Source of the DNA: a virus
Lineage: Duplodnaviria; Caudoviricetes
Strand: one strand, 5' to 3'
IMG/VR virus record: IMGVR_UViG_3300028797_000101
Span: 32,001-96,000 of that record
DNA: 64,000 bases
This document shows positions 1 through 64,000 of this stretch, one piece after another. Under the pieces are notes generated by a model, which saw nothing but the letters and a program-made list of their open reading frames with translations, was not told where the DNA came from and ran no database searches. Every line of letters starts with the position of its first letter. The stretch's first letter is position 1. Both the position numbers and the translations under genes were made by a program.

Positions 1-882
1 GCTTTCATTGACCAATGTGCTTCTGCAATAGAAGGAGTTCCAAACGTACCTTGGCAGAAGAAGAGTACTGTCCTTAATCAGCTTGCTACAGATTCTGATA
101 TATTCGAGACGGGTGCACTTGCGAGTTCTTCAGCTTGGAGAACCATGATAGTAACAGGGACATTTCCTTACTACGTGAAGATACCAGAATCTGTAAGACT
201 TCCAGACTCTGTGAATTTGCTAGGAAATGGAAAACCGGTTCCCGAGCAAATTTACAAGAAGACGATGCACTATCTTGAAACTCCGCCGCACTCAGTAGAT
301 CCGGAAATCTTCAATGAATACAGTTCGTTGAAACCTTCTAAGCTGATTGACCTCATCTCGAATACCACAGATCCATTTCCTGGATTCAAGATACCTTGGG
401 GTGAAGTATCCCTTTATTCGTCACTTGCAAATGAACGAGTAGACTTCCCAGTGTATCCGGAAACCGTGTCAGATAGCAGAAAAGCAAACTTCACACAGAT
501 GCCTGATATGCTTTATCAATATGAACCTTGGCAGATATACACATCCTCAGGACCTAGATCCAACACATATGTATTTGATTTTCATAGAGATATGTGGAAC
601 GGAGATCACAGAGACGGAATGGCTAATAAGCTGATAAGATTCTGCGAAGCTAACTGCTACCCAGAGTATCATGGATCTGCTGTATACACCTCACAAGTAT
701 CTCTGCTTATTCGCGGAAAAGTATTGATAACAGGTGTTATGACAGATGTAAGCACAGAGTGGGATGGACCTATTGGATTAGACGGATGGTATCTTCACTG
801 TAAGTTGTCTATAACAATAACAGAAGTTTCTGATGTTCCTCTTGATTTCACTACCATCAGAAACAAAGGAATAATAGAATAA
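1..882 (+). CDS. Tail tube initiator/baseplate tube-like protein (5'-truncated by window edge)
   Basis: The frame of ORF 145..882 is open back to base 1. The C-terminal part (YTSSGPRS..F.F, CYPEY, ITGVMTDVSTEW) resembles contractile-tail tube-initiator proteins, and it lies directly before baseplate genes. Confidence 0.55.
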   Translation, partial: AFIDQCASAIEGVPNVPWQKKSTVLNQLATDSDIFETGALASSSAWRTMIVTGTFPYYVKIPESVRLPDSVNLLGNGKPVPEQIYKKTMHYLETPPHSVDPEIFNEYSSLKPSKLIDLISNTTDPFPGFKIPWGEVSLYSSLANERVDFPVYPETVSDSRKANFTQMPDMLYQYEPWQIYTSSGPRSNTYVFDFHRDMWNGDHRDGMANKLIRFCEANCYPEYHGSAVYTSQVSLLIRGKVLITGVMTDVSTEWDGPIGLDGWYLHCKLSITITEVSDVPLDFTTIRNKGIIE

Positions 883-891
883 CGAGGTAAT

Positions 892-1323
892 GTGATGAAA
901 ATACTAAACACATTAGAGCCTTACAAAGTATTAGACACAGAGGGTGGTATTCAATACGGTGTATGCAGAGATTTTTCACATGTATCTAGATACAGAGGTC
1001 TTCGCCAAGTAACACATTGTCCTGATGTAAGAGAAGATCGTTTCGTTGCATTTGAAACACCTAATCCGTTTACAACACATACATATGTGAAATACTATGA
1101 TGTCCCTGAATTTGAAGAAAATCGACTTGACCTTATTGCGTACAAGTTCCTCGGCGATGCAACATACTCCTGGGTGCTTGCATACTTCAATCATATTGAA
1201 GATGGATTCACAGTAAAAGAGGGTCAGAGACTTATGATTCCAAATTCTATCACAGATCTGTTCAATAAAGGAGAGATGCTTGCTCCTATCAATCCTACAA
1301 AACTCAATCTTGGAGGCGAATAA
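892..1323 (+). CDS. Baseplate wedge protein, T4 gp53/LysM-like
   Basis: Motif RLDLIAYKFLGDATYSWVLAYFN..GQRLMIP; baseplate context. Confidence 0.75.
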   Translation: MMKILNTLEPYKVLDTEGGIQYGVCRDFSHVSRYRGLRQVTHCPDVREDRFVAFETPNPFTTHTYVKYYDVPEFEENRLDLIAYKFLGDATYSWVLAYFNHIEDGFTVKEGQRLMIPNSITDLFNKGEMLAPINPTKLNLGGE

Positions 1324-1883
1324 TGAAACGATACATACGTGCATCGGAAAACATCAGACAGAACGAGTATAACACATATCTTGCTTCACACATACAGGGA
1401 GTAAATGATGTCTGGAACCAGATGCTCAGGCCTGCCGTAACAGAACATCTAGATGAATTAAATGAAGAGTTCGGCATTACAGATGAAGATATCGCTGAAT
1501 GCGATAACACAATCATGTATCATGATGCATCTAAGTATGGTGATGAAGAGTATGATGCGTATTGCAATCATTGGTACCCAACAGAGAAAACTCCTGCAGA
1601 TGAGGATGCATATGAAATAGCTTGGATACATCATAAACGCGTAAATTCTCATCATTGGCAGCATTGGCTTTCAGTTCATGATTCTGGGTCAGTTGTTCCT
1701 GTAGATATGCCAGCAAGTGATGTGTTCGAGATGCTGTGTGATTGGCATTCGTTTTCAAGACGCGATCCAAGTTCTACTGCGCCCGGGTGGTACAAGAAAC
1801 AAAAATCCAAGATGATCTTATCATCTAACACAAAGAAACTTGTCAAAGCTTTACTTCCATTCTTAAAGGAGCCGCTTAAATAA
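1323..1883 (+). CDS. HD-superfamily phosphohydrolase (DUF5662-like) with MKRYIRASE leader
   Basis: H..HDASK, HHKRVNSHHWQHW and EMLCDW motifs. Confidence 0.7.
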   Translation: MKRYIRASENIRQNEYNTYLASHIQGVNDVWNQMLRPAVTEHLDELNEEFGITDEDIAECDNTIMYHDASKYGDEEYDAYCNHWYPTEKTPADEDAYEIAWIHHKRVNSHHWQHWLSVHDSGSVVPVDMPASDVFEMLCDWHSFSRRDPSSTAPGWYKKQKSKMILSSNTKKLVKALLPFLKEPLK

Positions 1884-1886
1884 CAT

Positions 1887-3341
1887 ATGAAGAAACAACC
1901 ATGGGTGTCATTTACATTATCAAATGTATCATTAACTGAATTTGGTTTGAAGATACCCTCTCCGTTTGTATCTTTAACATTGTCTAACAGTGAAATAACT
2001 TCTACTACTTCCTGGACACTAAGATGTGTAGTAGGCGGAGATGATACTAAGAAAGTGAATGTAGCTGCCTTTGAAGCATTACTATACAGCGCAGCACAAG
2101 CTATCAGTTCTTATCCAAACGCAAGCGGAATACCTGTATCTTTTGCATTTGGTTGGTTAGATGAGAAAGGCAAGATAACAGATTACTTGTCTTACCAAGG
2201 ATTCACACTCACATTCAAAGTATCAACTTCTGGGCTGTATATGCAATATGAGATAACAGGATTCGCGTCACTTGCAATACAGTGCAGTATGCCTGTTTTA
2301 CGTATACCAGAACTTACAGGGTTTGTTCAGCCCTCCGCTATCTTCTGTGCACTTGTTAAAGCAACAAAAGCTGATACATTCTATGAAATTGATGTAGATC
2401 ATACAGATGCTCCAACACTTGTTAGCCATGGCGCAATGACAACAAGTTTCAATAAGTATGTTAGAGGCTCATTCTCTGCAGAAGATAACTACGAAGAATT
2501 TCCAGGATTGCTCAAGCTTTCTAAAACATACAGCGGTTCAAGAGACTCTGCAGGTCTAAACAGTTACAAAGCAAAGAAGCTGAGTCAGGTTCTCAACAAT
2601 GCTACTCATACGCCGGTAGAAGAATTCTTAAAGTCTTCTAACACAGATCTAACTCCGCAGTGCTCTGCCTATTCCTACTGGGTAGATGAACCTACTTCTA
2701 CAAAGCTCGGAGTAATTCATTACAAGAGTAACGCGAATCTGTCAATGTCGCAGATATCTGATACACTAAGATATGGAACAAGAGATTCTAATGTGATATC
2801 ACTTCAAGGTTCCTACAATGGCGTAGCATACAACATGACAGACATGAGATTCTCTACAGTAGGATTCTCACTAGACGAAAGCGGTAACACAATTATTCAG
2901 GATGCCGAAGTAGTAAACAGCTGGAGTGCTTCACTTGCTGATGTATTCCAAACAGTTAACATAATCAATGATGTAAACGCAATAGCGTCTCAGTTCAGCG
3001 GAGATTTTACAGTAACTATTCCCGGAACAACAAAGACCTATCAAATCGCACAGCCAGTTTCGTTATTGGTTATGACGGGGAACACTTTATCGCCCGTGTC
3101 TGGAATATACAATGTGATGTCTGTTTCTCATACTATTGGAACTACATTCACAACAACACTAAAGATTCAAAGACTTGTTATGAGCTCTGCTAATGATGTC
3201 GCTTCAAGTCAGGGCATATTCATCTCAGGAAGTGGAGCTTATCCAAGAAGTGCTTATACAACTACATCTAATGTTAAGAGCACTTCTTACGTAGATTTCG
3301 GAATACTTTATCCGGATTTTACGTGTATGCAATTATCATAG
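1887..3341 (+). CDS. Baseplate hub protein (gp27/GpD-like)
   Basis: C-terminal SGIYNVMSVSHTIGTTFTTTLKIQR hub-type motif; position in baseplate cluster. Confidence 0.6.
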   Translation: MKKQPWVSFTLSNVSLTEFGLKIPSPFVSLTLSNSEITSTTSWTLRCVVGGDDTKKVNVAAFEALLYSAAQAISSYPNASGIPVSFAFGWLDEKGKITDYLSYQGFTLTFKVSTSGLYMQYEITGFASLAIQCSMPVLRIPELTGFVQPSAIFCALVKATKADTFYEIDVDHTDAPTLVSHGAMTTSFNKYVRGSFSAEDNYEEFPGLLKLSKTYSGSRDSAGLNSYKAKKLSQVLNNATHTPVEEFLKSSNTDLTPQCSAYSYWVDEPTSTKLGVIHYKSNANLSMSQISDTLRYGTRDSNVISLQGSYNGVAYNMTDMRFSTVGFSLDESGNTIIQDAEVVNSWSASLADVFQTVNIINDVNAIASQFSGDFTVTIPGTTKTYQIAQPVSLLVMTGNTLSPVSGIYNVMSVSHTIGTTFTTTLKIQRLVMSSANDVASSQGIFISGSGAYPRSAYTTTSNVKSTSYVDFGILYPDFTCMQLS

Positions 3342-3362
3342 AAGAAAAGCGAGGATGATAAC

Positions 3363-3923
3363 ATGATCATTGCAAACTGTGCGGTGACAAAATCAGATGC
3401 TACAATTGTAAAGTACTACGTAGACACAGAAAGATCTTCAAAATACAAGATAAATGGCGGATTATGTGCCGGTGTAGTTCTAAAGTCTACATCGGCACAA
3501 GATTTGAGTGCGTATAGCTTGTGTCCAGGCACTGTTGTTTACACAGGTGTTAATAACACAGGTGCTTATGGATGTGACCTTGGAAAGTATGTAGTGATAG
3601 TTATGTACAATAGGTACAACGCTGTAATGTATTCAGGCCTCACATCTCTAAATGTGAAGATCATTGACAAGCTAAACAAAGGCGATAAGCTAGGATCTTG
3701 CAAGAGCATCTTGGTTTCCTATCTTTCCAAAGAGAACGCCTTATGGGCTGTCCGTCTTGACAGCCAAACAACCTGGTACAAGCATGATCCACTTGATATA
3801 CTTCAATCTGGATATGAAGCAACATTCATGTCTATCGACATTCCTGAAGAATCTTCGGAAGACGATCCCGGAGAAGGACTCAATCCTGAAGCTGATTACA
3901 CTTTATCAAACAACCAAGGGTGA
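3363..3923 (+). CDS. Degenerate M23-peptidase-fold baseplate protein
   Basis: PGTVVYTG..GKYVVI..YSGL..LNVK..KGDKLG pattern; the Zn ligands HxxxD and HxH are absent. Confidence 0.5.
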   Translation: MIIANCAVTKSDATIVKYYVDTERSSKYKINGGLCAGVVLKSTSAQDLSAYSLCPGTVVYTGVNNTGAYGCDLGKYVVIVMYNRYNAVMYSGLTSLNVKIIDKLNKGDKLGSCKSILVSYLSKENALWAVRLDSQTTWYKHDPLDILQSGYEATFMSIDIPEESSEDDPGEGLNPEADYTLSNNQG

Positions 3924-3929
3924 TAAACA

Positions 3930-5093
3930 ATGGGTTACAGTTCATTAGTTTCTTACATAAAGCTAAGTCCAAATAAAAACAGCCCTCGAAACCATAAGAT
4001 TGATTCTGTAGCTATTCACTGTATGGCAGGGAATCTATCTGTAGAGACTTGTGGAGATTTGTTTGCTAATCCAGAAAGAAAAGCGTCGTCAAACTATGGA
4101 ATTGGTTCAGATGGTAGGATTGCTCTTTATGTAGATGAAAATGATAGATCCTGGTGTACATCTTCTGGTGGTGTAGATCATAGGGCAATCACAATAGAAG
4201 TCGCTAACAGCAGTATTGGTGATCCATGGCCTGTTTCTGATGCTGCGTATCAATCTCTTTTGAATCTTCTAACTGACATATGTAGAAGGAATCAGATATC
4301 TTCGCTAAGATGGATGGCCAATAAAGCGTATGCTGTTACAGCAGCTAACGGAGGTCCGGTAGATCAGCAAAACATGTTTGTACATAGATGGTTTGCTGCA
4401 AAAGCATGTCCAGGTGACTATCTTTACAACGCACATGGTGCAATTGCTACAGAAGTAAACAGACGTCTTGCATCAGGAGCTCCTATCACTCCAGTAGTTT
4501 CTACTGCAGCTCCTACCGTAGCTATTGATAGGTCTAAACTGAGACCATATGTCCCTATTCTAGATAGAGACTCACCAACTCCTAATTACTCTCAATTTTA
4601 TGCAAACGGTGTAGTAGGTGCGATTGTAGAAGCTGGATATCAGTTTACATCTGCACACATTCGTGTTGAAAACTTCAGAAATCCTAAGGCCTACGATCAG
4701 GTTCAAGCTCTTATCTCTGTGAGACTTCCCTTCGGCTACTACATGATAGCAAGAGCACAAAATTTATCGGAAGTTAGAGAGGAAATGTATCAGCTATCAT
4801 TTCTGGTAAGAAAATACTCTCCAGGGCTTGGTGTGTGGTTGCAATTAGATCTTCCTAAAAATCAACCAGATATAAATGATAATATCTTAAACGCATATAA
4901 GACATATCTCATAAAATTAGGTCTTGTAGGTAAGATAGGAATATATGCTGATAGCAGTACAATCAAAAGTATCAACTGGAGCAAGCATTATCACGAATGG
5001 CTTCTGTGGTATGTAGATAGAGTTTCTGGAGTTGGTCAATTATCTACTGTATTTGACTCTTCGTTCTTCGCTATGTCAGGGAGGTACACATAA
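3930..5093 (+). CDS. Virion-associated N-acetylmuramoyl-L-alanine amidase (Amidase_2) plus GH25-like domain
   Basis: AIHC, SSNYGIG, TIEVA and HRWFAAKACPG motifs; the C-terminal half has a GH25-like pattern. Confidence 0.8.
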   Translation: MGYSSLVSYIKLSPNKNSPRNHKIDSVAIHCMAGNLSVETCGDLFANPERKASSNYGIGSDGRIALYVDENDRSWCTSSGGVDHRAITIEVANSSIGDPWPVSDAAYQSLLNLLTDICRRNQISSLRWMANKAYAVTAANGGPVDQQNMFVHRWFAAKACPGDYLYNAHGAIATEVNRRLASGAPITPVVSTAAPTVAIDRSKLRPYVPILDRDSPTPNYSQFYANGVVGAIVEAGYQFTSAHIRVENFRNPKAYDQVQALISVRLPFGYYMIARAQNLSEVREEMYQLSFLVRKYSPGLGVWLQLDLPKNQPDINDNILNAYKTYLIKLGLVGKIGIYADSSTIKSINWSKHYHEWLLWYVDRVSGVGQLSTVFDSSFFAMSGRYT

Positions 5094-6763
5094 TGGCGTT
5101 TATAGGCTACACTGATACAGACTCCTTAAAAGCTCATGTGCTTTCTGCAAGACAATGGTGGACTAAGGGAACATACAATGATTGTATATTAGGAAACAAC
5201 GCAAATATTGATAGGCCTTGGATAGGTAGTGTACTTCCGAACTGCACAGGCTACGCTTATGGAAGATTCTCAGAGATCCTGCAGAAGAATGCAAAGCTTC
5301 CTATCAGCGATGCTGGTACTTGGTACGCTAATGTTAAAGGTTATGAAAAGGGAAGTAAGCCGAAGATTGGTGCTGTTGCTGTTTGGACAAAACCGGGAGC
5401 TGCCGGTCATGTTGCTATCGTAGAGAAGATAAATGTAGATGGTTCTATTGTGCTTTCTGAAAGTGGATGGTCTGCGTCTAAGATATGTTGGACTTCTGTT
5501 CAGCAGCCACCTAACTACTACAAAGCTCCTTATCAGCTACAAGGATTTATCTACAATCCTCATGTAAATCTAAATAACAAAGTTTATGATTTCTTGAAAG
5601 AAGCTTCAAAGCATGTTGGCGAAGATGGTACATGGACCTGGAAAACTACAGGAATGATTGCAGGAGCTCCTTGGGCAGCAGGATTTATTCTTGCCGTAGG
5701 CAGAACAGTAGGCGATATAATCGACAAAGTTATATTCAACTCAGCTGGTGCAGGAGAGATGGCCAGAGGTGGAGTAGTAAATGGATTAGGAAGATGGATA
5801 AGAGGACCTCATCATGGGCCGTCTTATGTAGTCACTCCAAATCCAGGAGATCTAATACTGTATAGATGGAAGCCTGCAATGAGTTACACGCAAGCCGATG
5901 AATATGTTTCTGATCACATAGGAATTGTTTATCAAGCAGAGAATCAAGTAGTGTATACTATAGAAGGAAACAACGGAGGTATCTGTAAACTTACATCGCA
6001 TAGTATCTCAGATACAACTATCAACGGCTACTATAGACCGTACTGGGAGAGGATTGGCGGGTCGGCAAATGGATATGCTTCTGATGGACTAGAGATGGCT
6101 GTAAGTATGGCCTACAGAGTATTTACATCCGATGACATGACATTGAGGGAAGTGGGTTACATGACAACCAACGCACAACCTTCTATACAATCAACAGGAA
6201 TTCGTCTTGCGGTGATAAATTACACAGATGCATTAGCATCGCTCATCAATGCATATGGTCAGACTGTTGCAGGTGGAGAGATAGTAATAGACGGTGGAGC
6301 TCAAGCAGTTAACATCAACTTACTTTCCAACAACAATGCTAAGATAATCGGTCAGTTTCTTCTAAGCAAAGGAATGAATATTTCACAGGTAGTCGGATTT
6401 CTCGCTAACATACAAGCAGAGTCAAGCTACAGTCCTGCCGCAGTGAATTCTCGTTCAGGAGCTAGTGGAATTTGTCAGTGGTTAGGAAGTAGAAAAACTG
6501 CAATGATAAAAGCCTGCGGAGCTGAATGGAAAACAAATCTTTCTGGGCAGCTGAATTTTATCTGGACAGAGCTAAACAGTACTGAGAAGAATACATGGAA
6601 TCTCTTGCAATCAAGGATTACATCCATTAGTCAATCAGCTGCTGAGGATGCTGCAGAGCTCATAACACGATACTATGAAAGACCCGGTAACTATGATTCA
6701 TCTGTGCCACCACGCAGAGCAATCGCTGCTAGCATCTGGAAACAGATACTTGTCGTCAATTAG
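5093..6763 (+). CDS. Tail-associated lysin: CHAP + second CHAP-like + phage tail lysozyme domain
   Basis: PNCTGYAYGR/GHVAIVE (CHAP); DHIGIV/TIEGN (second CHAP-like); ANIQAES, GICQW and YYERP (Phage_lysozyme2-like). Confidence 0.85.
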   Translation: MAFIGYTDTDSLKAHVLSARQWWTKGTYNDCILGNNANIDRPWIGSVLPNCTGYAYGRFSEILQKNAKLPISDAGTWYANVKGYEKGSKPKIGAVAVWTKPGAAGHVAIVEKINVDGSIVLSESGWSASKICWTSVQQPPNYYKAPYQLQGFIYNPHVNLNNKVYDFLKEASKHVGEDGTWTWKTTGMIAGAPWAAGFILAVGRTVGDIIDKVIFNSAGAGEMARGGVVNGLGRWIRGPHHGPSYVVTPNPGDLILYRWKPAMSYTQADEYVSDHIGIVYQAENQVVYTIEGNNGGICKLTSHSISDTTINGYYRPYWERIGGSANGYASDGLEMAVSMAYRVFTSDDMTLREVGYMTTNAQPSIQSTGIRLAVINYTDALASLINAYGQTVAGGEIVIDGGAQAVNINLLSNNNAKIIGQFLLSKGMNISQVVGFLANIQAESSYSPAAVNSRSGASGICQWLGSRKTAMIKACGAEWKTNLSGQLNFIWTELNSTEKNTWNLLQSRITSISQSAAEDAAELITRYYERPGNYDSSVPPRRAIAASIWKQILVVN

Positions 6764-6771
6764 AGGTAGAT

Positions 6772-7065
6772 ATGATAGTATTAGGATATGTGAAAGATTA
6801 TCAATACACAAGTGATGGTACTCTAACATTACAAGTAAGAATTCCGGCTATACATGGACCTTACAAGCTGTCAGAGTACAAAGGTAAAACAGTTCACAAC
6901 TATGTAAGAGACAACGATCTTCCGTTTTATCCATCATTATTGCTACCACATCTTCCGGTAGAGGGCGAAGTAGTAGCTCTTTCATCTATGAATGAAGACA
7001 CCACTCACTTCATTGTGATAGGTTTAACAGGCGGTTCTTATGCCAACGGTCTTGTAAATTTATAG
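6772..7065 (+). CDS. Baseplate spike gp5 OB-fold-like protein
   Basis: LQVRIPAIHG..LPVEGEVV motif; located between the lysin and the gp25-like gene. Confidence 0.6.
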   Translation: MIVLGYVKDYQYTSDGTLTLQVRIPAIHGPYKLSEYKGKTVHNYVRDNDLPFYPSLLLPHLPVEGEVVALSSMNEDTTHFIVIGLTGGSYANGLVNL

Positions 7066-7075
7066 GAGGTATGAC

Positions 7076-7489
7076 ATGGCTAAAACAACATCATGGGCTT
7101 TTCCTAACATGATTGATCCTTCTAGAAACAAAGTTCAAATAGTAGAGGATGATGCTTCTGTAGTTAACAGAGTTCGTCTTCTCATGCTATCTGACCCTAC
7201 TGAGCTATACAATGAGCCTCAATTTGGACTAGGATTGAAGAGATACCTTTGGCAATATAATAACGCAAATACTCGTGCAATTATACAGAGCAAGATAGTT
7301 GAACAGTTAACATTATTTGAGCCGAGTGTAGAATCTGAGTCCACTTCATTCGCTGATGGATTGTTATTCACAGGCGAAGAAAACATTCCATCTTCTCAAG
7401 AATTCAATCAGCTTAAGATGACGGTAGGCCTTCATACAATATATGGAGACGATTTAACTGTGAATCTGAACACAGACACTCAAGAATGA
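7076..7489 (+). CDS. Baseplate wedge protein, gp25-like
   Basis: LLMLSDPTELYNEPQFGLGLKRYLW..FEP motif. Confidence 0.8.
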   Translation: MAKTTSWAFPNMIDPSRNKVQIVEDDASVVNRVRLLMLSDPTELYNEPQFGLGLKRYLWQYNNANTRAIIQSKIVEQLTLFEPSVESESTSFADGLLFTGEENIPSSQEFNQLKMTVGLHTIYGDDLTVNLNTDTQE

Positions 7490-7505
7490 TCGGAGGTAGT
7501 TATTC

Positions 7506-9557
7506 ATGGATTATGAAAAAGGTGTAGTTAACTACACTTCAAGAGATTATGAATCCATAATGAAGGATTTCTGGGAGTTAGTTCCTACACTAACCGAGTT
7601 ATGGAAGCCAGAAGCTGACGCAGATCCTGGAGTAGTTTTAGGCAAGTTTCTAGCATCTGCTGCGGATATGCTAGGCGTGAATGTTGACATACTTGTAGGT
7701 GAACTACTTGCGCCGTCTGTGTCCCAGAGAAAGAATGCAGAGAAGCTATTCGGATTGATTGGCTATGAACTCGGTTGGTATCGAGCAGCAAGGACAGAGG
7801 TTACGTTCACCAACAACACAAGTGTCAACATGACGCTTGATTTCGGTTTCAATGGAACCAATTTCGCTACACTTAATGCTTACACAGATATCACCAATCA
7901 ATCTAGAGTGTTGACTTACAACATTTTACCGCTTACAAATTCGTATGGTGCAACAGAGTCAAGAAGCAGACGTGTAACTACAACAGAAAATCTGAATGTG
8001 TTTGCCACATCCGATGAAGTTACCTTGCTTCCAGGAGCTAGCGTGACAAGAGTTGCAATTGAAGGCGAACTCAGAAGTTACAGTGTTTCTGTAGATCAGG
8101 TGAAGAAGAATAACTACATAATAAACGTACCTTCACAGCATATTGATACTACAGCCATCTGGATAAAAGCAAAAGCTTCTCAAGGAGCGGAAGATTTCTT
8201 AGCTACGCAGTGGATTCAATGTAATAGCCCTGCAGAGTTTGTAACTCCAGAACCCAGATTCGCGGTAACATATGATTACTACTCCAATGCACAGATACAA
8301 GTAAGCAACTATCTCAATCAACTTGAGAACTACGAAAACAATTACTTGACTGTTTATTGGATAGACTGTTCCGGCATCATAGGATGTGTAGGAACTAATG
8401 TGCTCCGCAATTACCTTCAGGCGAAAGTAACTAGCGGTGTAGTTGTTAGCGATGAAAGCGGAGACCTTAGCGTGTCTAACTTGTCTAACACAGTGGAGTT
8501 ACCACACACCAATACCGTTACAGGCAAGAGCCCTGAGACGGCAAAAGAAGCTTACATCAACAGCAGAAATTATATCAACACTTTCGACAGTTTAGTTACA
8601 CTTCCGGACTTCAATAGGTTCTTAAATAGAGAGCCTGGAGTAGATTGTGGATTGGTCATCGACTGCCAGAAAGCTCTTGACATTAACTTGGCGATTTATG
8701 ATGATGAAAATCTCTCAGACGCACAGAAGTCTAAGATGTACATAAGCAACTACGACTTCCCTGCAGGCAATGAATCACTTGATTGGTCTGCACTTATCAA
8801 CAGCAACTTGAGCTCCAGAACACTTCTTCATCTTGTAAGTGCTGGAGAAACATTAGAGGAAATCTCTTTAAGATACAATGTTACAGAAGCAACCATTCTT
8901 AACTACAACAATCTGACATCTGCGGATGACATTGAAGTAGGAATGAGGTTGAAGATTCCTGGAGGCTTCTCTGTAGCAAAAGCAAAAGGTCTTGTAACTA
9001 ACTTCAAGACATACACAGCGATGTGCTTTGCAATACACAATGACTTCAAAAACAGTGTATGGGGATCTGGTAAAGTATCAACAGCACAGATACAGAACAA
9101 GACTATCTTCACACGGTACAAGCCGCCCATGCAGTTCATCGACAATGTAATCAGAGATTATAGACCCCTTCAGGCCATGACAGTTGAACTTGAATTTGGA
9201 TATCTTCGCGTATTTCCATTTTACGTTGTAGGTCAAATATATCCGAAGAAGCCGGTTAGCAAAGATGTTGCAAACAACATAATCGCAAGAGTAAAAGAAT
9301 CACTTGCGATGTATTTTGCTCCTGCAAATCGTCAGATAGGTCAGAAACCTACTGTAATGGAAGTTGTAAACGTTGTACGAAACGCTGACAGTCGAATTGA
9401 TTACTTCGACGCAGGCAGTTTGAAGAACGAAGTTATTGTCTGGTTTGATTGTGATGTAAGCTATTACAATCCTATCAGCTTCGCTAGATTTTCTGATCCA
9501 GGAGTAACATCCACTAACATAAGGATCGCTCCTGAGTATATTGTTAAGAATCAGTAA
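7506..9557 (+). CDS. Baseplate wedge protein (gp6/J-like) with internal LysM domain
   Basis: NYTSRDYESI, DPGVVL and LVTLPDF motifs; LysM: HLVSAGETLEEISLRYNVT..NNL..IEVGMRLKIP. Confidence 0.8.
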   Translation: MDYEKGVVNYTSRDYESIMKDFWELVPTLTELWKPEADADPGVVLGKFLASAADMLGVNVDILVGELLAPSVSQRKNAEKLFGLIGYELGWYRAARTEVTFTNNTSVNMTLDFGFNGTNFATLNAYTDITNQSRVLTYNILPLTNSYGATESRSRRVTTTENLNVFATSDEVTLLPGASVTRVAIEGELRSYSVSVDQVKKNNYIINVPSQHIDTTAIWIKAKASQGAEDFLATQWIQCNSPAEFVTPEPRFAVTYDYYSNAQIQVSNYLNQLENYENNYLTVYWIDCSGIIGCVGTNVLRNYLQAKVTSGVVVSDESGDLSVSNLSNTVELPHTNTVTGKSPETAKEAYINSRNYINTFDSLVTLPDFNRFLNREPGVDCGLVIDCQKALDINLAIYDDENLSDAQKSKMYISNYDFPAGNESLDWSALINSNLSSRTLLHLVSAGETLEEISLRYNVTEATILNYNNLTSADDIEVGMRLKIPGGFSVAKAKGLVTNFKTYTAMCFAIHNDFKNSVWGSGKVSTAQIQNKTIFTRYKPPMQFIDNVIRDYRPLQAMTVELEFGYLRVFPFYVVGQIYPKKPVSKDVANNIIARVKESLAMYFAPANRQIGQKPTVMEVVNVVRNADSRIDYFDAGSLKNEVIVWFDCDVSYYNPISFARFSDPGVTSTNIRIAPEYIVKNQ

Positions 9558-9567
9558 GGAGGCTTGA

Positions 9568-10671
9568 ATGAGAATTTCTGATATTTCACTTCCTGAAATT
9601 TACAAAGAGTCAATGGACTTCCGGTTCTTTTGTAGATGGATTGAACTTGCTCTATCAAAGATACAAGCTGATACCGAAAACGTTCCTGACATATATGATC
9701 CTCTGAGATGTCCTGCAGACATCTTGTGGATGCTGTGTGACACAATTGGATACAGATATGATGATAGACTACCAACGGCTTTCAATCGTCTTGTAGCCCT
9801 CTACTTCATGTCAATGATTCGGAACAAAGGAAGTAGAGACGGCGTTACACTTGCTGCCGAAGTCAATCTTGCACAATTCAATCTGCTGGACTATGGGAAA
9901 GAGAAAGATATCTTGTACAACCGTCTAGAAGATACATCCATTCCTGTAAATGCAGTTCATGTAACTCCTCATGTAGCAGAAGGATACATTGATGTAGTTT
10001 ACTTGAGTGAAGAACTCCCTGTAGATGCTTGTATAGAATATGTTAGACCGCTTGGAATGTATCTTTTCCAATACGCAGGTGTACAGGTGAACGCGAAGAA
10101 TAAGATCCTTGTAGATGCACGCCTCACTAACTATGCAGATAATAACATATCAATAGGAGCTACACACGTAGGTCATTATCGTAGAGATGATTACGCTAGA
10201 TTACAGAGACTTCCTGTAGAAGACGATCCTCGCCATCCTGTGTATTACCGAAACAGTGATGCAGAAGGTCTTCCAGACCCTGATGTAAATCCTGGATACC
10301 GAGCGCTCTTTTCTATGCAGATATCTAACAATGAACACATTGTAAGATCTCTTTTACCTGATAAGATATTTGGATTAGGCTACACGCCTACAGATGTTGA
10401 GACATATGATGGACCTTCTATCTTGCCGCCTACGGCAGATTTCCCGAAGACTTGGAATCTTCGCTATGATAAATCTGTTGAAGAAGCTGTATCTAGTGAT
10501 GTATACACACTTGATGATGACAGATCTACTGCATATACACACGGCCGTCCGGTTGTCAATCCTGTAATGAGTGCTGTAGGCGATGCAATATCTATGAATG
10601 ATCAAAACAGCCAGTACACAAAGGTAGATGATCAAGGTAACATTCACGTAGTGGATGCAGAAGATCTGTAA
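9568..10671 (+). CDS. Baseplate/tail protein (P2 gpI/gp7-like)
   Basis: LPEIY, DPLRCPADILWML..IGY and RNKGS motifs; follows the gp6-like gene. Confidence 0.65.
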   Translation: MRISDISLPEIYKESMDFRFFCRWIELALSKIQADTENVPDIYDPLRCPADILWMLCDTIGYRYDDRLPTAFNRLVALYFMSMIRNKGSRDGVTLAAEVNLAQFNLLDYGKEKDILYNRLEDTSIPVNAVHVTPHVAEGYIDVVYLSEELPVDACIEYVRPLGMYLFQYAGVQVNAKNKILVDARLTNYADNNISIGATHVGHYRRDDYARLQRLPVEDDPRHPVYYRNSDAEGLPDPDVNPGYRALFSMQISNNEHIVRSLLPDKIFGLGYTPTDVETYDGPSILPPTADFPKTWNLRYDKSVEEAVSSDVYTLDDDRSTAYTHGRPVVNPVMSAVGDAISMNDQNSQYTKVDDQGNIHVVDAEDL

Positions 10672-10675
10672 GCTG

Positions 10676-10686
10676 AACCTTGTATA
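10676..10686 (+). promoter_or_regulatory. Putative late promoter (AACCTTGTATA)
   Basis: Member of the recurring AACCTT(A/G)NATA motif; just upstream of an SD and ATG. Confidence 0.55.
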
Positions 10687-10702
10687 CTGATGGAGGCACA
10701 AT

Positions 10703-11002
10703 ATGGATAGTTATACAATCAATGAACCAATTGTATATGAAGAACGCGAGACACATGTAGAGAAGAAATACATCCCAGTCAAGCAGGGTCCGGCAACACC
10801 TGCTGATGCAGAAGCCCTTGCGAAAGACGAACTAGGACTCACAAATCCTAATCTACATCGCAGAATAGATCCACAACCTCCCACTAATCCCGAAGAGTAC
10901 ACTAGCAGAGAATACATGCTCAGTATATCAAATCTTCAGTCTTACAGAACTACCAAAATAAATACGCATGACGAAGAATCTGTTACGTCAGAGATTCCAT
11001 AG
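10703..11002 (+). CDS. Hypothetical protein
   Basis: ORF with GGAGG SD. Confidence 0.6.
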   Translation: MDSYTINEPIVYEERETHVEKKYIPVKQGPATPADAEALAKDELGLTNPNLHRRIDPQPPTNPEEYTSREYMLSISNLQSYRTTKINTHDEESVTSEIP

Positions 11003-11073
11003 AACGATTTTATAATTACTCGTATAAAATCATATAATTGTTTATAAAATCTAGTTGATAGGAGATAACACCA

Positions 11074-11955
11074 TTGAAGGATATAGTATCCGCATCGAAA
11101 TCAATAGGATTACAACAAAATGTACTTATAAGGATAATAGATCCGGTAACAGGCGATGTAGTTCAAGAGCATCAGGGTCATAACTGTGCGACCAATTCTG
11201 CACTTGTCGGTATTGGACATTATCTTACAGGTGATGGAGTCTTTAATCAGGGCTATGATATGTTGAGTAGATACATTCCTCAGTACATATCTTTAGGTAC
11301 AATGGGTCTTTACACTCAGGAAGAAGATGCTGAAGGACTTCCGTCAGGTATTGGAGTAAACACAACTCTTTCAGAAGTTGATAATTTCAAAAGATATGTA
11401 GCCGAAAGACCTGGATACGGAGCTGACGGGTATGATCCTAATCAGAACAACAATCGTCCGTATTTAGGAATTGGCCCGGTGTTTTCAGATAGACCAGATA
11501 GCACAAAGACCGTAAATTGTGAATTGATCGATGTATCGTTTCCCAGGGCTAAGGTATCTTTCAGAGATATTGTACCGGAGACACAATCGGAAGTTCCCAA
11601 GACGATTGATGTCGTGTTTAGTGCAATGATATCAACAGGAGCTTTAAGAACATTTCGTGAAACTGGGAAAGATTACATATTTATAACTGAAGCAGGTCTT
11701 TGGTCTAAACCTGTTTGGGAGTCAAGTGGAGAGAATGGTTTAATTGCAGCTTATAGAATACTTCCTACAGATGAGGATAACTGGGACATGGAAGATCCTG
11801 AAAACAGAGATCTTCTCAAGAGAAGCATACTAAAAGTAGGGCTGAATCAAGTAGTTCAAGTTATTTGGAAGTTTCAGCTAGGCAGCAAAGATGAACTCGG
11901 TGGATATGATCCAATTCCTATACATTATGAAAATGCAGACATAGTTAGGTACTAG
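11074..11955 (+). CDS. Baseplate/tail-fibre attachment protein
   Basis: TTG start with AGGAG SD; YISLGT and ITEAGLW motifs typical of tail-collar/fibre-anchor proteins. Confidence 0.5.
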   Translation: MKDIVSASKSIGLQQNVLIRIIDPVTGDVVQEHQGHNCATNSALVGIGHYLTGDGVFNQGYDMLSRYIPQYISLGTMGLYTQEEDAEGLPSGIGVNTTLSEVDNFKRYVAERPGYGADGYDPNQNNNRPYLGIGPVFSDRPDSTKTVNCELIDVSFPRAKVSFRDIVPETQSEVPKTIDVVFSAMISTGALRTFRETGKDYIFITEAGLWSKPVWESSGENGLIAAYRILPTDEDNWDMEDPENRDLLKRSILKVGLNQVVQVIWKFQLGSKDELGGYDPIPIHYENADIVRY

Positions 11956-11966
11956 GAGGAACACAT

Positions 11967-12308
11967 ATGAATTCAACATTGTTATTTACACCTGCAGCGC
12001 TCATGGATCTGTTAACACAGATTGAAGAGCTCAAGGACAAAGAGATCGAGATAAATGAAAGTTCAGATGGATCTATTTCCTTGAAAATAGGTGAGTCTAC
12101 TTACAACATAGATTCATCTGATGCAACTGAACTTGCAGCTGATGAAGATACGGTAGATGCTGTAGATGAAATAAATATGGAAGCATATGAAGAGGTGCAG
12201 GACAAATCAGATGCAGATGAACCTGTTACGTCTGGAATTCTTAAAGAGATGGTTAAATCACTCATGCTTGGCGGCATGATTCGGCTTTCTAAAAAATTAT
12301 TAGATTAA
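11967..12308 (+). CDS. Acidic head-associated hypothetical protein
   Basis: SD present; directly upstream of the prohead protease. Confidence 0.5.
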   Translation: MNSTLLFTPAALMDLLTQIEELKDKEIEINESSDGSISLKIGESTYNIDSSDATELAADEDTVDAVDEINMEAYEEVQDKSDADEPVTSGILKEMVKSLMLGGMIRLSKKLLD

Positions 12309-12320
12309 GGAGTGATAGAG

Positions 12321-13724
12321 ATGAAAGATTCAAAGATCAAAGCAGATGTAGCTCTCAATGCGAAGCCTCTTGCTATCTTAGGCGAGTACGCAGGTGAATG
12401 TGCAGATGCAAATATCACTAACAAGAATGGTCTTGATATCACAAGGCCTGTGTGGGAAGGTGTATTTGCATCGGAGGAGTACAACGAAGGCATCAAAAAT
12501 GGTCATTACATCGGGTTCCTCGGACATCCTGAAGATCCAAACTGCATGGATTTCGAGCATGGATGTATTGTGATGACAGAAGGTCACATTGATCCAGATG
12601 GAAAGGTTCAAGGCAAATTCAACCTTGTTAACACGCCTGTAGGTCAGATTGTAAAAACTTTTATAGACGCAGGAGTTAAATTCGGCATATCTGTTAGAGG
12701 TGCTGGTGACATTGTAGACAATTCCGTAGATCCTGATACGTTTGTATTCAGAGGATTTGACCTTGTAGCGTTTCCTGCATATCCTAACTCCATTCCTACT
12801 TTCACAGAGATAGCCGCGTCTACAGACGCTGTTCAGCAAAAGAAATATCAAGCGGTTTGTGCTGCGGTAACAAAAAACTTAGATACACTTAACAAGACTG
12901 AGGTAGATGTTATCCAGGCTAATTTCGCAAAGCAGTCCAAGGAATATGCTGCACTTGAAACCAGAAAGAAAGTTTTAGCGGGTGAGCAAGTAGAAGTAAC
13001 ATCAGAGGCTGCAGAAGCTGTAGTTGCTTCTCAAAAGCTCGACGCTGTAACAGCTCTTTATCTAGAAGCACAGAAAAAGAATAAAGTTTTGCAGTCTGAA
13101 AACATCCATCTTCGTCAGCTACTGAAGACAATAAAATCTGCAGATAGCAGAAAGATCGACAGCTTGAATCGCATAACAGCTGCTCAAATGAGAGACATGG
13201 ATCAAGCTCTTGCAGATGCAGCTAGTAGAACAAAGAAAGCTGTACTGAGCAATCATTCTTTATCCAAAGATCTAGCAGACGTGACAAAGCGTCTTAAGTC
13301 TGCTGAAGATACTAACCTTAAATATAGTCAGAAGATCGAAGCCAACACTCAAATTATTCTGGAAAAGGATTCTATCATTTCTAAGCTTCAATCAAACTTA
13401 TCTGAAACTGTCAGAAAGGCCAATGATGCAGAAGCTAAGACATCAAACTGTGATGCACAGATAGCGAGCCTTCAACGAAAGATCGAGGCTGCACAAGCTC
13501 TCGTAGATGAGTATCAGAACGCATATGCACAGATTTATGCAAATGCAATTGGTGTAGGTCTAGAACACGTTTCTGTAACAGCAACAACGACTGTTTCAGA
13601 ACTCCAACAGATCATAAAGGGATCCTCCAAGTACACTTCTGGAGCGCAAGAAGCTGTTTTAGCTTCGGCACAAATCTCCGAAATAGGTACAGACATGGAT
13701 GACTCTTCCCTCATCACGTTGTAA
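12321..13724 (+). CDS. Prohead protease (T4 gp21-like) fused to a coiled-coil scaffold
   Basis: GFLGHP, FGISVRGAG and FDLVAFPAY protease motifs; long heptad-rich C-terminus; precedes the capsid gene. Confidence 0.85.
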   Translation: MKDSKIKADVALNAKPLAILGEYAGECADANITNKNGLDITRPVWEGVFASEEYNEGIKNGHYIGFLGHPEDPNCMDFEHGCIVMTEGHIDPDGKVQGKFNLVNTPVGQIVKTFIDAGVKFGISVRGAGDIVDNSVDPDTFVFRGFDLVAFPAYPNSIPTFTEIAASTDAVQQKKYQAVCAAVTKNLDTLNKTEVDVIQANFAKQSKEYAALETRKKVLAGEQVEVTSEAAEAVVASQKLDAVTALYLEAQKKNKVLQSENIHLRQLLKTIKSADSRKIDSLNRITAAQMRDMDQALADAASRTKKAVLSNHSLSKDLADVTKRLKSAEDTNLKYSQKIEANTQIILEKDSIISKLQSNLSETVRKANDAEAKTSNCDAQIASLQRKIEAAQALVDEYQNAYAQIYANAIGVGLEHVSVTATTTVSELQQIIKGSSKYTSGAQEAVLASAQISEIGTDMDDSSLITL

Positions 13725-13750
13725 ATAATATATAAAGGAGAAAACGTATT

Positions 13751-15277
13751 ATGAGTATCACGAAAACTATTCATCCCTCTAGCAGACGTCCTGTTGCAAG
13801 CAACAGCCGCCCTGTTATGGCTAGTTCCAATGTTGGTGCTGCACGTCGTCCTGTAGCTCCTACCAATCGTCCTGCATCCGCTATTACAGCCGGTGTTCGT
13901 ACTCGTCAGCAGAGCCCTATTTCGGCTGCTATTTCTAAGCTGTCTCCTGAGAAGCAGATCTTCGCTCGTCAGCTGCAGGCAAATATGAATCGTCAGGCAC
14001 GTACCATCACTGCTGCTACCAACACGACCAACATCATGGCTCGCCCGGATTTCATGGAGCTGCTGCCTATGTTCGTTCAGAAGCTGCTTATCCTGGACGT
14101 TTATGGTTCCGTAGCAATGAAGTCCCGTCAGCAGTTGATTCCTTACTTCAAGTTCATCGCTGAGAACACTAAGGGTGAGACGAAGGCCGGTGACATCCTC
14201 TCCAGTCCTTTCGTAAATCGTCAGGGTGTTGATCCTAACTTCACCAGCAAGACCATCAAGAATGAGGTAATTGCTGAAGGCACCGATATCACCGACAACT
14301 TGACCGTTGTTTACACTCCTGTACTTCCTGGTTCCGTAACCATCAAGTATGTAGCTTCCGGCGTTACTACCGCACTTGTTGATGACGGTAACGGCAACAT
14401 CGTTGAGGCAGGTTCTACTACTACCGCAGGTGTTATCAATTACAGCACCGGTTCCATCAGCTTCGTGAACGGTGTGCTTACTCCTGCAGCAGGCAACAGC
14501 GTTTCTGCAACTTATCAGTACGACAACGAGAACGTAGGTCCTAGAACTCCTGGCAATGGCGGTTATGGTTACGAGTACGGCGCACAGATGGCTAAGGGCT
14601 ACTTGCAGCTGGATGAGATCAACATGGTAGCTGAAGCTCACGAGCTTGCTTGCTACTGGAGCATCTTCTCCGCATTCGCAGCACAGCAAGAGTACGGCTC
14701 CAACGTAGGCGACATCGCGAAGGAAGCTGCTTTCTCTGAACTCACTGCTGAAATCAACACCGATGGCTTCCAGCGTCTGCTCCAGGCTGCATCCTACAAG
14801 CCTCAGTTCAACTGGGATGCATCTCCTGTACTTACCGGTTCTGTTGTTCCTTCCGATTACCTGAACATGTTCAAGCTTAAGCTCACTCAGGCAGCTGCTT
14901 CCATTTATCAGGCAACCAGATTAACGCAGCCTAACAAGCTGATCGTTGGTTCCAACGTAGCTTCTTACATCAGCATGATCAACGGATTTGTTGCACAGGG
15001 CGCAGCAGAGAACGTAGGTCCTTACAAGGCAGGTAAGCTGGATCAGTTCGACATCTATGTAGATCCTAACTACAATCCGGATACTTGGGTAATGGCTTGC
15101 AAGTCTAACGACATCAGACGTAATACCGCTCTCTTCGGCGAGTACATGCCTCTGACGAGTACCGATGCGGTAGGTTTGGCCAATAGCTCGGTACAGCAGG
15201 GTTACGCTACGATGTATGGTATGAAGATCGTAAATCCTGACACCGTTGTATCCGGTAAGATTCTCGGCACATTCTAA
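13751..15277 (+). CDS. Major capsid protein (T4 gp23-like) with basic propeptide
   Basis: gp23-like motifs (FSELTAEIN, GKLDQFDIYVDP, GEYMPL, QGYATMYG); strong codon bias; position after the protease. Confidence 0.9.
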   Translation: MSITKTIHPSSRRPVASNSRPVMASSNVGAARRPVAPTNRPASAITAGVRTRQQSPISAAISKLSPEKQIFARQLQANMNRQARTITAATNTTNIMARPDFMELLPMFVQKLLILDVYGSVAMKSRQQLIPYFKFIAENTKGETKAGDILSSPFVNRQGVDPNFTSKTIKNEVIAEGTDITDNLTVVYTPVLPGSVTIKYVASGVTTALVDDGNGNIVEAGSTTTAGVINYSTGSISFVNGVLTPAAGNSVSATYQYDNENVGPRTPGNGGYGYEYGAQMAKGYLQLDEINMVAEAHELACYWSIFSAFAAQQEYGSNVGDIAKEAAFSELTAEINTDGFQRLLQAASYKPQFNWDASPVLTGSVVPSDYLNMFKLKLTQAAASIYQATRLTQPNKLIVGSNVASYISMINGFVAQGAAENVGPYKAGKLDQFDIYVDPNYNPDTWVMACKSNDIRRNTALFGEYMPLTSTDAVGLANSSVQQGYATMYGMKIVNPDTVVSGKILGTF

Positions 15278-15336
15278 GCAGCTTAACATTCTGAAGATGA
15301 ACTCTCACCCTCTTCAAAAAGAAAGATAACCAATTC

Positions 15337-15369
15337 AGCCCGCGACTTCAAGAGTTGCGGGCTTTCTTT
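15337..15369 (+). terminator. Rho-independent terminator after the capsid gene
   Basis: AGCCCGCGACT/AGTTGCGGGCT stem followed by TTCTTT. Confidence 0.85.
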
Positions 15370-15460
15370 GTGTATAATCATAGGCAAATATCTCACCTTA
15401 TATAACACTGGTACATAAATAAACTATGTATACATTATAGATAAATTGGCGAGGTACATC

Positions 15461-15805
15461 ATGGATTTCACACAGGTTTCTGTAATTTTAGCTCTTCTCC
15501 TTTCCATATTCAATCTTTGGGACAAAATTGAAACGCGAGTAAGACAAGCAAAAGAGCCGACGAAGCAGCTTGAAAATCGGCTAGCTACTATTGAGAAAGT
15601 ATTAAACGAAGATTATGCTCAGAAGTTCAAGACCTATGACGCACACTTTGACAATGATCTGAGAAGAATCGAAGAAATTGAAAAAGGGAACAGAGTAACA
15701 CAACAAGCGATCCTTGCATTACTCAAACACGCAATAGACGGAAATGATGTATCCGCGCTTAAAGAAGCAAGTGATGCTTTAACAAAGTACTTGATAAACA
15801 GATAA
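15461..15805 (+). CDS. Holin-like single-TM coiled-coil protein
   Basis: N-terminal hydrophobic helix, then a coiled coil; late-type motif at 15394. Confidence 0.45.
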   Translation: MDFTQVSVILALLLSIFNLWDKIETRVRQAKEPTKQLENRLATIEKVLNEDYAQKFKTYDAHFDNDLRRIEEIEKGNRVTQQAILALLKHAIDGNDVSALKEASDALTKYLINR

Positions 15806-15856
15806 ACTTTACTTAGAACCTTATATATTTCCAGGTTAGAACTTCACAGAAATTCA

Positions 15857-16090
15857 ATGGAGGTACAACAAATGAATGCCAAATTGATTCAAAACATGAT
15901 AGACGCACTTGACGAAGCGTCTTCTAAGATCTTCAAGGCCTACAAAGCTCTTGAGGTGGCTAAGGACAGTGGAATACATGTGAATCTTGCAGCACAGAAA
16001 AAGGAACTTGTGAATTTGTGCGACCAGCTTGATGAGTTATCTATGTATTACGGACGTGAGCTGGAAAACAGACAAAACGGAGAGCAATAA
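15857..16090 (+). CDS. Hypothetical helical protein
   Basis: ORF after the late-type motif at 15817. Confidence 0.55.
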   Translation: MEVQQMNAKLIQNMIDALDEASSKIFKAYKALEVAKDSGIHVNLAAQKKELVNLCDQLDELSMYYGRELENRQNGEQ

Positions 16091-16220
16091 AGCAGCTACA
16101 GTTAATTCAAGCACTAAAGGTAACCTTATATGTATATAGGAGGGTGAGAGCTCCAGAAAAAGCTGCTGCATAAACGGTTATCTTTTGTTCTAGATCAATT
16201 AAATTAGGAGGATAATTCTT

Positions 16221-16877
16221 ATGTCAGTTACTATCAAGATCGTATATGGCGGTCCTATTGTTGATGTAACACGCCAGGGTCAGAGTATCGCAAGATATTT
16301 CGAGCCTACTAATTCGTATGTTGACACTCCTGTATTCACAGACGGTCACGGCGCGGATTATGGCAAGTCTATCTACGCAACCAACGTTGAAGGTTGGGGC
16401 AAGCTTGATGGTCTGAAGCCTATGGCTTCTACTCCTGTTAAGTTTGCAGAGTACGAGCAGGCGATCATCGCTGCTGCAAATACTGCTGAAGGTGCAGTGA
16501 ACGCAGGTGTAACGTTTGAGGTTGATGGCTACACCGAAGAGCTGTATTGGAACCAGATGGCACCTAACATGGTTTCTCAGGGCTTCTACACCAAGGTTGG
16601 CGACAAGGAGTACGGCGTACTTCCCGAGAACGGCGCACCTTATGTAAAGCTTGACAAGACGTCCGCATCTATCGCAGTAGCAGGTACTGTTACGCTTGTT
16701 GCAACTACGCTTCCCGCAGATGCTTCTGTTACCTGGACTTCTAGCGCAGAAGGTAAGGCTGAGGTTACTGATGGTGTTGTTACCGGTGTTGCAGCTGGTG
16801 ATGCTGTTATCACTGCAGCAATCACTCTTGGCAGCACAACCTACAGCGCAACTTGCGACGTTACGGTAACCGCGTAA
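16221..16877 (+). CDS. Virion protein with C-terminal Ig-like (Big_2) domain, probable capsid decoration protein
   Basis: LDKTSASI..VTWTSS..GVVTGVAAGDAVITA..CDVTV; capsid-like codon bias; late-type motif at 16122. Confidence 0.75.
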   Translation: MSVTIKIVYGGPIVDVTRQGQSIARYFEPTNSYVDTPVFTDGHGADYGKSIYATNVEGWGKLDGLKPMASTPVKFAEYEQAIIAAANTAEGAVNAGVTFEVDGYTEELYWNQMAPNMVSQGFYTKVGDKEYGVLPENGAPYVKLDKTSASIAVAGTVTLVATTLPADASVTWTSSAEGKAEVTDGVVTGVAAGDAVITAAITLGSTTYSATCDVTVTA

Positions 16878-16917
16878 ACAGCATCAATGAATATCTTGGA
16901 AGGAGGATCTAGTTCTT

Positions 16918-17628
16918 ATGACAATAGACGAAGTTGTCGATCAAGTAAGTTTTATGCTAGGTCTTCCTGCCAATGATAACGTAGAAGGATTGCAGCTCAA
17001 AAGAGCTGTACAGATTGCGTTTCAGGAATTGAAGCGCTACATGAAGACACCGGTAGATAAAACAGTACCGTTCGCAACGCGTATAAAACTATCCGATGTA
17101 GGAATCATAACAAAGAATGTGTTATATGTCCAAGCAGCGCAACCTAGGATAGGTTTAACAATGAGCTCTATAGATAGCGGAAATGTATTTCAAGTAGCTG
17201 CAGCAGTTAACACATACAGTGCAATAGGTAATACAAGTACTATCAACATTGACCCTATCATGACTGAGATGGCGATGGCGCAAGTAAGAAACACACTTAG
17301 CACCGACTTCCAGTGGAGATATGATAGCAACAATGATGTAGTGTATTGCACACATAGAGATCCAAGACCTTCACAGATTACTATTCGATATGTTCCGGAT
17401 TACCAGGATGTATCAGAAATCAAGAGTAACATGTGGATCAACTATCTTCTCAGATTAAGCGAAGCTAACATGAAGAAAGCATTAGGTCGTACAAGATCCA
17501 AATACACGATCGAAGGCTCAAATGTAACGTTTGACGGTGAGGTGCTTTTAACAGAAGCTAACGCAGAGCTAGAAGCTATCAGAGCAGAACTTGAAGGTCA
17601 CAGAAGTAAACTTGTGATACTAAACTAA
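16918..17628 (+). CDS. Neck/head-tail adaptor protein (gp13-like)
   Basis: LGRTRSKY..TFDGEVLLTEANAELEAI motif. Confidence 0.65.
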   Translation: MTIDEVVDQVSFMLGLPANDNVEGLQLKRAVQIAFQELKRYMKTPVDKTVPFATRIKLSDVGIITKNVLYVQAAQPRIGLTMSSIDSGNVFQVAAAVNTYSAIGNTSTINIDPIMTEMAMAQVRNTLSTDFQWRYDSNNDVVYCTHRDPRPSQITIRYVPDYQDVSEIKSNMWINYLLRLSEANMKKALGRTRSKYTIEGSNVTFDGEVLLTEANAELEAIRAELEGHRSKLVILN

Positions 17629-17655
17629 ATTTTATAGAAAAGGAGAATTTAACTC

Positions 17656-18096
17656 ATGCGCAATAATAGAAGACACTATCGCGTAGTTGCTGATGAACTC
17701 ATTGATGAGAATCTTGATCAGATCGACGCTATGCCAGATGATGTAGAAGATGTTGCAGATGATGCACAGGTTGACGTAGCACCTGAAGCTTCCGAGCTCT
17801 TGTTCGAAGCTGAAGATGTTGCAGAGCTGCTTGCAGAAGTAACCGGAGACGATGTAGAGGTAACCGTAGATGAGGATTCCGTTAAGTTTACAGTTGGCGA
17901 TGTAGATTACACCGTAGCTGCAGAAGGTGACGAGGAGATCCTTGAGAGTTCTCGCATCTACAACAAGAAGAGTATCAAGGCGTCTGTTCGCAGACCCGTA
18001 AAGTCCTCTACTCAGGCAGCGCCTAAGCGTGCTGTTGCAAGACCTGCTGCTCCCGCACAGAAGCCTGTTCGTAGAGTATCTCGCACAACTCGCTAA
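17656..18096 (+). CDS. Acidic core/scaffold-like head protein with basic tail
   Basis: Acidic centre; the C-terminal RRPV/ARPA tract resembles the capsid propeptide; several [IV]x[AS][SD] motifs. Confidence 0.55.
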   Translation: MRNNRRHYRVVADELIDENLDQIDAMPDDVEDVADDAQVDVAPEASELLFEAEDVAELLAEVTGDDVEVTVDEDSVKFTVGDVDYTVAAEGDEEILESSRIYNKKSIKASVRRPVKSSTQAAPKRAVARPAAPAQKPVRRVSRTTR

Positions 18097-18112
18097 ATAA
18101 CAGCGTAAGAAA

Positions 18113-18168
18113 AAAACGCATGGTTGCATGATTGGACATTTCACACATGCAATCATGCGTATTTTACT
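18113..18168 (+). terminator. Terminator hairpin
   Basis: ACGCATGGTTGCATG/CATGCAATCATGCGT followed by ATTTT. Confidence 0.7.
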
Positions 18169-18190
18169 TTCATGACGAGGTGAAATAAAA

Positions 18191-19249
18191 ATGAGTCTGA
18201 TGGATAAGCTTTTTGGAAAACTGAAAGTGGCTATGTCTGAAGTTACAAATAATCTCATCGGAGATGGAGTAGACATCATAGACAAACATGTTTCTCAAAA
18301 TGGTGTATTTAATTGGGTCATTCGTCTTCAATCTATGGAGAACAAGAATGAGTACAAAGACATTCAGGTGACGGTGGTTCCTGTTGAAGACAAGCCTGGA
18401 TATGTTGACCTAGAGTTCGTGTCAAATGATGGAAAATCAGAATCGTATCTAGATGTTGCTGCAAAAGACATTGAGTACTACTGCAGAGAAGTAGGTAAAG
18501 ATATGTATGGTTTTGAAACTAAATTCTCTTCGACGTTTACAGATTCCGAATCAGCAAAACTAGAGAAGAAGCGTCAAAGAGCTGCAAAACTTGAAGCCCA
18601 GCGTCAGAAAGATGCACAGAGAAATGTAAATAGCGCCAAAGTTATACATGTTACGTGCAGTAAGATAGAGGGAAGTGAAGACATTGAGATCATTCCATCT
18701 GCTTCGTCTTATTCTCTTTGGGAGGCATCAAAAGATCTCAATCTTGCATTAGATGGTGGTGTATTTGATGGCGCTGCTGCAGATAAGTGTTATGCGCTTA
18801 CAGTAGACCCTGAAAGCTTCACTATTGGCGAAGTATGCGAAGATGACACCACGCTGAAGTATCAAACACTTCAAAATATTATCTCCCAGTTGTCTACTAT
18901 TGCAAGACAACTGCATTACATAAGCAACTTTTCGGAGAAGTCATCCTCTAGCCCAAAGTTACGAGATACATCTAACCTGTTCTGGTTGATAGATGAGCAG
19001 ATACGAACCATGTCACAGCTGTCTATTGAGCTTTATCATACAGTAGACTATCCAGAGTCAAGTAAAGACGAGATAATAACTGTTTCTGAAGTCGAAAGTG
19101 CATCTTGTATCGACAGAATTTCGATGGAAATAACTCGTCTGATTGAGTCTTATCAATTCATGTATTTTAGCTATCCAGAAGATATCAAAAATTTAGTAGA
19201 TCAATACATCAGAAGCTTGAACCGGACGGTAAACTTTATTTTACAATAG
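18191..19249 (+). CDS. Hypothetical multi-domain protein
   Basis: Long ORF with GAGGTG SD. Confidence 0.6.
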   Translation: MSLMDKLFGKLKVAMSEVTNNLIGDGVDIIDKHVSQNGVFNWVIRLQSMENKNEYKDIQVTVVPVEDKPGYVDLEFVSNDGKSESYLDVAAKDIEYYCREVGKDMYGFETKFSSTFTDSESAKLEKKRQRAAKLEAQRQKDAQRNVNSAKVIHVTCSKIEGSEDIEIIPSASSYSLWEASKDLNLALDGGVFDGAAADKCYALTVDPESFTIGEVCEDDTTLKYQTLQNIISQLSTIARQLHYISNFSEKSSSSPKLRDTSNLFWLIDEQIRTMSQLSIELYHTVDYPESSKDEIITVSEVESASCIDRISMEITRLIESYQFMYFSYPEDIKNLVDQYIRSLNRTVNFILQ

Positions 19250-19270
19250 CCAACTTCGTTATAGTTATAC

Positions 19271-19699
19271 ATGAAGAGCTATTGGACAAACAACAAATTG
19301 ATAGATACTTTAGCAGCTGCACTTGGAAACAGGTACGCTGCGATACAGTACATAATGAAATTCGCAAGGCATAAAGCGGATGAATGTGATAATGTGATAT
19401 TGCATTCCTCTGCTTTAGTTTGGATTGTTACAGGTTCTGTTCCAAAAGATCTAAAACTTCGTCTGAACATCAAAAAATATCGTCTATCCAAATCTCTCGA
19501 CACATTTCTTGAATACGTCACAGATGATGAAATCAAAGAAGCTGTGAAATACTCTGTAGCACAATCTGTTCAAGCTTTTAACCTTACATATGAATACAAC
19601 AATATACAGGAAGTTTCTAGGCAAGCACGAGTAAGAATACTTGTCAGAATAATACTAGAATCCCTTGATCAGGAGGTTATTTATCATGGAAGAAACTAA
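19271..19699 (+). CDS. Protein with RNA polymerase omega-like N-terminal domain
   Basis: IDTLAAALGNRYAAIQYIMKFAR..SALVWIVTG resembles the RpoZ consensus. Confidence 0.4.
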   Translation: MKSYWTNNKLIDTLAAALGNRYAAIQYIMKFARHKADECDNVILHSSALVWIVTGSVPKDLKLRLNIKKYRLSKSLDTFLEYVTDDEIKEAVKYSVAQSVQAFNLTYEYNNIQEVSRQARVRILVRIILESLDQEVIYHGRN

Positions 19700-20246
19700 A
19701 GTAGAAGTGAACGCAGTGGAAGAAAAACCTGCTAAGCGCACTTATAACAGACAGAAGAAAACAGAAACTGCAGTCAAGTCAGAAACTGCAGAGGTTACGA
19801 AGGACACCGAGTCTATTAAAGTTGAGGTTGCGGAAGAAAAGGCCGAAACTGAGGTTAAAGTAGCTAACGAAGCAAAACAAGAAGAAGTTAAGGCTGAGGA
19901 GAAGAAAGAGGAAATTAAGGTGGAGGAGCCGGTCGAGATTCCGGAAGAAGTTAAGGCTGAGGAGCCTGAGAAACCGGCAGAGACACTGGAAGAGGTTAAG
20001 GCCGTACTGTCTATCGAAAAACCTGAAATCGGCTCAGATGAACCAGATCTCAAAGCTTCTTATGTAATAAGAAAGCCTGTTATGATTTATTTCGTTCCTC
20101 GGGTTTCTGAACGCTACAAGATGTTTGTAGGAGTAGTTCGAGTTCTTGATAAAGTAGATGACAAGTTCGTCAAGATCGCTTATAGAGATAGCGGAACAGG
20201 GAAGGACATAACTGCATATGTATTAACTTCATCTCTCCCGCAGTAA
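19686..20246 (+). CDS. Glu/Lys-rich protein with small C-terminal beta domain
   Basis: AGGAGG SD; late-type motif at 19580. Confidence 0.55.
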   Translation: MEETKVEVNAVEEKPAKRTYNRQKKTETAVKSETAEVTKDTESIKVEVAEEKAETEVKVANEAKQEEVKAEEKKEEIKVEEPVEIPEEVKAEEPEKPAETLEEVKAVLSIEKPEIGSDEPDLKASYVIRKPVMIYFVPRVSERYKMFVGVVRVLDKVDDKFVKIAYRDSGTGKDITAYVLTSSLPQ

Positions 20247-20267
20247 CAAAAGGAGGGCAACTAAAAT

Positions 20268-21458
20268 ATGAATCCTTCAGGAAATGTACAATTTGTTTAT
20301 GTAGTAGGTGATGTATTGCCTGAGGAGGTAGATGATTCTACCATCTACATTGTAGGTACAGAAAAGAAATCTATCTACGTAGGGTCAGAACTCATTGTAT
20401 CTGACCTTACTGGAGACATTGAAACAATTGAAGAACAAATTGGCAATAATACTTTAGGTACTAGCGTTCCAAAGTATGACGTGTCGTTTACAGATCACAC
20501 CTATTCAGCTAGTAACGGTAGTACGGATGGCACCATTACTATTACACAAGAAGCTATTTATGCGCCTAATGATACTGGTGAGCACCATCAACAGATTCCG
20601 GCTGTTTCTTTTACACCTAAAGTGGGTGGATGGGATGAAGTTGTAGCTTCCATTCCTAAATCGTATTATACCGCTACTGCTAATTCATCTATGGGTAATA
20701 AATCTGATAGTACCCGAAATAACTTTAACTTATTATCATATGCCTTTCTCAATAATACTAAAAGTAATAACACGATTATTGGAAAAATAGATTATGGGTA
20801 CAGTGTGAAGGCATTTTCAAGTAGCGCATCAATTATTTTACAGTGTTATTTAGGTAATAACAGTATTTTATACAAAAACATACCTGTAACTAGCACTGGT
20901 CATGTTTATGAAACTGAAATGATTATGACTCAGGCTAATCAATTAAGTGAAAACGGTGTAGCGTACATTGGAATAACGTCATATAATTGCACCATAACTG
21001 GATGCGATGGTACCGTGTATTTATACGCAGGTAATTTAAGTGGACATACAAATTATGTAGAAATGGACGATTTTGATGAATGGACTGCAACTGGAAACGT
21101 ACAATGCAGTTATCAGTCAATGTACGGGGGATGGTTAATTACTACAGACAATGCAAGTCCTGCAAGTTGTAAATTAACTAAAACATTTAATGTTGAGGGC
21201 GATAGAGATTATACGCTAATTATAGATACAATGATGTGTGACGGTGTAAGCGGTTATGCAAGTATAGAAATGGAAGATTTAAGCGTTGGAGCAACTTCAT
21301 ATCCACCAGTAAAAATAGACACAAATAATCAAGGTGGTTTTAGAACTTATCTTACAACTAATGAAGAAGCTACTCAAATGAAAATTACCATTGACTTAAG
21401 TAATGTTTACACCACAGGTACGGCTATGTTCCTGTTAAATAAAATGTATCTTGCTTAA
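20268..21458 (+). CDS. Probable virion fibre/carbohydrate-binding protein
   Basis: Beta-rich, S/T/N/Y-rich sequence; visibly more AT-rich 3' two-thirds. Confidence 0.5.
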   Translation: MNPSGNVQFVYVVGDVLPEEVDDSTIYIVGTEKKSIYVGSELIVSDLTGDIETIEEQIGNNTLGTSVPKYDVSFTDHTYSASNGSTDGTITITQEAIYAPNDTGEHHQQIPAVSFTPKVGGWDEVVASIPKSYYTATANSSMGNKSDSTRNNFNLLSYAFLNNTKSNNTIIGKIDYGYSVKAFSSSASIILQCYLGNNSILYKNIPVTSTGHVYETEMIMTQANQLSENGVAYIGITSYNCTITGCDGTVYLYAGNLSGHTNYVEMDDFDEWTATGNVQCSYQSMYGGWLITTDNASPASCKLTKTFNVEGDRDYTLIIDTMMCDGVSGYASIEMEDLSVGATSYPPVKIDTNNQGGFRTYLTTNEEATQMKITIDLSNVYTTGTAMFLLNKMYLA

Positions 21459-21580
21459 TTAAAACCGATTTTAATAAAGTAATGCATCTAGAAGTTACAT
21501 TAAAAGAACTTGGAGTTTTCTTTAATAAGAAGAAAACCAACAATGTATCTGATAGAGTAACTAGTTCTGAAATTTTATAC

Positions 21581-21617
21581 AAAGACCTTGGTACGAATCG
21601 GCGCGCCAGGGTCTTTT
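21581..21617 (+). terminator. Terminator hairpin
   Basis: AAAGACCTTGG/CCAGGGTCTTT followed by T. Confidence 0.65.
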
Positions 21618-21701
21618 CTATGTGTATCGTTATGTTATTCAACAAAATAAATTTGATGACGATCTCATGTAATGTTGTTATATCAGAATGGAGGTGATTA
21701 A

Positions 21702-21989
21702 ATGAGTGAGTTGGAATATTATCAAGATCTAGACACTCATCCTTTTACAGGAAAGCGTGTGTTACGAAGACCAATTAGAGCAAGGATCAAAGCTACCGAA
21801 CACATTCTGCATTTCTTCGATGGGTCGGAAGGTTACTATCAGGTAAAAGATCTGACGATCGGTAAGACATATGAAATCAAGGCTGTTGAAGGTTTCGGGG
21901 ACGTCGCAGATGCTCTGTTTGAGAATGACAAAGGTGAAGAAACACGAGCAATGATCGGTTGGTTTGAAGCTGTTGATAAAGACGCGTAA
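21702..21989 (+). CDS. Hypothetical protein
   Basis: GGAGGTG SD. Confidence 0.6.
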   Translation: MSELEYYQDLDTHPFTGKRVLRRPIRARIKATEHILHFFDGSEGYYQVKDLTIGKTYEIKAVEGFGDVADALFENDKGEETRAMIGWFEAVDKDA

Positions 21990-22203
21990 TGAGGTAGTCA
22001 ATCATGTATGATATTATACATTTATGGCACAATACACAAGGTGATGCTGACCAATACTTTGTACGTAAAGGAGAAAAAATTTTGTTCAGAATTCCGAAGT
22101 GGTTAGGGAGATTGCTCATGTCATGAATTCGGTTAACTGCAAATATCTTCAATTCTCTGATTCGTTATGTTGTTACATGCATTAAAATAAGAGGAGAAAC
22201 AAC

Positions 22204-22383
22204 ATGAATGATAAGCGAGTAAAAGAGCCTTGTCCGTTCTGCGGAAATCCTGCAGAAAATATTCAGATAAAGCGTTACACTAACGGGTACAACAAGATAA
22301 TGTGCCCAGAGTGCAATGCGACGTTTGAAGGTTTCTATAGCAGACAAGAAGTTATAGACAAGTGGAACCATAGGTTCAGATAG
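22204..22383 (+). CDS. Lar-family restriction alleviation protein (59 aa, not in the ORF track)
   Basis: Translates as MNDKRVKEPCPFCG..MCPECNA..IDKWNHR; GAGGAG SD. Confidence 0.7.
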   Translation: MNDKRVKEPCPFCGNPAENIQIKRYTNGYNKIMCPECNATFEGFYSRQEVIDKWNHRFR

Positions 22384-22400
22384 GAGGTAGGTTGTGTTAT

Positions 22401-23777
22401 GGCGTACCTTTGGAGGATCCTCCGTCAGCCACTTTTCAAATATTAAAGAAAGGAGAATAACATGGCTACATATTGTGTACAGAGTAATGTAATCAGAGGA
22501 TTGAGCAAAGAACAGTATGACGTACTTCGAGAAATGTGCAGATATTCTAATAATCTATACAATGTTGCACTTTATAACATTCGTCAACATTATTTCAACA
22601 CAAAGCAATTTTTAAACTACGAAGGCAACTATCACGAATGTAAGACGAATGAAAATTATAAGCTTTTGCAGGCAGGAATATCACAGCAGATAATGAAAGT
22701 TGTAGACAGAAGTTTCAAATCTTTCTTCAATCTGATTAAGAAATGTAAACTTGGAGATTACAGATATCACGATGTCAATATTCCACATTATAGACCTAAA
22801 GGCGGAATGTTTAATCTGATAATGTCTACAAATGCTCTTGTAGTGAAAAATGGATATCTATATGTTCCAATGAGTAGGAATTTCAGAACTTTGCACCCAG
22901 GTATGAAAGAAATCAAGATTGCATTTCCGGAAAGATTGACAGACAAGATTATTAAAGAAGTTCGCATCTTACCTTTTAACAATGGTCGTTACTTCAAGAT
23001 ACAATATGTATATGAAGTTGAACAAGAAGATGCCTACGTTGACAAGAATAATATTCTGTCAATAGATCTAGGTGTGGACAATCATGCTACTTGTGTTTCA
23101 ACTGTTGGGACACCGTTCATTATGGAAGGTCGTAAACTCAAATCAATCAACCATCAGTGGAACAAAGAATTAGCAAGACTTCGTTCTATTTCTATGAAAC
23201 AGAAATTAAAGACCACAAATCGGATACAGAATATCACAACAAAGCGAAACAATCGAGTCAATGATATTATCAAGAAGTCAGCAAGATACATAATCAACTA
23301 CTGTATCAAAAACAGTATTGGTACGCTCATTGTAGGCTACAGTGTTGATTTCAAAAGATATTCTAACATCGGTAAAGTTAACAATCAGAACTTTGTCCAG
23401 ATACCTTTAGGTGATCTTCGGCAACAACTTGAATTCCTTTGTTGGAAGTATCATATAGATTACATTAAACAAGAAGAAAGTTACACTTCTAAAAGCAGCT
23501 TTCTAGATAAAGATGTGCTTCCGGAGTACAAAGCAGAACAGCCGTATGAAGGTACATTCAGTGGTAAGCGCATAAAAAGAGGACTATACCAATCAAAGAA
23601 CGGTACAATCCTTAATGCTGATGTAAACGGGGCAGCTAATATCTTAAGAAAATGTAAGCAGAATGTCGATTTCGATAGACTGTGTAAAGGGCTTTTGGCG
23701 AGTCCAGTAAGAATAAGGATATCTTAAGTATCAAACTTCTTATGAATCCTATCAGCTTTAGCCGATGGGTACGTCAA
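22401..23777 (+). mobile_element. tnpB-only IS200/IS605-family element
   Basis: Starts after TTAT and ends with a right-end hairpin plus TCAA; removing it recreates ATG GAA ATG ACT in frame with ORF 23782. Confidence 0.8.
22462..23727 (+). CDS. tnpB: RNA-guided endonuclease TnpB
   Basis: LYNVALY, RuvC-I SIDLG, EESYTSK and RuvC-III NADVNGAANI motifs. Confidence 0.9.
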   Translation: MATYCVQSNVIRGLSKEQYDVLREMCRYSNNLYNVALYNIRQHYFNTKQFLNYEGNYHECKTNENYKLLQAGISQQIMKVVDRSFKSFFNLIKKCKLGDYRYHDVNIPHYRPKGGMFNLIMSTNALVVKNGYLYVPMSRNFRTLHPGMKEIKIAFPERLTDKIIKEVRILPFNNGRYFKIQYVYEVEQEDAYVDKNNILSIDLGVDNHATCVSTVGTPFIMEGRKLKSINHQWNKELARLRSISMKQKLKTTNRIQNITTKRNNRVNDIIKKSARYIINYCIKNSIGTLIVGYSVDFKRYSNIGKVNNQNFVQIPLGDLRQQLEFLCWKYHIDYIKQEESYTSKSSFLDKDVLPEYKAEQPYEGTFSGKRIKRGLYQSKNGTILNADVNGAANILRKCKQNVDFDRLCKGLLASPVRIRIS

Positions 23778-23797
23778 GGAAATGACTGTAAAAGAAG
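23653..23797 (+). ncRNA. TnpB omega-RNA (scaffold overlapping the tnpB 3' end, plus flanking guide)
   Basis: Canonical location; right-end hairpin ending TCAA; predicted guide GGAAATGACTGTAAAAGAAG. The 5' boundary is inferred from homology with the second copy. Confidence 0.65.
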
Positions 23798-23991
23798 CGA
23801 AGAGACATGTTGAAGCTTTGCAGGAGTTGAGAAAAGACCTTGATACACTCCATGATCATATTCTTAAGATTCAGGAGGAGCTGCCTGAAACCTTTGTGTG
23901 CGATGGGTCTATCATTGACGCTATCGCATATCTCAAAGATTATGAGATCATCTTAACAAATGCTATTGACAACGCTAAGATTCCGCTGTAG
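23782..23991 (+). CDS. Hypothetical protein whose original start codon was split by the IS
   Basis: The upstream SD AGGAGG (22382) and the AT|G start lie on the other side of the IS. Confidence 0.6.
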   Translation: MTVKEAKRHVEALQELRKDLDTLHDHILKIQEELPETFVCDGSIIDAIAYLKDYEIILTNAIDNAKIPL

Positions 23992-24259
23992 GTGATGTTA
24001 TGAAGAAGATGAAGCATGCTACAGAGATCAAGAAGTACTACAGATATTGTGGTTATACTGATGGAAGCGGAAAGCCTAGTGGCTACATGATCAAATATTA
24101 CACTCAAGCAGAATATGAATACTGGACGAAGCGATGCAAGCATGTTCTGATTGAGATGGGTCAAAACAGAGAGCAATGAAGATGTCGACAGTAGAGGTCT
24201 ATTAGATGAGCAAGCCGATTGAGAGTTATGTATGTATTTCGACTAGAGGAGTGAGTAGC

Positions 24260-24673
24260 ATGAAAAGTCTTTCAGAGATACTGCAGGATATTGCACCTTA
24301 TGTTATTGTCACCGGTTCATATGCATTTGGAACACAGAAAGCTACTTCTGACATTGATTTCTATGTTAAGGCAAGATCTGATGAAGATCGAGAAAAGGAA
24401 TGTGAAGAAACGGGCATAGACTGGAGCGATACAGAAGAGACCTACGTTCCAACATTGATCAGATATTTTGAATCGCTTGGATACGAATGGTCAAGTTGTT
24501 TCATTGAATCTTTTGCAATAGACGAAACAGACATACCGCTAGAGTTTTCATCATTTTACAGCATAGACAATCAGCTGTTTGATATTGAAATTTGCGGAGT
24601 TAAGTTAACAGCTTCTAGAAGCAATTACACTGGCGGAAAGTACATCAACGGTCAGAAACTCAAAAATAGGTAG
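24260..24673 (+). CDS. Minimal nucleotidyltransferase (Pol-beta superfamily)
   Basis: TGSYAFG..SDIDF motif. Confidence 0.75.
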   Translation: MKSLSEILQDIAPYVIVTGSYAFGTQKATSDIDFYVKARSDEDREKECEETGIDWSDTEETYVPTLIRYFESLGYEWSSCFIESFAIDETDIPLEFSSFYSIDNQLFDIEICGVKLTASRSNYTGGKYINGQKLKNR

Positions 24674-24735
24674 TCAGTGAATCTATCATCTAACCTTCTA
24701 TCATGTTATCAAATATCAAAGAGGAGGATTTTACC

Positions 24736-24831
24736 ATGGAAGAAAAGACAGATGTTGAAATTCCCGAAGTTGAAGTTGAAATTCCTGCAGAGATGCTTGA
24801 GGAATTTGAAAATGCGAAAGGAGACGATTGA
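24736..24831 (+). CDS. 31-aa acidic peptide preceding the endolysin
   Basis: GAGGAGG SD; MEEKTDVEIPEVEVEIPAEMLEEFENAKGDD; late-type motif at 24692. Confidence 0.55.
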   Translation: MEEKTDVEIPEVEVEIPAEMLEEFENAKGDD

Positions 24832-24833
24832 TA

Positions 24834-26378
24834 ATGGGTTACACTAATAGTCCCTTAGTGTCGTATGTAGCTCTCAGCCCGAATCATTCAGGTCAGAGAG
24901 TTCACGTTATCGACAGAATTACTCCACACTGCGTAGTAGGTCAAGCTACTGTGGAGAGACTTGGTCAGATATTTGCGCCCACTTCTAGAAAGGCAAGCTG
25001 TCAATATGGTATCGGTGTAGATGGGCGTGTAGGAATGTACGTAGAAGAAAAGAACAGATCTTGGTGCACTTCGTCTAACGCAAATGATCAGAGAGCTGTT
25101 ACAATTGAATGCGCATCGGACAATACTCATCCATACGCAATGAATGCATCGGTGTACACTACACTTGTTAACTTATGTGTAGATATCTGTAGCAGAAACG
25201 GGAAGAATCAGCTGTTGTGGATAAGCGATAAGAACAAGGCTCTGGCGTATGAGCCTAAGTCGAATGAGATGCTCCTTACTGCTCACAGATGGTTTGCTGC
25301 AAAAGCATGTCCCGGCGATTGGTTGTATTCTAGACTCGGAGATCTAGCTACAGCTGTAACCGCAAGGCTTGCAGGCAAATCAACAGACGATCAGGAATCC
25401 GGAACAATCGGAAATGTTCTCTATCGTGTGCAAGTAGGCGCATTTACATTTCAAGCGAATGCCGAACTCTTAAGAGAAACTCTCAGAGAAAAAGGATATG
25501 AGGCCATTGTTTCTAAGAACGGTGAATACTATCGTGTGCAAGTAGGCGCATTTAGAAACAAGCAGAATGCAACGGCTCTTGCAAACAAGTTAAGATTCGA
25601 TGGATATTCTCCATTCCTTGCAACTACAGGCGGCGTGAATGTCGGTAAAGATGCACTTCCGGCGGTTACCGGTACACCTACCACTGGATCTGATTCAGAT
25701 AATCAAGTGATCTGGAATTCGCTTATGGACTTCATAGGCAATGAATATGGTGTAGCAGGACTAATGGGCAACCTGTATGCAGAATCTAGCTTGAGATCTG
25801 ACAACCTTCAGAATTCTTATGAAGCTAAACTCGGATTCAACGATACAACGTATACACAGGCAGTAGATAGCGGTAACTACACTAACTTCGTTCATGACTC
25901 TGCTGGATACGGTTTAGCTCAGTGGACGTTCTGGAGCAGAAAAGAAAAGTATCTTGCATATGCGCAGAAGATGAAGAAGTCTATCGGAGATGGGCAGACA
26001 GCACTTGAATATCTGAAGATTGAGTTGTCTGAAAGCTATCCTTCTGTTGTTAGTACTCTGAAAGCTGCAACATCTGTTCAAGAAGCTTCTGATGTAGTGC
26101 TCGTTCAGTTTGAACGACCTGCTAATCAGAGCCAGAAGAATAAAGATCTCAGAGCTTCATATGGTCAAACATTCTATAACAGATATGCAACTCCTGAGGA
26201 GCCAAAAGAATCTGCTGCACCTGTATCCTCTGATAAGATTTACATTGTTAAGACTGGCGATACTTTGTCTAGAATCGCTAGCATGTATCATACAACCTAC
26301 GCAAAGTTAGCAGAGTATAACAATCTGCAAAATCCTAACAAGATCAGAGCTGGTCAGAAGATCAAAATTCCATCTTAA
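24834..26378 (+). CDS. Endolysin: Amidase_2 + 2x SPOR + phage lysozyme + LysM
   Basis: TPHC/HRWFAAKACPG; YRVQVGAF twice; GNLYAES/GLAQW/FERP; YIVKTGDTLSRIA. Confidence 0.9.
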   Translation: MGYTNSPLVSYVALSPNHSGQRVHVIDRITPHCVVGQATVERLGQIFAPTSRKASCQYGIGVDGRVGMYVEEKNRSWCTSSNANDQRAVTIECASDNTHPYAMNASVYTTLVNLCVDICSRNGKNQLLWISDKNKALAYEPKSNEMLLTAHRWFAAKACPGDWLYSRLGDLATAVTARLAGKSTDDQESGTIGNVLYRVQVGAFTFQANAELLRETLREKGYEAIVSKNGEYYRVQVGAFRNKQNATALANKLRFDGYSPFLATTGGVNVGKDALPAVTGTPTTGSDSDNQVIWNSLMDFIGNEYGVAGLMGNLYAESSLRSDNLQNSYEAKLGFNDTTYTQAVDSGNYTNFVHDSAGYGLAQWTFWSRKEKYLAYAQKMKKSIGDGQTALEYLKIELSESYPSVVSTLKAATSVQEASDVVLVQFERPANQSQKNKDLRASYGQTFYNRYATPEEPKESAAPVSSDKIYIVKTGDTLSRIASMYHTTYAKLAEYNNLQNPNKIRAGQKIKIPS

Positions 26379-26395
26379 ATTCATGAGGGCCCGGT

Positions 26396-26443
26396 ATATC
26401 CACGAAACTGCTGAGTTATTCACGGCGTTTCGTGGATATCTTT
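26396..26443 (+). terminator. Terminator hairpin
   Basis: ATATCCACGAAAC/GTTTCGTGGATAT followed by CTTT. Confidence 0.7.
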
Positions 26444-26498
26444 GTAAATCGTTAACTATAGTGTAACAACAATTTCTCTTTGTAAAGGATGAGTAACC

Positions 26499-28313
26499 AT
26501 GATTCATGTAGTTCAAAATGATAAGATATATGAAATAACTTTTCCATATGATCCTACTGTGATTGATCTTATCAAGCAAGTTCCGGGAAGATCTTGGGTT
26601 CCAGAATCTAAGAAATGGACTATTCCTAAGGATAAACTTGGATTTCTTATCAATCAGTTTAGAGGGACTGCTTATGAATCATCTCTTAACATAATATCTG
26701 ATGAAGCTATCAATGTGAACGCAACAGTTGATAAAACTACACAGATTCCAGACATAGATATCTCAGATGTTGATTTCAAGGTGAAAGATGGGGCAGCTCC
26801 GTACAAGCATCAGCTTGATTTCATGAAATTTGCAAAGTATCGGCAAGATCTAGGTAACTACAATGGCTTCTTGATTGCAGATGAGATGGGAGCAGGTAAA
26901 ACACTAGAGCTCGCAAATCTAGCGATATATAACAGAAAGCGATATGGCTATAAACATTGTTTAGTTATCTGCTGTGTAAACAGCTCTAAATATAACTGGA
27001 AGAATGATATTGAATCACACTTGAAAGAGCCTGCATACATCTTAGGCACTCGATACAAGAGAAACGGTGATATTAGATTTGATACAGGAAGCAAAGAGAA
27101 GATTGAAGATTTGAGTCATAAGGGTGTTTACAATCCAAAGACTAAAACAGCTTCACCCTTCCCGTATTTTATCATAATGAATATTGAAGGCTTCCGATAC
27201 AGAGAAGGAAAGAGATTTCCTATTGCGGAGCTCATTCAGAGATACATTGACCTGGGTGAGATTTCTATGATCGCTATAGACGAAGTGCATAAGAATATGT
27301 CAATGAGTTCTCTTCAAGGAAAAGCGATTCAAGACATTCAGGCCAAGTCCACTAAGCATGCAATGTGGCTTCCAATGACCGGAACGCCTATCGTGAACAA
27401 ACCTACAGATTTGTATCTTCCACTGAAACTGATCGGTGGGCACACATTCAAAAACTTTTACTCCTGGTGTTTAAGATACTGTGTATATGGAGGATACGGA
27501 GACAAAGAAATCATTGGATATAAGAACATATCCGAATTGAAAAATCTTCTTCAGCCTAACATGATTCGTAGATTGAAAGCAGATATACTAGATCTTCCTC
27601 CTAAGATTCAGTATACTGAATATGTAGAGAATACACCGTATCAATCTAGGCTATACGATAAGATATCTCAGGAGATGATAAGCAAGAAGGCAGAGATACT
27701 ATCATCGCTCAACCCAACAGTTGCGTTCATGCGGCTTCGTCAGGTGAATGGGTCTCCTGAACTCCTGGACAACACATTGAGCACAGCGTCAGATGATTAC
27801 ATAAAACACAATGCTAAACTGAAAAGGCTCCTTGAGCTTCTTGAAGATGCTAATGATCGTGGTGAAAAGACAATAGTTTTCTCAAACTGGGTAGAGCCTT
27901 TGCGAACCTTATATAAGTTCGTATCAGCTCGCTACAAAACTTGTTGTTTTACAGGTACAATGAAATCTGATGAAAGAGAGCGTCACAAACAAGTCTTTCA
28001 AACCAATCCAGAATACAAAGTGCTTTTAGGTACTGTTGGGGCAGCCGGAACAACTCATACATTCACAGCTGCAACAAATGTTATATTCTACGATGAGCCT
28101 TGGACACCTGCTGATAAAGTTCAAGCAGAAGATCGAGCTCATAGAATTGGCACAAAGTCCTCTGTTAACATCTTCACGCTCATTTCCAAAGATACAGTAG
28201 ATGATAAAGTCCACGATATACTTTATCAGAAGTCTAGTACCTCTCAGTTTATCGTAGACAACAAGATAGATCTGAGGAACAATCCAGAATTATTTGATAT
28301 GATGTTATCATAG
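26499..28313 (+). CDS. SNF2-family (HARP/SMARCAL1-like) helicase
   Basis: DEMGAGKT, DEVH, TGTP and QAEDRAHRIG motifs; N-terminal HARP-like domain. Confidence 0.9.
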   Translation: MIHVVQNDKIYEITFPYDPTVIDLIKQVPGRSWVPESKKWTIPKDKLGFLINQFRGTAYESSLNIISDEAINVNATVDKTTQIPDIDISDVDFKVKDGAAPYKHQLDFMKFAKYRQDLGNYNGFLIADEMGAGKTLELANLAIYNRKRYGYKHCLVICCVNSSKYNWKNDIESHLKEPAYILGTRYKRNGDIRFDTGSKEKIEDLSHKGVYNPKTKTASPFPYFIIMNIEGFRYREGKRFPIAELIQRYIDLGEISMIAIDEVHKNMSMSSLQGKAIQDIQAKSTKHAMWLPMTGTPIVNKPTDLYLPLKLIGGHTFKNFYSWCLRYCVYGGYGDKEIIGYKNISELKNLLQPNMIRRLKADILDLPPKIQYTEYVENTPYQSRLYDKISQEMISKKAEILSSLNPTVAFMRLRQVNGSPELLDNTLSTASDDYIKHNAKLKRLLELLEDANDRGEKTIVFSNWVEPLRTLYKFVSARYKTCCFTGTMKSDERERHKQVFQTNPEYKVLLGTVGAAGTTHTFTAATNVIFYDEPWTPADKVQAEDRAHRIGTKSSVNIFTLISKDTVDDKVHDILYQKSSTSQFIVDNKIDLRNNPELFDMMLS

Positions 28314-28332
28314 AAAGGAGAAACAAGGTTTC

Positions 28333-29124
28333 ATGAAAATCATTTCCAGTAGACTAGATGATGTTCGCATGGAGAAGGAGAACTACGAACGCGACTATGC
28401 AGAACAGAAGGCTAGATATGATGAACAAAACGCTGCTTACACACGAGCAACTAGAGCGGTGCTTGACAACATTGAATCTGCACTTCTTCAGCAGATAAAC
28501 GCAAGAACTTCTCAGAATGTTAAGGTGAAAGCAGAACGAGACTTTTCTTACAGATATCCTCAAGAGTCCTTTGTACAGGTTAAAGTATATGCAGAAAATC
28601 CTGGATGGCCGTTAAGATGGTCATGGTATGCAAATATCAATCAAGAAACTGGCGAGGTGGAGAAATCTTCCAACAGCTATTCAGGTATCGAAGCTACAAC
28701 TCCTGAAGACATCAACATGCTCAAAGAGTCTTTAGACGTAATGGACTACTTAGTAAATCAAGTAGATTGGAACACATTACTTCATGTGCAGCTTCCTAAA
28801 GGTTCTGATTATTTTACAATGAAGCAGCCTGAGCGTAGAAATTTTGCTCAAGCTGAGGCAGACGCGCTGATTGCCGATTGCGTAGGTCAGCCGATCCTTG
28901 TCAAATGTACTGTAACTAGCGATAATTACAGAGTCAAAAAATGGGTTAGGTTCTTATCACAAACTGCTGCTTTCTACAATGTAATAACTATCAGCTCTTC
29001 TTATTCTGCGGAAGAGCTGGAAAACGATTTCAAAGAACTGACTGAAGTCAAATATCCTCAAAGAATAAGCAAGGCTAAAATCTTCCCTGTTACACCTTTT
29101 GAAACAATAGAGATTTTAGAGTAA
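28333..29124 (+). CDS. Hypothetical protein, MKIISSR leader
   Basis: AAGGAG SD; downstream of the intragenic late-type motif at 27905. Confidence 0.6.
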   Translation: MKIISSRLDDVRMEKENYERDYAEQKARYDEQNAAYTRATRAVLDNIESALLQQINARTSQNVKVKAERDFSYRYPQESFVQVKVYAENPGWPLRWSWYANINQETGEVEKSSNSYSGIEATTPEDINMLKESLDVMDYLVNQVDWNTLLHVQLPKGSDYFTMKQPERRNFAQAEADALIADCVGQPILVKCTVTSDNYRVKKWVRFLSQTAAFYNVITISSSYSAEELENDFKELTEVKYPQRISKAKIFPVTPFETIEILE

Positions 29125-29163
29125 GCGCATATTCAATCATTCACAAAAGGAGGAACATAATCA

Positions 29164-29400
29164 ATGTTAGCATACATTAAATCTGCTCAAGACCCTAATG
29201 CAGATCCATTAGGTGATATCATGGACACAGTCGAAGATGATTTCGATTTCATCATGTCAGGATTAGATAAGCTGGGTCGAGAGAAGTCGACACAAGGTCA
29301 AGCTCTGACAATTGCATCTAACATGGCAGATGGGTTCCAGAGCATAATCAAAGACATAGCGAGTGCGCTGAAAGGAGAAAGAGTAAATGAGACCGAATAG
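29164..29400 (+). CDS. Hypothetical protein, MLAYIKSAQ leader
   Basis: AGGAGG SD. Confidence 0.6.
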   Translation: MLAYIKSAQDPNADPLGDIMDTVEDDFDFIMSGLDKLGREKSTQGQALTIASNMADGFQSIIKDIASALKGERVNETE

Positions 29401-30034
29401 ATGCTCTTCAGAAGAATTCATGCAGATATTAGAGGATCGTATCTCTAATCTGGAACAAGACGATTACGTAGCTAGCTCTCAAGCTATTCAAGCCGATGAG
29501 GAGATTGATGAGGAGACATTGGATGCCATTTGGGACATTGCAAACAGATATGTCACATCTTATCCTGTTTCGGGTGATTGGGAGACTGAGACACCACATG
29601 CGATGCACGCCATCATGGATGAGCTTGGCGTAGACGAAGCTACAGCTCAGAGGTACATGATCGAAGGACTTGGATATTCACCTGAAGAATTTGAGTCTAT
29701 GAACAAACAAGCTAAAGTAGAGAAAGAAGTTTTAGATGTGCTTGCGAAGCATGGTTATGATATCAGCACAGAAGCTGCTCGGTATCTTGCAAATGCTGCA
29801 ACAATGTATATCCTCGAGTGGCCTGAGGGCGAGTACGATGCAGAAACATGGTTCAACGATACAAAGACGAACTATCCAGAAGAGCTCGAATACCTCAAAT
29901 ACCCCGAAGAAATCGAAAGTGCTTGCAATACAACTGGAATGCCTGCAGCTGTAACTCAGTTAGATGACGTAGACAAGATCGAGGGCTGCGGAATCAACTG
30001 CTCCACGAACATTGACGGACTTATCACCGTCTAA
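29387..30034 (+). CDS. Acidic modular hypothetical protein
   Basis: Internal VASS, IQAD, IESA and INCS motifs. Confidence 0.6.
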   Translation: MRPNRCSSEEFMQILEDRISNLEQDDYVASSQAIQADEEIDEETLDAIWDIANRYVTSYPVSGDWETETPHAMHAIMDELGVDEATAQRYMIEGLGYSPEEFESMNKQAKVEKEVLDVLAKHGYDISTEAARYLANAATMYILEWPEGEYDAETWFNDTKTNYPEELEYLKYPEEIESACNTTGMPAAVTQLDDVDKIEGCGINCSTNIDGLITV

Positions 30035-30045
30035 TTCAACAAGCT

Positions 30046-30549
30046 ATGAATGATACATTAGGAAAAGACGCCGAAGATAAAATTACAGAATGGCTAGACA
30101 AGCCGGAAGAAGGATATTCATTTGATCGCATATACGATCAGATGACAGGCTTCTGGGGATCTTCTAACATATGTGATTTCATTTGTTTCAAATCACCTTA
30201 CTTGTATTACATCGAAAGTAAGGCAACTTGGGAAGATAGATTCGACTTCTCAATGCTTTCTAAAAAACAGCATGATGATCTACAGGACAAAGCGAAAATA
30301 CCTTATGTTAGAGGCCTAGTTATTGTTCTATTCGCAACGTACCAAAGAGCATTTATCTTTGATATACGTGATATCATATACATAGAGGAAGAACTACATA
30401 AGAAATCCATCAACATCAAGAAGATAGATTCTTACAACATTCCCTACGCAGAGATAGAAACCATTCCGAATAAACGAAAACGTCTATTGGATTACACAGG
30501 TTCTCTCGAAACGTACTGTTCTAAATTGCGAGAAACTAGCACCTTTTAA
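30046..30549 (+). CDS. RecU-like Holliday junction resolvase (PD-(D/E)xK)
   Basis: G..AE, CDF, IESKAT and Q...L motifs. Confidence 0.7.
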   Translation: MNDTLGKDAEDKITEWLDKPEEGYSFDRIYDQMTGFWGSSNICDFICFKSPYLYYIESKATWEDRFDFSMLSKKQHDDLQDKAKIPYVRGLVIVLFATYQRAFIFDIRDIIYIEEELHKKSINIKKIDSYNIPYAEIETIPNKRKRLLDYTGSLETYCSKLRETSTF

Positions 30550-30694
30550 CTTTGCTTGTTTCAAGTTCATTTGTAGTCTCCTTATTCAACATGGCGCGAA
30601 CCCTAGGCATGAGTCCTGCCAGCTTATGTCTAGGGTTCGTGCTATGTACGATTCGTTATGTAAGTTACAAATAATTCATAAAGGAGTGTTACAT

Positions 30695-31564
30695 ATGGCA
30701 AGTGTATTGTTAGCAAACTATCCGAAGTACTCAACTTTCACCTACTGGTTCGTGAGAACTAATACATTCAGTGTGTATGATGTGTACCGCAAGGACACAA
30801 AAGAAAAGATGGGAAGGATCATAGACCTGCCTAGTGAATTTAAGATTCATGAAGACAAGCCCATTCTTCCAGAGATTTGCAAAGCTGATTTTGCAATGTT
30901 TCATGAACGTCCTGAATTCATCAGATTCCAAGGAATTTATGATCAGGACACTTATGAACGCACCTTACTCGGCGTGTTCTTGATTCATCTCTTCCGGACT
31001 ATCGAACCAGGTAAGGACTTAGATGCAGAAGAAAATCTCAACAGAATAAATGCTTGTTTAGAGTGGTTGAAATCTACAGATTTCTACACCTGTCCTGCAA
31101 GCTCTCGATATCATGAATGCTATGATGGGGGCCTACTTGCGCATACATTAAAAGTAGCAAAGCTCTCCTCAGAACTATGCGGGCTAAAGGTATTCAAGAC
31201 TGTAAACTGGGAGGAAGCTATATTTGTTGCACTTGTCCATGATTGGTGCAAGATCGGCTACTATGAAAGTTATGAGAAAAACGTGAAGAATGCTTCCGGT
31301 AACTGGGTGAAAGAGAAAGCATACAAGACACGGGACACTTCTTTAACGTGCTTCGGTCATGGAGTATCTTCTATGTTCTTGGCCCAGAGATTCTTCAACC
31401 TTTCTGTACCTGTTGCGCTTGCTATTAGATGGCATATGGCTGCTTGGAGAGTAGTTGATTCTGAGATGAATGAGTTACAGCAGGCTAACGAAACTACGCC
31501 GCTTGTTCACCTTATTCAATTTGCTGATCAGCTGTCCATCACTAAGTATCCTTTAATATCTTGA
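30695..31564 (+). CDS. HD-domain phosphohydrolase
   Basis: PASSRYH..GGLLAH, HDWCK, GHG, IRWHM and AD motifs. Confidence 0.85.
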   Translation: MASVLLANYPKYSTFTYWFVRTNTFSVYDVYRKDTKEKMGRIIDLPSEFKIHEDKPILPEICKADFAMFHERPEFIRFQGIYDQDTYERTLLGVFLIHLFRTIEPGKDLDAEENLNRINACLEWLKSTDFYTCPASSRYHECYDGGLLAHTLKVAKLSSELCGLKVFKTVNWEEAIFVALVHDWCKIGYYESYEKNVKNASGNWVKEKAYKTRDTSLTCFGHGVSSMFLAQRFFNLSVPVALAIRWHMAAWRVVDSEMNELQQANETTPLVHLIQFADQLSITKYPLIS

Positions 31565-31621
31565 ACCTTGTATACTTGTTGAAATGATTCTTTTACATTT
31601 ATCATTATGGAGGTTAGAGTG

Positions 31622-32029
31622 ATGAGAATTTCTGTTAACAAACATACAGTGACAGCATCTCAGAGAATTGTAGCTGCAGATGAAGATAATCCATTTGAGG
31701 GAATGCAGGCAGACAAGGTCGAGGAGGACAACTTCGATACCTCTTTTGAATCTACTGAGGATGATGTAACAGATCAGTTAGACGACATATCTGATGATGT
31801 TGAAGACCTTCAGGACGCTTTATCTGATGTTCAGGAGGATGACACAAACATCGAGATAGACAACAACATCTCCGGACATTACATAGCTGAATGTGAGAGA
31901 TGTCATGGAATCTTTATTTCAGCTGTAACCGAATCTGATCAAACTGTCAAGAAAATAACCGGTGTGTGTCCTCTGTGTGACAGAGAGACAGATCAGTATT
32001 TGAAATGGGTGGTGAAGGATATTGAGTAA
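31622..32029 (+). CDS. Acidic Zn-ribbon protein, VTAS/IVAAD leader
   Basis: CERC..CPLC; late-type motif at 31564. Confidence 0.65.
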   Translation: MRISVNKHTVTASQRIVAADEDNPFEGMQADKVEEDNFDTSFESTEDDVTDQLDDISDDVEDLQDALSDVQEDDTNIEIDNNISGHYIAECERCHGIFISAVTESDQTVKKITGVCPLCDRETDQYLKWVVKDIE

Positions 32030-32255
32030 AGCTGATCACGAAGGCAGGTACTGTTGTGATTTCTGTGGTAATTTTCATAGACGATTACCTGGAAACATAT
32101 ACAAGTTAGCTATAAAAGGGAAAACTTTTCATTTTTGTAGCTGGACATGCTACGAATCGGCAAAAAGAATAAAAGCCTCTACTTCTGGAGAAGACGCGAG
32201 GCGGCGATTAGAAAAGAGAAGGGAGAAGTTTTCTAGCAATGAAGCGATATGTTAA
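32022..32255 (+). CDS. Small Zn-binding (TRASH-like) protein
   Basis: CDFCG..FCSWTC motif. Confidence 0.55.
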   Translation: MSKADHEGRYCCDFCGNFHRRLPGNIYKLAIKGKTFHFCSWTCYESAKRIKASTSGEDARRRLEKRREKFSSNEAIC

Positions 32256-32616
32256 TTGTTCACAAGAAAAAACATTGGATATCAATCAGGACAATCATAT
32301 AACTTTCTATCATGGCCGCAGGATGTTTGCTGCAAACATTCGGATGATTCAGCCATATCCATTGTTTGTAGGACATGTATATCAGCCACATCCATATGAT
32401 GATGCTGAATACACAACCGCGTATATTGGTAGACGCGGAATTATGTACGTAGAATTTGTGCGGGATGGAAAAGTTATCAGCAGAATGCAGCTCCATGTTT
32501 ACGACGAGGAAGACTACGAGAGACCAGAAGACTATGTGAATGATGTTCTAGATCAGATTGCAGTAGAAATATTGGATCTGGATAGAAATGTAGAACCTAG
32601 GATGGTTCATAACTAG
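32239..32616 (+). CDS. Hypothetical protein, MKRYVNCSQ leader
   Basis: ORF overlapping the previous stop codon. Confidence 0.6.
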   Translation: MKRYVNCSQEKTLDINQDNHITFYHGRRMFAANIRMIQPYPLFVGHVYQPHPYDDAEYTTAYIGRRGIMYVEFVRDGKVISRMQLHVYDEEDYERPEDYVNDVLDQIAVEILDLDRNVEPRMVHN

Positions 32617-32628
32617 GAGGGGAAGCAC

Positions 32629-33606
32629 ATGGCCTACAGTGCATATGATGCAGAAATGCTGAGCAAGCAGCAAGATGAAGGATATCAATATGAGTTACGT
32701 CACGGATGGGGGCCTGGTACTCTTCCAAAGGATGTTGAAGTCTTTGAACATACTGTGGATGGCTACAAGGACTACGTGACGCTCAATCGGAAACTAACTC
32801 CGGAAGAATTGAAGGAGTACGATATAAAAGAAAGGAGCAATACCGCAATGAATGATGATTTCAAGTCTGCATCCACAGGCGACCTTACGCTTGAGTACAT
32901 AAATCACATTTATTATGTCATTGATGAGTTCGCTGATGACGAGGACAACACATTGTTCTACACGTCTAGACTAGAAGGAATTAAAGAAAACTACCCATCG
33001 CTTTATCAAGCGTTTGTCAACAAGTATGGAGTAATCGAAGATTATGACAACAACGATGATGTAGATTATGCTAGCGATGATGAAGACTACGACAACAACG
33101 ATGATGAAACTTATGAACTCATTGATCGTAAGGACGTTCTTGATTCAGATGGGTTCTACACAGAGTATTCGATGTATCGAGATCTTTCTACCGGTGAATA
33201 TGTTTTCGTGTTTGGCGACAGCGATATTTACAGACCTGAGGATGGCGATTTCGATCATGTAACTGACAGTGAAGACGAAGCCTGGGAGTGGTTCAACAGC
33301 TATGAAGGATTCGCAGAGGATGAGGACGAAGATATCTACAGCAGCGTAGAACTTGATGCAGCTGCTCAAGACAGGCTTGAAGATATCGAGTTCGTAATGA
33401 ACAATTATGTCAATGGAACATATGGCATGACTGTAGAGTCTCAAGGCAACGGCAAGTTCATTGTAGACTACGAGGGCTTGATTGCAGAAGTGCAGTTTAA
33501 TCCTGCCGCAGATGAATTTGTTTACACTATCAATGGAGCAGGACCTTTTGATCACAGCTCATATGAATACATTGCTAAAGACATCTACGATGTTCTGATG
33601 TTCTGA
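32629..33606 (+). CDS. Acidic multi-module protein with N-terminal DarA_C-like domain
   Basis: YELRHGWGPGTLPK..YVTLNRKLTPEELKEYDIK resembles the defence-against-restriction A C-terminal domain. Confidence 0.55.
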   Translation: MAYSAYDAEMLSKQQDEGYQYELRHGWGPGTLPKDVEVFEHTVDGYKDYVTLNRKLTPEELKEYDIKERSNTAMNDDFKSASTGDLTLEYINHIYYVIDEFADDEDNTLFYTSRLEGIKENYPSLYQAFVNKYGVIEDYDNNDDVDYASDDEDYDNNDDETYELIDRKDVLDSDGFYTEYSMYRDLSTGEYVFVFGDSDIYRPEDGDFDHVTDSEDEAWEWFNSYEGFAEDEDEDIYSSVELDAAAQDRLEDIEFVMNNYVNGTYGMTVESQGNGKFIVDYEGLIAEVQFNPAADEFVYTINGAGPFDHSSYEYIAKDIYDVLMF

Positions 33607-33629
33607 TGCAGGAGTAGGAGGACGTCTAA

Positions 33630-35531
33630 ATGGATTTTATGTTTGATCAAGATGCAGGATTCTTTACAAGAGATGATCTAAACGAGTTTTCAAGTGAACT
33701 GGAGGATGCGCTTTCCGGATATGGTGACTTTGGAGTTAGTGAAAGCTACATGGAGAAAGAAGGCAAATCATACATCTTTTACATCAGCATTGTCAACATG
33801 GACACGATGTCTGAGTTTGAGATCGACATTCCTATCGACATGAGGAAAATAAGAAAGCCTTCCGATCTTATTACTAAGTACATTCCTCAAGCTGTAGACG
33901 AAGTATTATCCACAGAACGTGAGCTAGGTGAAATAACTAGCTCGGAAGAGGTTACTTCCGGCACCTCATTAAAGCGAATTGTCAAAGAAGACAGTGCCGA
34001 TAACTATCATGTTCTTCGTAACTGGAAGCGCATGACGGACGACGAAGCAGAAGATGCAGCAAAGCAAGCTTCATTGGACGACCCAGAGGGCGTCTACTAC
34101 GTAGCGTATGATGACGTTATGAATCCATCATCTGAATACAGATGGAAGAATGGTGTGAAGAAAAGCATCTACGCGGATGAAGATGTAGATGAAGAAGAGG
34201 ATTACATCGACACACCAGAACAGGAATTCACTTCTGAGAAAACCTCTATCAATGCTGACAAGCTGCCCGCATTGTTTAAGATGGTTAAGTTCGCACCGAA
34301 TTCTCTGAACTTAGACTACGGCGGAGGAAAATTCGACAATGTTACAGATTTCTTAGCCGAGCAGAATGTAGAAAATCTTGTTTATGATCCTTACAACAGA
34401 AGCGCAGAGCACAATAAATCCGTTCTCGCTAAGGTTCGTAGCAACGGCGGTGCTGACACCATTACTTGTTCCAATGTTTTGAACGTAGTAAAAGAGCCTG
34501 AGGTTCGTCAGTCCATCTTAACCAACATCAAGAAGCTGCTCAAGCCTAACGGAACTGTTTACATCACAGTTTACGAAGGCCTGAAAGACAAACCTGAAGG
34601 GCCTACAAAATCCGGATATCAACTCAACAGAAAAACAGAAGATTATCTAGATGAGATCCGGCAGGTCTTCCCAGATGCAGAAAGGAGAGGTAAATTGATT
34701 ACAGCACACAACGGAGCTAGTGCAGTAAAGAGCGCAACCGCTATTACATCTGCTTCCGATGAACAAACACTCTTGTCCGAACTTCAATCAGCTTTAACAG
34801 AAATCATGAAGTCCTTCGGATTTGAAGATAAAGAAGTACCGCTGTACTCGAGAATCGACATTTCTGAAAATAAAGATGGCTACATAATAATCGAAGTAGG
34901 TGCGGAGTTGAGTTATGACGGAATGTCGGAACTGGGTGATGCACTTGATCCTATCGTTCAGAAGTATGATTCAGATGCTTATTTCGACATGGAAGATCCC
35001 GGATTGATGTCTGCATTCCTTGCACCTGGTTCAATCAAAATAAAGGCTAGCGAAGACATTGAGGATGGTGTAGATGTGATACAAGCTGTATACAATGTTC
35101 CTGATCACGATTTAGAACCCGATGAAGAAGAGCCTGTAGAGCTTGATGATGACGAAGCTGTAATTGACGTTTCACTCGATGCAGATGTGGAAATAGATGA
35201 GGATGGTAATTGGGATTTCACCGACACTCAATACCCCTGGGTAAGTGATCAAACATTCTACTTAGAGGATGGTGGAGCTCAAATCTATCTTGCAGATAAA
35301 CTCAGTGTAGTAGAAGATGTATGTGATATCATTGAGCCGCTGCTTCCTGCAGAGCCGGGTGTATATCATGTAAGCGGATTCCCGAATCTCATTTACAACA
35401 TAACAAACAAGATCAGCTACAAGGACAGTGATTACGAGTACGAACCAGAAGACGTAAAGGTTTCATTTGATCTGTCTAAGTCCTACGTAGAGCAGTTCAA
35501 GTGTTACAAGACTTCTGATAGCTCAAAGTAA
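33630..35531 (+). CDS. Acidic multi-module protein containing a class I SAM methyltransferase domain
   Basis: LDYGGG, YDPY, CSNVLNVV and LLKPNG..YITVYEG motifs. Confidence 0.75.
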   Translation: MDFMFDQDAGFFTRDDLNEFSSELEDALSGYGDFGVSESYMEKEGKSYIFYISIVNMDTMSEFEIDIPIDMRKIRKPSDLITKYIPQAVDEVLSTERELGEITSSEEVTSGTSLKRIVKEDSADNYHVLRNWKRMTDDEAEDAAKQASLDDPEGVYYVAYDDVMNPSSEYRWKNGVKKSIYADEDVDEEEDYIDTPEQEFTSEKTSINADKLPALFKMVKFAPNSLNLDYGGGKFDNVTDFLAEQNVENLVYDPYNRSAEHNKSVLAKVRSNGGADTITCSNVLNVVKEPEVRQSILTNIKKLLKPNGTVYITVYEGLKDKPEGPTKSGYQLNRKTEDYLDEIRQVFPDAERRGKLITAHNGASAVKSATAITSASDEQTLLSELQSALTEIMKSFGFEDKEVPLYSRIDISENKDGYIIIEVGAELSYDGMSELGDALDPIVQKYDSDAYFDMEDPGLMSAFLAPGSIKIKASEDIEDGVDVIQAVYNVPDHDLEPDEEEPVELDDDEAVIDVSLDADVEIDEDGNWDFTDTQYPWVSDQTFYLEDGGAQIYLADKLSVVEDVCDIIEPLLPAEPGVYHVSGFPNLIYNITNKISYKDSDYEYEPEDVKVSFDLSKSYVEQFKCYKTSDSSK

Positions 35532-35601
35532 CACAAAATACCAAAATCGTTATAGACTGTGATACAATATGTGTCACAGTCTATTTTTATGGAGGTACAG
35601 G

Positions 35602-37266
35602 ATGTTAAATGAAGAACAGCAGGCCGTAGTTGATTCTACGGATAGTAAGATACTTGTTCTTGCAGGGGCAGGAACAGGAAAAACGCACTGTATGCTTGAA
35701 CGGATAAACCATCTCATTGACGACGGAGCGTCTGCAACATCTATGCTTGTTTTAACATTTACTAACGCAGCTGCATTAGAAATGAAAACAAGATTCATGA
35801 ATAATCAAAACAAGTTCAGATCTATTCCTCCTGAATTCAGAACATTCCACGCGTTCTGCTACAATCTACTCAGCCAAGATAAAGCTATCTTAAGAGAGCT
35901 CGGATACACTTCGCTTCCAAGTATAATCACGGACGTGGAATTAGATAAAATTCACAAAGAAATAATTTTACAGCTTAACTTACATCTGAGCATTAAGAAA
36001 CTGAAGTCTGGGTCCGCACTCAGTCGTCAAGATCAATATGAATTAACTATCTTCAACAAAGCAAAGGACAAAACACTTAAGAAGAAAAATCTAATTACAT
36101 TCGACCTTCTTTGCTCAACTGTATGTAACTTGTTCGAGACTAACTCACCGCTTATTCAAACATACAAAGAGCGATATAAATACATATTTGTAGATGAGTT
36201 TCAAGATACCGATCCCATTCAATGGAACTTTGTGAAGTCTTTCATACCGAATTCAAATATTTATGTTGTAGGCGACGCACTACAAGCTATCTACGCATTT
36301 AGAAACGCGGATTCTACAATAATAAAGAAACTTGCGCATACACCGGATTGGAAATGCTACAGGCTATCAAGAAACTACAGATCCACAGAGCCGATTTGCG
36401 ATTATGCAAACTCTTACAGCAAACTTCGAGAGGACAGCGTAGCACTTGTATCAGATAAAGAAGGCTGCGCTGTTGTAGAGAAGACTTATCTGTACGATGC
36501 ATTTGCTAAACCAAATGCTCCTCAGTTAAATCAACTGAAGGAATGGATAAAAACATTTGAAGGATCTTCTGCAATCCTTTGCCGTTCAAACAAAGAAGTA
36601 GACGATTTGCAGATGTGGTTGAGTTCAGAAAACATACCGTATTCTACAAAGAGAAAATCCGTAGACACATTATCTGTTCTCAACTCTATCATGGATAATG
36701 AATATCTCAAGAACTGGCTTGCTACTTTATTACCTGCAGAAGAGTACACAACCTTCTTGAAGACAGAAAAGATCCATCAGGTAGATGACGGGGAATATTC
36801 ATGCGAAACATTTATAAAAGATTTTGCAATGAACTCTCCTATTCTAACAGAGTCAGCACAAAAAGTATTTGAATGTCGAGAGATTCTAGCTACGTCCGAC
36901 TACGATGCAAGATTGAAGTTTATGAAGCTTTCAGAAAAGCTTCACATACCTCTGTCTCGTAATCATCTCCATTTCATAACTAACACAGAAACAAACAAAG
37001 AAATAGTAGCTTCGTTTATAACAATGTACATGAATATAGAATCTACTGCTTCCGCAGATTCTACAGATCTATATGTAGGCACAATACACTCTGTGAAGGG
37101 GCTTGAGTATGACAATGTCATTGTGCTGAACGTTGACGGAGATTCGTTTCCGGTTTACACAGGGGATAATCTTAACTTGTTCTACGTAGCAGTAACAAGA
37201 GCAAAATCACATCTGTATGTTATGTGGACGGAAGATGATGACGAGGAGGATGAAAATGAGACCTAA
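35602..37266 (+). CDS. UvrD/PcrA-like SF1 helicase
   Basis: AGAGTGKT, TFTNAAA, DEFQD, GDALQAIYAFR, NYRS, HSVKGLE and YVAVTRAK motifs. Confidence 0.95.
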   Translation: MLNEEQQAVVDSTDSKILVLAGAGTGKTHCMLERINHLIDDGASATSMLVLTFTNAAALEMKTRFMNNQNKFRSIPPEFRTFHAFCYNLLSQDKAILRELGYTSLPSIITDVELDKIHKEIILQLNLHLSIKKLKSGSALSRQDQYELTIFNKAKDKTLKKKNLITFDLLCSTVCNLFETNSPLIQTYKERYKYIFVDEFQDTDPIQWNFVKSFIPNSNIYVVGDALQAIYAFRNADSTIIKKLAHTPDWKCYRLSRNYRSTEPICDYANSYSKLREDSVALVSDKEGCAVVEKTYLYDAFAKPNAPQLNQLKEWIKTFEGSSAILCRSNKEVDDLQMWLSSENIPYSTKRKSVDTLSVLNSIMDNEYLKNWLATLLPAEEYTTFLKTEKIHQVDDGEYSCETFIKDFAMNSPILTESAQKVFECREILATSDYDARLKFMKLSEKLHIPLSRNHLHFITNTETNKEIVASFITMYMNIESTASADSTDLYVGTIHSVKGLEYDNVIVLNVDGDSFPVYTGDNLNLFYVAVTRAKSHLYVMWTEDDDEEDENET

Positions 37267-37627
37267 TAATCGTTATGTTAACACATCATTACTTCTAAGA
37301 GCTATGTCACGTAGGTTGTCTAGTCGAAAGGATTGTAAGCAACAGATCTACTGGGTGACTATTTCAATCACAGGAGAGATTGAATTCAAGCCTTATACAT
37401 ACGTCTTCCCAGATACGCACCATAGAGTGAGTCCGGCAAAGTTAGGTATTGTAGAATTTACTCTCACTAGACCGGAATTTGAACGTCTACATCCTAGGAA
37501 AAACAAAGATGGCAGGATGTTTGTTGATCATGATGCAGTAGTGCCTGGAGAATATGTATACGACTATGTCGGTGAGATCAAATCTAGAAGATGGATGACC
37601 GTCGAGTTACGAAACTCGTTGAAATAA
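37256..37627 (+). CDS. Hypothetical protein
   Basis: GGAGG SD; ORF. Confidence 0.45.
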   Translation: MRPNNRYVNTSLLLRAMSRRLSSRKDCKQQIYWVTISITGEIEFKPYTYVFPDTHHRVSPAKLGIVEFTLTRPEFERLHPRKNKDGRMFVDHDAVVPGEYVYDYVGEIKSRRWMTVELRNSLK

Positions 37628-37641
37628 GGAGGATATTACAC

Positions 37642-39570
37642 ATGAAATTAAAGTCAGTTACTATCAAAGGATTTCACAACGTCAAGGATGTTACCTACAC
37701 GTTCGATGAATCGCCTGTAACATATTTTGCAGGCCACAACGGCGCTGGAAAGTCCACAGCGCTTCAAGCTATTCAGCTTGCATTGCTTGGATACATTCCG
37801 GGAACAAGTAAGAGCAGCAAAGAAGCTTTATTCAAGCATGCTAATGGAAACAGCATGGAAGTTGGGGTAAAGCTTGAGGACAATGGGACAGAAGTTACTG
37901 TCACTCGAGGATGGATGAGATCTTCATCTACTATTGTAAGCTCAATCAATGTGACTCCGTCTACTTACACTGTAGAAACAATCGCAGATGCTGTAAAGGA
38001 TCTTGAGCTTCCGGTATTCAACTTCACGGAGTTCTCGTCTATGACTGCAAACAAGTTGAAGGATTGGTTCATCAACTTTCTTCCGAAGCATGAGTTCGAG
38101 ATCGATTGGACGAAAGAGCTCAAGGATGCACTTAAGGGCTTGTATGATCGCGGAGAGGATGCACAGATGCTTGATAGCATTGTGAAACGCGAAGCTGATC
38201 AAATCAGTACAAATACTAAGAAGGGCGTAGAAGTTGTTAGAGACTTCAATGCGTACATCAAGAACATGCTGACCTTCACGAAGCAAGATCAGACAAGAAT
38301 TCAAAGTTCTATTCAGTCACTTGTTTATCATGAAGACGCAAGCGATGTGAACTTGACGATTCCAGAGATCGAGGCAGAGTACAACAAGCTGGATGGTCTT
38401 CGCAGAAGATTATGGGACTACAACAAAGCTGTTCAATTTAATGAGTCTGTAAATGCAAAGATTCAAGCAAACTGTCAGGGTCTGTATGAAGACCTTGCTT
38501 CTGATCCGAATCATGCTGCAAGCGTAAAGAGCATAGATGAGTATCAGAAGGAAGTTGAATCGCACAACGATAAACTAGACGATCTGGATACACAAGAAGA
38601 GGTGGTACTTGCAGACCTGAATAATTTCTACCAGGAGAGACAGTCTCTGTTGATGTCTGTAGAGTCAAAGAAATCTCTGATAGAATCTAACGGAGTGTGC
38701 CCTTACACAAAGTCTGCTTGTGATCCTATACTCAAGCAGATTGAGCAATATCGCAAAGAGGTTGCAGCAACTGAGAAAACTATCGAAGCTAAGACGAAGG
38801 AAGCTGCGAAGCTGGAAGAGAAGCTTCATAGTGTTAGAGCTGAGAAAGGAAGTATTTTGTCAGCGATTGAGATCCTCCGAGTAGCTATACAGCGAGAGTC
38901 TGCGAATATCTTAGATCTTACACGAAGATACGAAATGGCGAAGTCTTTAGCAGGTAGCAAGACTGAACTTCCGGATGTTTCAGACATCGACATCACTGTT
39001 GAGGAGATCGAAGCAAAGATGAAGCAGCTGCAGGACACCAAAGCCAACCTGATTGCAAATGAAAGATACAATGAGCTTCTGAATAAGCTAACTGCTGAAA
39101 AGTACAAAGTGGAGCTCGAGATTGAATGCTACAAGTTGTGGGAGAAGTTAACAGGTGTGAATGGGCTTCAAGCGAATGATTCCGCATCTGTACCGTTTGT
39201 TGATCTTAGCAACGACATGACCGGTTACATCAAGCAGCTGTTTGTGGACGACTACAAAGCGGTGTTTAATATCTCCGGAGGCGCGAACAGTTTCAGTTTT
39301 GGAGTTGTCAAGGGAGAAAAGTTCATTCCGTTTGATCTGCTTTCTTCTGGAGAAAGATGTTTGTTTACGCTTGTGTTGTTTGTCTCGCTGACAAAGTTAT
39401 CCAAGGATCAGCTTCAACTCATCATGATTGATGATCTATTTGATCACTTAGATGATAAAAATGTAGAATCGTTATTTACAATGCTAACAAACATAGAAGG
39501 AATTCAGATGGTGTTCGCCGGTATTGCTAAACTTCCTGAAGTGGCAAACATTCATATCATCAATGTATGA
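37642..39570 (+). CDS. Rad50/SbcC-like SMC ATPase
   Basis: GHNGAGKS, coiled coil with central CPYT..C hook-like motif, LSSGE and IMIDD motifs. Confidence 0.9.
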   Translation: MKLKSVTIKGFHNVKDVTYTFDESPVTYFAGHNGAGKSTALQAIQLALLGYIPGTSKSSKEALFKHANGNSMEVGVKLEDNGTEVTVTRGWMRSSSTIVSSINVTPSTYTVETIADAVKDLELPVFNFTEFSSMTANKLKDWFINFLPKHEFEIDWTKELKDALKGLYDRGEDAQMLDSIVKREADQISTNTKKGVEVVRDFNAYIKNMLTFTKQDQTRIQSSIQSLVYHEDASDVNLTIPEIEAEYNKLDGLRRRLWDYNKAVQFNESVNAKIQANCQGLYEDLASDPNHAASVKSIDEYQKEVESHNDKLDDLDTQEEVVLADLNNFYQERQSLLMSVESKKSLIESNGVCPYTKSACDPILKQIEQYRKEVAATEKTIEAKTKEAAKLEEKLHSVRAEKGSILSAIEILRVAIQRESANILDLTRRYEMAKSLAGSKTELPDVSDIDITVEEIEAKMKQLQDTKANLIANERYNELLNKLTAEKYKVELEIECYKLWEKLTGVNGLQANDSASVPFVDLSNDMTGYIKQLFVDDYKAVFNISGGANSFSFGVVKGEKFIPFDLLSSGERCLFTLVLFVSLTKLSKDQLQLIMIDDLFDHLDDKNVESLFTMLTNIEGIQMVFAGIAKLPEVANIHIINV

Positions 39571-39589
39571 TTGGTAGAAAGGAGATACA

Positions 39590-40009
39590 ATGAAACCTTA
39601 CAGAGTACTTATTAAGCCGTTGGCAGCGTCTTCAAATTTTTCAGAATGCACTGTAATGACTGCCATGTTATCTGTTAATGATAAGGGTCAGCGAAGCATC
39701 TACATTACACAGCGATCTTCTGAAATTCTGGGTCAATTGGTGATGAATTCTGTTAGAGAAGATATCGCCAAAATGATTGCGCATGAGGTGTGCACCAAGA
39801 AAAATTCTACCATTCTCGCTACATATAAGATCAAGAATTTCATTACAGAGGATCAGGAGTTCATGTATAAGATCTATGTAGCAGAAGGTAAAAACAATGT
39901 CCGGAGCATAGCTGATGCACCTCTGGAGTACACACAAGAGGATTGCTTGAAAGCATGTATGGAGCATTTCTGCAAAACTCATGGATTAGAAATAGAGAAA
40001 ACATTATAA
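39590..40009 (+). CDS. Hypothetical protein
   Basis: AAGGAG SD. Confidence 0.55.
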   Translation: MKPYRVLIKPLAASSNFSECTVMTAMLSVNDKGQRSIYITQRSSEILGQLVMNSVREDIAKMIAHEVCTKKNSTILATYKIKNFITEDQEFMYKIYVAEGKNNVRSIADAPLEYTQEDCLKACMEHFCKTHGLEIEKTL

Positions 40010-40020
40010 GGAGAATAAAG

Positions 40021-40257
40021 ATGTCTAAAATCTTAGTCATTAAAACAGAAGATGGAGAAACAATGGAGGAAGTGTTAGCACAAGTTGCCGATGGATTGAC
40101 TCAGCAGTCTAATGCCAAGCTCATTCAGTTGATCGAGAACATGGATCATGTTAGAGCTCAGTATAACGCAAAGTTAGAAGAGCTTAGATCCATCTATGAA
40201 CCTATCTTGAATGATCTTGTTAATAAGATCAATGATGAGTTGCAGACACAGATGTAG
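40021..40257 (+). CDS. Hypothetical coiled-coil protein
   Basis: AGGAG SD before ATG 40021, in frame with the track ORF. Confidence 0.55.
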   Translation: MSKILVIKTEDGETMEEVLAQVADGLTQQSNAKLIQLIENMDHVRAQYNAKLEELRSIYEPILNDLVNKINDELQTQM

Positions 40258-40269
40258 GAGGGCGCAAAC

Positions 40270-42195
40270 ATGACAGAGCTTGAAACTAAGATCAAGAACG
40301 CAGCTCAAAAATACTATGAAGATGGGTCCTCTGATCTGACAGATGCAGAATTTGATGAACTTGTAGATCAGCTCAAGAAAGAGAATCCAGACTCACCTCT
40401 GCTCCATACACCAGGATGGGGCTACTCCGTGTCAGATGATTCTACAGCCGGAAAAAGAGTTAAACACAAGTATGGAATTGTCGGATCTTTAGACAAAGTA
40501 CACTCCTTAGAGGAAGCTACAAAATTGTCTAGTTTGAAGCGTGGAAGTACATTGTTCTGCGACGCATCCCTGAAGCTAGATGGTCTAAGTGTAGTCCTCT
40601 ATTTTAACTATGGCCGGTTCTATCAAGCGTTAACACGCGGTGAAAACGGGCTAGGTATTGACATCACGAACAAGATCTTGAAGATTTATCAAGACAAGGG
40701 TCTAGATGACATTGATCTCAAAGGCCCTCTGTTCCAAGCTACTTGCGCTATTCGAGGAGAAATTCTCATGTATCAAAGATCATTCGATCAATACAAGCGC
40801 GTGCATCCGGAAGCTAAGAATCCTAGAAACTCTGCTGCAGGTATCATAAATGGAAAGAATACTGATGACGACCTCAAGTATCTAGATGTTGTAGTTTATA
40901 CAATCATCGGAGGTACTCCAAACTTCGGTCAATTGACAATAGGAGACGTCCGCAACATACTGTCAAATGGAACATGTTTTTCAGTAGTCCCATACATGAA
41001 CCTAGAGCTGTCGAATGTAGACGAATCGGAATTCGTTTCTTCTATGTACGAACTACGAGATAAGTGGTACAACTTGTGCCCTGCAGATGGAATAGTTCTA
41101 ACAGCTCCAGAACTTAGATATGTAGAAAATGATGCAGCTGTTCTGTACGACGCTGTAGCGTTCAAATTCAAATCCGAAGAAAAGAAAGCAATCGTTGATC
41201 ACGTAGACTGGACTATGAGCAAGACACATTATGCAGTGCCCGTAGTGCACATCCAACCTGTAGAGCTTGCAGGTACTACTGTGAGAAAATGCACAGGCTT
41301 CAACGCACAGTTTATCGTCAACAATAACATTGGAAAAGGCAGCGAAGTACTTGTAGAGAAGAGGGGAGAAATCATTCCCGTCATAAATGAAGTAGTTAAA
41401 TCTACTTCCGCTGACATGATTACCTCTTGCCCTACTTGCGGAAGCACACTTGAATGGTCTGGTGTGCACTTAGTATGTAACAATCCTTGCTGCGGAAACG
41501 CAAAACTACAAGACTTGATTGTTTGGATAGACAATATTGCGCCTGTTGATGGATTGGGCGATTCTTTAAGAATCAAGTATTTATCCGATATGTTTAAGGA
41601 CTTGTCGGTGGAAACTGTTATGGATTATAAGAAGCAAGCTACGCTAATGTATGCACCGGGTGGACACATGGCGCTCGTGGCTGAGATGTTTAATAAACTC
41701 TATAACTTTGATAAATCTACCATATCTCTTCCAAAGGCTCTTCTCGCCTTAAATATTCCGAGAGTAGGTGGACTTACAGCTATCAAGATTGCAGAAGCAG
41801 CTTCTGAAGAAATCGCGCAGTGTTTGGTGTGTTCCATAAGTTTTGGTGATTTGTGCGAAAAGATATCCAAAGTAACAGGTCCCGCAACAGCTCTTTCTGT
41901 TTGTCAGAACCGAGAGAAGTTCTTTAGACTTCATTACATTTCGGATAGAATCACCTGGACGCAAAACACTGCTACTGTAAAAGGCAAAGTAGCTATAACA
42001 GGAAAGCTCAGTGTAAGACGTGCAGACTTTGAGGAACAGCTCAAAGGTGCTGGATTTTATGTAGGAAACATCACAAAAGATACTAACTATCTCATTACCG
42101 ATGATCCTACATCGTCATCTGAAAAGAACAAGAAAGCTGACCAGTGGGGCATCGTTAAACTAACAGAAGAAGAGTTCAGATCAAAATTCCTATAG
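40270..42195 (+). CDS. ligA: NAD-dependent DNA ligase
   Basis: KLDG, TRG..G.DIT, RGE, NPRN..AG, DGIV, Zn finger and BRCT motifs. Confidence 0.95.
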   Translation: MTELETKIKNAAQKYYEDGSSDLTDAEFDELVDQLKKENPDSPLLHTPGWGYSVSDDSTAGKRVKHKYGIVGSLDKVHSLEEATKLSSLKRGSTLFCDASLKLDGLSVVLYFNYGRFYQALTRGENGLGIDITNKILKIYQDKGLDDIDLKGPLFQATCAIRGEILMYQRSFDQYKRVHPEAKNPRNSAAGIINGKNTDDDLKYLDVVVYTIIGGTPNFGQLTIGDVRNILSNGTCFSVVPYMNLELSNVDESEFVSSMYELRDKWYNLCPADGIVLTAPELRYVENDAAVLYDAVAFKFKSEEKKAIVDHVDWTMSKTHYAVPVVHIQPVELAGTTVRKCTGFNAQFIVNNNIGKGSEVLVEKRGEIIPVINEVVKSTSADMITSCPTCGSTLEWSGVHLVCNNPCCGNAKLQDLIVWIDNIAPVDGLGDSLRIKYLSDMFKDLSVETVMDYKKQATLMYAPGGHMALVAEMFNKLYNFDKSTISLPKALLALNIPRVGGLTAIKIAEAASEEIAQCLVCSISFGDLCEKISKVTGPATALSVCQNREKFFRLHYISDRITWTQNTATVKGKVAITGKLSVRRADFEEQLKGAGFYVGNITKDTNYLITDDPTSSSEKNKKADQWGIVKLTEEEFRSKFL

Positions 42196-42198
42196 GAG

Positions 42199-42684
42199 GT
42201 GAACACAATGACTACGCAGAATCTTACACCGGCACAGAAGAAGGTCAAGAGACCTAGGCCGGTACGATATGATGGACCCAACAAGAATCTGAATGATTTT
42301 GTTGCTCGAGACATCATTACACTCTATCTTACATGCGGATTAGGATACAGTCCAATTCGTCATATTCTGGGTCTGGAGACTGACAAGAAGATTGAAGATG
42401 TAGTTCGTCAGCACATGCTTGGCAGAACTAAAGCAAATGGAGCAGAGGGCGAGCTTTACTGCCCGCCGCAGAAGAACCTGACTCAGCTTTCTCGAAGCAT
42501 TATCAATCAGCTGACTGTCATGTATGAAACATACTCAGATCCATACATCATTGAAATGTTAGATAAAGGTGTATGGAAAGACGATCCAGTTTACAACAGC
42601 ATCAAGTGTGTTTGCGGCGCAGACTTAGATCCTTCCTGGAAGCTCTGTCCGTTCTGCGGAGATACTAGCAAGCTTCACAAGTAA
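42199..42684 (+). CDS. Hypothetical protein with C-terminal Zn ribbon
   Basis: CVCG..CPFCG motif. Confidence 0.6.
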   Translation: MNTMTTQNLTPAQKKVKRPRPVRYDGPNKNLNDFVARDIITLYLTCGLGYSPIRHILGLETDKKIEDVVRQHMLGRTKANGAEGELYCPPQKNLTQLSRSIINQLTVMYETYSDPYIIEMLDKGVWKDDPVYNSIKCVCGADLDPSWKLCPFCGDTSKLHK

Positions 42685-42693
42685 GATCAAAAG

Positions 42694-42743
42694 ACCTCCT
42701 ATGAACCTTGTATACAGATGATACAAGAAGCATAGGAGGTTTT
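42694..42743 (+). promoter_or_regulatory. SD-sequestering hairpin containing a late-type promoter motif
   Basis: ACCTCCTATG/CATAGGAGGT and CTTGTAT/ATACAAG stems; AACCTTGTATA at 42704. Confidence 0.65.
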
Positions 42744-42745
42744 CT

Positions 42746-42985
42746 ATGGACACTATCCAAATCACATATGTAGATAACGACGGTGCTACACGTTCATTGC
42801 ATCCAGGAGCTCACATAAAACTAGGAAGATTTGAATCTGATGAATGGGTTCTTGCTTTCGGTTGGTATTCCTGGGGTGGAAATCGTCCGGTTTGCGGATG
42901 GTACATGGTTGATGTTAAAAATCCTTCCAATGTAAGACCTCTTCAATTACCCGATCTTGATGATATCTATTATGTAGAACAATAG
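42746..42985 (+). CDS. Small virion-type protein (GWYS-GWY motif)
   Basis: Shares W..GWYS..GWY with the N-terminus of the next ORF. Confidence 0.55.
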   Translation: MDTIQITYVDNDGATRSLHPGAHIKLGRFESDEWVLAFGWYSWGGNRPVCGWYMVDVKNPSNVRPLQLPDLDDIYYVEQ

Positions 42986-42998
42986 GAGGTATTAAACT

Positions 42999-43724
42999 GT
43001 GACTAATGATATGATACAAGTGCCTGGTACGTCTACTTATCTTACAGACGGAAGTGTTGTTATGTTTCCGGATGGTTCGGAAACAAAGTGGTTGGTGAAA
43101 TACGGGTGGTACAGCTATTTAGGAACTACTGTGTTTGGTTGGTACTACAGGTCAATCTCTGCAGGAGTTGTTGAGCCGCTCACAGCGGCAAGCCTGAGTG
43201 ATATCATTATCATTTCCGGAGCGTTTGTTCCTGATTGTCCATGTCCTCCGCCACCAGTTCCACCTTGTCCGCCGTATCCTCCATTTCCACCCGGACCTGA
43301 ACCCACTCCAGAAAAACCTGCATTCATATCTGAAGAGGAAAAAGCGAGATATGATGCAGCGTTTATCACATTCGCTACAATAGAAGCAAGAGATGAGTTT
43401 ACACTCAACAATGATATTCCAGATGGTAAGATCATAAGGGTGAACAATGCAGGAGATGATGAGGTTGGATATTTCCAATGGAACAGCGATGCGCAGGAGT
43501 GGGATCCATGGGAAGCACCTTCAGTTACTTCTGTAAGTGCCGATGACAAGATATTAGGCATTGACAATAGCGGAGCACTTTATAGTACATTAGCAGCTTC
43601 TTTACAGATTGACGCAGAAGATCAAACAGCAGAGATAAACATCACTGGAAAAGATGGAGCACAAGTAACTTCTGTAGATGTAACTCCGCTGATACCTAAG
43701 TGGCGTGTTGTAACTACTGAATAA
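42999..43724 (+). CDS. Virion-type protein with Pro-rich linker
   Basis: GTG start with SD; PPPPVPPCPPYPP tract. Confidence 0.6.
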   Translation: MTNDMIQVPGTSTYLTDGSVVMFPDGSETKWLVKYGWYSYLGTTVFGWYYRSISAGVVEPLTAASLSDIIIISGAFVPDCPCPPPPVPPCPPYPPFPPGPEPTPEKPAFISEEEKARYDAAFITFATIEARDEFTLNNDIPDGKIIRVNNAGDDEVGYFQWNSDAQEWDPWEAPSVTSVSADDKILGIDNSGALYSTLAASLQIDAEDQTAEINITGKDGAQVTSVDVTPLIPKWRVVTTE

Positions 43725-43736
43725 GGAGGTTTTACA

Positions 43737-45497
43737 ATGTCTCGTGAAATATGGAACGAGGGTAGAGTAGTAGGTAGCTCTGCCTATGAAGTATATGTTA
43801 AACAGCATCTAAGTGAATATCCCGAAGTGCCTCCCGCTACAGAGCGTCAATGGTTAGCTGCTAGTCTTGCGATGGGTTCGTCCATGATACTCAAGATGCC
43901 TAATGTGACGGGAGTTACGCCACAAACACCTGTAACAGTAGATGTTGTTTTGCCCAACAACTGTAGATTAGCTGCTGCAAACACTATTGTAGCATCTTTC
44001 TTCGATGGCGAAGTAACTCTTGATAGCACAGGAAAATGGGCAACCAACGTCACCAGCTACGGTAAGTTGATCGGCAACAATGCAACAGAAAATCCTGGAG
44101 ATGCTACCTACACTACACAGAACCTTTCGTCTATCCCGCAGAATACATCCGGTTACAATGAATCCGCAATGATTACAAAACTGAAAGATTACTGCAACAT
44201 TGTAGATGGTGTAATCATACAATCCGGTACCTGGTCTGATAGCGAAGCAGCAGCTCCTGAAAAAGATCTTGCTCCTAATTTAGGGGATGGAGCTTTATTG
44301 AGATTTATTGTGAGAAATCACAACATAACTAACAGTCCGCTTATCCTTTTAACAGGTTTCACATTAAGATATGTTCTGTCAGGCGTAGCAGGGCTAGACG
44401 GCTCTACAAGCACTCCTACTCCCGGTGATGGAGATTTCTTAGGACCTAGCGTATTCCCTTGGGCAAACAAAATTATACTCACCGTTCCTAATCAATACAT
44501 ATCCTACATCGCTTCTCAAGATTATTTGAGATCTGTTCCAGCTTCTGCAGCGGCACAGCTTGTGACAGATACTCCAGTAATCGACATGAAAGCTACTAGG
44601 CCTGAAACATATTACAACGGAAGTAGTGCGCGTGTTGAGATAAATGTCGATAGATTTTCAACGATGGGCGACGGAACGCCGGTTCTTACAGTATACCAGA
44701 AATCAAGCAGCTATCCGCCTGCATTGTACGGTACATACGTCACACAAGGATTAACTAACTACTTATGTCCGCTTGACAGTGTAGCACCAGGCACTGTTAA
44801 GATGTTCCAGAATGCTTCACAATCTACGCTTATAGATTATGAGAACACGTTCGATGGGACATTTGCAGTTAATAGAAACAATGACGGAACACTTCAGACT
44901 CTAGATTCTAACAACAACATGGTTTCTGTAGCTGATTCTAAACTTGTAGATGTCAACTACACGAGCCGAGACAACGCGCATGCAAAAGCTAAAGCAGTTG
45001 TAACTTCTACCGGAACTAAGCGATCTGCTAGCGTTTCTGTAAGCGATGCATTAGGAAGCAGCGTGGATCCTACACAGTACACATTCTCCTCGGCTCCATC
45101 AAACACGATAACACCTGATAGCAACGGTAACATTACATGGGCTATGCTGTTTGAAGCAATGGCGAATGATTTAGGTGTAGATTTGCTGGAAGCTGCATTG
45201 AAAGACTTCAAGTCGCACCTTCCGGATGTTCAGTCTGGTACCAATGGCGTACTGAACATATTAGGAACAGGTCAATCGGCTATTGGAGGTGGGCTGAACT
45301 TAGGTGGAAATCTTGCAGCAGCTGGAACAGGCACACATACCTTTGCAGGTAACGTTGAATTATCAAGCACCAAGACTCTTAAAGTAGGTAAGAACTACAT
45401 TGACTTCAACGGTTTGAGATTGTATATTTCTAGTACCGCACCTACAGATACAGATGTTCCGGTAGGATCAATAGGAATAGGTTGGGGCTTCATTTAA
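43737..45497 (+). CDS. Tail fibre/spike-like structural protein
   Basis: SAYE..WLA fibre-type N-terminus; LYISSTAP..GSIGIG C-terminus. Confidence 0.6.
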   Translation: MSREIWNEGRVVGSSAYEVYVKQHLSEYPEVPPATERQWLAASLAMGSSMILKMPNVTGVTPQTPVTVDVVLPNNCRLAAANTIVASFFDGEVTLDSTGKWATNVTSYGKLIGNNATENPGDATYTTQNLSSIPQNTSGYNESAMITKLKDYCNIVDGVIIQSGTWSDSEAAAPEKDLAPNLGDGALLRFIVRNHNITNSPLILLTGFTLRYVLSGVAGLDGSTSTPTPGDGDFLGPSVFPWANKIILTVPNQYISYIASQDYLRSVPASAAAQLVTDTPVIDMKATRPETYYNGSSARVEINVDRFSTMGDGTPVLTVYQKSSSYPPALYGTYVTQGLTNYLCPLDSVAPGTVKMFQNASQSTLIDYENTFDGTFAVNRNNDGTLQTLDSNNNMVSVADSKLVDVNYTSRDNAHAKAKAVVTSTGTKRSASVSVSDALGSSVDPTQYTFSSAPSNTITPDSNGNITWAMLFEAMANDLGVDLLEAALKDFKSHLPDVQSGTNGVLNILGTGQSAIGGGLNLGGNLAAAGTGTHTFAGNVELSSTKTLKVGKNYIDFNGLRLYISSTAPTDTDVPVGSIGIGWGFI

Positions 45498-45510
45498 GGA
45501 GAGTGAATAA

Positions 45511-48261
45511 ATGGCACAATATGGCGTAACAGCACTGTATAACTCCACTTACATATCTGGTGTAGTGGGCGGCGGTCATTACAACGCAGGCGACACTGTG
45601 TATTTGACTGTGTACCCAAAACCGGGCTGCACATTCACACACTGGACAGGAGATGTTTCAGGTGGAAGCAATCCACTCATATTTACTATGCCAGAAGCAG
45701 ATGTTTATGCGTACGCTGAAGGAGAAGGAGTTCCATATGATTACACTATAACATACAATAACAACGGTGGTACTGGATCGCCCTCTCCTACGTACAAGTA
45801 TGCAGGTCAGCCAGTGAATCTATCTCTCACTAGACCCACATATACAGGCTATCAATTCATAGGTTGGGGCCTTTCTCCTAGCGATACAATTCCTACATAT
45901 CAACCTGGTGATGTTTACACAAATGATGCAAGCGTAACCTTGTACGCCTTATGGGAAGAGGAAGAAATATGCATCACATATCACAGTAATGAAGGATCCA
46001 GTTTAGTTGTGTATGATGAGAAGACTGCTGGTACGCCACTAACTATTCGAACTATTGAATCCACGAGTTGGTCTAAGTACTACACAGTTACTTTCAATGC
46101 TAACGGCGGATCTATATCACCTTCCACAAGAGAAGTGGATTGTATATTCAACGGATGGAATACAGCAAGCGATGGAACAGGTACGTACTATGAACCAGGC
46201 GATTCATATGCTACAGAAAGCTCTTTAGATCTGTATGCCATCTGGCTTCCAAATACCATTGGATTGCTTCCTACTCCTACTAGAACACATTGTCAATTTG
46301 AAGGATGGACAACTACACTTAATGGATCTACTTTCATAGATCAAAGCTATGTAGTTTCTGCAGATACTATAGTGTACGCCAAGTGGTTGTACAATGTTAT
46401 ACTTCGAGCCAACAGCGGTAAGATTGTAGATAGCAGTGGACAAGATCCTGTAGAAGTAGAAGAAGTGGTTATAAACAAAGACGTAGGAGATACTGTCAGC
46501 TTTGCAGACTACACCGCTTACAAGATTGACATTGCACAAAGTTCTGAAGTTCTCACAGGACTTGTGTTATCTGATCCTTATGACTCGTCAAGTGAGTCTG
46601 GTCAATGTCTTGCTAGCGTAGGAAATAACATCTTTGTATTCAGTAGTGCTTCTGATGATACTAAGATTCAGAAAGTTAACACAAGTGCTAGATCTGTTTC
46701 AACGCTTGTATCTCCTTCCGGAATGGTTGGCGTAGATAAATCTTCTGGATGCGCAGCTGTAGGTACTGACATCTACCTTTTAGGTTCCAAAGTAGATACA
46801 ACTCAGCTTGATTGGTCATCTTACAATGTCATTCAAAAATATAACACAACCACAGGCACAATACAAACACTTGCAGATACACTTGCAAGAATGGTTCACA
46901 AAGCTGCTTGTGTTACATGTGGTACTGACATATATATCATCGGCGGCGAGTACATGTCTCAGGCAACTACAGAAACCACAATTGCTTCTGACGTAAGTAA
47001 GACGCTTCTGAGTGAGCCATCATGGCCTTATGATTCTACAGGTCATGGCGATTCACCCGGACCGCGTGTAGTAGATCGCATCATATTAGATTTATCTGGA
47101 TATGATCTTACAGACTATGATTCGCTTGAGATTGAGTGGAAAACAGAATCCATTAGAGTCAGTGACGGCTACATGCCTCTTCATGAGTTGGAGTACTGGT
47201 CTAGTCTTGATAGTACACATACTGTATTGTTTAATGAAGTTATCTCACTTAGCCAGGTTCCTTATATATACACCGGAACCATTTCTATTGATTTGACGGG
47301 CGTTATATCTATGTCTAGTTTCACGATGCAAGGTGCTGTAGAAAGCAGATCTACTTACATGTACTACCGTGCACAGATGACTATGACGATTGAATCTGCT
47401 AAGCTGATTGGGCACACATCCACTCAAGAAATCAAAGCTCATAAAGGTATACAGAAGTACGACACTACACAAGGTACAGTCACAAATCTTTCGGTATCGC
47501 TCCCATATGACGTTACTTCTGGGAACAATGCAGCAGCACTTATTGGTGATAATATTTACATTGTAGCAGACAATCTAACAATATACAAGTTAGATACTAC
47601 AGACAATAGTTTGACCACCGTGAAATCTATAGGAACTGCAACAGATGTTGAAGTAACTTGCGGAGCTATCGGAGACGATATTTACATCTTTACAGCAGAC
47701 CACACATATAGATTTGATACTCAAAGAAATGCTATGTCTGTAGCTCATGCAGATCTTACGTATGATCCTACAGGGGCTGGATGTGCAGTAATTTTTGACT
47801 ACGCGTATCTCGTAGGTACTGCAAATGATACGGTAGACGATCATTTTGATAAATATGCAGAAATCTATCAAGCTTTCTTGAATCCTACTTCTGCTAAGAT
47901 ATGGGTAGGATGGTCAGAAGATCCTACTGCAACGGTTCCTACTTACACACAACAGTCCACTTATTCAACAGATGCGCCCATCGTGTTATACGCAGTGTAT
48001 GTAGATAATGCATATACCGTTACGTTCTACTTAGATAGTTCATTCACTACAGTACTTCAGACATACACGAATGTTCTTCCTGGAACTTCCTTGACACCTC
48101 CGCCTACTCCTACCAAACCTGGATATGCTTTCCAAGGATGGAGTACAAATGCTTATTTGAACGTAACACAAGACTTAAATGTATTCGGTATGTGGGGAAT
48201 GGCTTATGTGTGGTTCTACGCAAGTGGCCAGGGCTGGATACCTTATGAACCAGAGGAGTAA
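45511..48261 (+). CDS. Adhesin-like protein with Listeria-Bacteroides (InlB-B) repeats and a Kelch-like propeller
   Basis: Repeated F.GW..LYA.W units; AAVGTDIYLLG, CGTDIYIIGG, IGDNIYI and IGDDIYIF blades. Confidence 0.75.
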   Translation: MAQYGVTALYNSTYISGVVGGGHYNAGDTVYLTVYPKPGCTFTHWTGDVSGGSNPLIFTMPEADVYAYAEGEGVPYDYTITYNNNGGTGSPSPTYKYAGQPVNLSLTRPTYTGYQFIGWGLSPSDTIPTYQPGDVYTNDASVTLYALWEEEEICITYHSNEGSSLVVYDEKTAGTPLTIRTIESTSWSKYYTVTFNANGGSISPSTREVDCIFNGWNTASDGTGTYYEPGDSYATESSLDLYAIWLPNTIGLLPTPTRTHCQFEGWTTTLNGSTFIDQSYVVSADTIVYAKWLYNVILRANSGKIVDSSGQDPVEVEEVVINKDVGDTVSFADYTAYKIDIAQSSEVLTGLVLSDPYDSSSESGQCLASVGNNIFVFSSASDDTKIQKVNTSARSVSTLVSPSGMVGVDKSSGCAAVGTDIYLLGSKVDTTQLDWSSYNVIQKYNTTTGTIQTLADTLARMVHKAACVTCGTDIYIIGGEYMSQATTETTIASDVSKTLLSEPSWPYDSTGHGDSPGPRVVDRIILDLSGYDLTDYDSLEIEWKTESIRVSDGYMPLHELEYWSSLDSTHTVLFNEVISLSQVPYIYTGTISIDLTGVISMSSFTMQGAVESRSTYMYYRAQMTMTIESAKLIGHTSTQEIKAHKGIQKYDTTQGTVTNLSVSLPYDVTSGNNAAALIGDNIYIVADNLTIYKLDTTDNSLTTVKSIGTATDVEVTCGAIGDDIYIFTADHTYRFDTQRNAMSVAHADLTYDPTGAGCAVIFDYAYLVGTANDTVDDHFDKYAEIYQAFLNPTSAKIWVGWSEDPTATVPTYTQQSTYSTDAPIVLYAVYVDNAYTVTFYLDSSFTTVLQTYTNVLPGTSLTPPPTPTKPGYAFQGWSTNAYLNVTQDLNVFGMWGMAYVWFYASGQGWIPYEPEE

Positions 48262-48266
48262 AGATT

Positions 48267-49064
48267 ATGGGTTGGATAATGTCTACTAGAGATCCTAGCA
48301 AGAAAAGAATATACAACTTCTACAAAGGATCGAATTCTTATGTACTGTATACAGATGAGGGAGGTCCGGATAACACTCGGGACTCTTGGAGCTGGCAGGA
48401 CAAGGGTCTTTGGGAAGCTAGAGACGAATGTATACTATATTACAATGACGAGGGCAAAGCTAAGGTCATCAACACAGCAACACTTGGCACATTGTCATGT
48501 AATTCTGGCGGGTCTAGGTTCTGGTCGTCTACTGGTATGATAGGCCCTGCATATGGTCAAGGTGGAACCTATGTGTCCTGGGCACATGTATATCATCTGA
48601 GTGCAGCTGGTCAGACGTTTGATCAATCACAACTTCAGACAATTTTAGCTGCATGTGAACAAGCTGGTGCAGTAGAAGCTTCTAATGTGGGTGCAACAGT
48701 AAACATAGCTGATCAACCGCCTAACATGATATCTCCGGGATCGTCTACTAACAGTACTGCATTGTTTGGCCTTAATCGTATACCAGGAGAATTCGTTCGA
48801 ACAACTTACACCGTTCCAGATTGCCCTATCATTTATCCTGGAGACATCTGTTTCTTGCACATAAGGATTGTTTCGTTTTCATCTGCAAGCTATACAGTAG
48901 TTCTTTTCAATTTAGCTGCGGATGATGTTCCGGTAGAGGATGCAGCTAAGAAGTATATCTGGCAATATCAATCAGATCATAGATGGCATCTCGTTAGACC
49001 ATACATGATAAAGGCAAGCACAGGTTGGATGAATGTAGAAGATGTTCACCACTGGCCTATCTAG
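48267..49064 (+). CDS. Structural/hypothetical protein
   Basis: ORF with SD in the fibre cluster. Confidence 0.55.
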   Translation: MGWIMSTRDPSKKRIYNFYKGSNSYVLYTDEGGPDNTRDSWSWQDKGLWEARDECILYYNDEGKAKVINTATLGTLSCNSGGSRFWSSTGMIGPAYGQGGTYVSWAHVYHLSAAGQTFDQSQLQTILAACEQAGAVEASNVGATVNIADQPPNMISPGSSTNSTALFGLNRIPGEFVRTTYTVPDCPIIYPGDICFLHIRIVSFSSASYTVVLFNLAADDVPVEDAAKKYIWQYQSDHRWHLVRPYMIKASTGWMNVEDVHHWPI

Positions 49065-49079
49065 TACAAAGGAGTAAAC

Positions 49080-49502
49080 ATGATAATAAATTCAGCAAAA
49101 TCAACTTCAAAAACAAAGAATTTGCAGCCAAATCAAATCATTCCAAAAGTTGCAAAATATCTTTATAAATCTATCGACAGTGCATATGATTTGAAAACTT
49201 CTGTTAACACAGCAGATGTTTTCATTTCAGTGTTGTATCAGCTTCCAGTTTACATCGGTGTTAGCAAAACCAGATCCTACGATTCAGATGTCAATGAAAT
49301 GAAGCTTAACATCAATCTTACAACCTATGCAAAGAAGATAAGGATGAATATCATAGAGATCAGCCCAGAAGAGAAGACACTCGGTTTTGATACTTTCAAT
49401 CCAGAAGACTTAGAAGATGTTGTAGAAGCTAGAAAGAAGATCATGAATAAAATAAAGAAGCGTATATCTAAAGAATTTGCGGATTACGAATTTATATTCT
49501 AA
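49080..49502 (+). CDS. Hypothetical protein, MIINSAK leader
   Basis: AAGGAG SD. Confidence 0.6.
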   Translation: MIINSAKSTSKTKNLQPNQIIPKVAKYLYKSIDSAYDLKTSVNTADVFISVLYQLPVYIGVSKTRSYDSDVNEMKLNINLTTYAKKIRMNIIEISPEEKTLGFDTFNPEDLEDVVEARKKIMNKIKKRISKEFADYEFIF

Positions 49503-49581
49503 ATTCGTTATTGAACGTATGATCTACCTATTTTGAACCTTATTTACAATTGAAAAACCTTAACACATGGAGGTTATAGAA

Positions 49582-50109
49582 ATGAAGAGATTGATAGTTG
49601 CATCTGTTTCAACAAATGATGATTCTATCAGTAAAGAAGTACTTAGAATCAGATCTGAATTAGATTCTACAGGCGAATCAAGCACCTGTTCAAAAGATGT
49701 AGCAGATATGTACAGAGCTAACAAGAATCTTTTTCGGAAGTTCGAGGTTACTGATCAGCCGGATGGCTGCTACTTAATACGCGTTACTGCTTCCACAGAT
49801 CCTAACGATGAAATTTTCATGCTTATGGAGTATGATCCCGGAAGTCCTGAGGATGGAATGGACGCAGACGACTTCTACTGTATCGGCAAATTCTTTGCAA
49901 GAAGCTTGCAAGATGCAAAAGATCGTCTCGCATCACTAGAATATGATCTTCAGTTTGCTTCAGGTGATTTCTACGTAGACGAATACAATGAAGCGTTTGA
50001 TGACGATGATGAAGTATACAGCAGCTTAGATGCGCTGATCCAGGACAAGTTTGATTTCGAACACATTGGAATGGATTCTGCAGATGACGACACTTTACCA
50101 TTTGAATAA
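49582..50109 (+). CDS. Acidic two-module protein, MKRLIVAS leader
   Basis: Late-type motif at 49536; internal VTAS motif. Confidence 0.6.
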   Translation: MKRLIVASVSTNDDSISKEVLRIRSELDSTGESSTCSKDVADMYRANKNLFRKFEVTDQPDGCYLIRVTASTDPNDEIFMLMEYDPGSPEDGMDADDFYCIGKFFARSLQDAKDRLASLEYDLQFASGDFYVDEYNEAFDDDDEVYSSLDALIQDKFDFEHIGMDSADDDTLPFE

Positions 50110-50138
50110 GACGTTCATCTCAACGATAACAAAGGAGT

Positions 50139-50480
50139 ATGAAGAACATGAAGGTAGATAGTTACGAAGATTGGCGTGAAGACGATGATATTATCCTGGA
50201 TGTCGTTTTTGACATCGAGAACGATGTATTATCAGAAAGAGGTCTGTTCTTAGACACTTCTGCTGTTAGAGGAGACACAGGACCTGTATTCCTGGGAGAA
50301 GATAACGGTACAGACATGATAGATGATCCTGCTGAAGCGTTCTATACTGCAGAGATCAGAGAATACGAAGATATGGAACGCAACATGTACGAACAGGCTT
50401 GCGATGAAGATGGGTTCTTCGATGCACAGAAATATCGAAACCTGTTTGCACAGTGGATAGATAGTGTAGTGGAACAATGA
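50139..50480 (+). CDS. Acidic hypothetical protein
   Basis: ORF with SD. Confidence 0.6.
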   Translation: MKNMKVDSYEDWREDDDIILDVVFDIENDVLSERGLFLDTSAVRGDTGPVFLGEDNGTDMIDDPAEAFYTAEIREYEDMERNMYEQACDEDGFFDAQKYRNLFAQWIDSVVEQ

Positions 50481-50537
50481 CATTTCGTTTAATATTGTGA
50501 AACTGTAGATTCACTGTAGTTGATCGAGGATGTAGAA

Positions 50538-51029
50538 ATGAAACGACATATCATGGCAGAAGAAGATTGGGAGCCCAACGATAACGACGAACTGAACAGC
50601 CTGAAAGAGCTCATGCAGGATAACATATCGAAACAAGATGATATCCAAGTAGGTATCTTCTGGTATGATCCTGAAGAAGCCGAGCTATTCGGTGTAGTAA
50701 CCGCCGATATAGAGGATGTGCAATTCTACAAGTCGAATCTATTCAATACCGAAGTAAAGACCTGCAGGCCGCTGCATTACAAAGTATGGGAGAGAAACTT
50801 CGTCAAAGGTAAGGATAAAAGGTTCCAGGGTGACTATACACTAGTTCCTAGAGGTCGTGTATTTTATGTCAAGAACAAAGGCCCAGTAGTTATCGTAGGC
50901 GATTGGATTGACGAATATCCCTCTGCAAAAGAGCAGATACTCTTAGAATTCAATCTACCACAATCAACAGAGTTCAGGAAAGACGTCCATTGGAATATTG
51001 GACATGAATGGTCAGATAAATTTATGTAA
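50538..51029 (+). CDS. Hypothetical protein, MKRHIMAEE leader
   Basis: VGIFWY, H..W, PRGRV and HW motif-like residues. Confidence 0.6.
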   Translation: MKRHIMAEEDWEPNDNDELNSLKELMQDNISKQDDIQVGIFWYDPEEAELFGVVTADIEDVQFYKSNLFNTEVKTCRPLHYKVWERNFVKGKDKRFQGDYTLVPRGRVFYVKNKGPVVIVGDWIDEYPSAKEQILLEFNLPQSTEFRKDVHWNIGHEWSDKFM

Positions 51030-51047
51030 TTCCGGAGGGATCAACAC

Positions 51048-51206
51048 ATGAAGAAATATGTAAAAGCTGCATCGGAAGAGAAAATGTCTTTTAGAGAGTG
51101 GTTAGATTTCACATACTATCCAGGATTCTATGAAGCTGCTTCTGGATTGTCCGATGAAGAATACTACGAATTGGAAGATGCTTATCAAGAGTACTTGAGA
51201 GAATAA
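51048..51206 (+). CDS. 52-aa acidic protein, MKKYVKAASE leader (not in the ORF track)
   Basis: GGAGG SD; open frame ending at TAA 51206. Confidence 0.65.
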   Translation: MKKYVKAASEEKMSFREWLDFTYYPGFYEAASGLSDEEYYELEDAYQEYLRE

Positions 51207-51256
51207 GCTATGTACTAGAGACGAGAACATGAAATAGTTCAAGGAGGAAATTAAAC

Positions 51257-51475
51257 ATGATTGTAGTACAACAGGTTATTATGGACATCGCTTGCGATTC
51301 AGAAGTAGATGCTGCAGAACAGGTCAAGATCGCACTCTCTAAGAGCGCAGTGTTTACAAAAGATGATTATCTCCAGGGTGGCTGCTACATAGCAGGTGAA
51401 CCCACTTGTGAAACATCCTGGACACCTGCAGAGTATGAAAGGATAACAGGTGTTGATGTAATGAGTTTAGATTAG
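51257..51475 (+). CDS. Hypothetical protein
   Basis: AGGAGG SD. Confidence 0.55.
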   Translation: MIVVQQVIMDIACDSEVDAAEQVKIALSKSAVFTKDDYLQGGCYIAGEPTCETSWTPAEYERITGVDVMSLD

Positions 51476-51515
51476 ACTCCGAAAATCAATGTCAAAACTG
51501 AGAGGAGATTGATTC

Positions 51516-51857
51516 ATGAAACTGCATATTAGTTCCGCATCAAACAGTGATGCACCATATACAGCCAAGCTGTTCTACAATACAGCTTGTGCTGAGCGTA
51601 GACCCTATCGCAATCGGGAAGAATTCAGAGAGGATTTTTCGATAGTAAACGTCCCTGGAGCTAATGACCTTGAAGCTTTTGAAAATCTCCAGGATTTTTT
51701 AGACGAGTACCAGGACTTCAAGACTCCTCAAGAATACATAGACTTCTGGGATTCTCAAGACCTTGGAGATGGTTCTACTATTGTCCTTTGGGTCAAAAGA
51801 GGCTCTAAGTATGTTTACAACTCCGGGTTGACTATGAAGGATCTTTGGGAGAGTTAA
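51516..51857 (+). CDS. Acidic hypothetical protein, MKLHISSAS leader
   Basis: GAGGAG SD. Confidence 0.6.
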   Translation: MKLHISSASNSDAPYTAKLFYNTACAERRPYRNREEFREDFSIVNVPGANDLEAFENLQDFLDEYQDFKTPQEYIDFWDSQDLGDGSTIVLWVKRGSKYVYNSGLTMKDLWES

Positions 51858-51873
51858 CTACTAAATAACTTCA

Positions 51874-51992
51874 TTCGCAGTTTTGTACAAAACCTGACAT
51901 CCTGCGAAACATAAATGAAAAATAACGGATACATATTGAAACAAAAGTAAGGTCCGTTCATGTATCTCTATACACATGCACGGACTTATTTT
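51874..51992 (+). promoter_or_regulatory. Candidate preQ1-I-like riboswitch 1 with terminator platform
   Basis: TTCGCAG/CTGCGAA stem, 21-nt loop TT..ATC, A-rich tail, then a terminator-like hairpin 51952-51992. Confidence 0.6.
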
Positions 51993-52002
51993 ATGGTAAT
52001 AT

Positions 52003-52064
52003 CCGCAGTTTGGTTTTACTTTCCCAGTCCTGCGGTTTACAAATAAAAACACTACTAAAGGAGG
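52003..52064 (+). promoter_or_regulatory. Candidate preQ1-I-like riboswitch 2 (translational, queF SD)
   Basis: CCGCAG/CTGCGG stem, 21-nt loop TT..GTC, A-rich tail running into AAAGGAGG. Confidence 0.6.
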
Positions 52065-52073
52065 ACATGAATA

Positions 52074-52607
52074 ATGTCAGAAACAAAAAGCAACATTGCA
52101 CAGAGAAGTAAAGAGGAGTTGAGGGCAGATGGTGTGACTTTGCTTGGTGCAGGCCATACTGAGTACCCTAACACCTACAATCCAGGAGTGCTTCAGTCAT
52201 TTGAGAACAAGAACAAAGATGTCGATTATGTAATTACTTTCGACATTACAGAAGGCACAAGCCTTTGCCCTGTTACGCATCAGCCAGATTTCTTTAAGAT
52301 GGTTGTTACGTACATTCCTGCAGATAGATGCCTCGAATCAAAATCTGCAAAGTTATACAATTTTGGTTGGAGAGAGACTCCTTCCTACCATGAGGATATT
52401 GTCAATACTACTATGAAGGATATCAGAGATCTTATCCACCCGAAACTGATCGTAGTCAAAGGTATATTCTCGGTTCGTGGTGGCATCGCCTTGTTCCCTG
52501 TAGCTACATATGCTGATCCTAAGTATCCTGAGTATGTTGAGATGGAGAAGCAGATCAAGATGCAGTCCATGTGCGATGCAATCAATCGTACTGTCAAGTA
52601 TGACTAA
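52074..52607 (+). CDS. queF: NADPH-dependent preQ0 reductase (type I)
   Basis: GVTLLG, SLCPVT.QPDF, ESKSAKLY, HED and RGGI motifs. Confidence 0.9.
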   Translation: MSETKSNIAQRSKEELRADGVTLLGAGHTEYPNTYNPGVLQSFENKNKDVDYVITFDITEGTSLCPVTHQPDFFKMVVTYIPADRCLESKSAKLYNFGWRETPSYHEDIVNTTMKDIRDLIHPKLIVVKGIFSVRGGIALFPVATYADPKYPEYVEMEKQIKMQSMCDAINRTVKYD

Positions 52608-52631
52608 GTAACTACGGAAGGTGGAACGCAA

Positions 52632-53372
52632 ATGAAAGCGATAGTATTGAATTCAGGCGGTATGGACAGCTCAACGCTAGTCGGCGTGGCTGTTGAAAAA
52701 TATGGCAAAGAAAATGTAGTAACTGCAAGCTTGTTTTACGGACAGAAGCATTTCAAGGAGTTAGAGTGTGCTAAAAAGATTGCAGAATACTACGGAGTAC
52801 GTCACATTGAGGAGGATGTGTCATGCGTAATGAAGTATGCAGGCGATGTTTGCTCTCTCATTCAGGGCTCTAAAGACGAAATCATAGACAAAAGTTATGC
52901 TGATCAGATCGCAGAGAACGGAGAAGGCAGAGTCAACAGTTATGTACCCTTCCGGAATGGTCTCTTTTTATCAATCGCTGCGGCTTATGCAGATAGCTTG
53001 TTTCCAGGAGAGCCTTCCGAAGTATGGTACGGGGCTCACACGGACGACGCCGCAGGAAATGCGTATGCAGATTGCTCCTCAGAATTTGCAGAAGCTATGA
53101 ACAAAGCAATAAATATCGGCACATACGGAAACATAAATGTAGTGAGACCTCTCATCAACATGAACAAGGCCGATGTGTGTAGAGAAGGACTTAAGTTAAA
53201 TGTTCCTTATCACCTCACCACATCTTGCTATCATGGTAGAGAGAAGGCTTGTGGAAAGTGTGGAACATGTTTAGATCGCATTGAAGCATTTCGTGCAAAC
53301 GGTGTGATTGACCCTGTTGAGTATGAATCTGCTGTCGATTGGACAGGATGCAAGCCGGTTGAGATTCAGTAA
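52632..53372 (+). CDS. queC: 7-cyano-7-deazaguanine synthase
   Basis: SGGMDS, YGQKH, YVPFRN, Y.DC and SCY..CGKCGTC motifs. Confidence 0.95.
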   Translation: MKAIVLNSGGMDSSTLVGVAVEKYGKENVVTASLFYGQKHFKELECAKKIAEYYGVRHIEEDVSCVMKYAGDVCSLIQGSKDEIIDKSYADQIAENGEGRVNSYVPFRNGLFLSIAAAYADSLFPGEPSEVWYGAHTDDAAGNAYADCSSEFAEAMNKAINIGTYGNINVVRPLINMNKADVCREGLKLNVPYHLTTSCYHGREKACGKCGTCLDRIEAFRANGVIDPVEYESAVDWTGCKPVEIQ

Positions 53373-53385
53373 AGGAGAACATAGT

Positions 53386-53817
53386 ATGGCTACAGAAGTA
53401 GAAACTTATTTTTCATTCGAGGCAGCTCATAGGCTGTATGATGTTGACACGTATTCTGAGGAGTGCCGAAATAATCTTCATGGGCACTCTTATGTAGTTA
53501 AAGTAGTAGTGTCTAGTCGGAGCCTCAACAATGCGGGAATGGTGATTGACTTCAAGCTTCTTAAGAAGATTCTCAAGGAGACTATTGAGGACAAGTATGA
53601 TCATTCTTGTATTCTTCGTTCCTGTGATCCACTTGCAGAGGTTGTAAAGGCTAATTGTAAGAAGGTTCACATTGTAGAAGATAATCCTACTGCCGAGTGG
53701 ATGGCTAAGAAATTTTTCATGGATATCTTGTTTGCTCTTTCTTCCATGGAGTATATTACTGTTGAAAAAGTTTCTGTTCAGGAGACAGAACATAACATTG
53801 CTACGTTCATGGGGTGA
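53386..53817 (+). CDS. queD: 6-carboxytetrahydropterin synthase
   Basis: FEAAHRL, C.NLHGHSY, GMVIDF, DH, PTAE and ET motifs; SD before ATG 53386. Confidence 0.95.
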   Translation: MATEVETYFSFEAAHRLYDVDTYSEECRNNLHGHSYVVKVVVSSRSLNNAGMVIDFKLLKKILKETIEDKYDHSCILRSCDPLAEVVKANCKKVHIVEDNPTAEWMAKKFFMDILFALSSMEYITVEKVSVQETEHNIATFMG

Positions 53818-53821
53818 TAAG

Positions 53822-54457
53822 ATGAAAATAACAGAAATTTTCAAAAGTATTTCAGGTGAATCTATACAGGCCGGATATCCGGCAACATTCATAAGAACAC
53901 ATGGATGTTTGCTAAGATGCAGCTATTGCGATTCGATGTATGCTGTAGAAGGCGATGGCTACGGGAACATGTCAATCGCTGAGATATTAGAGACAGTGCT
54001 GAAGCTAAACTGCAAGCGAATTGTGTTAACTGGTGGTGAGCCGCTCATTCAGCATGATGCATTTGATCTTGTTCAAGAACTTCTTGCTTATGGATGTTCT
54101 GTAGAGATTGAAACATGCGGCGCAGTAGATATTTCAAAGTATATTTTACCTGGCGTAATTGTTACCATGGACTGGAAATCTATAAGCAGCGGAATGAATG
54201 GCAGAATGCTGCCAAGCAACTTGAGTAAGCTTCGAGATACAGATGTACTTAAGTTTGTAGTTTCTACCGAGGATGATCTAGAAGACATGGCTAAAGTATC
54301 AACACAAACTAAAGCACAGTGCTTCGTCAGTCCGATATTTGGGAAAATTGACCCGCAGGAGATTGTCATGTATCTTATCCAGAATGATCTCAACAACATT
54401 CGGATTCAATTACAGCTACATAAAATAATTTGGGATCCAAACAGAAAAGGAGTGTAA
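53822..54457 (+). CDS. queE: 7-carboxy-7-deazaguanine synthase (radical SAM)
   Basis: [21 protein letters not shown] and QLHK motifs. Confidence 0.95.
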
Positions 54458-54458
54458 C

Positions 54459-55034
54459 ATGAAGAATATAGACAGCAAGAAGATCGAAGAGCTTACAAGA
54501 GAGTTTCTCATAGCTCTCGGAGATGATCCAGATCGCGAAGGGTTGAAGAAAACACCCTACAGAGTAGGTAAGATGTGTCAAGAGATTTTTGAAGGAATGC
54601 AGTATACTAATGAAAATATTGCGAAGATGTTCAACACCTGTTTTGAAGATGTAGCGACTGGCGATTTAGTTGTAGAGTGTCACATTCCTATTCACAGCTT
54701 CTGCGAGCATCATTTGATGCTAATGTACGAAGTAGATGTAGCTATCGGCTACATTCCTAATGGCCGTGTCATTGGTCTCAGTAAACTCGCAAGGATTGCA
54801 GACATGGTAGGCAAAAGACTTCAGCTTCAGGAGAGAATTGGTTCTGACATTGCCGATATTTTACAAATGGTTCTGAATACAGAAGACATCATTGTAGTTA
54901 TCGAGGGTAAACACGGCTGCATGACAGCAAGGGGCATCAAAGCTAGAGAAGCTGTAACGCGTACCGCTACACTTAGAGGTAGATTTAACACAGATTCTGA
55001 TCTGAGGGCGGAGTTCTATTCTTTAATAAAGTAG
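54459..55034 (+). CDS. folE: GTP cyclohydrolase I
   Basis: REGL..TP.R, CEHH, GLSKLAR, QLQER and H.CM..RG motifs. Confidence 0.95.
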
Positions 55035-55058
55035 TGCTTCGTTATAGCATATGATACT

Positions 55059-55122
55059 AGTCATGGTTCAGTGAACCTCACCTAATCCCATGACTCAAAA
55101 TAATGAAAAACCAAAAAGGAGG
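55059..55122 (+). promoter_or_regulatory. Candidate preQ1-I-like riboswitch 3 (translational, transporter SD)
   Basis: AGTCATGG/CCATGACT stem, 21-nt loop TTC..ATC, A-rich tail into AGGAGG; TCGTTAT motif at 55039. Confidence 0.65.
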
Positions 55123-55132
55123 AACTTAGAAC

Positions 55133-55855
55133 ATGAATTCTAAGAAAACAAGTCTTGTAGCGGACTATAAAATGCTACTCAGAAACGTACCTGCCCTTGT
55201 AACTGTCACATTTGTTGTCGGTACGCTTGCGATGAACTTAGCTGCCGCTAAGGTGATCTTCAATTTCGGCATCGTTGCCGGAACAGGCGGAATAATTCTG
55301 TCATGGCTTCCTTTCTTATGCATGGACACAGTGTCTAAGCATTTCGGAGCTAGGGCATCAATACTTCTTAACATCTTATCGTCGGCATTCAACATCTTAG
55401 TAACTATCTTTCTTGCAATCGTCGCAGCAATTCCTACTGAGCAAGATTATTCTGCGTTCAATACTTCATTTAGCGCAGTATGGTTTATTGTAGTAGCATC
55501 TAATGTCGCATTCATTCTTTCGGGAGTAGTAAACTCACTTCTTAATGTATCTGTTGGCAAATTGTTTAAAAATAAAACCAGCGGAGCTGAGTTCTTTACA
55601 AGGAGTGCGATTTCGACATTTGTCGGACAGGTAGTTGATAATTTCTTATTCATGTGGCTTCTTTATACTGTCTTCGCACCTATTTTCTGGGGCATGGAGC
55701 CTATGTCTGCTTTAACCTGTCTTGGAACTGGAATTCTTGGCGGCTTGCTAGAACTTGTATGTGAATTGATTCTTACACCCTTCGGCTACAAGATCATCAA
55801 GAACTGGGAACGCGATGGCGTAGGTCAAGAGTACATTGATGCACATAATGCGTAA
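55133..55855 (+). CDS. yhhQ: Queuosine-precursor transporter (YhhQ/VUT family)
   Basis: About 6 TM segments; N..A.K, FL..D....FG and R...ST..GQ..DN..F motifs; que context. Confidence 0.8.
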   Translation: MNSKKTSLVADYKMLLRNVPALVTVTFVVGTLAMNLAAAKVIFNFGIVAGTGGIILSWLPFLCMDTVSKHFGARASILLNILSSAFNILVTIFLAIVAAIPTEQDYSAFNTSFSAVWFIVVASNVAFILSGVVNSLLNVSVGKLFKNKTSGAEFFTRSAISTFVGQVVDNFLFMWLLYTVFAPIFWGMEPMSALTCLGTGILGGLLELVCELILTPFGYKIIKNWERDGVGQEYIDAHNA

Positions 55856-55881
55856 GATTTTGAGATAATATAGACACGATT

Positions 55882-55917
55882 ACAACCCAGGAGCAACTAA
55901 AAGCTTCTGGGTTGTTT
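55882..55917 (+). terminator. Terminator after the que operon
   Basis: ACAACCCAGGAGC/GCTTCTGGGTTGT followed by TT. Confidence 0.8.
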
Positions 55918-55990
55918 ACTGGTTCGTTATAGTTATCACAACCTTAAATACTATCAGTAGTAACACAATATCTGAATAAAGGAGGTTTAT

Positions 55991-56380
55991 GTGATGATAG
56001 AAATTGACTTCAGTCAGCCCTGTCCTAAGAAGTATGTCGACATCGTTCAGTATGGTGATGGCGATATGATAGACGATGAGGACATCGGCCTGATCGATGT
56101 AACCGGAGTAGATCCTGAAGAATATGCTCTGGAAGACGAAGGTGATCTGTATTATTTTCTTGTATCCAAGTTTGATGACGCATCTTGGAAGCAGCTTATC
56201 GATGCTATCATAGCAGCTACAGATTATTATGATCTGTATGCAAACATTGGTATCGACAATAACATACGAGAAGCTTTGAACCTTGGTCACACAGGCGCAG
56301 TAGTTATCACAGCAGTAGGTGATAACAGAGAAACCGGTGAAACGGAAGATTTCCAGATTGCATACTTCGCGTTAGAGTAA
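55991..56380 (+). CDS. Very acidic hypothetical protein
   Basis: Late-type motif at 55940; AGGAGG SD. Confidence 0.6.
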   Translation: MMIEIDFSQPCPKKYVDIVQYGDGDMIDDEDIGLIDVTGVDPEEYALEDEGDLYYFLVSKFDDASWKQLIDAIIAATDYYDLYANIGIDNNIREALNLGHTGAVVITAVGDNRETGETEDFQIAYFALE

Positions 56381-56466
56381 ATTATCAAATAGAGCATATC
56401 TCAGTACATAGGTATGCTCTATCTTTATGGTTGAATCGTTATATACTACAGTAAGGAGGTATTCAG

Positions 56467-57993
56467 ATGAATATAAACAACTATAAGGGTCTAGAAACAC
56501 TATCTGCTCTAGAGTTAGGCGAAAAGGTAAATTTCAAAGAAATTTCACCTGTAGAGGTAATCGAATATTTTAGAGCACGAGTAGAATCTAGAAACCCCTC
56601 TATCAATGCATTTGTGTATACAAAGTTTGATGAAGCACTGAAAGAAGCCGAAGAACTAGAGAAGATGATACTCGCAGGAGATCATTTCAAGCCTCTGGCA
56701 GGTGTACCAATTGGGTTGAAAGACTTCTTGCCCACCAAGAAAGGATGGACAGCGTCACATGGCGGAGTGCCAAGTTTAATAACTGTCGATGATTGCGATT
56801 CTGAGTTCTACAAAGCTGCAAAGAGCTTAGGTGCAATCGCCATTGGGAAGACTAATGCACCTTCTTTCGGATTCCGCGGTGTATGCGATAACAAGATGTA
56901 TGGACCTACCTCAACTCCATTCAATGTAAAATACAATTCTGGCGGGTCGTCTGGTGGTTCTGCATCAGCAGTAGGTGATGGACTTGCACTTGCGTGTGAA
57001 GGAGGAGATGCTGGCGGATCTACTAGAATTCCGTCTGCTTGGTGTGGATGCTTTGGGTTCAAACCGTCTGCCGGAATTGTTCCAAGTGTATGTAGGCCTG
57101 ATGCTTGGGCCGCAACACACCCGTATTGCTGTTCTGGCCCAATCACGAAAACTGTATCAGATGCCGCAGCTATTCTCAGAAAGATGATAAGATTCGATTT
57201 ACGCGACCCTCTCAGTGTTCCAGTACCCGCAAATCTTCTGAGTATATGCGCCGACCTTGTAACACACCTGAACAAGCCGCTAGAAGGCGTTAGGATCGGT
57301 GTAACTAAGACATTCGATATTTTTCCTAATCCGGATGATCCTGTTTCATCTGCCATTGATGAAGCTGCAAAACTGCTTAAAGATCTGGGCGCAGAAATCG
57401 TTGAGACGAAATTCGATTTCGGATGTGATCGGGAATACATAGAAAACATGTGGTTACGAAGCATCAGTATCGATACTGCACTTGATTTTGAATGCAACAG
57501 AATTGCTACAGGAGAAGACATGCTTGAGAAGTTGCAAGATGAGCTTCCGATTAAGATGATGGTATGGACTAGAATAGCATTCTCATCGACTATGATGGAT
57601 TACAGGAAGTTTCATGAAATCCGAACAAAGATACTGGATGAGCATTTCAAGAACTTTGAAAAATGCGATATCTTACTAGCTCCGGTTACCGGTTGTTTAC
57701 CAGTTCTGAATAAAAATACAGATGCTGAGGGCCTTGTTGCAGGACCTTCTTTCATAGGCGGAGAGAAAGTTGATCCCTTCATCGGTTTTGGATACACCTA
57801 TCTTGAAAACTTGACTGGATTTCCGGCTGCATCTGTACCATTCAAGATAGATTCAGCTAACAATCTTCCTGTAGGTATCCAGTTAATCGGCAGAAGATAC
57901 ATGGACGATGAAGTTATCAATGTGGCCAGATGTATTGAATACGTTCACCCTTGGAGAGATTTCTACAAGATTCCTTTTGGTAGATCGTTATAA
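56467..57993 (+). CDS. Amidase-signature family enzyme (GatA-like fold)
   Basis: GVPIGLKD, GKTN, GGSSGGSA, DAGGSTRIP and LPVGIQL motifs (Lys-Ser-Ser triad). Confidence 0.9.
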   Translation: MNINNYKGLETLSALELGEKVNFKEISPVEVIEYFRARVESRNPSINAFVYTKFDEALKEAEELEKMILAGDHFKPLAGVPIGLKDFLPTKKGWTASHGGVPSLITVDDCDSEFYKAAKSLGAIAIGKTNAPSFGFRGVCDNKMYGPTSTPFNVKYNSGGSSGGSASAVGDGLALACEGGDAGGSTRIPSAWCGCFGFKPSAGIVPSVCRPDAWAATHPYCCSGPITKTVSDAAAILRKMIRFDLRDPLSVPVPANLLSICADLVTHLNKPLEGVRIGVTKTFDIFPNPDDPVSSAIDEAAKLLKDLGAEIVETKFDFGCDREYIENMWLRSISIDTALDFECNRIATGEDMLEKLQDELPIKMMVWTRIAFSSTMMDYRKFHEIRTKILDEHFKNFEKCDILLAPVTGCLPVLNKNTDAEGLVAGPSFIGGEKVDPFIGFGYTYLENLTGFPAASVPFKIDSANNLPVGIQLIGRRYMDDEVINVARCIEYVHPWRDFYKIPFGRSL

Positions 57994-58058
57994 GTAGTGT
58001 AAACAACCTTACATACAAGAGAAGTAACAGTTGAAAAGTTTTAAGAAAGCGTGATAAT

Positions 58059-58376
58059 ATGATAATAACAGCATCGTTCAACAAATCTCAGTTTCAGAAA
58101 AACTTAATACGTGTTAAATCTTCTAACATGTGGGGATACGCAGCGGATGTGAAAGATCCTAAGTCCAAGGTGTGTGATGTTTACATCCAATTCAAAGGAA
58201 GAAATGGTGGACCTGATGATGTCTACATCTACTATGACGTACCTTTGATCGTTTATAGACGTATGCACACAGCTCCATCAAAGGGCCATTACTTCTATCA
58301 GTACATTCGTAATAATTACATGTACCGGAAACTGACGGGTGATAAGAGGACGAAACTTAAAAATGGAATAAATTGA
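58059..58376 (+). CDS. KTSC-domain protein, MIITAS leader
   Basis: VKSSN..Y..IQFK..Y.YYDVP..Y....APSKG.YF...IR..Y; late-type motif at 58005. Confidence 0.8.
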   Translation: MIITASFNKSQFQKNLIRVKSSNMWGYAADVKDPKSKVCDVYIQFKGRNGGPDDVYIYYDVPLIVYRRMHTAPSKGHYFYQYIRNNYMYRKLTGDKRTKLKNGIN

Positions 58377-58537
58377 GATCGTTATATACATTAGAAATGA
58401 AACATACGGCGAGGCACAGAAGGTTTCACAGAGATGCAAAGAGAAGCTGCTACTGAGATCAGGGCGGAGATAATGACGAGGAAGTTAAGTCTTTGTAGAA
58501 CAATCTTTTCTTCAGTGCCGGAACTCCTTTCTTTAAT

Positions 58538-58672
58538 GTAGATGTAAGGTGACGGAACTCATGGTAAACGTGGCGATGGAGGTAATTGGCTAACTACCAT
58601 CCCTGAACAGGTTCGAAACCGCTTACCTTTTAGTAAAAGGATTGTAGGTTCAAGTCCTACTCTTACATCTAC
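58538..58672 (+). ncRNA. tRNA-like RNA with expanded anticodon region
   Basis: 12-bp acceptor-like stem, Leu-type D arm, GTAGG-TTCAAGT-CCTAC T arm; no canonical anticodon arm. Confidence 0.55.
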
Positions 58673-58675
58673 TAC

Positions 58676-58748
58676 GCTCTTGTAGCACAATTGGCAGTGC
58701 AGCTGATTTGTAATCAGCAGGTTGGGGGTTCGAGTCCCTCCAGGAGCT
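58676..58748 (+). tRNA. tRNA-Thr(UGU)
   Basis: Full cloverleaf; GCTGA-TT TGT AA-TCAGC anticodon arm. Confidence 0.95.
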
Positions 58749-58869
58749 TTGAAAGCTGATATATCCTATCGGACTCAACAATGGGGATGGCGTAGATAAC
58801 TCCGCAGAACCGCGCTTCAGCTTTCTCCCCTCTAAACTCCGCATCATCTATACAAAGGAGGTTGAACTC

Positions 58870-59064
58870 ATGCAAGTTAAGATCGCCTGGAAAACACTCG
58901 ACAATGTACAGCTTAAAACATTCAAGGACGAGTTCGCTTGTATTGAGTGGTGCCGTAGGAACGCAACAAACATCATGAGCATCAACGGTGTGCTTACAGG
59001 CAGGAACAACTTATCACATTTTGATGTTAAAGATTGTTTAGAGAGCAAGTTTTTCGACTATTAG
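58870..59064 (+). CDS. Hypothetical protein
   Basis: AGGAGG SD. Confidence 0.55.
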   Translation: MQVKIAWKTLDNVQLKTFKDEFACIEWCRRNATNIMSINGVLTGRNNLSHFDVKDCLESKFFDY

Positions 59065-59079
59065 ATTTTAATATATTTT

Positions 59080-59152
59080 CGGGATGTGGTGCAGTTGGTA
59101 GCATGCGTGATTTGGGATCACGAGGTCGTGGGTTCGAGTCCCGTCATTCCGA
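59080..59152 (+). tRNA. tRNA-Pro(UGG)
   Basis: Cloverleaf; CGTGA-TT TGG GA-TCACG anticodon arm. Confidence 0.9.
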
Positions 59153-59583
59153 TTTACAAACCAGAGAAGGAGATGGTATACATGAAATACGCAAGAAAAT
59201 GTATTTGTCATGGGGCAGCAACCAAGAGAATTGGCAAACTTGATCTCTGCAATGATTGCGCAAAACGTGTCCATAGAAAGAAAAGTAAATATGTGTTGAC
59301 TGATGTTCATGTATTCACTATTCCTCCCAGTCTGAAAATATACAGAGATATCATCATCAATGTGTACTGATATCAATGTGCCAATTATTCTGCAGAAGTG
59401 AGGTAGAATCATGAAAGGATCTAAAAGACATCGTTGGTTCAAAGAAGGTGTTCATGCAAGCAGAAAATACATGAAGCATGTCATGAATCGCAGAGTTAGA
59501 CACATGAATAACATCTCTAGCGGATGCAGTTACAAGCGAATACTTAAGGAAGGAGAGTTCTGCAGAGTGGATTAAATGTATAC

Positions 59584-59656
59584 TGGAGGCTACCCAAGCG
59601 GTTATGGGGCGGGCCTTATAAGCCCGTTGCGTCGAGTTCGACTCTCGAGCCTCCAA
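59584..59656 (+). tRNA. tRNA with UAU anticodon (Ile, AUA reader)
   Basis: TGGAGGC/GCCTCCA acceptor; CGGGC-CT TAT AA-GCCCG anticodon arm; TTCGACT T loop. Confidence 0.85.
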
Positions 59657-59694
59657 TTTTCTACTAGGTTGTTGAATTAAGGAGGAAACAAAAC

Positions 59695-59946
59695 ATGATG
59701 AATGATCTCAAGGACACTATTGAGTTGATGCAGAGCGAGGATTACAAAGATCGCTTCAGGGCTGAGTATTATCAGACTAAGATCCGGTACAACAAGCTGC
59801 ATACACTTCTTCTTCAGTTGGACGCCGGAACTGCAAAAATTACACCGAAGTGTCCCAAAGATCTGCTTAAAAGACAATGTGCTGACATGGGTTCGTATCT
59901 GTGTGCTCTGGAAGTTAGAGCTGAAATCGAAGAAATCGATCTGTAG
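59695..59946 (+). CDS. Conserved small phage protein (crAss001_48-like)
   Basis: M.SEDYKDRFRAEY.Q..IR..KL..LL..Q...M..Y...L..R pattern. Confidence 0.6.
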   Translation: MMNDLKDTIELMQSEDYKDRFRAEYYQTKIRYNKLHTLLLQLDAGTAKITPKCPKDLLKRQCADMGSYLCALEVRAEIEEIDL

Positions 59947-59963
59947 AAATGAGAGGCGATTTG

Positions 59964-60863
59964 ATGAAAGTCAAAACGTGGCGTGATCCTTATAATTCCG
60001 GATTTTCTGTAACACGCCCTAGAGAAATAGAATTTCATGAAGGATTGACCGTGCTTGTAGGATGCAATGGCGCAGGAAAATCTACATTACTACAAAATAT
60101 AAAAGAGCATTGCAAACATCAAAATTTACCTTGCTTCTTTTATGATAATTTACATTCTGGGGGCAGCCATGCACTACAAGAAGCAATGTATTCTGACTTA
60201 ACATCATTTGTTTCACTTTTATCATCTTCTGAAGGAGAAGCTATCAGAGAAAATCTTGCAGAGAAAAGCAGCTACTTTCTGCATTTTATTCAAACAGGCC
60301 TAATAAATGACCGACATAATAACTTCTTAAGAGCTATGAAGGCATTATCAGGTGAACCTAATACTGAAGTAGATAGCGATGTACGAGTATTTCTGTTTGA
60401 TGCTATAGATAGCGGAATGTCGGTAGACGCTGTTGTAGAAGTAAAAGAGATGTTCAAGCAGATTGAAGAGGATTGCAAGAAAGAAAACAAAAAAGTCTAC
60501 ATTCTGATTTCTGCAAATGAATACGAATTGGCTAGAGAGTGTGATTGCTTCGATGTAAACACCGGCAAGTATCTTAGATTTTCTGACTACATGGATTACA
60601 GAGAGTTTATCTGCAAGTCTAGAGTACGAAAAGAGAAACGATACGCTGATCAAAAGATATGGATCGAGAAGCAGAAAGAAAAAGAGCTAGCAAAGTATCG
60701 TAAGCTTCTACAAGCTACTAAAGAGAAAAGAGATAAGCTCTTAGCTTCCAAACATCCTGATCGTTGGGAGCTTAGAGACCTCGAAGACGAACCTAAAGAA
60801 TTCTTACGGTCAGCTAGATTCATATCTGAAGAAGACGTAGCATTCATAGAAAATTCCACATGA
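59964..60863 (+). CDS. ABC-type ATPase
   Basis: GCNGAGKS, SSEGE and FLFDAIDSG motifs. Confidence 0.8.
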   Translation: MKVKTWRDPYNSGFSVTRPREIEFHEGLTVLVGCNGAGKSTLLQNIKEHCKHQNLPCFFYDNLHSGGSHALQEAMYSDLTSFVSLLSSSEGEAIRENLAEKSSYFLHFIQTGLINDRHNNFLRAMKALSGEPNTEVDSDVRVFLFDAIDSGMSVDAVVEVKEMFKQIEEDCKKENKKVYILISANEYELARECDCFDVNTGKYLRFSDYMDYREFICKSRVRKEKRYADQKIWIEKQKEKELAKYRKLLQATKEKRDKLLASKHPDRWELRDLEDEPKEFLRSARFISEEDVAFIENST

Positions 60864-60904
60864 ATACACAGGAGTAGAAATCTCCTTGTAAAACTCGTTA
60901 GCAT

Positions 60905-61117
60905 AGACGATAGGTGTGATACGGTAAATGCTTTGACAGACAAGATTCTGGTGACTTTGGTAGTGGGAAAAGAAAACTACCACATGTCTCTTGTAAGCGT
61001 AGACATTAAATAAAACTTTCTGATCATCTAATGATGAGGGCATGGCATCCTATGAGTGCACACCTGAAAAGGTTTAGGATGGGAAAAGAGAGTCCATGTA
61101 GAGCGGTGGTATCGTCT
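60905..61117 (+). ncRNA. Candidate structured ncRNA
   Basis: AGACGATA/TATCGTCT closing stem, nested helices, GAAA tetraloop; follows a TCGTTA motif. Confidence 0.45.
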
Positions 61118-61129
61118 CATTAGATTTAT

Positions 61130-61270
61130 TGTAAGCAGAATCTCGACTACGAGAAACTGTGTAATGGGCTGTTGGCGAGCCCTCAAAGAATAAGGCTCTC
61201 GTAGCAACCTTCTTTGGAATCCCAGTGGCTTTAGCCGCTGGGAGTGTCAAATACTCCTCAATAGCTCAAT
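61130..61270 (+). ncRNA. Orphan TnpB omega-RNA (scaffold 61130-61250 plus guide)
   Basis: Colinear with 23653-23777; right-end hairpin CCCAGTGGCT/AGCCGCTGGG plus TCAA; no adjacent tnpB. Confidence 0.75.
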
Positions 61271-61330
61271 CGGTTAGTTAGCGCTCGCTTGTTAACCGAG
61301 TTGTTGCAGGTTCGAGTCCTACCTGGGGAG
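61255..61330 (+). pseudogene. Degenerate tRNA-Asn(GUU)
   Basis: Recognisable cloverleaf with a GTT anticodon but a mismatch in each of the four stems. Confidence 0.7.
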
Positions 61331-61332
61331 TT

Positions 61333-61642
61333 CCTGTCAAATCAGGCGTGTAGAAAGATCGCGTAAGTATCTTTCGGTTGATATCTTCTTCTAATGAAGA
61401 AGCGAAGCTTTTACTGCTGAGGGTAAATCAGCGGCGCAAAACGGGTGAAGCGTCATTCACCCGTCGTTTACTTAGTAGTGGGAAAAGGGAAATCGTTCAA
61501 ATCGTGGAGGATATCTATTGTATATCTGTTGAAACGGTGATGATAAGACTAGATTGGTTGAGAATCTAGATGATGGTGCAGCCCTCGGTCAAGGTGAAGC
61601 AGTTCATTCCAGAAACTGATAGTCTTGTGGTTAAACTACTAA
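61333..61642 (+). ncRNA. Candidate multi-hairpin ncRNA
   Basis: At least seven hairpins plus a long-range TTAGTAGT/ACTACTAA pairing; no credible ORF. Confidence 0.45.
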
Positions 61643-61643
61643 T

Positions 61644-61727
61644 GCTATTGTGGTGGAATAGGCAGACACAAGGGACTTAAAATCCCTCGATGGAAACATC
61701 ATACGAGTTCAAGTCTCGTCAATAGCA
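61644..61727 (+). tRNA. tRNA-Leu(UAA)
   Basis: Cloverleaf with long variable arm; AGGGA-CT TAA AA-TCCCT. Confidence 0.95.
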
Positions 61728-61730
61728 TTT

Positions 61731-61880
61731 GTCTCGGTGGCGGAATAAGTAGACGCTAAAGTAGACGGTCGAAAGATGTTGTGAGGAAACAGTTCGAGTC
61801 TGTGAGTCTCCTGGTTCGACTCCTGGGGGCGCATGGTGCAATATCAACATCATGTAAGGTGCAAATCCTTACCCGAGATA
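61731..61880 (+). ncRNA. tRNA-like RNA with multi-T-loop insert
   Basis: GTCTCGG/CCGAGAT acceptor, Leu-type D arm, GTAAGG-TGCAAAT-CCTTAC T arm; no anticodon arm. Confidence 0.55.
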
Positions 61881-62005
61881 TACACCGCACGGATGGCCTT
61901 GGGTGCAACCGACGGGTGGAGACAGTTAATGCAACTTCGGTGCGGTATACAAATGAATATGGGCCTCAAGCAGAAAGTGGTACACCCTTCATGAGTATGC
62001 AATAT

Positions 62006-62078
62006 AGCCCTTTCGCCAAGCGGTGAAGGCACAGCACTTTGACTGCTGTATTCGATGGTTCAAATCCATCAAGGGCTG
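62006..62078 (+). tRNA. tRNA-Gln(UUG)
   Basis: Cloverleaf; CAGCA-CT TTG AC-TGCTG; G73. Confidence 0.95.
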
Positions 62079-62281
62079 CGCATTATCTTTTCTTGTTTTC
62101 CATTTTTGTTGTTTGATGGAGACGCCACGACAGCTGACTTCGTCTCCACGACACGTGTTCCCTAGCACATGTTCCATACAGGAGTCAGCAAGAAGAAATG
62201 ATACATCCTCTGTAGTGAGAAATCACCTTCGTCTACTGGTTAGGGGTGAAAGATGTCAGACCAGTATCCTAGCATATTTCC

Positions 62282-62309
62282 AGGTTAGATCTAATGATCT
62301 AACCTTTTT
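62282..62309 (+). terminator. Terminator ending the RNA region
   Basis: AGGTTAGAT/ATCTAACCT followed by a T run. Confidence 0.8.
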
Positions 62310-62790
62310 CTGTGATTCGTTATAAAATATGCAGATAAAATTATGTGGCGTGCGAAATTGGAGGTGTACTAATAAATGGTAGAGGCGTATTTATTTCTGT
62401 GTTTTGCATCCTTTGGAGTCATCGTGCTCTTGTGTTTTCTCGAAATGCTGTGGTGCAAATTTGTATCAGACCGAGAGGAAGAAGATGAAACATGAGTTGA
62501 AATATCCAGAAAATGATGAAATGATGTTGAGACGTCTTGACGAAAAGATTGAAGAAATAAAGGAATGGTATGAGAAAATGCTTCCTTATTCTCCATCAAA
62601 AGAAGAATATGATTGTTTCAACCGTTCTTACTGTGACACAATTCATCCGTATCTTGCACAAAAAGCTAGAATCATTGAAAACAGTTGTCCTAAGATGATA
62701 ATAACCGCTGAAACAACAGAGGAGATGCAAGAAATACTGAAAAGATTGAAGTAACAGAGTGGAGCATACAAGAAATAGTGGGGTAGAAGA

Positions 62791-63033
62791 ATGAGCGATA
62801 CTGAATTGAAACCTTGTCCGTTTTGTGGAGGAGAAGCATATCTTAAATCTGTTTTGTCTGATATAGTAGTTGCATATACCATCCCAGTTAATGAATACAA
62901 GGTGGTATGCAAGAAATGCAGATGCAACAGCGGAGTATGGATGCAGAAATCAAAAGCTATCGAAACATGGAATAGGAGGACGCAGAATGAGTGTGATAGT
63001 GACGGGAATGGAAATGCCGAAGAATTGTGTTGA
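62791..63033 (+). CDS. Lar-family restriction alleviation protein
   Basis: ELKPCPFCGG..C..C..AIETWNRR motif. Confidence 0.8.
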   Translation: MSDTELKPCPFCGGEAYLKSVLSDIVVAYTIPVNEYKVVCKKCRCNSGVWMQKSKAIETWNRRTQNECDSDGNGNAEELC

Positions 63034-63295
63034 ATGTAATGAAAATGGCATACGGAATCTACTTGACTGCGATCTTATATTAAGTGGCTGTGCGAATTGC
63101 GGTAGGCATCCGAAGTGTCCGTTAAAAAGTGTAGACGGATTGATTGAGAAGTTAAAACATTGTGCAGATCGGAAATTAGGTATTGCATTAGGTTGTAATA
63201 ACTTAAATGAGAGACAAAAGCACATTGAAGCAGTTAATACTTATCAGCATTGTATATCAATCATCAAAGAATACTGTGGAATGGAGGACGCAGAA

Positions 63296-63600
63296 TGATT
63301 ACAACAGAAAAACTGATTAAAATTTTGTCACAGGAATTGGCGTATCATCAGATAATGGCTGATTGTTGGTTTTATTTAAGTAAAGACAGCAATATGTCAT
63401 CTAAGCACCTCGACGATGTTACGGAGTTGAAAAATGTTATTTCATTGCTTGATTTGCCAATTGACAAGGTATATGAAGAGGCAAAGAAAATTTATGATTT
63501 TACTGATAGCGGGAAAAAGGATTTTGTTCCAGACTTAGATAATCTTAGAAGGTTGAGAACGGAGTTTTGTGAAAAATTCCAAAAGGAACGTTTGATTTAA
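63296..63600 (+). CDS. Hypothetical protein (start uncertain)
   Basis: ORF in a run of short + strand genes; GGAGG SD before MITTEK. Confidence 0.45.
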
Positions 63601-63616
63601 TGAGGAGGGAACAAAA

Positions 63617-63904
63617 ATGATCGATATTGAATTAAAACCTTGTCCGTTTTGTGGATACACAAAAAGCAGAGTAATGGAAAAGAAAATTAGAGGAAGTTAT
63701 AGGTCTAGTTATTTAAGCAATTTTGTCCAAGTTAGATATTATGTCATGTGCAATAAATGTCATGCAAAAGGTGGTAGTGTTGTATCAGCCTGTATGTCAC
63801 ATGACGAGGTTTCGATATACACACCGGTTAAATACTCAAAAGAGGTAACAGCTATGTATAAACAACAAGCAATCGAATCATGGAATAGGAGGATATCTGA
63901 ATGA
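63617..63904 (+). CDS. Lar-family restriction alleviation protein
   Basis: ELKPCPFCG..CNKC..AIESWNRR motif. Confidence 0.8.
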   Translation: MIDIELKPCPFCGYTKSRVMEKKIRGSYRSSYLSNFVQVRYYVMCNKCHAKGGSVVSACMSHDEVSIYTPVKYSKEVTAMYKQQAIESWNRRISE

Positions 63905-64000
63905 GTTTAGAAACAATGAATCGGGGAACGGAAGGAATGAAAGAGCAAGCTCAGAAACTTATTGAGCAGGCTTACAATCGTGGATTCAAAACAGGATATG

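What the first reader, a model, noticed from the sequence alone, without database searches (positions are those of the whole stretch)
61126..61330. Orphan TnpB omega-RNA whose guide reads into a decayed tRNA-Asn
Seen: 61130-61250 is a diverged colinear copy of the tnpB 3' end and right end (TGTAAGCAGAAT..CTGTGTAA.GGGCT.TTGGCGAG.CC...AGAATAAGG..GCTTTAGCCG.TGGG..GTCAA). It has no tnpB ORF or recognisable left end, and is preceded directly by TTAT, the same tetramer that flanks the full element. The predicted guide is ATACTCCTCAATAGCTCAAT, the 5' end of a tRNA-Asn whose stem mismatches can all be explained by changes outside the guide portion. It lies in the RNA region downstream of a class E motif. 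Known: TnpB can use trans-encoded omega-RNAs. Inference: either a minimal parasite using TnpB in trans, or a domesticated guide aiming the phage TnpB at tRNA-Asn loci of the host or of competing phages.
Basis: partly seen in the sequence, partly recalled or inferred. Interest (0 to 1): 0.8.

Follow-up and report, generated by a model that had tools for sequence, protein, structure and literature searches.

The report
Solo TnpB guide-RNA stump before tRNA-Asn
A 121-base leftover of a second jumping gene, holding exactly its folded guide-RNA scaffold, sits four bases before a slightly damaged tRNA-Asn gene in a 159-kb cattle-gut phage; the phage's own TnpB nuclease might still use it, but nothing shows that, and stand-alone guides of this kind are already known.

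Summary
Window 61130-61250 is a TnpB omega-RNA scaffold and right end with no tnpB gene and no left end. TTAT directly precedes it, and tRNA-Asn starts 4-5 nt after it.

It is not a decayed copy of the resident element (22401-23777). It is 100% identical over all 121 nt to the end of a full-length sister element in a metagenome contig (L031). That element's TnpB is 78% identical to the resident one. The compensatory changes between the two window copies therefore reflect family divergence, not evolution in place.

The stump begins within 3 nt of where RNA-level constraint starts in the family. It keeps all four covarying helices.

The guide is simply the DNA flanking the insertion. TTAT plus guide is absent from IMG/VR. 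In 185,579 prokaryote genomes it occurs only as five chance hits, none at a tRNA. Aiming at host tRNA-Asn genes is therefore unsupported.

Best reading (0.55): a young solo right end carried in the pre-tRNA leader. Working in trans as a homing guide stays open (about 0.3). RNase P would leave only a 4-nt guide.

Stand-alone omega-RNAs are already described, and this scan has found similar orphans in other phages. I class it as a new member of a known kind.

The parts
61126..61129 (+). TTAT, the transposon-adjacent motif (TAM) of this element family, directly abutting the stump
   Evidence: Sequence. The same tetramer precedes the resident element and both copies L012 and L015. Genome-wide frequency is 0.58% per position.
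61130..61250 (+). Solo right end, which is a complete omega-RNA scaffold (four helices at about 61135-61160, 61166-61182, 61183-61217 and 61220-61243; 3' tail ending GTCAA)
   Evidence: 100% identical to L031:4219-4339, the end of a full-length tnpB element. 77-81% identical to the resident scaffold. Folds at -46.6 kcal/mol, z -3.97. The family structure has 98% of cells paired and 5 pairs with changes on both sides.
61251..61270 (+). Flank that would serve as the guide (4 leader bases plus tRNA-Asn positions 1-16)
   Evidence: It sits immediately 3' of GTCAA, where all family copies diverge. No TAM-plus-guide target was found elsewhere.
61255..61330 (+). tRNA-Asn (GTT) with four non-canonical stem pairs (7-66 A.C, 13-22 C.U, 31-39 C.C, 50-64 C.A)
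   Evidence: ARAGORN. Rfam 37.3 bits with marked non-canonical pairs. Comparison with other phage tRNA-Asn genes.
22401..23777 (+). Resident TnpB element: short left end, tnpB ORF 22462-23727 (421 aa), omega-RNA scaffold 23653-23777; TTAT at 22397-22400
   Evidence: Pfam OrfB_IS605 and Cas12f1-like TNB domains. It is the only tnpB in the genome. dN/dS is about 0.06 against relatives.
58379..62305 (+). RNA island in which the stump lies in sense orientation (TCGTTAT motif at 58379, six tRNAs, terminator-like hairpin 62282-62305)
   Evidence: Contigs from an RNA library lie on 60874-61109 and 61339-61594.

Best explanation
The stretch is a young solo right end. A second IS200/IS605-type TnpB element, sister to the resident one, once sat 3' of a TTAT four bases upstream of the phage's tRNA-Asn gene, or its end was copied there. 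Only its last 121 nt remain, which is exactly the omega-RNA scaffold. Its 'guide' is just the DNA that happened to flank the insertion, as for every element of this family.

The stump lies in sense orientation inside the tRNA/ncRNA transcription unit. It is therefore probably transcribed as the 5' leader of pre-tRNA-Asn and cut off by RNase P, which would leave a scaffold with a 4-nt stub. On this reading it is a passenger with no dedicated function, and it is not a weapon against host tRNA genes.

Shown: its identity, boundaries, structure, origin from a sister lineage, and the absence of targets. Inferred: transcription, RNase P trimming and lack of function.
For: - The stump is 100% identical over 121 nt to the end of a full-length element (L031). 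That contig's backbone shows no other similarity to this phage apart from tnpB itself and a short motif match. Synonymous sites of the two tnpB lineages are saturated (dS > 2). The stump is therefore recent and has had no time to decay, and its intact fold says nothing about selection in place.
- There is no tnpB or left-end remnant upstream, no tnpA in the genome and no further copies.
- Right-end pieces of other sizes exist in related viral contigs: about 75 nt in L017 and about 35 nt in L020. Truncation is therefore common and not always scaffold-sized.
- The tRNA starts 4 nt after GTCAA. Its 5' strand is needed for the acceptor and D stems, so a guide would be either cut off or folded away.
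- No TAM-plus-guide target was found in IMG/VR or in 185,579 genomes beyond chance. No contig of four runs joins across an empty site (weak evidence).
- The junction TTAT|TGTAAGCAGAAT occurs nowhere else in IMG/VR.
Against: - The left breakpoint falls within 3 nt of where RNA-level constraint begins in the family. Third-codon invariance rises from 6% in codons 380-396 to 65% in codons 397-419, and the stump starts at codon 398.
- The stump also abuts TTAT exactly (0.58% per position). Two such coincidences are unlikely for a random deletion. They hint at selection for a whole guide-RNA module or at a dedicated way of making one.
- All four helices are intact and more stable than those of the resident copy.
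- The stump is co-oriented with the island's transcription.
- An intact TnpB under strong purifying selection is present.
- Stand-alone omega-RNAs are reported to work in trans with compatible effectors (PMC10691335).
- The junction is present unchanged in two further cattle-gut samples (X3, X4).
Confidence: 0.55

Rival explanations
1. It is a working stand-alone omega-RNA, a guide-only selfish module. The RNA is loaded in trans by the resident TnpB, or by the sister TnpB of a co-infecting phage. It directs cutting of the unoccupied allele (TTAT followed by ATACTCCTCAAT...) in related phages. Repair from the occupied genome then copies the 121 nt and co-converts the neighbouring tRNA island. 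This would be an RNA-guided counterpart of T4 SegB marker exclusion.
For: - The scaffold is complete, with boundaries matching the onset of RNA constraint and covariation-supported helices.
- It shows zero decay and lies in sense orientation in a probable transcription unit.
- The resident TnpB is intact: it keeps the RuvC-I and RuvC-III aspartates, has the RuvC-II rearrangement and lack of zinc-finger cysteines that are conserved across this family, and has dN/dS about 0.06.
- Full-length sister elements co-occur in the same gut samples (loose end at 61130 in X4).
- The identical 121 nt stand in a third context in run X6.
- Stand-alone omega-RNAs and gene-less PATEs that need TnpB in trans are documented.
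Against: - The tRNA starts 4 nt into the guide, so RNase P processing or tRNA folding should remove or hide it.
- The resident TnpB is only 78% identical to the scaffold's own nuclease. The two scaffolds differ at about 20% of positions, including 3 nt of the tail next to the guide.
- No empty-site allele or other target was found.
- No RNA contig of this phage covers the stump.
- There is a single copy, and the junction does not recur.
Confidence: 0.3
2. It is a domesticated guide that aims the phage TnpB at tRNA-Asn genes of the host or of competing phages.
For: The guide covers the first 16 nt of a tRNA-Asn. The 5' strand of the phage tRNA is identical to that of an intact phage tRNA-Asn (L041), while its 3' strand has changed.
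Against: - A TnpB target needs TTAT and the TAM-proximal bases ATAC, which are leader sequence and not tRNA.
- The 19-mer of TAM plus guide hits five genomes at the chance rate, none at a tRNA.
- The guide 20-mer is absent from IMG/VR.
- L041 has a different leader and no TTAT in register.
- The guide is fully explained as the flank of an ordinary insertion.
Confidence: 0.03
3. It is a decoy or regulator. RNase P releases a guide-less scaffold that occupies TnpB and damps its activity.
For: The geometry predicts a 4-nt stub after RNase P cleavage. The scaffold is intact.
Against: There is no precedent that I could find and no evidence of binding. The geometry is equally well explained as an accident of where the insertion landed.
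Confidence: 0.05

Closest known systems
Stand-alone omega-RNAs of OMEGA systems (Altae-Tran et al. 2021, as summarised in PMC10691335)
   Same: An omega-RNA scaffold with its own guide but no adjacent effector or transposase, in a genome that encodes a related TnpB elsewhere. [quoted passage not shown]
   Different: - Here it sits in a phage and derives from a different element lineage than the resident TnpB (78% aa identity).
- It has no left end, so it cannot be called 'evidently mobilized'.
- Its guide runs into a tRNA gene.
- Activity has not been tested.
PATEs, gene-less IS200/IS605 derivatives (Meers et al. 2023, PMC10055086)
   Same: Protein-less derivatives that often encode omega-RNAs needing TnpB in trans.
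   Different: PATEs keep both the left and right end and can be moved by TnpA. This stump has only the right end, and the phage has no tnpA.
TnpB-only IS200/IS605 elements acting as RNA-guided homing endonucleases (ISDra2, ISGst; Karvelis 2021, Meers 2023)
   Same: - A TAM 5' of the element and a right end finishing in TCAA.
- An omega-RNA overlapping the tnpB 3' end.
- A guide equal to the right flank.
- Left-end and right-end hairpins that resemble each other in the full copies L012 and L015.
   Different: - The family's TnpB has no sequence match in the PDB.
- It has Gly at the canonical RuvC-II Glu and lacks the zinc-finger cysteines, as in the 'rearranged' branches described in PMC10691335, some of which are virus-specific. 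Membership of a named branch was not tested.
- The scaffold matches no Rfam family.
T4 SegB, a free-standing homing endonuclease in the phage tRNA gene region (cited in PMC13565253)
   Same: A mobile nuclease system lodged in a phage tRNA cluster that can bias inheritance of that region in mixed infections. It is a functional analogy for rival 1.
   Different: SegB is a protein endonuclease gene, not an RNA guide. No homing has been shown here.

Membership tests
IS200/IS605-type TnpB right end / omega-RNA (this phage subfamily) | Sequence homology to the 3' end of full-length tnpB elements, ending at the element boundary | tested here: met
   121/121 identical to L031, 87% to L030, 77-81% to the resident element. 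All copies diverge after GTCAA.
IS200/IS605-type TnpB right end / omega-RNA (this phage subfamily) | Conserved secondary structure supported by covariation | tested here: met
   Four helices and 32 pairs. 98% of cells are paired, against 34-47% when partners are slid. Five pairs have changes on both sides. Covariation score is 0.22 against 0.084 shuffled, reached by 0 of 500 shuffles.
IS200/IS605-type TnpB right end / omega-RNA (this phage subfamily) | TAM immediately 5' of the element | tested here: met
   TTAT at 61126-61129, the same as at the resident element and at L012 and L015. Here it abuts the scaffold, not a left end.
IS200/IS605-type TnpB right end / omega-RNA (this phage subfamily) | Adjacent tnpB ORF and left end (complete element) | tested here: not met
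   No remnant by tblastn or blastn at permissive thresholds. It is therefore a solo end, not an element.
Stand-alone omega-RNA (OMEGA systems) | Compatible effector encoded in the same genome | tested here: inconclusive
   One intact TnpB is present, but it is 78% identical to the scaffold's own TnpB. Cross-recognition was not tested.
Stand-alone omega-RNA (OMEGA systems) | Functions in trans (RNA bound by the effector, target cleaved) | not testable with these tools
   This needs RIP-seq or cleavage assays. Laid RNA contigs do not cover the stump of this phage.
PATE | Both left-end and right-end hairpins flanking a gene-less core | tested here: not met
   No left-end sequence or second TnpA-type hairpin.
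tRNA (Rfam RF00005), Asn-GTT | Cloverleaf scoring above the family gathering score | tested here: met
   37.3 bits against a cut-off of 29, but with four non-canonical stem pairs. This is the lowest score of the five tRNAs that Rfam detects in the window.
Domesticated, nuclease-dead TnpB guide systems (TldR-like) | Guide matching a conserved host or phage target next to a TAM | tested here: not met
   No TAM-plus-guide target beyond chance. The TnpB keeps the RuvC-I and RuvC-III aspartates.

The most novel reading that the evidence does not exclude
The 121-nt module is a guide-only gene drive. It has no left end and no ORF, and it starts exactly at the TAM. It borrows a phage TnpB in trans to cut unoccupied TTAT|ATAC-tRNA-Asn alleles in co-infecting relatives, and so drags the tRNA island into them. 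Its precise TAM|scaffold junction, and the similarly sized orphans this scan has noted in other phage tRNA arrays, would then point to a dedicated route that makes minimal omega-RNA modules in phages.
Probability: 0.2. Interest if true: 0.7.

Novelty: new member of a known kind. Interest (0 to 1): 0.38.

Why it matters
If the stump is active, one phage nuclease would serve guides from different transposon lineages. A 121-nt RNA gene alone could then behave as a selfish homing element in a phage tRNA cluster. That bears on how CRISPR-like multi-guide systems begin.

If it is inert, as I think slightly more likely, it is a dated snapshot of how TnpB elements decay in phages. It also shows that an intact fold and compensatory changes do not prove selection when a living parent lineage exists.

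Tried and rejected
- INPHARED phages: only tRNA-level matches for the locus and none for the tnpB element.
- Synteny through neighbouring genes. The ABC-type ATPase has no IMG/VR relatives and no exact record in the contig index. Amidase relatives (50-57% aa) carry no tRNAs nearby. No syntenic locus, occupied or empty, was found in relatives by these routes.
- Laid contigs of four runs. No contig joins across 61130-61250, and the RNA run X8 has no contig of this phage over the stump or tRNA-Asn. Contigs cannot show absence, so neither counts as evidence. Contigs of X6 and X8 stop near 61110 for unknown reasons.
- X6 record 18 holds the identical 121 nt with both flanks different. Its flanks were not printed, so I cannot tell whether it is a full element or another solo copy.
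- PDB sequence search with the resident TnpB found no match. Catalytic residues were therefore judged only from an alignment with a canonical TnpB (L021).
- Rfam has no family for either scaffold, even at E up to 5.
- An nhmmer profile of the family on the whole genome gave a marginal hit at genome position 26066 (E 0.06). It lies in coding sequence and I dismissed it as chance.
- Origin of the exact TTAT|scaffold junction. I considered microhomology deletion (the sequences do not fit), aberrant TnpA excision using ...TAAA before TGTAAGC as a pseudo right-end cleavage site (3 of 4 bases shared with TCAA), partial gene conversion after TnpB cutting, and a retro-copy of the mature RNA. None could be tested.
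- Left end of the L031 element: no TTAT or hairpin within 200 nt upstream of its tnpB, so its boundary is undefined.

Full report
**What is there**

The window is bases 32001-96000 of a 159,304-bp IMG/VR virus record with direct terminal repeats, rated complete. Near-identical DNA is held by bovine-gut metagenome runs from several studies.

The genome has one tnpB gene (22462-23727, 421 aa). It carries the Pfam domains OrfB_IS605 and Cas12f1-like TNB. There is no Y1 transposase.

The last 125 nt of that element (23653-23777) recur at 61130-61250 with 77-81% identity and E 4.7e-22. A family profile finds no third copy. Both copies end in GTCAA, and similarity stops there. Upstream of 61130 nothing resembles tnpB or a left end.

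TTAT lies at 61126-61129. tRNA-Asn (GTT) begins at 61254/61255.

**Where the stump comes from**

A scan of JGI metagenome contigs with the stump's 3' end found contig L031. L031 carries a full-length tnpB (3028-4293), and its last 121 nt (4219-4339) are identical to 61130-61250 at every base. The sequence after GTCAA differs.

- The L031 TnpB is 78% identical to the resident protein.
- Synonymous sites between the two genes are saturated and dN/dS is about 0.06, so the two elements are old, separately evolving lineages.
- Apart from tnpB and a short motif match, L031's backbone shows no similarity to this phage.

The stump is therefore the end of a sister element, not a drifting duplicate of the resident one, and it is young.

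Laid contigs add three points:
- The same stump junction is present with 0-1 differences in two further cattle-gut samples (X3, X4).
- Full-length sister-type elements occur in X4. A contig that enters the scaffold at 61130 carries tnpB coding sequence before it.
- The identical 121 nt occur in a third context in X6, where both flanks differ.

**Structure**

Seven distinct family scaffolds share four helices: the resident, L007, L009, L010, L012, L030, and L031 (identical to the orphan).
- 98% of cells are paired, against 34-47% when partners are slid.
- Five pairs have changes on both sides.
- The covariation score is above all 500 shuffles.

The stump keeps every helix and folds at -46.6 kcal/mol (z -3.97). 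This is more stable than the resident copy, which folds at -32.6 kcal/mol and has an A.C mismatch in helix 4. The compensatory differences between the two window copies are real. They are family divergence, so they do not show selection on the orphan.

**Boundaries**

Among six full-length genes, invariance of third codon positions is 6% in codons 380-396 and 65% in codons 397-419. The switch falls at codon 397/398 (alignment). The stump begins with the first base of codon 398. It therefore holds the whole RNA-constrained region and essentially nothing else.

Its 5' neighbour is TTAT. Two 99.8%-identical full elements in one other phage contig (L012, L015) both begin right after TTAT and end in GTCAA. 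Their left end has a hairpin resembling the right-end hairpin. TTAT is therefore the family's TAM, and the architecture is IS608-like.

TTAT occupies 0.58% of positions in this genome. A breakpoint that hits both the TAM junction and the start of the scaffold is hard to credit to a random deletion, and I could not explain it. The junction sequence does not recur in IMG/VR.

Shorter right-end pieces also exist in related contigs: about 75 nt in L017 and about 35 nt in L020. Truncation as such is common.

**The guide and the tRNA**

The 20 nt after GTCAA are ATAC plus tRNA-Asn positions 1-16. The tRNA scores 37.3 bits, against 57-68 for its neighbours. It has four non-canonical pairs: 7-66, 13-22, 31-39 and 50-64.
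- The 13-22 mismatch is shared with intact relatives.
- At 31 and 50 the window's base departs from the relatives' paired bases.
- At 7-66 the direction depends on the relative chosen. L041 has A7-T66 and a perfect acceptor stem, while MT836484 has G7-C66.

'Decayed' is fair as a description. 'All changes lie outside the guide' is compatible with the data but not significant.

**Targets**

- The 20-nt guide is absent from IMG/VR.
- TTAT plus 15 guide bases occurs five times in 596 Gb of prokaryote genomes, about the chance expectation. Each hit diverges at once and none is at a tRNA.
- The only other viral tRNA-Asn with the same first 19 nt has a different leader and no TTAT in register.

Aiming at host or competitor tRNA-Asn genes is thus unsupported. 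The only sensible target is the unoccupied form of this very site.

**Expression**

The TCGTTAT motif is enriched and strand-biased: 18 copies against 8.5 expected, 15 of them on the + strand. It brackets the RNA island at 58379 and 62317, with a terminator-like hairpin at 62282-62305. The stump lies in sense orientation inside this unit.

An RNA-library run has contigs on the flanking ncRNA blocks (60874-61109 and 61339-61594) but none of this phage over the stump. That is not evidence either way. Transcription is inferred, not shown.

If the pre-tRNA is processed normally, RNase P would leave a 4-nt guide. If the tRNA folds, the guide is buried in the acceptor and D stems. The guide can also pair with the helix-2 region of its own scaffold (fourth fold).

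**The nuclease**

The family TnpB keeps the RuvC-I and RuvC-III aspartates. It has Gly where a canonical TnpB (L021) has the RuvC-II Glu, and it lacks the zinc-finger cysteines. Rearranged RuvC-II branches, some specific to viruses, and loss of the zinc finger are described in PMC10691335. I did not test membership of a named branch. Strong purifying selection argues that the protein is functional.

**Verdict**

- Identity is secure: a solo right end and stand-alone omega-RNA locus from a sister TnpB element, lodged at a TAM 4 nt before tRNA-Asn.
- Function is open. I give 0.55 to a young passenger remnant, 0.30 to a working trans guide that drives homing of the site, and small odds to a decoy role or to tRNA targeting.
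- Stand-alone omega-RNAs that work in trans (PMC10691335) and gene-less PATEs that need TnpB in trans (PMC10055086) are already described. This scan has also reported comparable orphans in other phages, some in tRNA arrays.
- I class it as a new member of a known kind, with one unexplained detail: the exact TAM|scaffold junction.

Noticed in passing
window 60874-61109 and 61339-61594: Contigs from a bovine-gut metatranscriptome library (X8) lie on the two non-coding blocks that flank the stump and tRNA-Asn. The first is a 236-nt contig whose whole length lies on this block. These blocks may be discrete abundant RNAs of unknown kind, and they have no Rfam match.
   Followed up: partly
window 58379, 62317 and 16 other sites: TCGTTAT occurs 18 times against 8.5 expected, 15 of them on the + strand, often just upstream of genes. 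It brackets the tRNA/ncRNA island and is a candidate phage promoter element.
   Followed up: partly
window 22401-22461 and 23746-23767: The resident element looks worn at its ends. Its left end is only about 60 nt and lacks the right-end-like hairpin seen in L012 and L015. Its own scaffold helix 4 has an A.C mismatch and extra G.U pairs, so the orphan scaffold folds better than the resident one.
   Followed up: partly
window 22462-23727 (and L007, L009, L012, L030, L031): The family TnpB has Gly at the canonical RuvC-II Glu (LIVGY) and no zinc-finger cysteines, yet dN/dS is about 0.06. No PDB chain matches by sequence.
   Followed up: partly
L020:4426-4449 (-) and L020:4708-5979 (+); L017:2200-2276: In IMG/VR contig 3300028887_001852 a TnpB-type right-end hairpin plus GTCAA lies back-to-back with an IscB-like gene (RRXRR + HNH). 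The same contig has a second, roughly 75-nt partial scaffold of another TnpB subfamily with no tnpB.
   Followed up: no
L016:9266-9289 (-) and L016:9731-11839 (-): A right-end motif with the same ...GGGAGTGTCAA tail as the orphan lies 440 nt downstream of a 702-aa ORF that has no Pfam match. This may be a larger, unrecognised effector.
   Followed up: no
L031:291-1529 (-) and L031:3028-4293 (+): The contig that holds the orphan's parent element carries a second tnpB, 45% identical, in divergent orientation. Between them are small phage-type genes joined by the GAAAGYGAG-like junction motif that is also noted in this genome.
   Followed up: no
L012 and L015 (IMGVR_UViG_3300037512_001279): Two 99.8%-identical full TnpB elements sit in one phage contig, each inserted right after TTAT. 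One of them lies directly before a start codon. This is evidence of recent copying within a phage genome.
   Followed up: partly
window 61165-61179 with 61254-61268: The guide region can pair with the helix-2 region of its own scaffold (11 + 3 pairs; the fold improves from -46.6 to -54 kcal/mol). This is probably chance, but it would further hide the guide.
   Followed up: no
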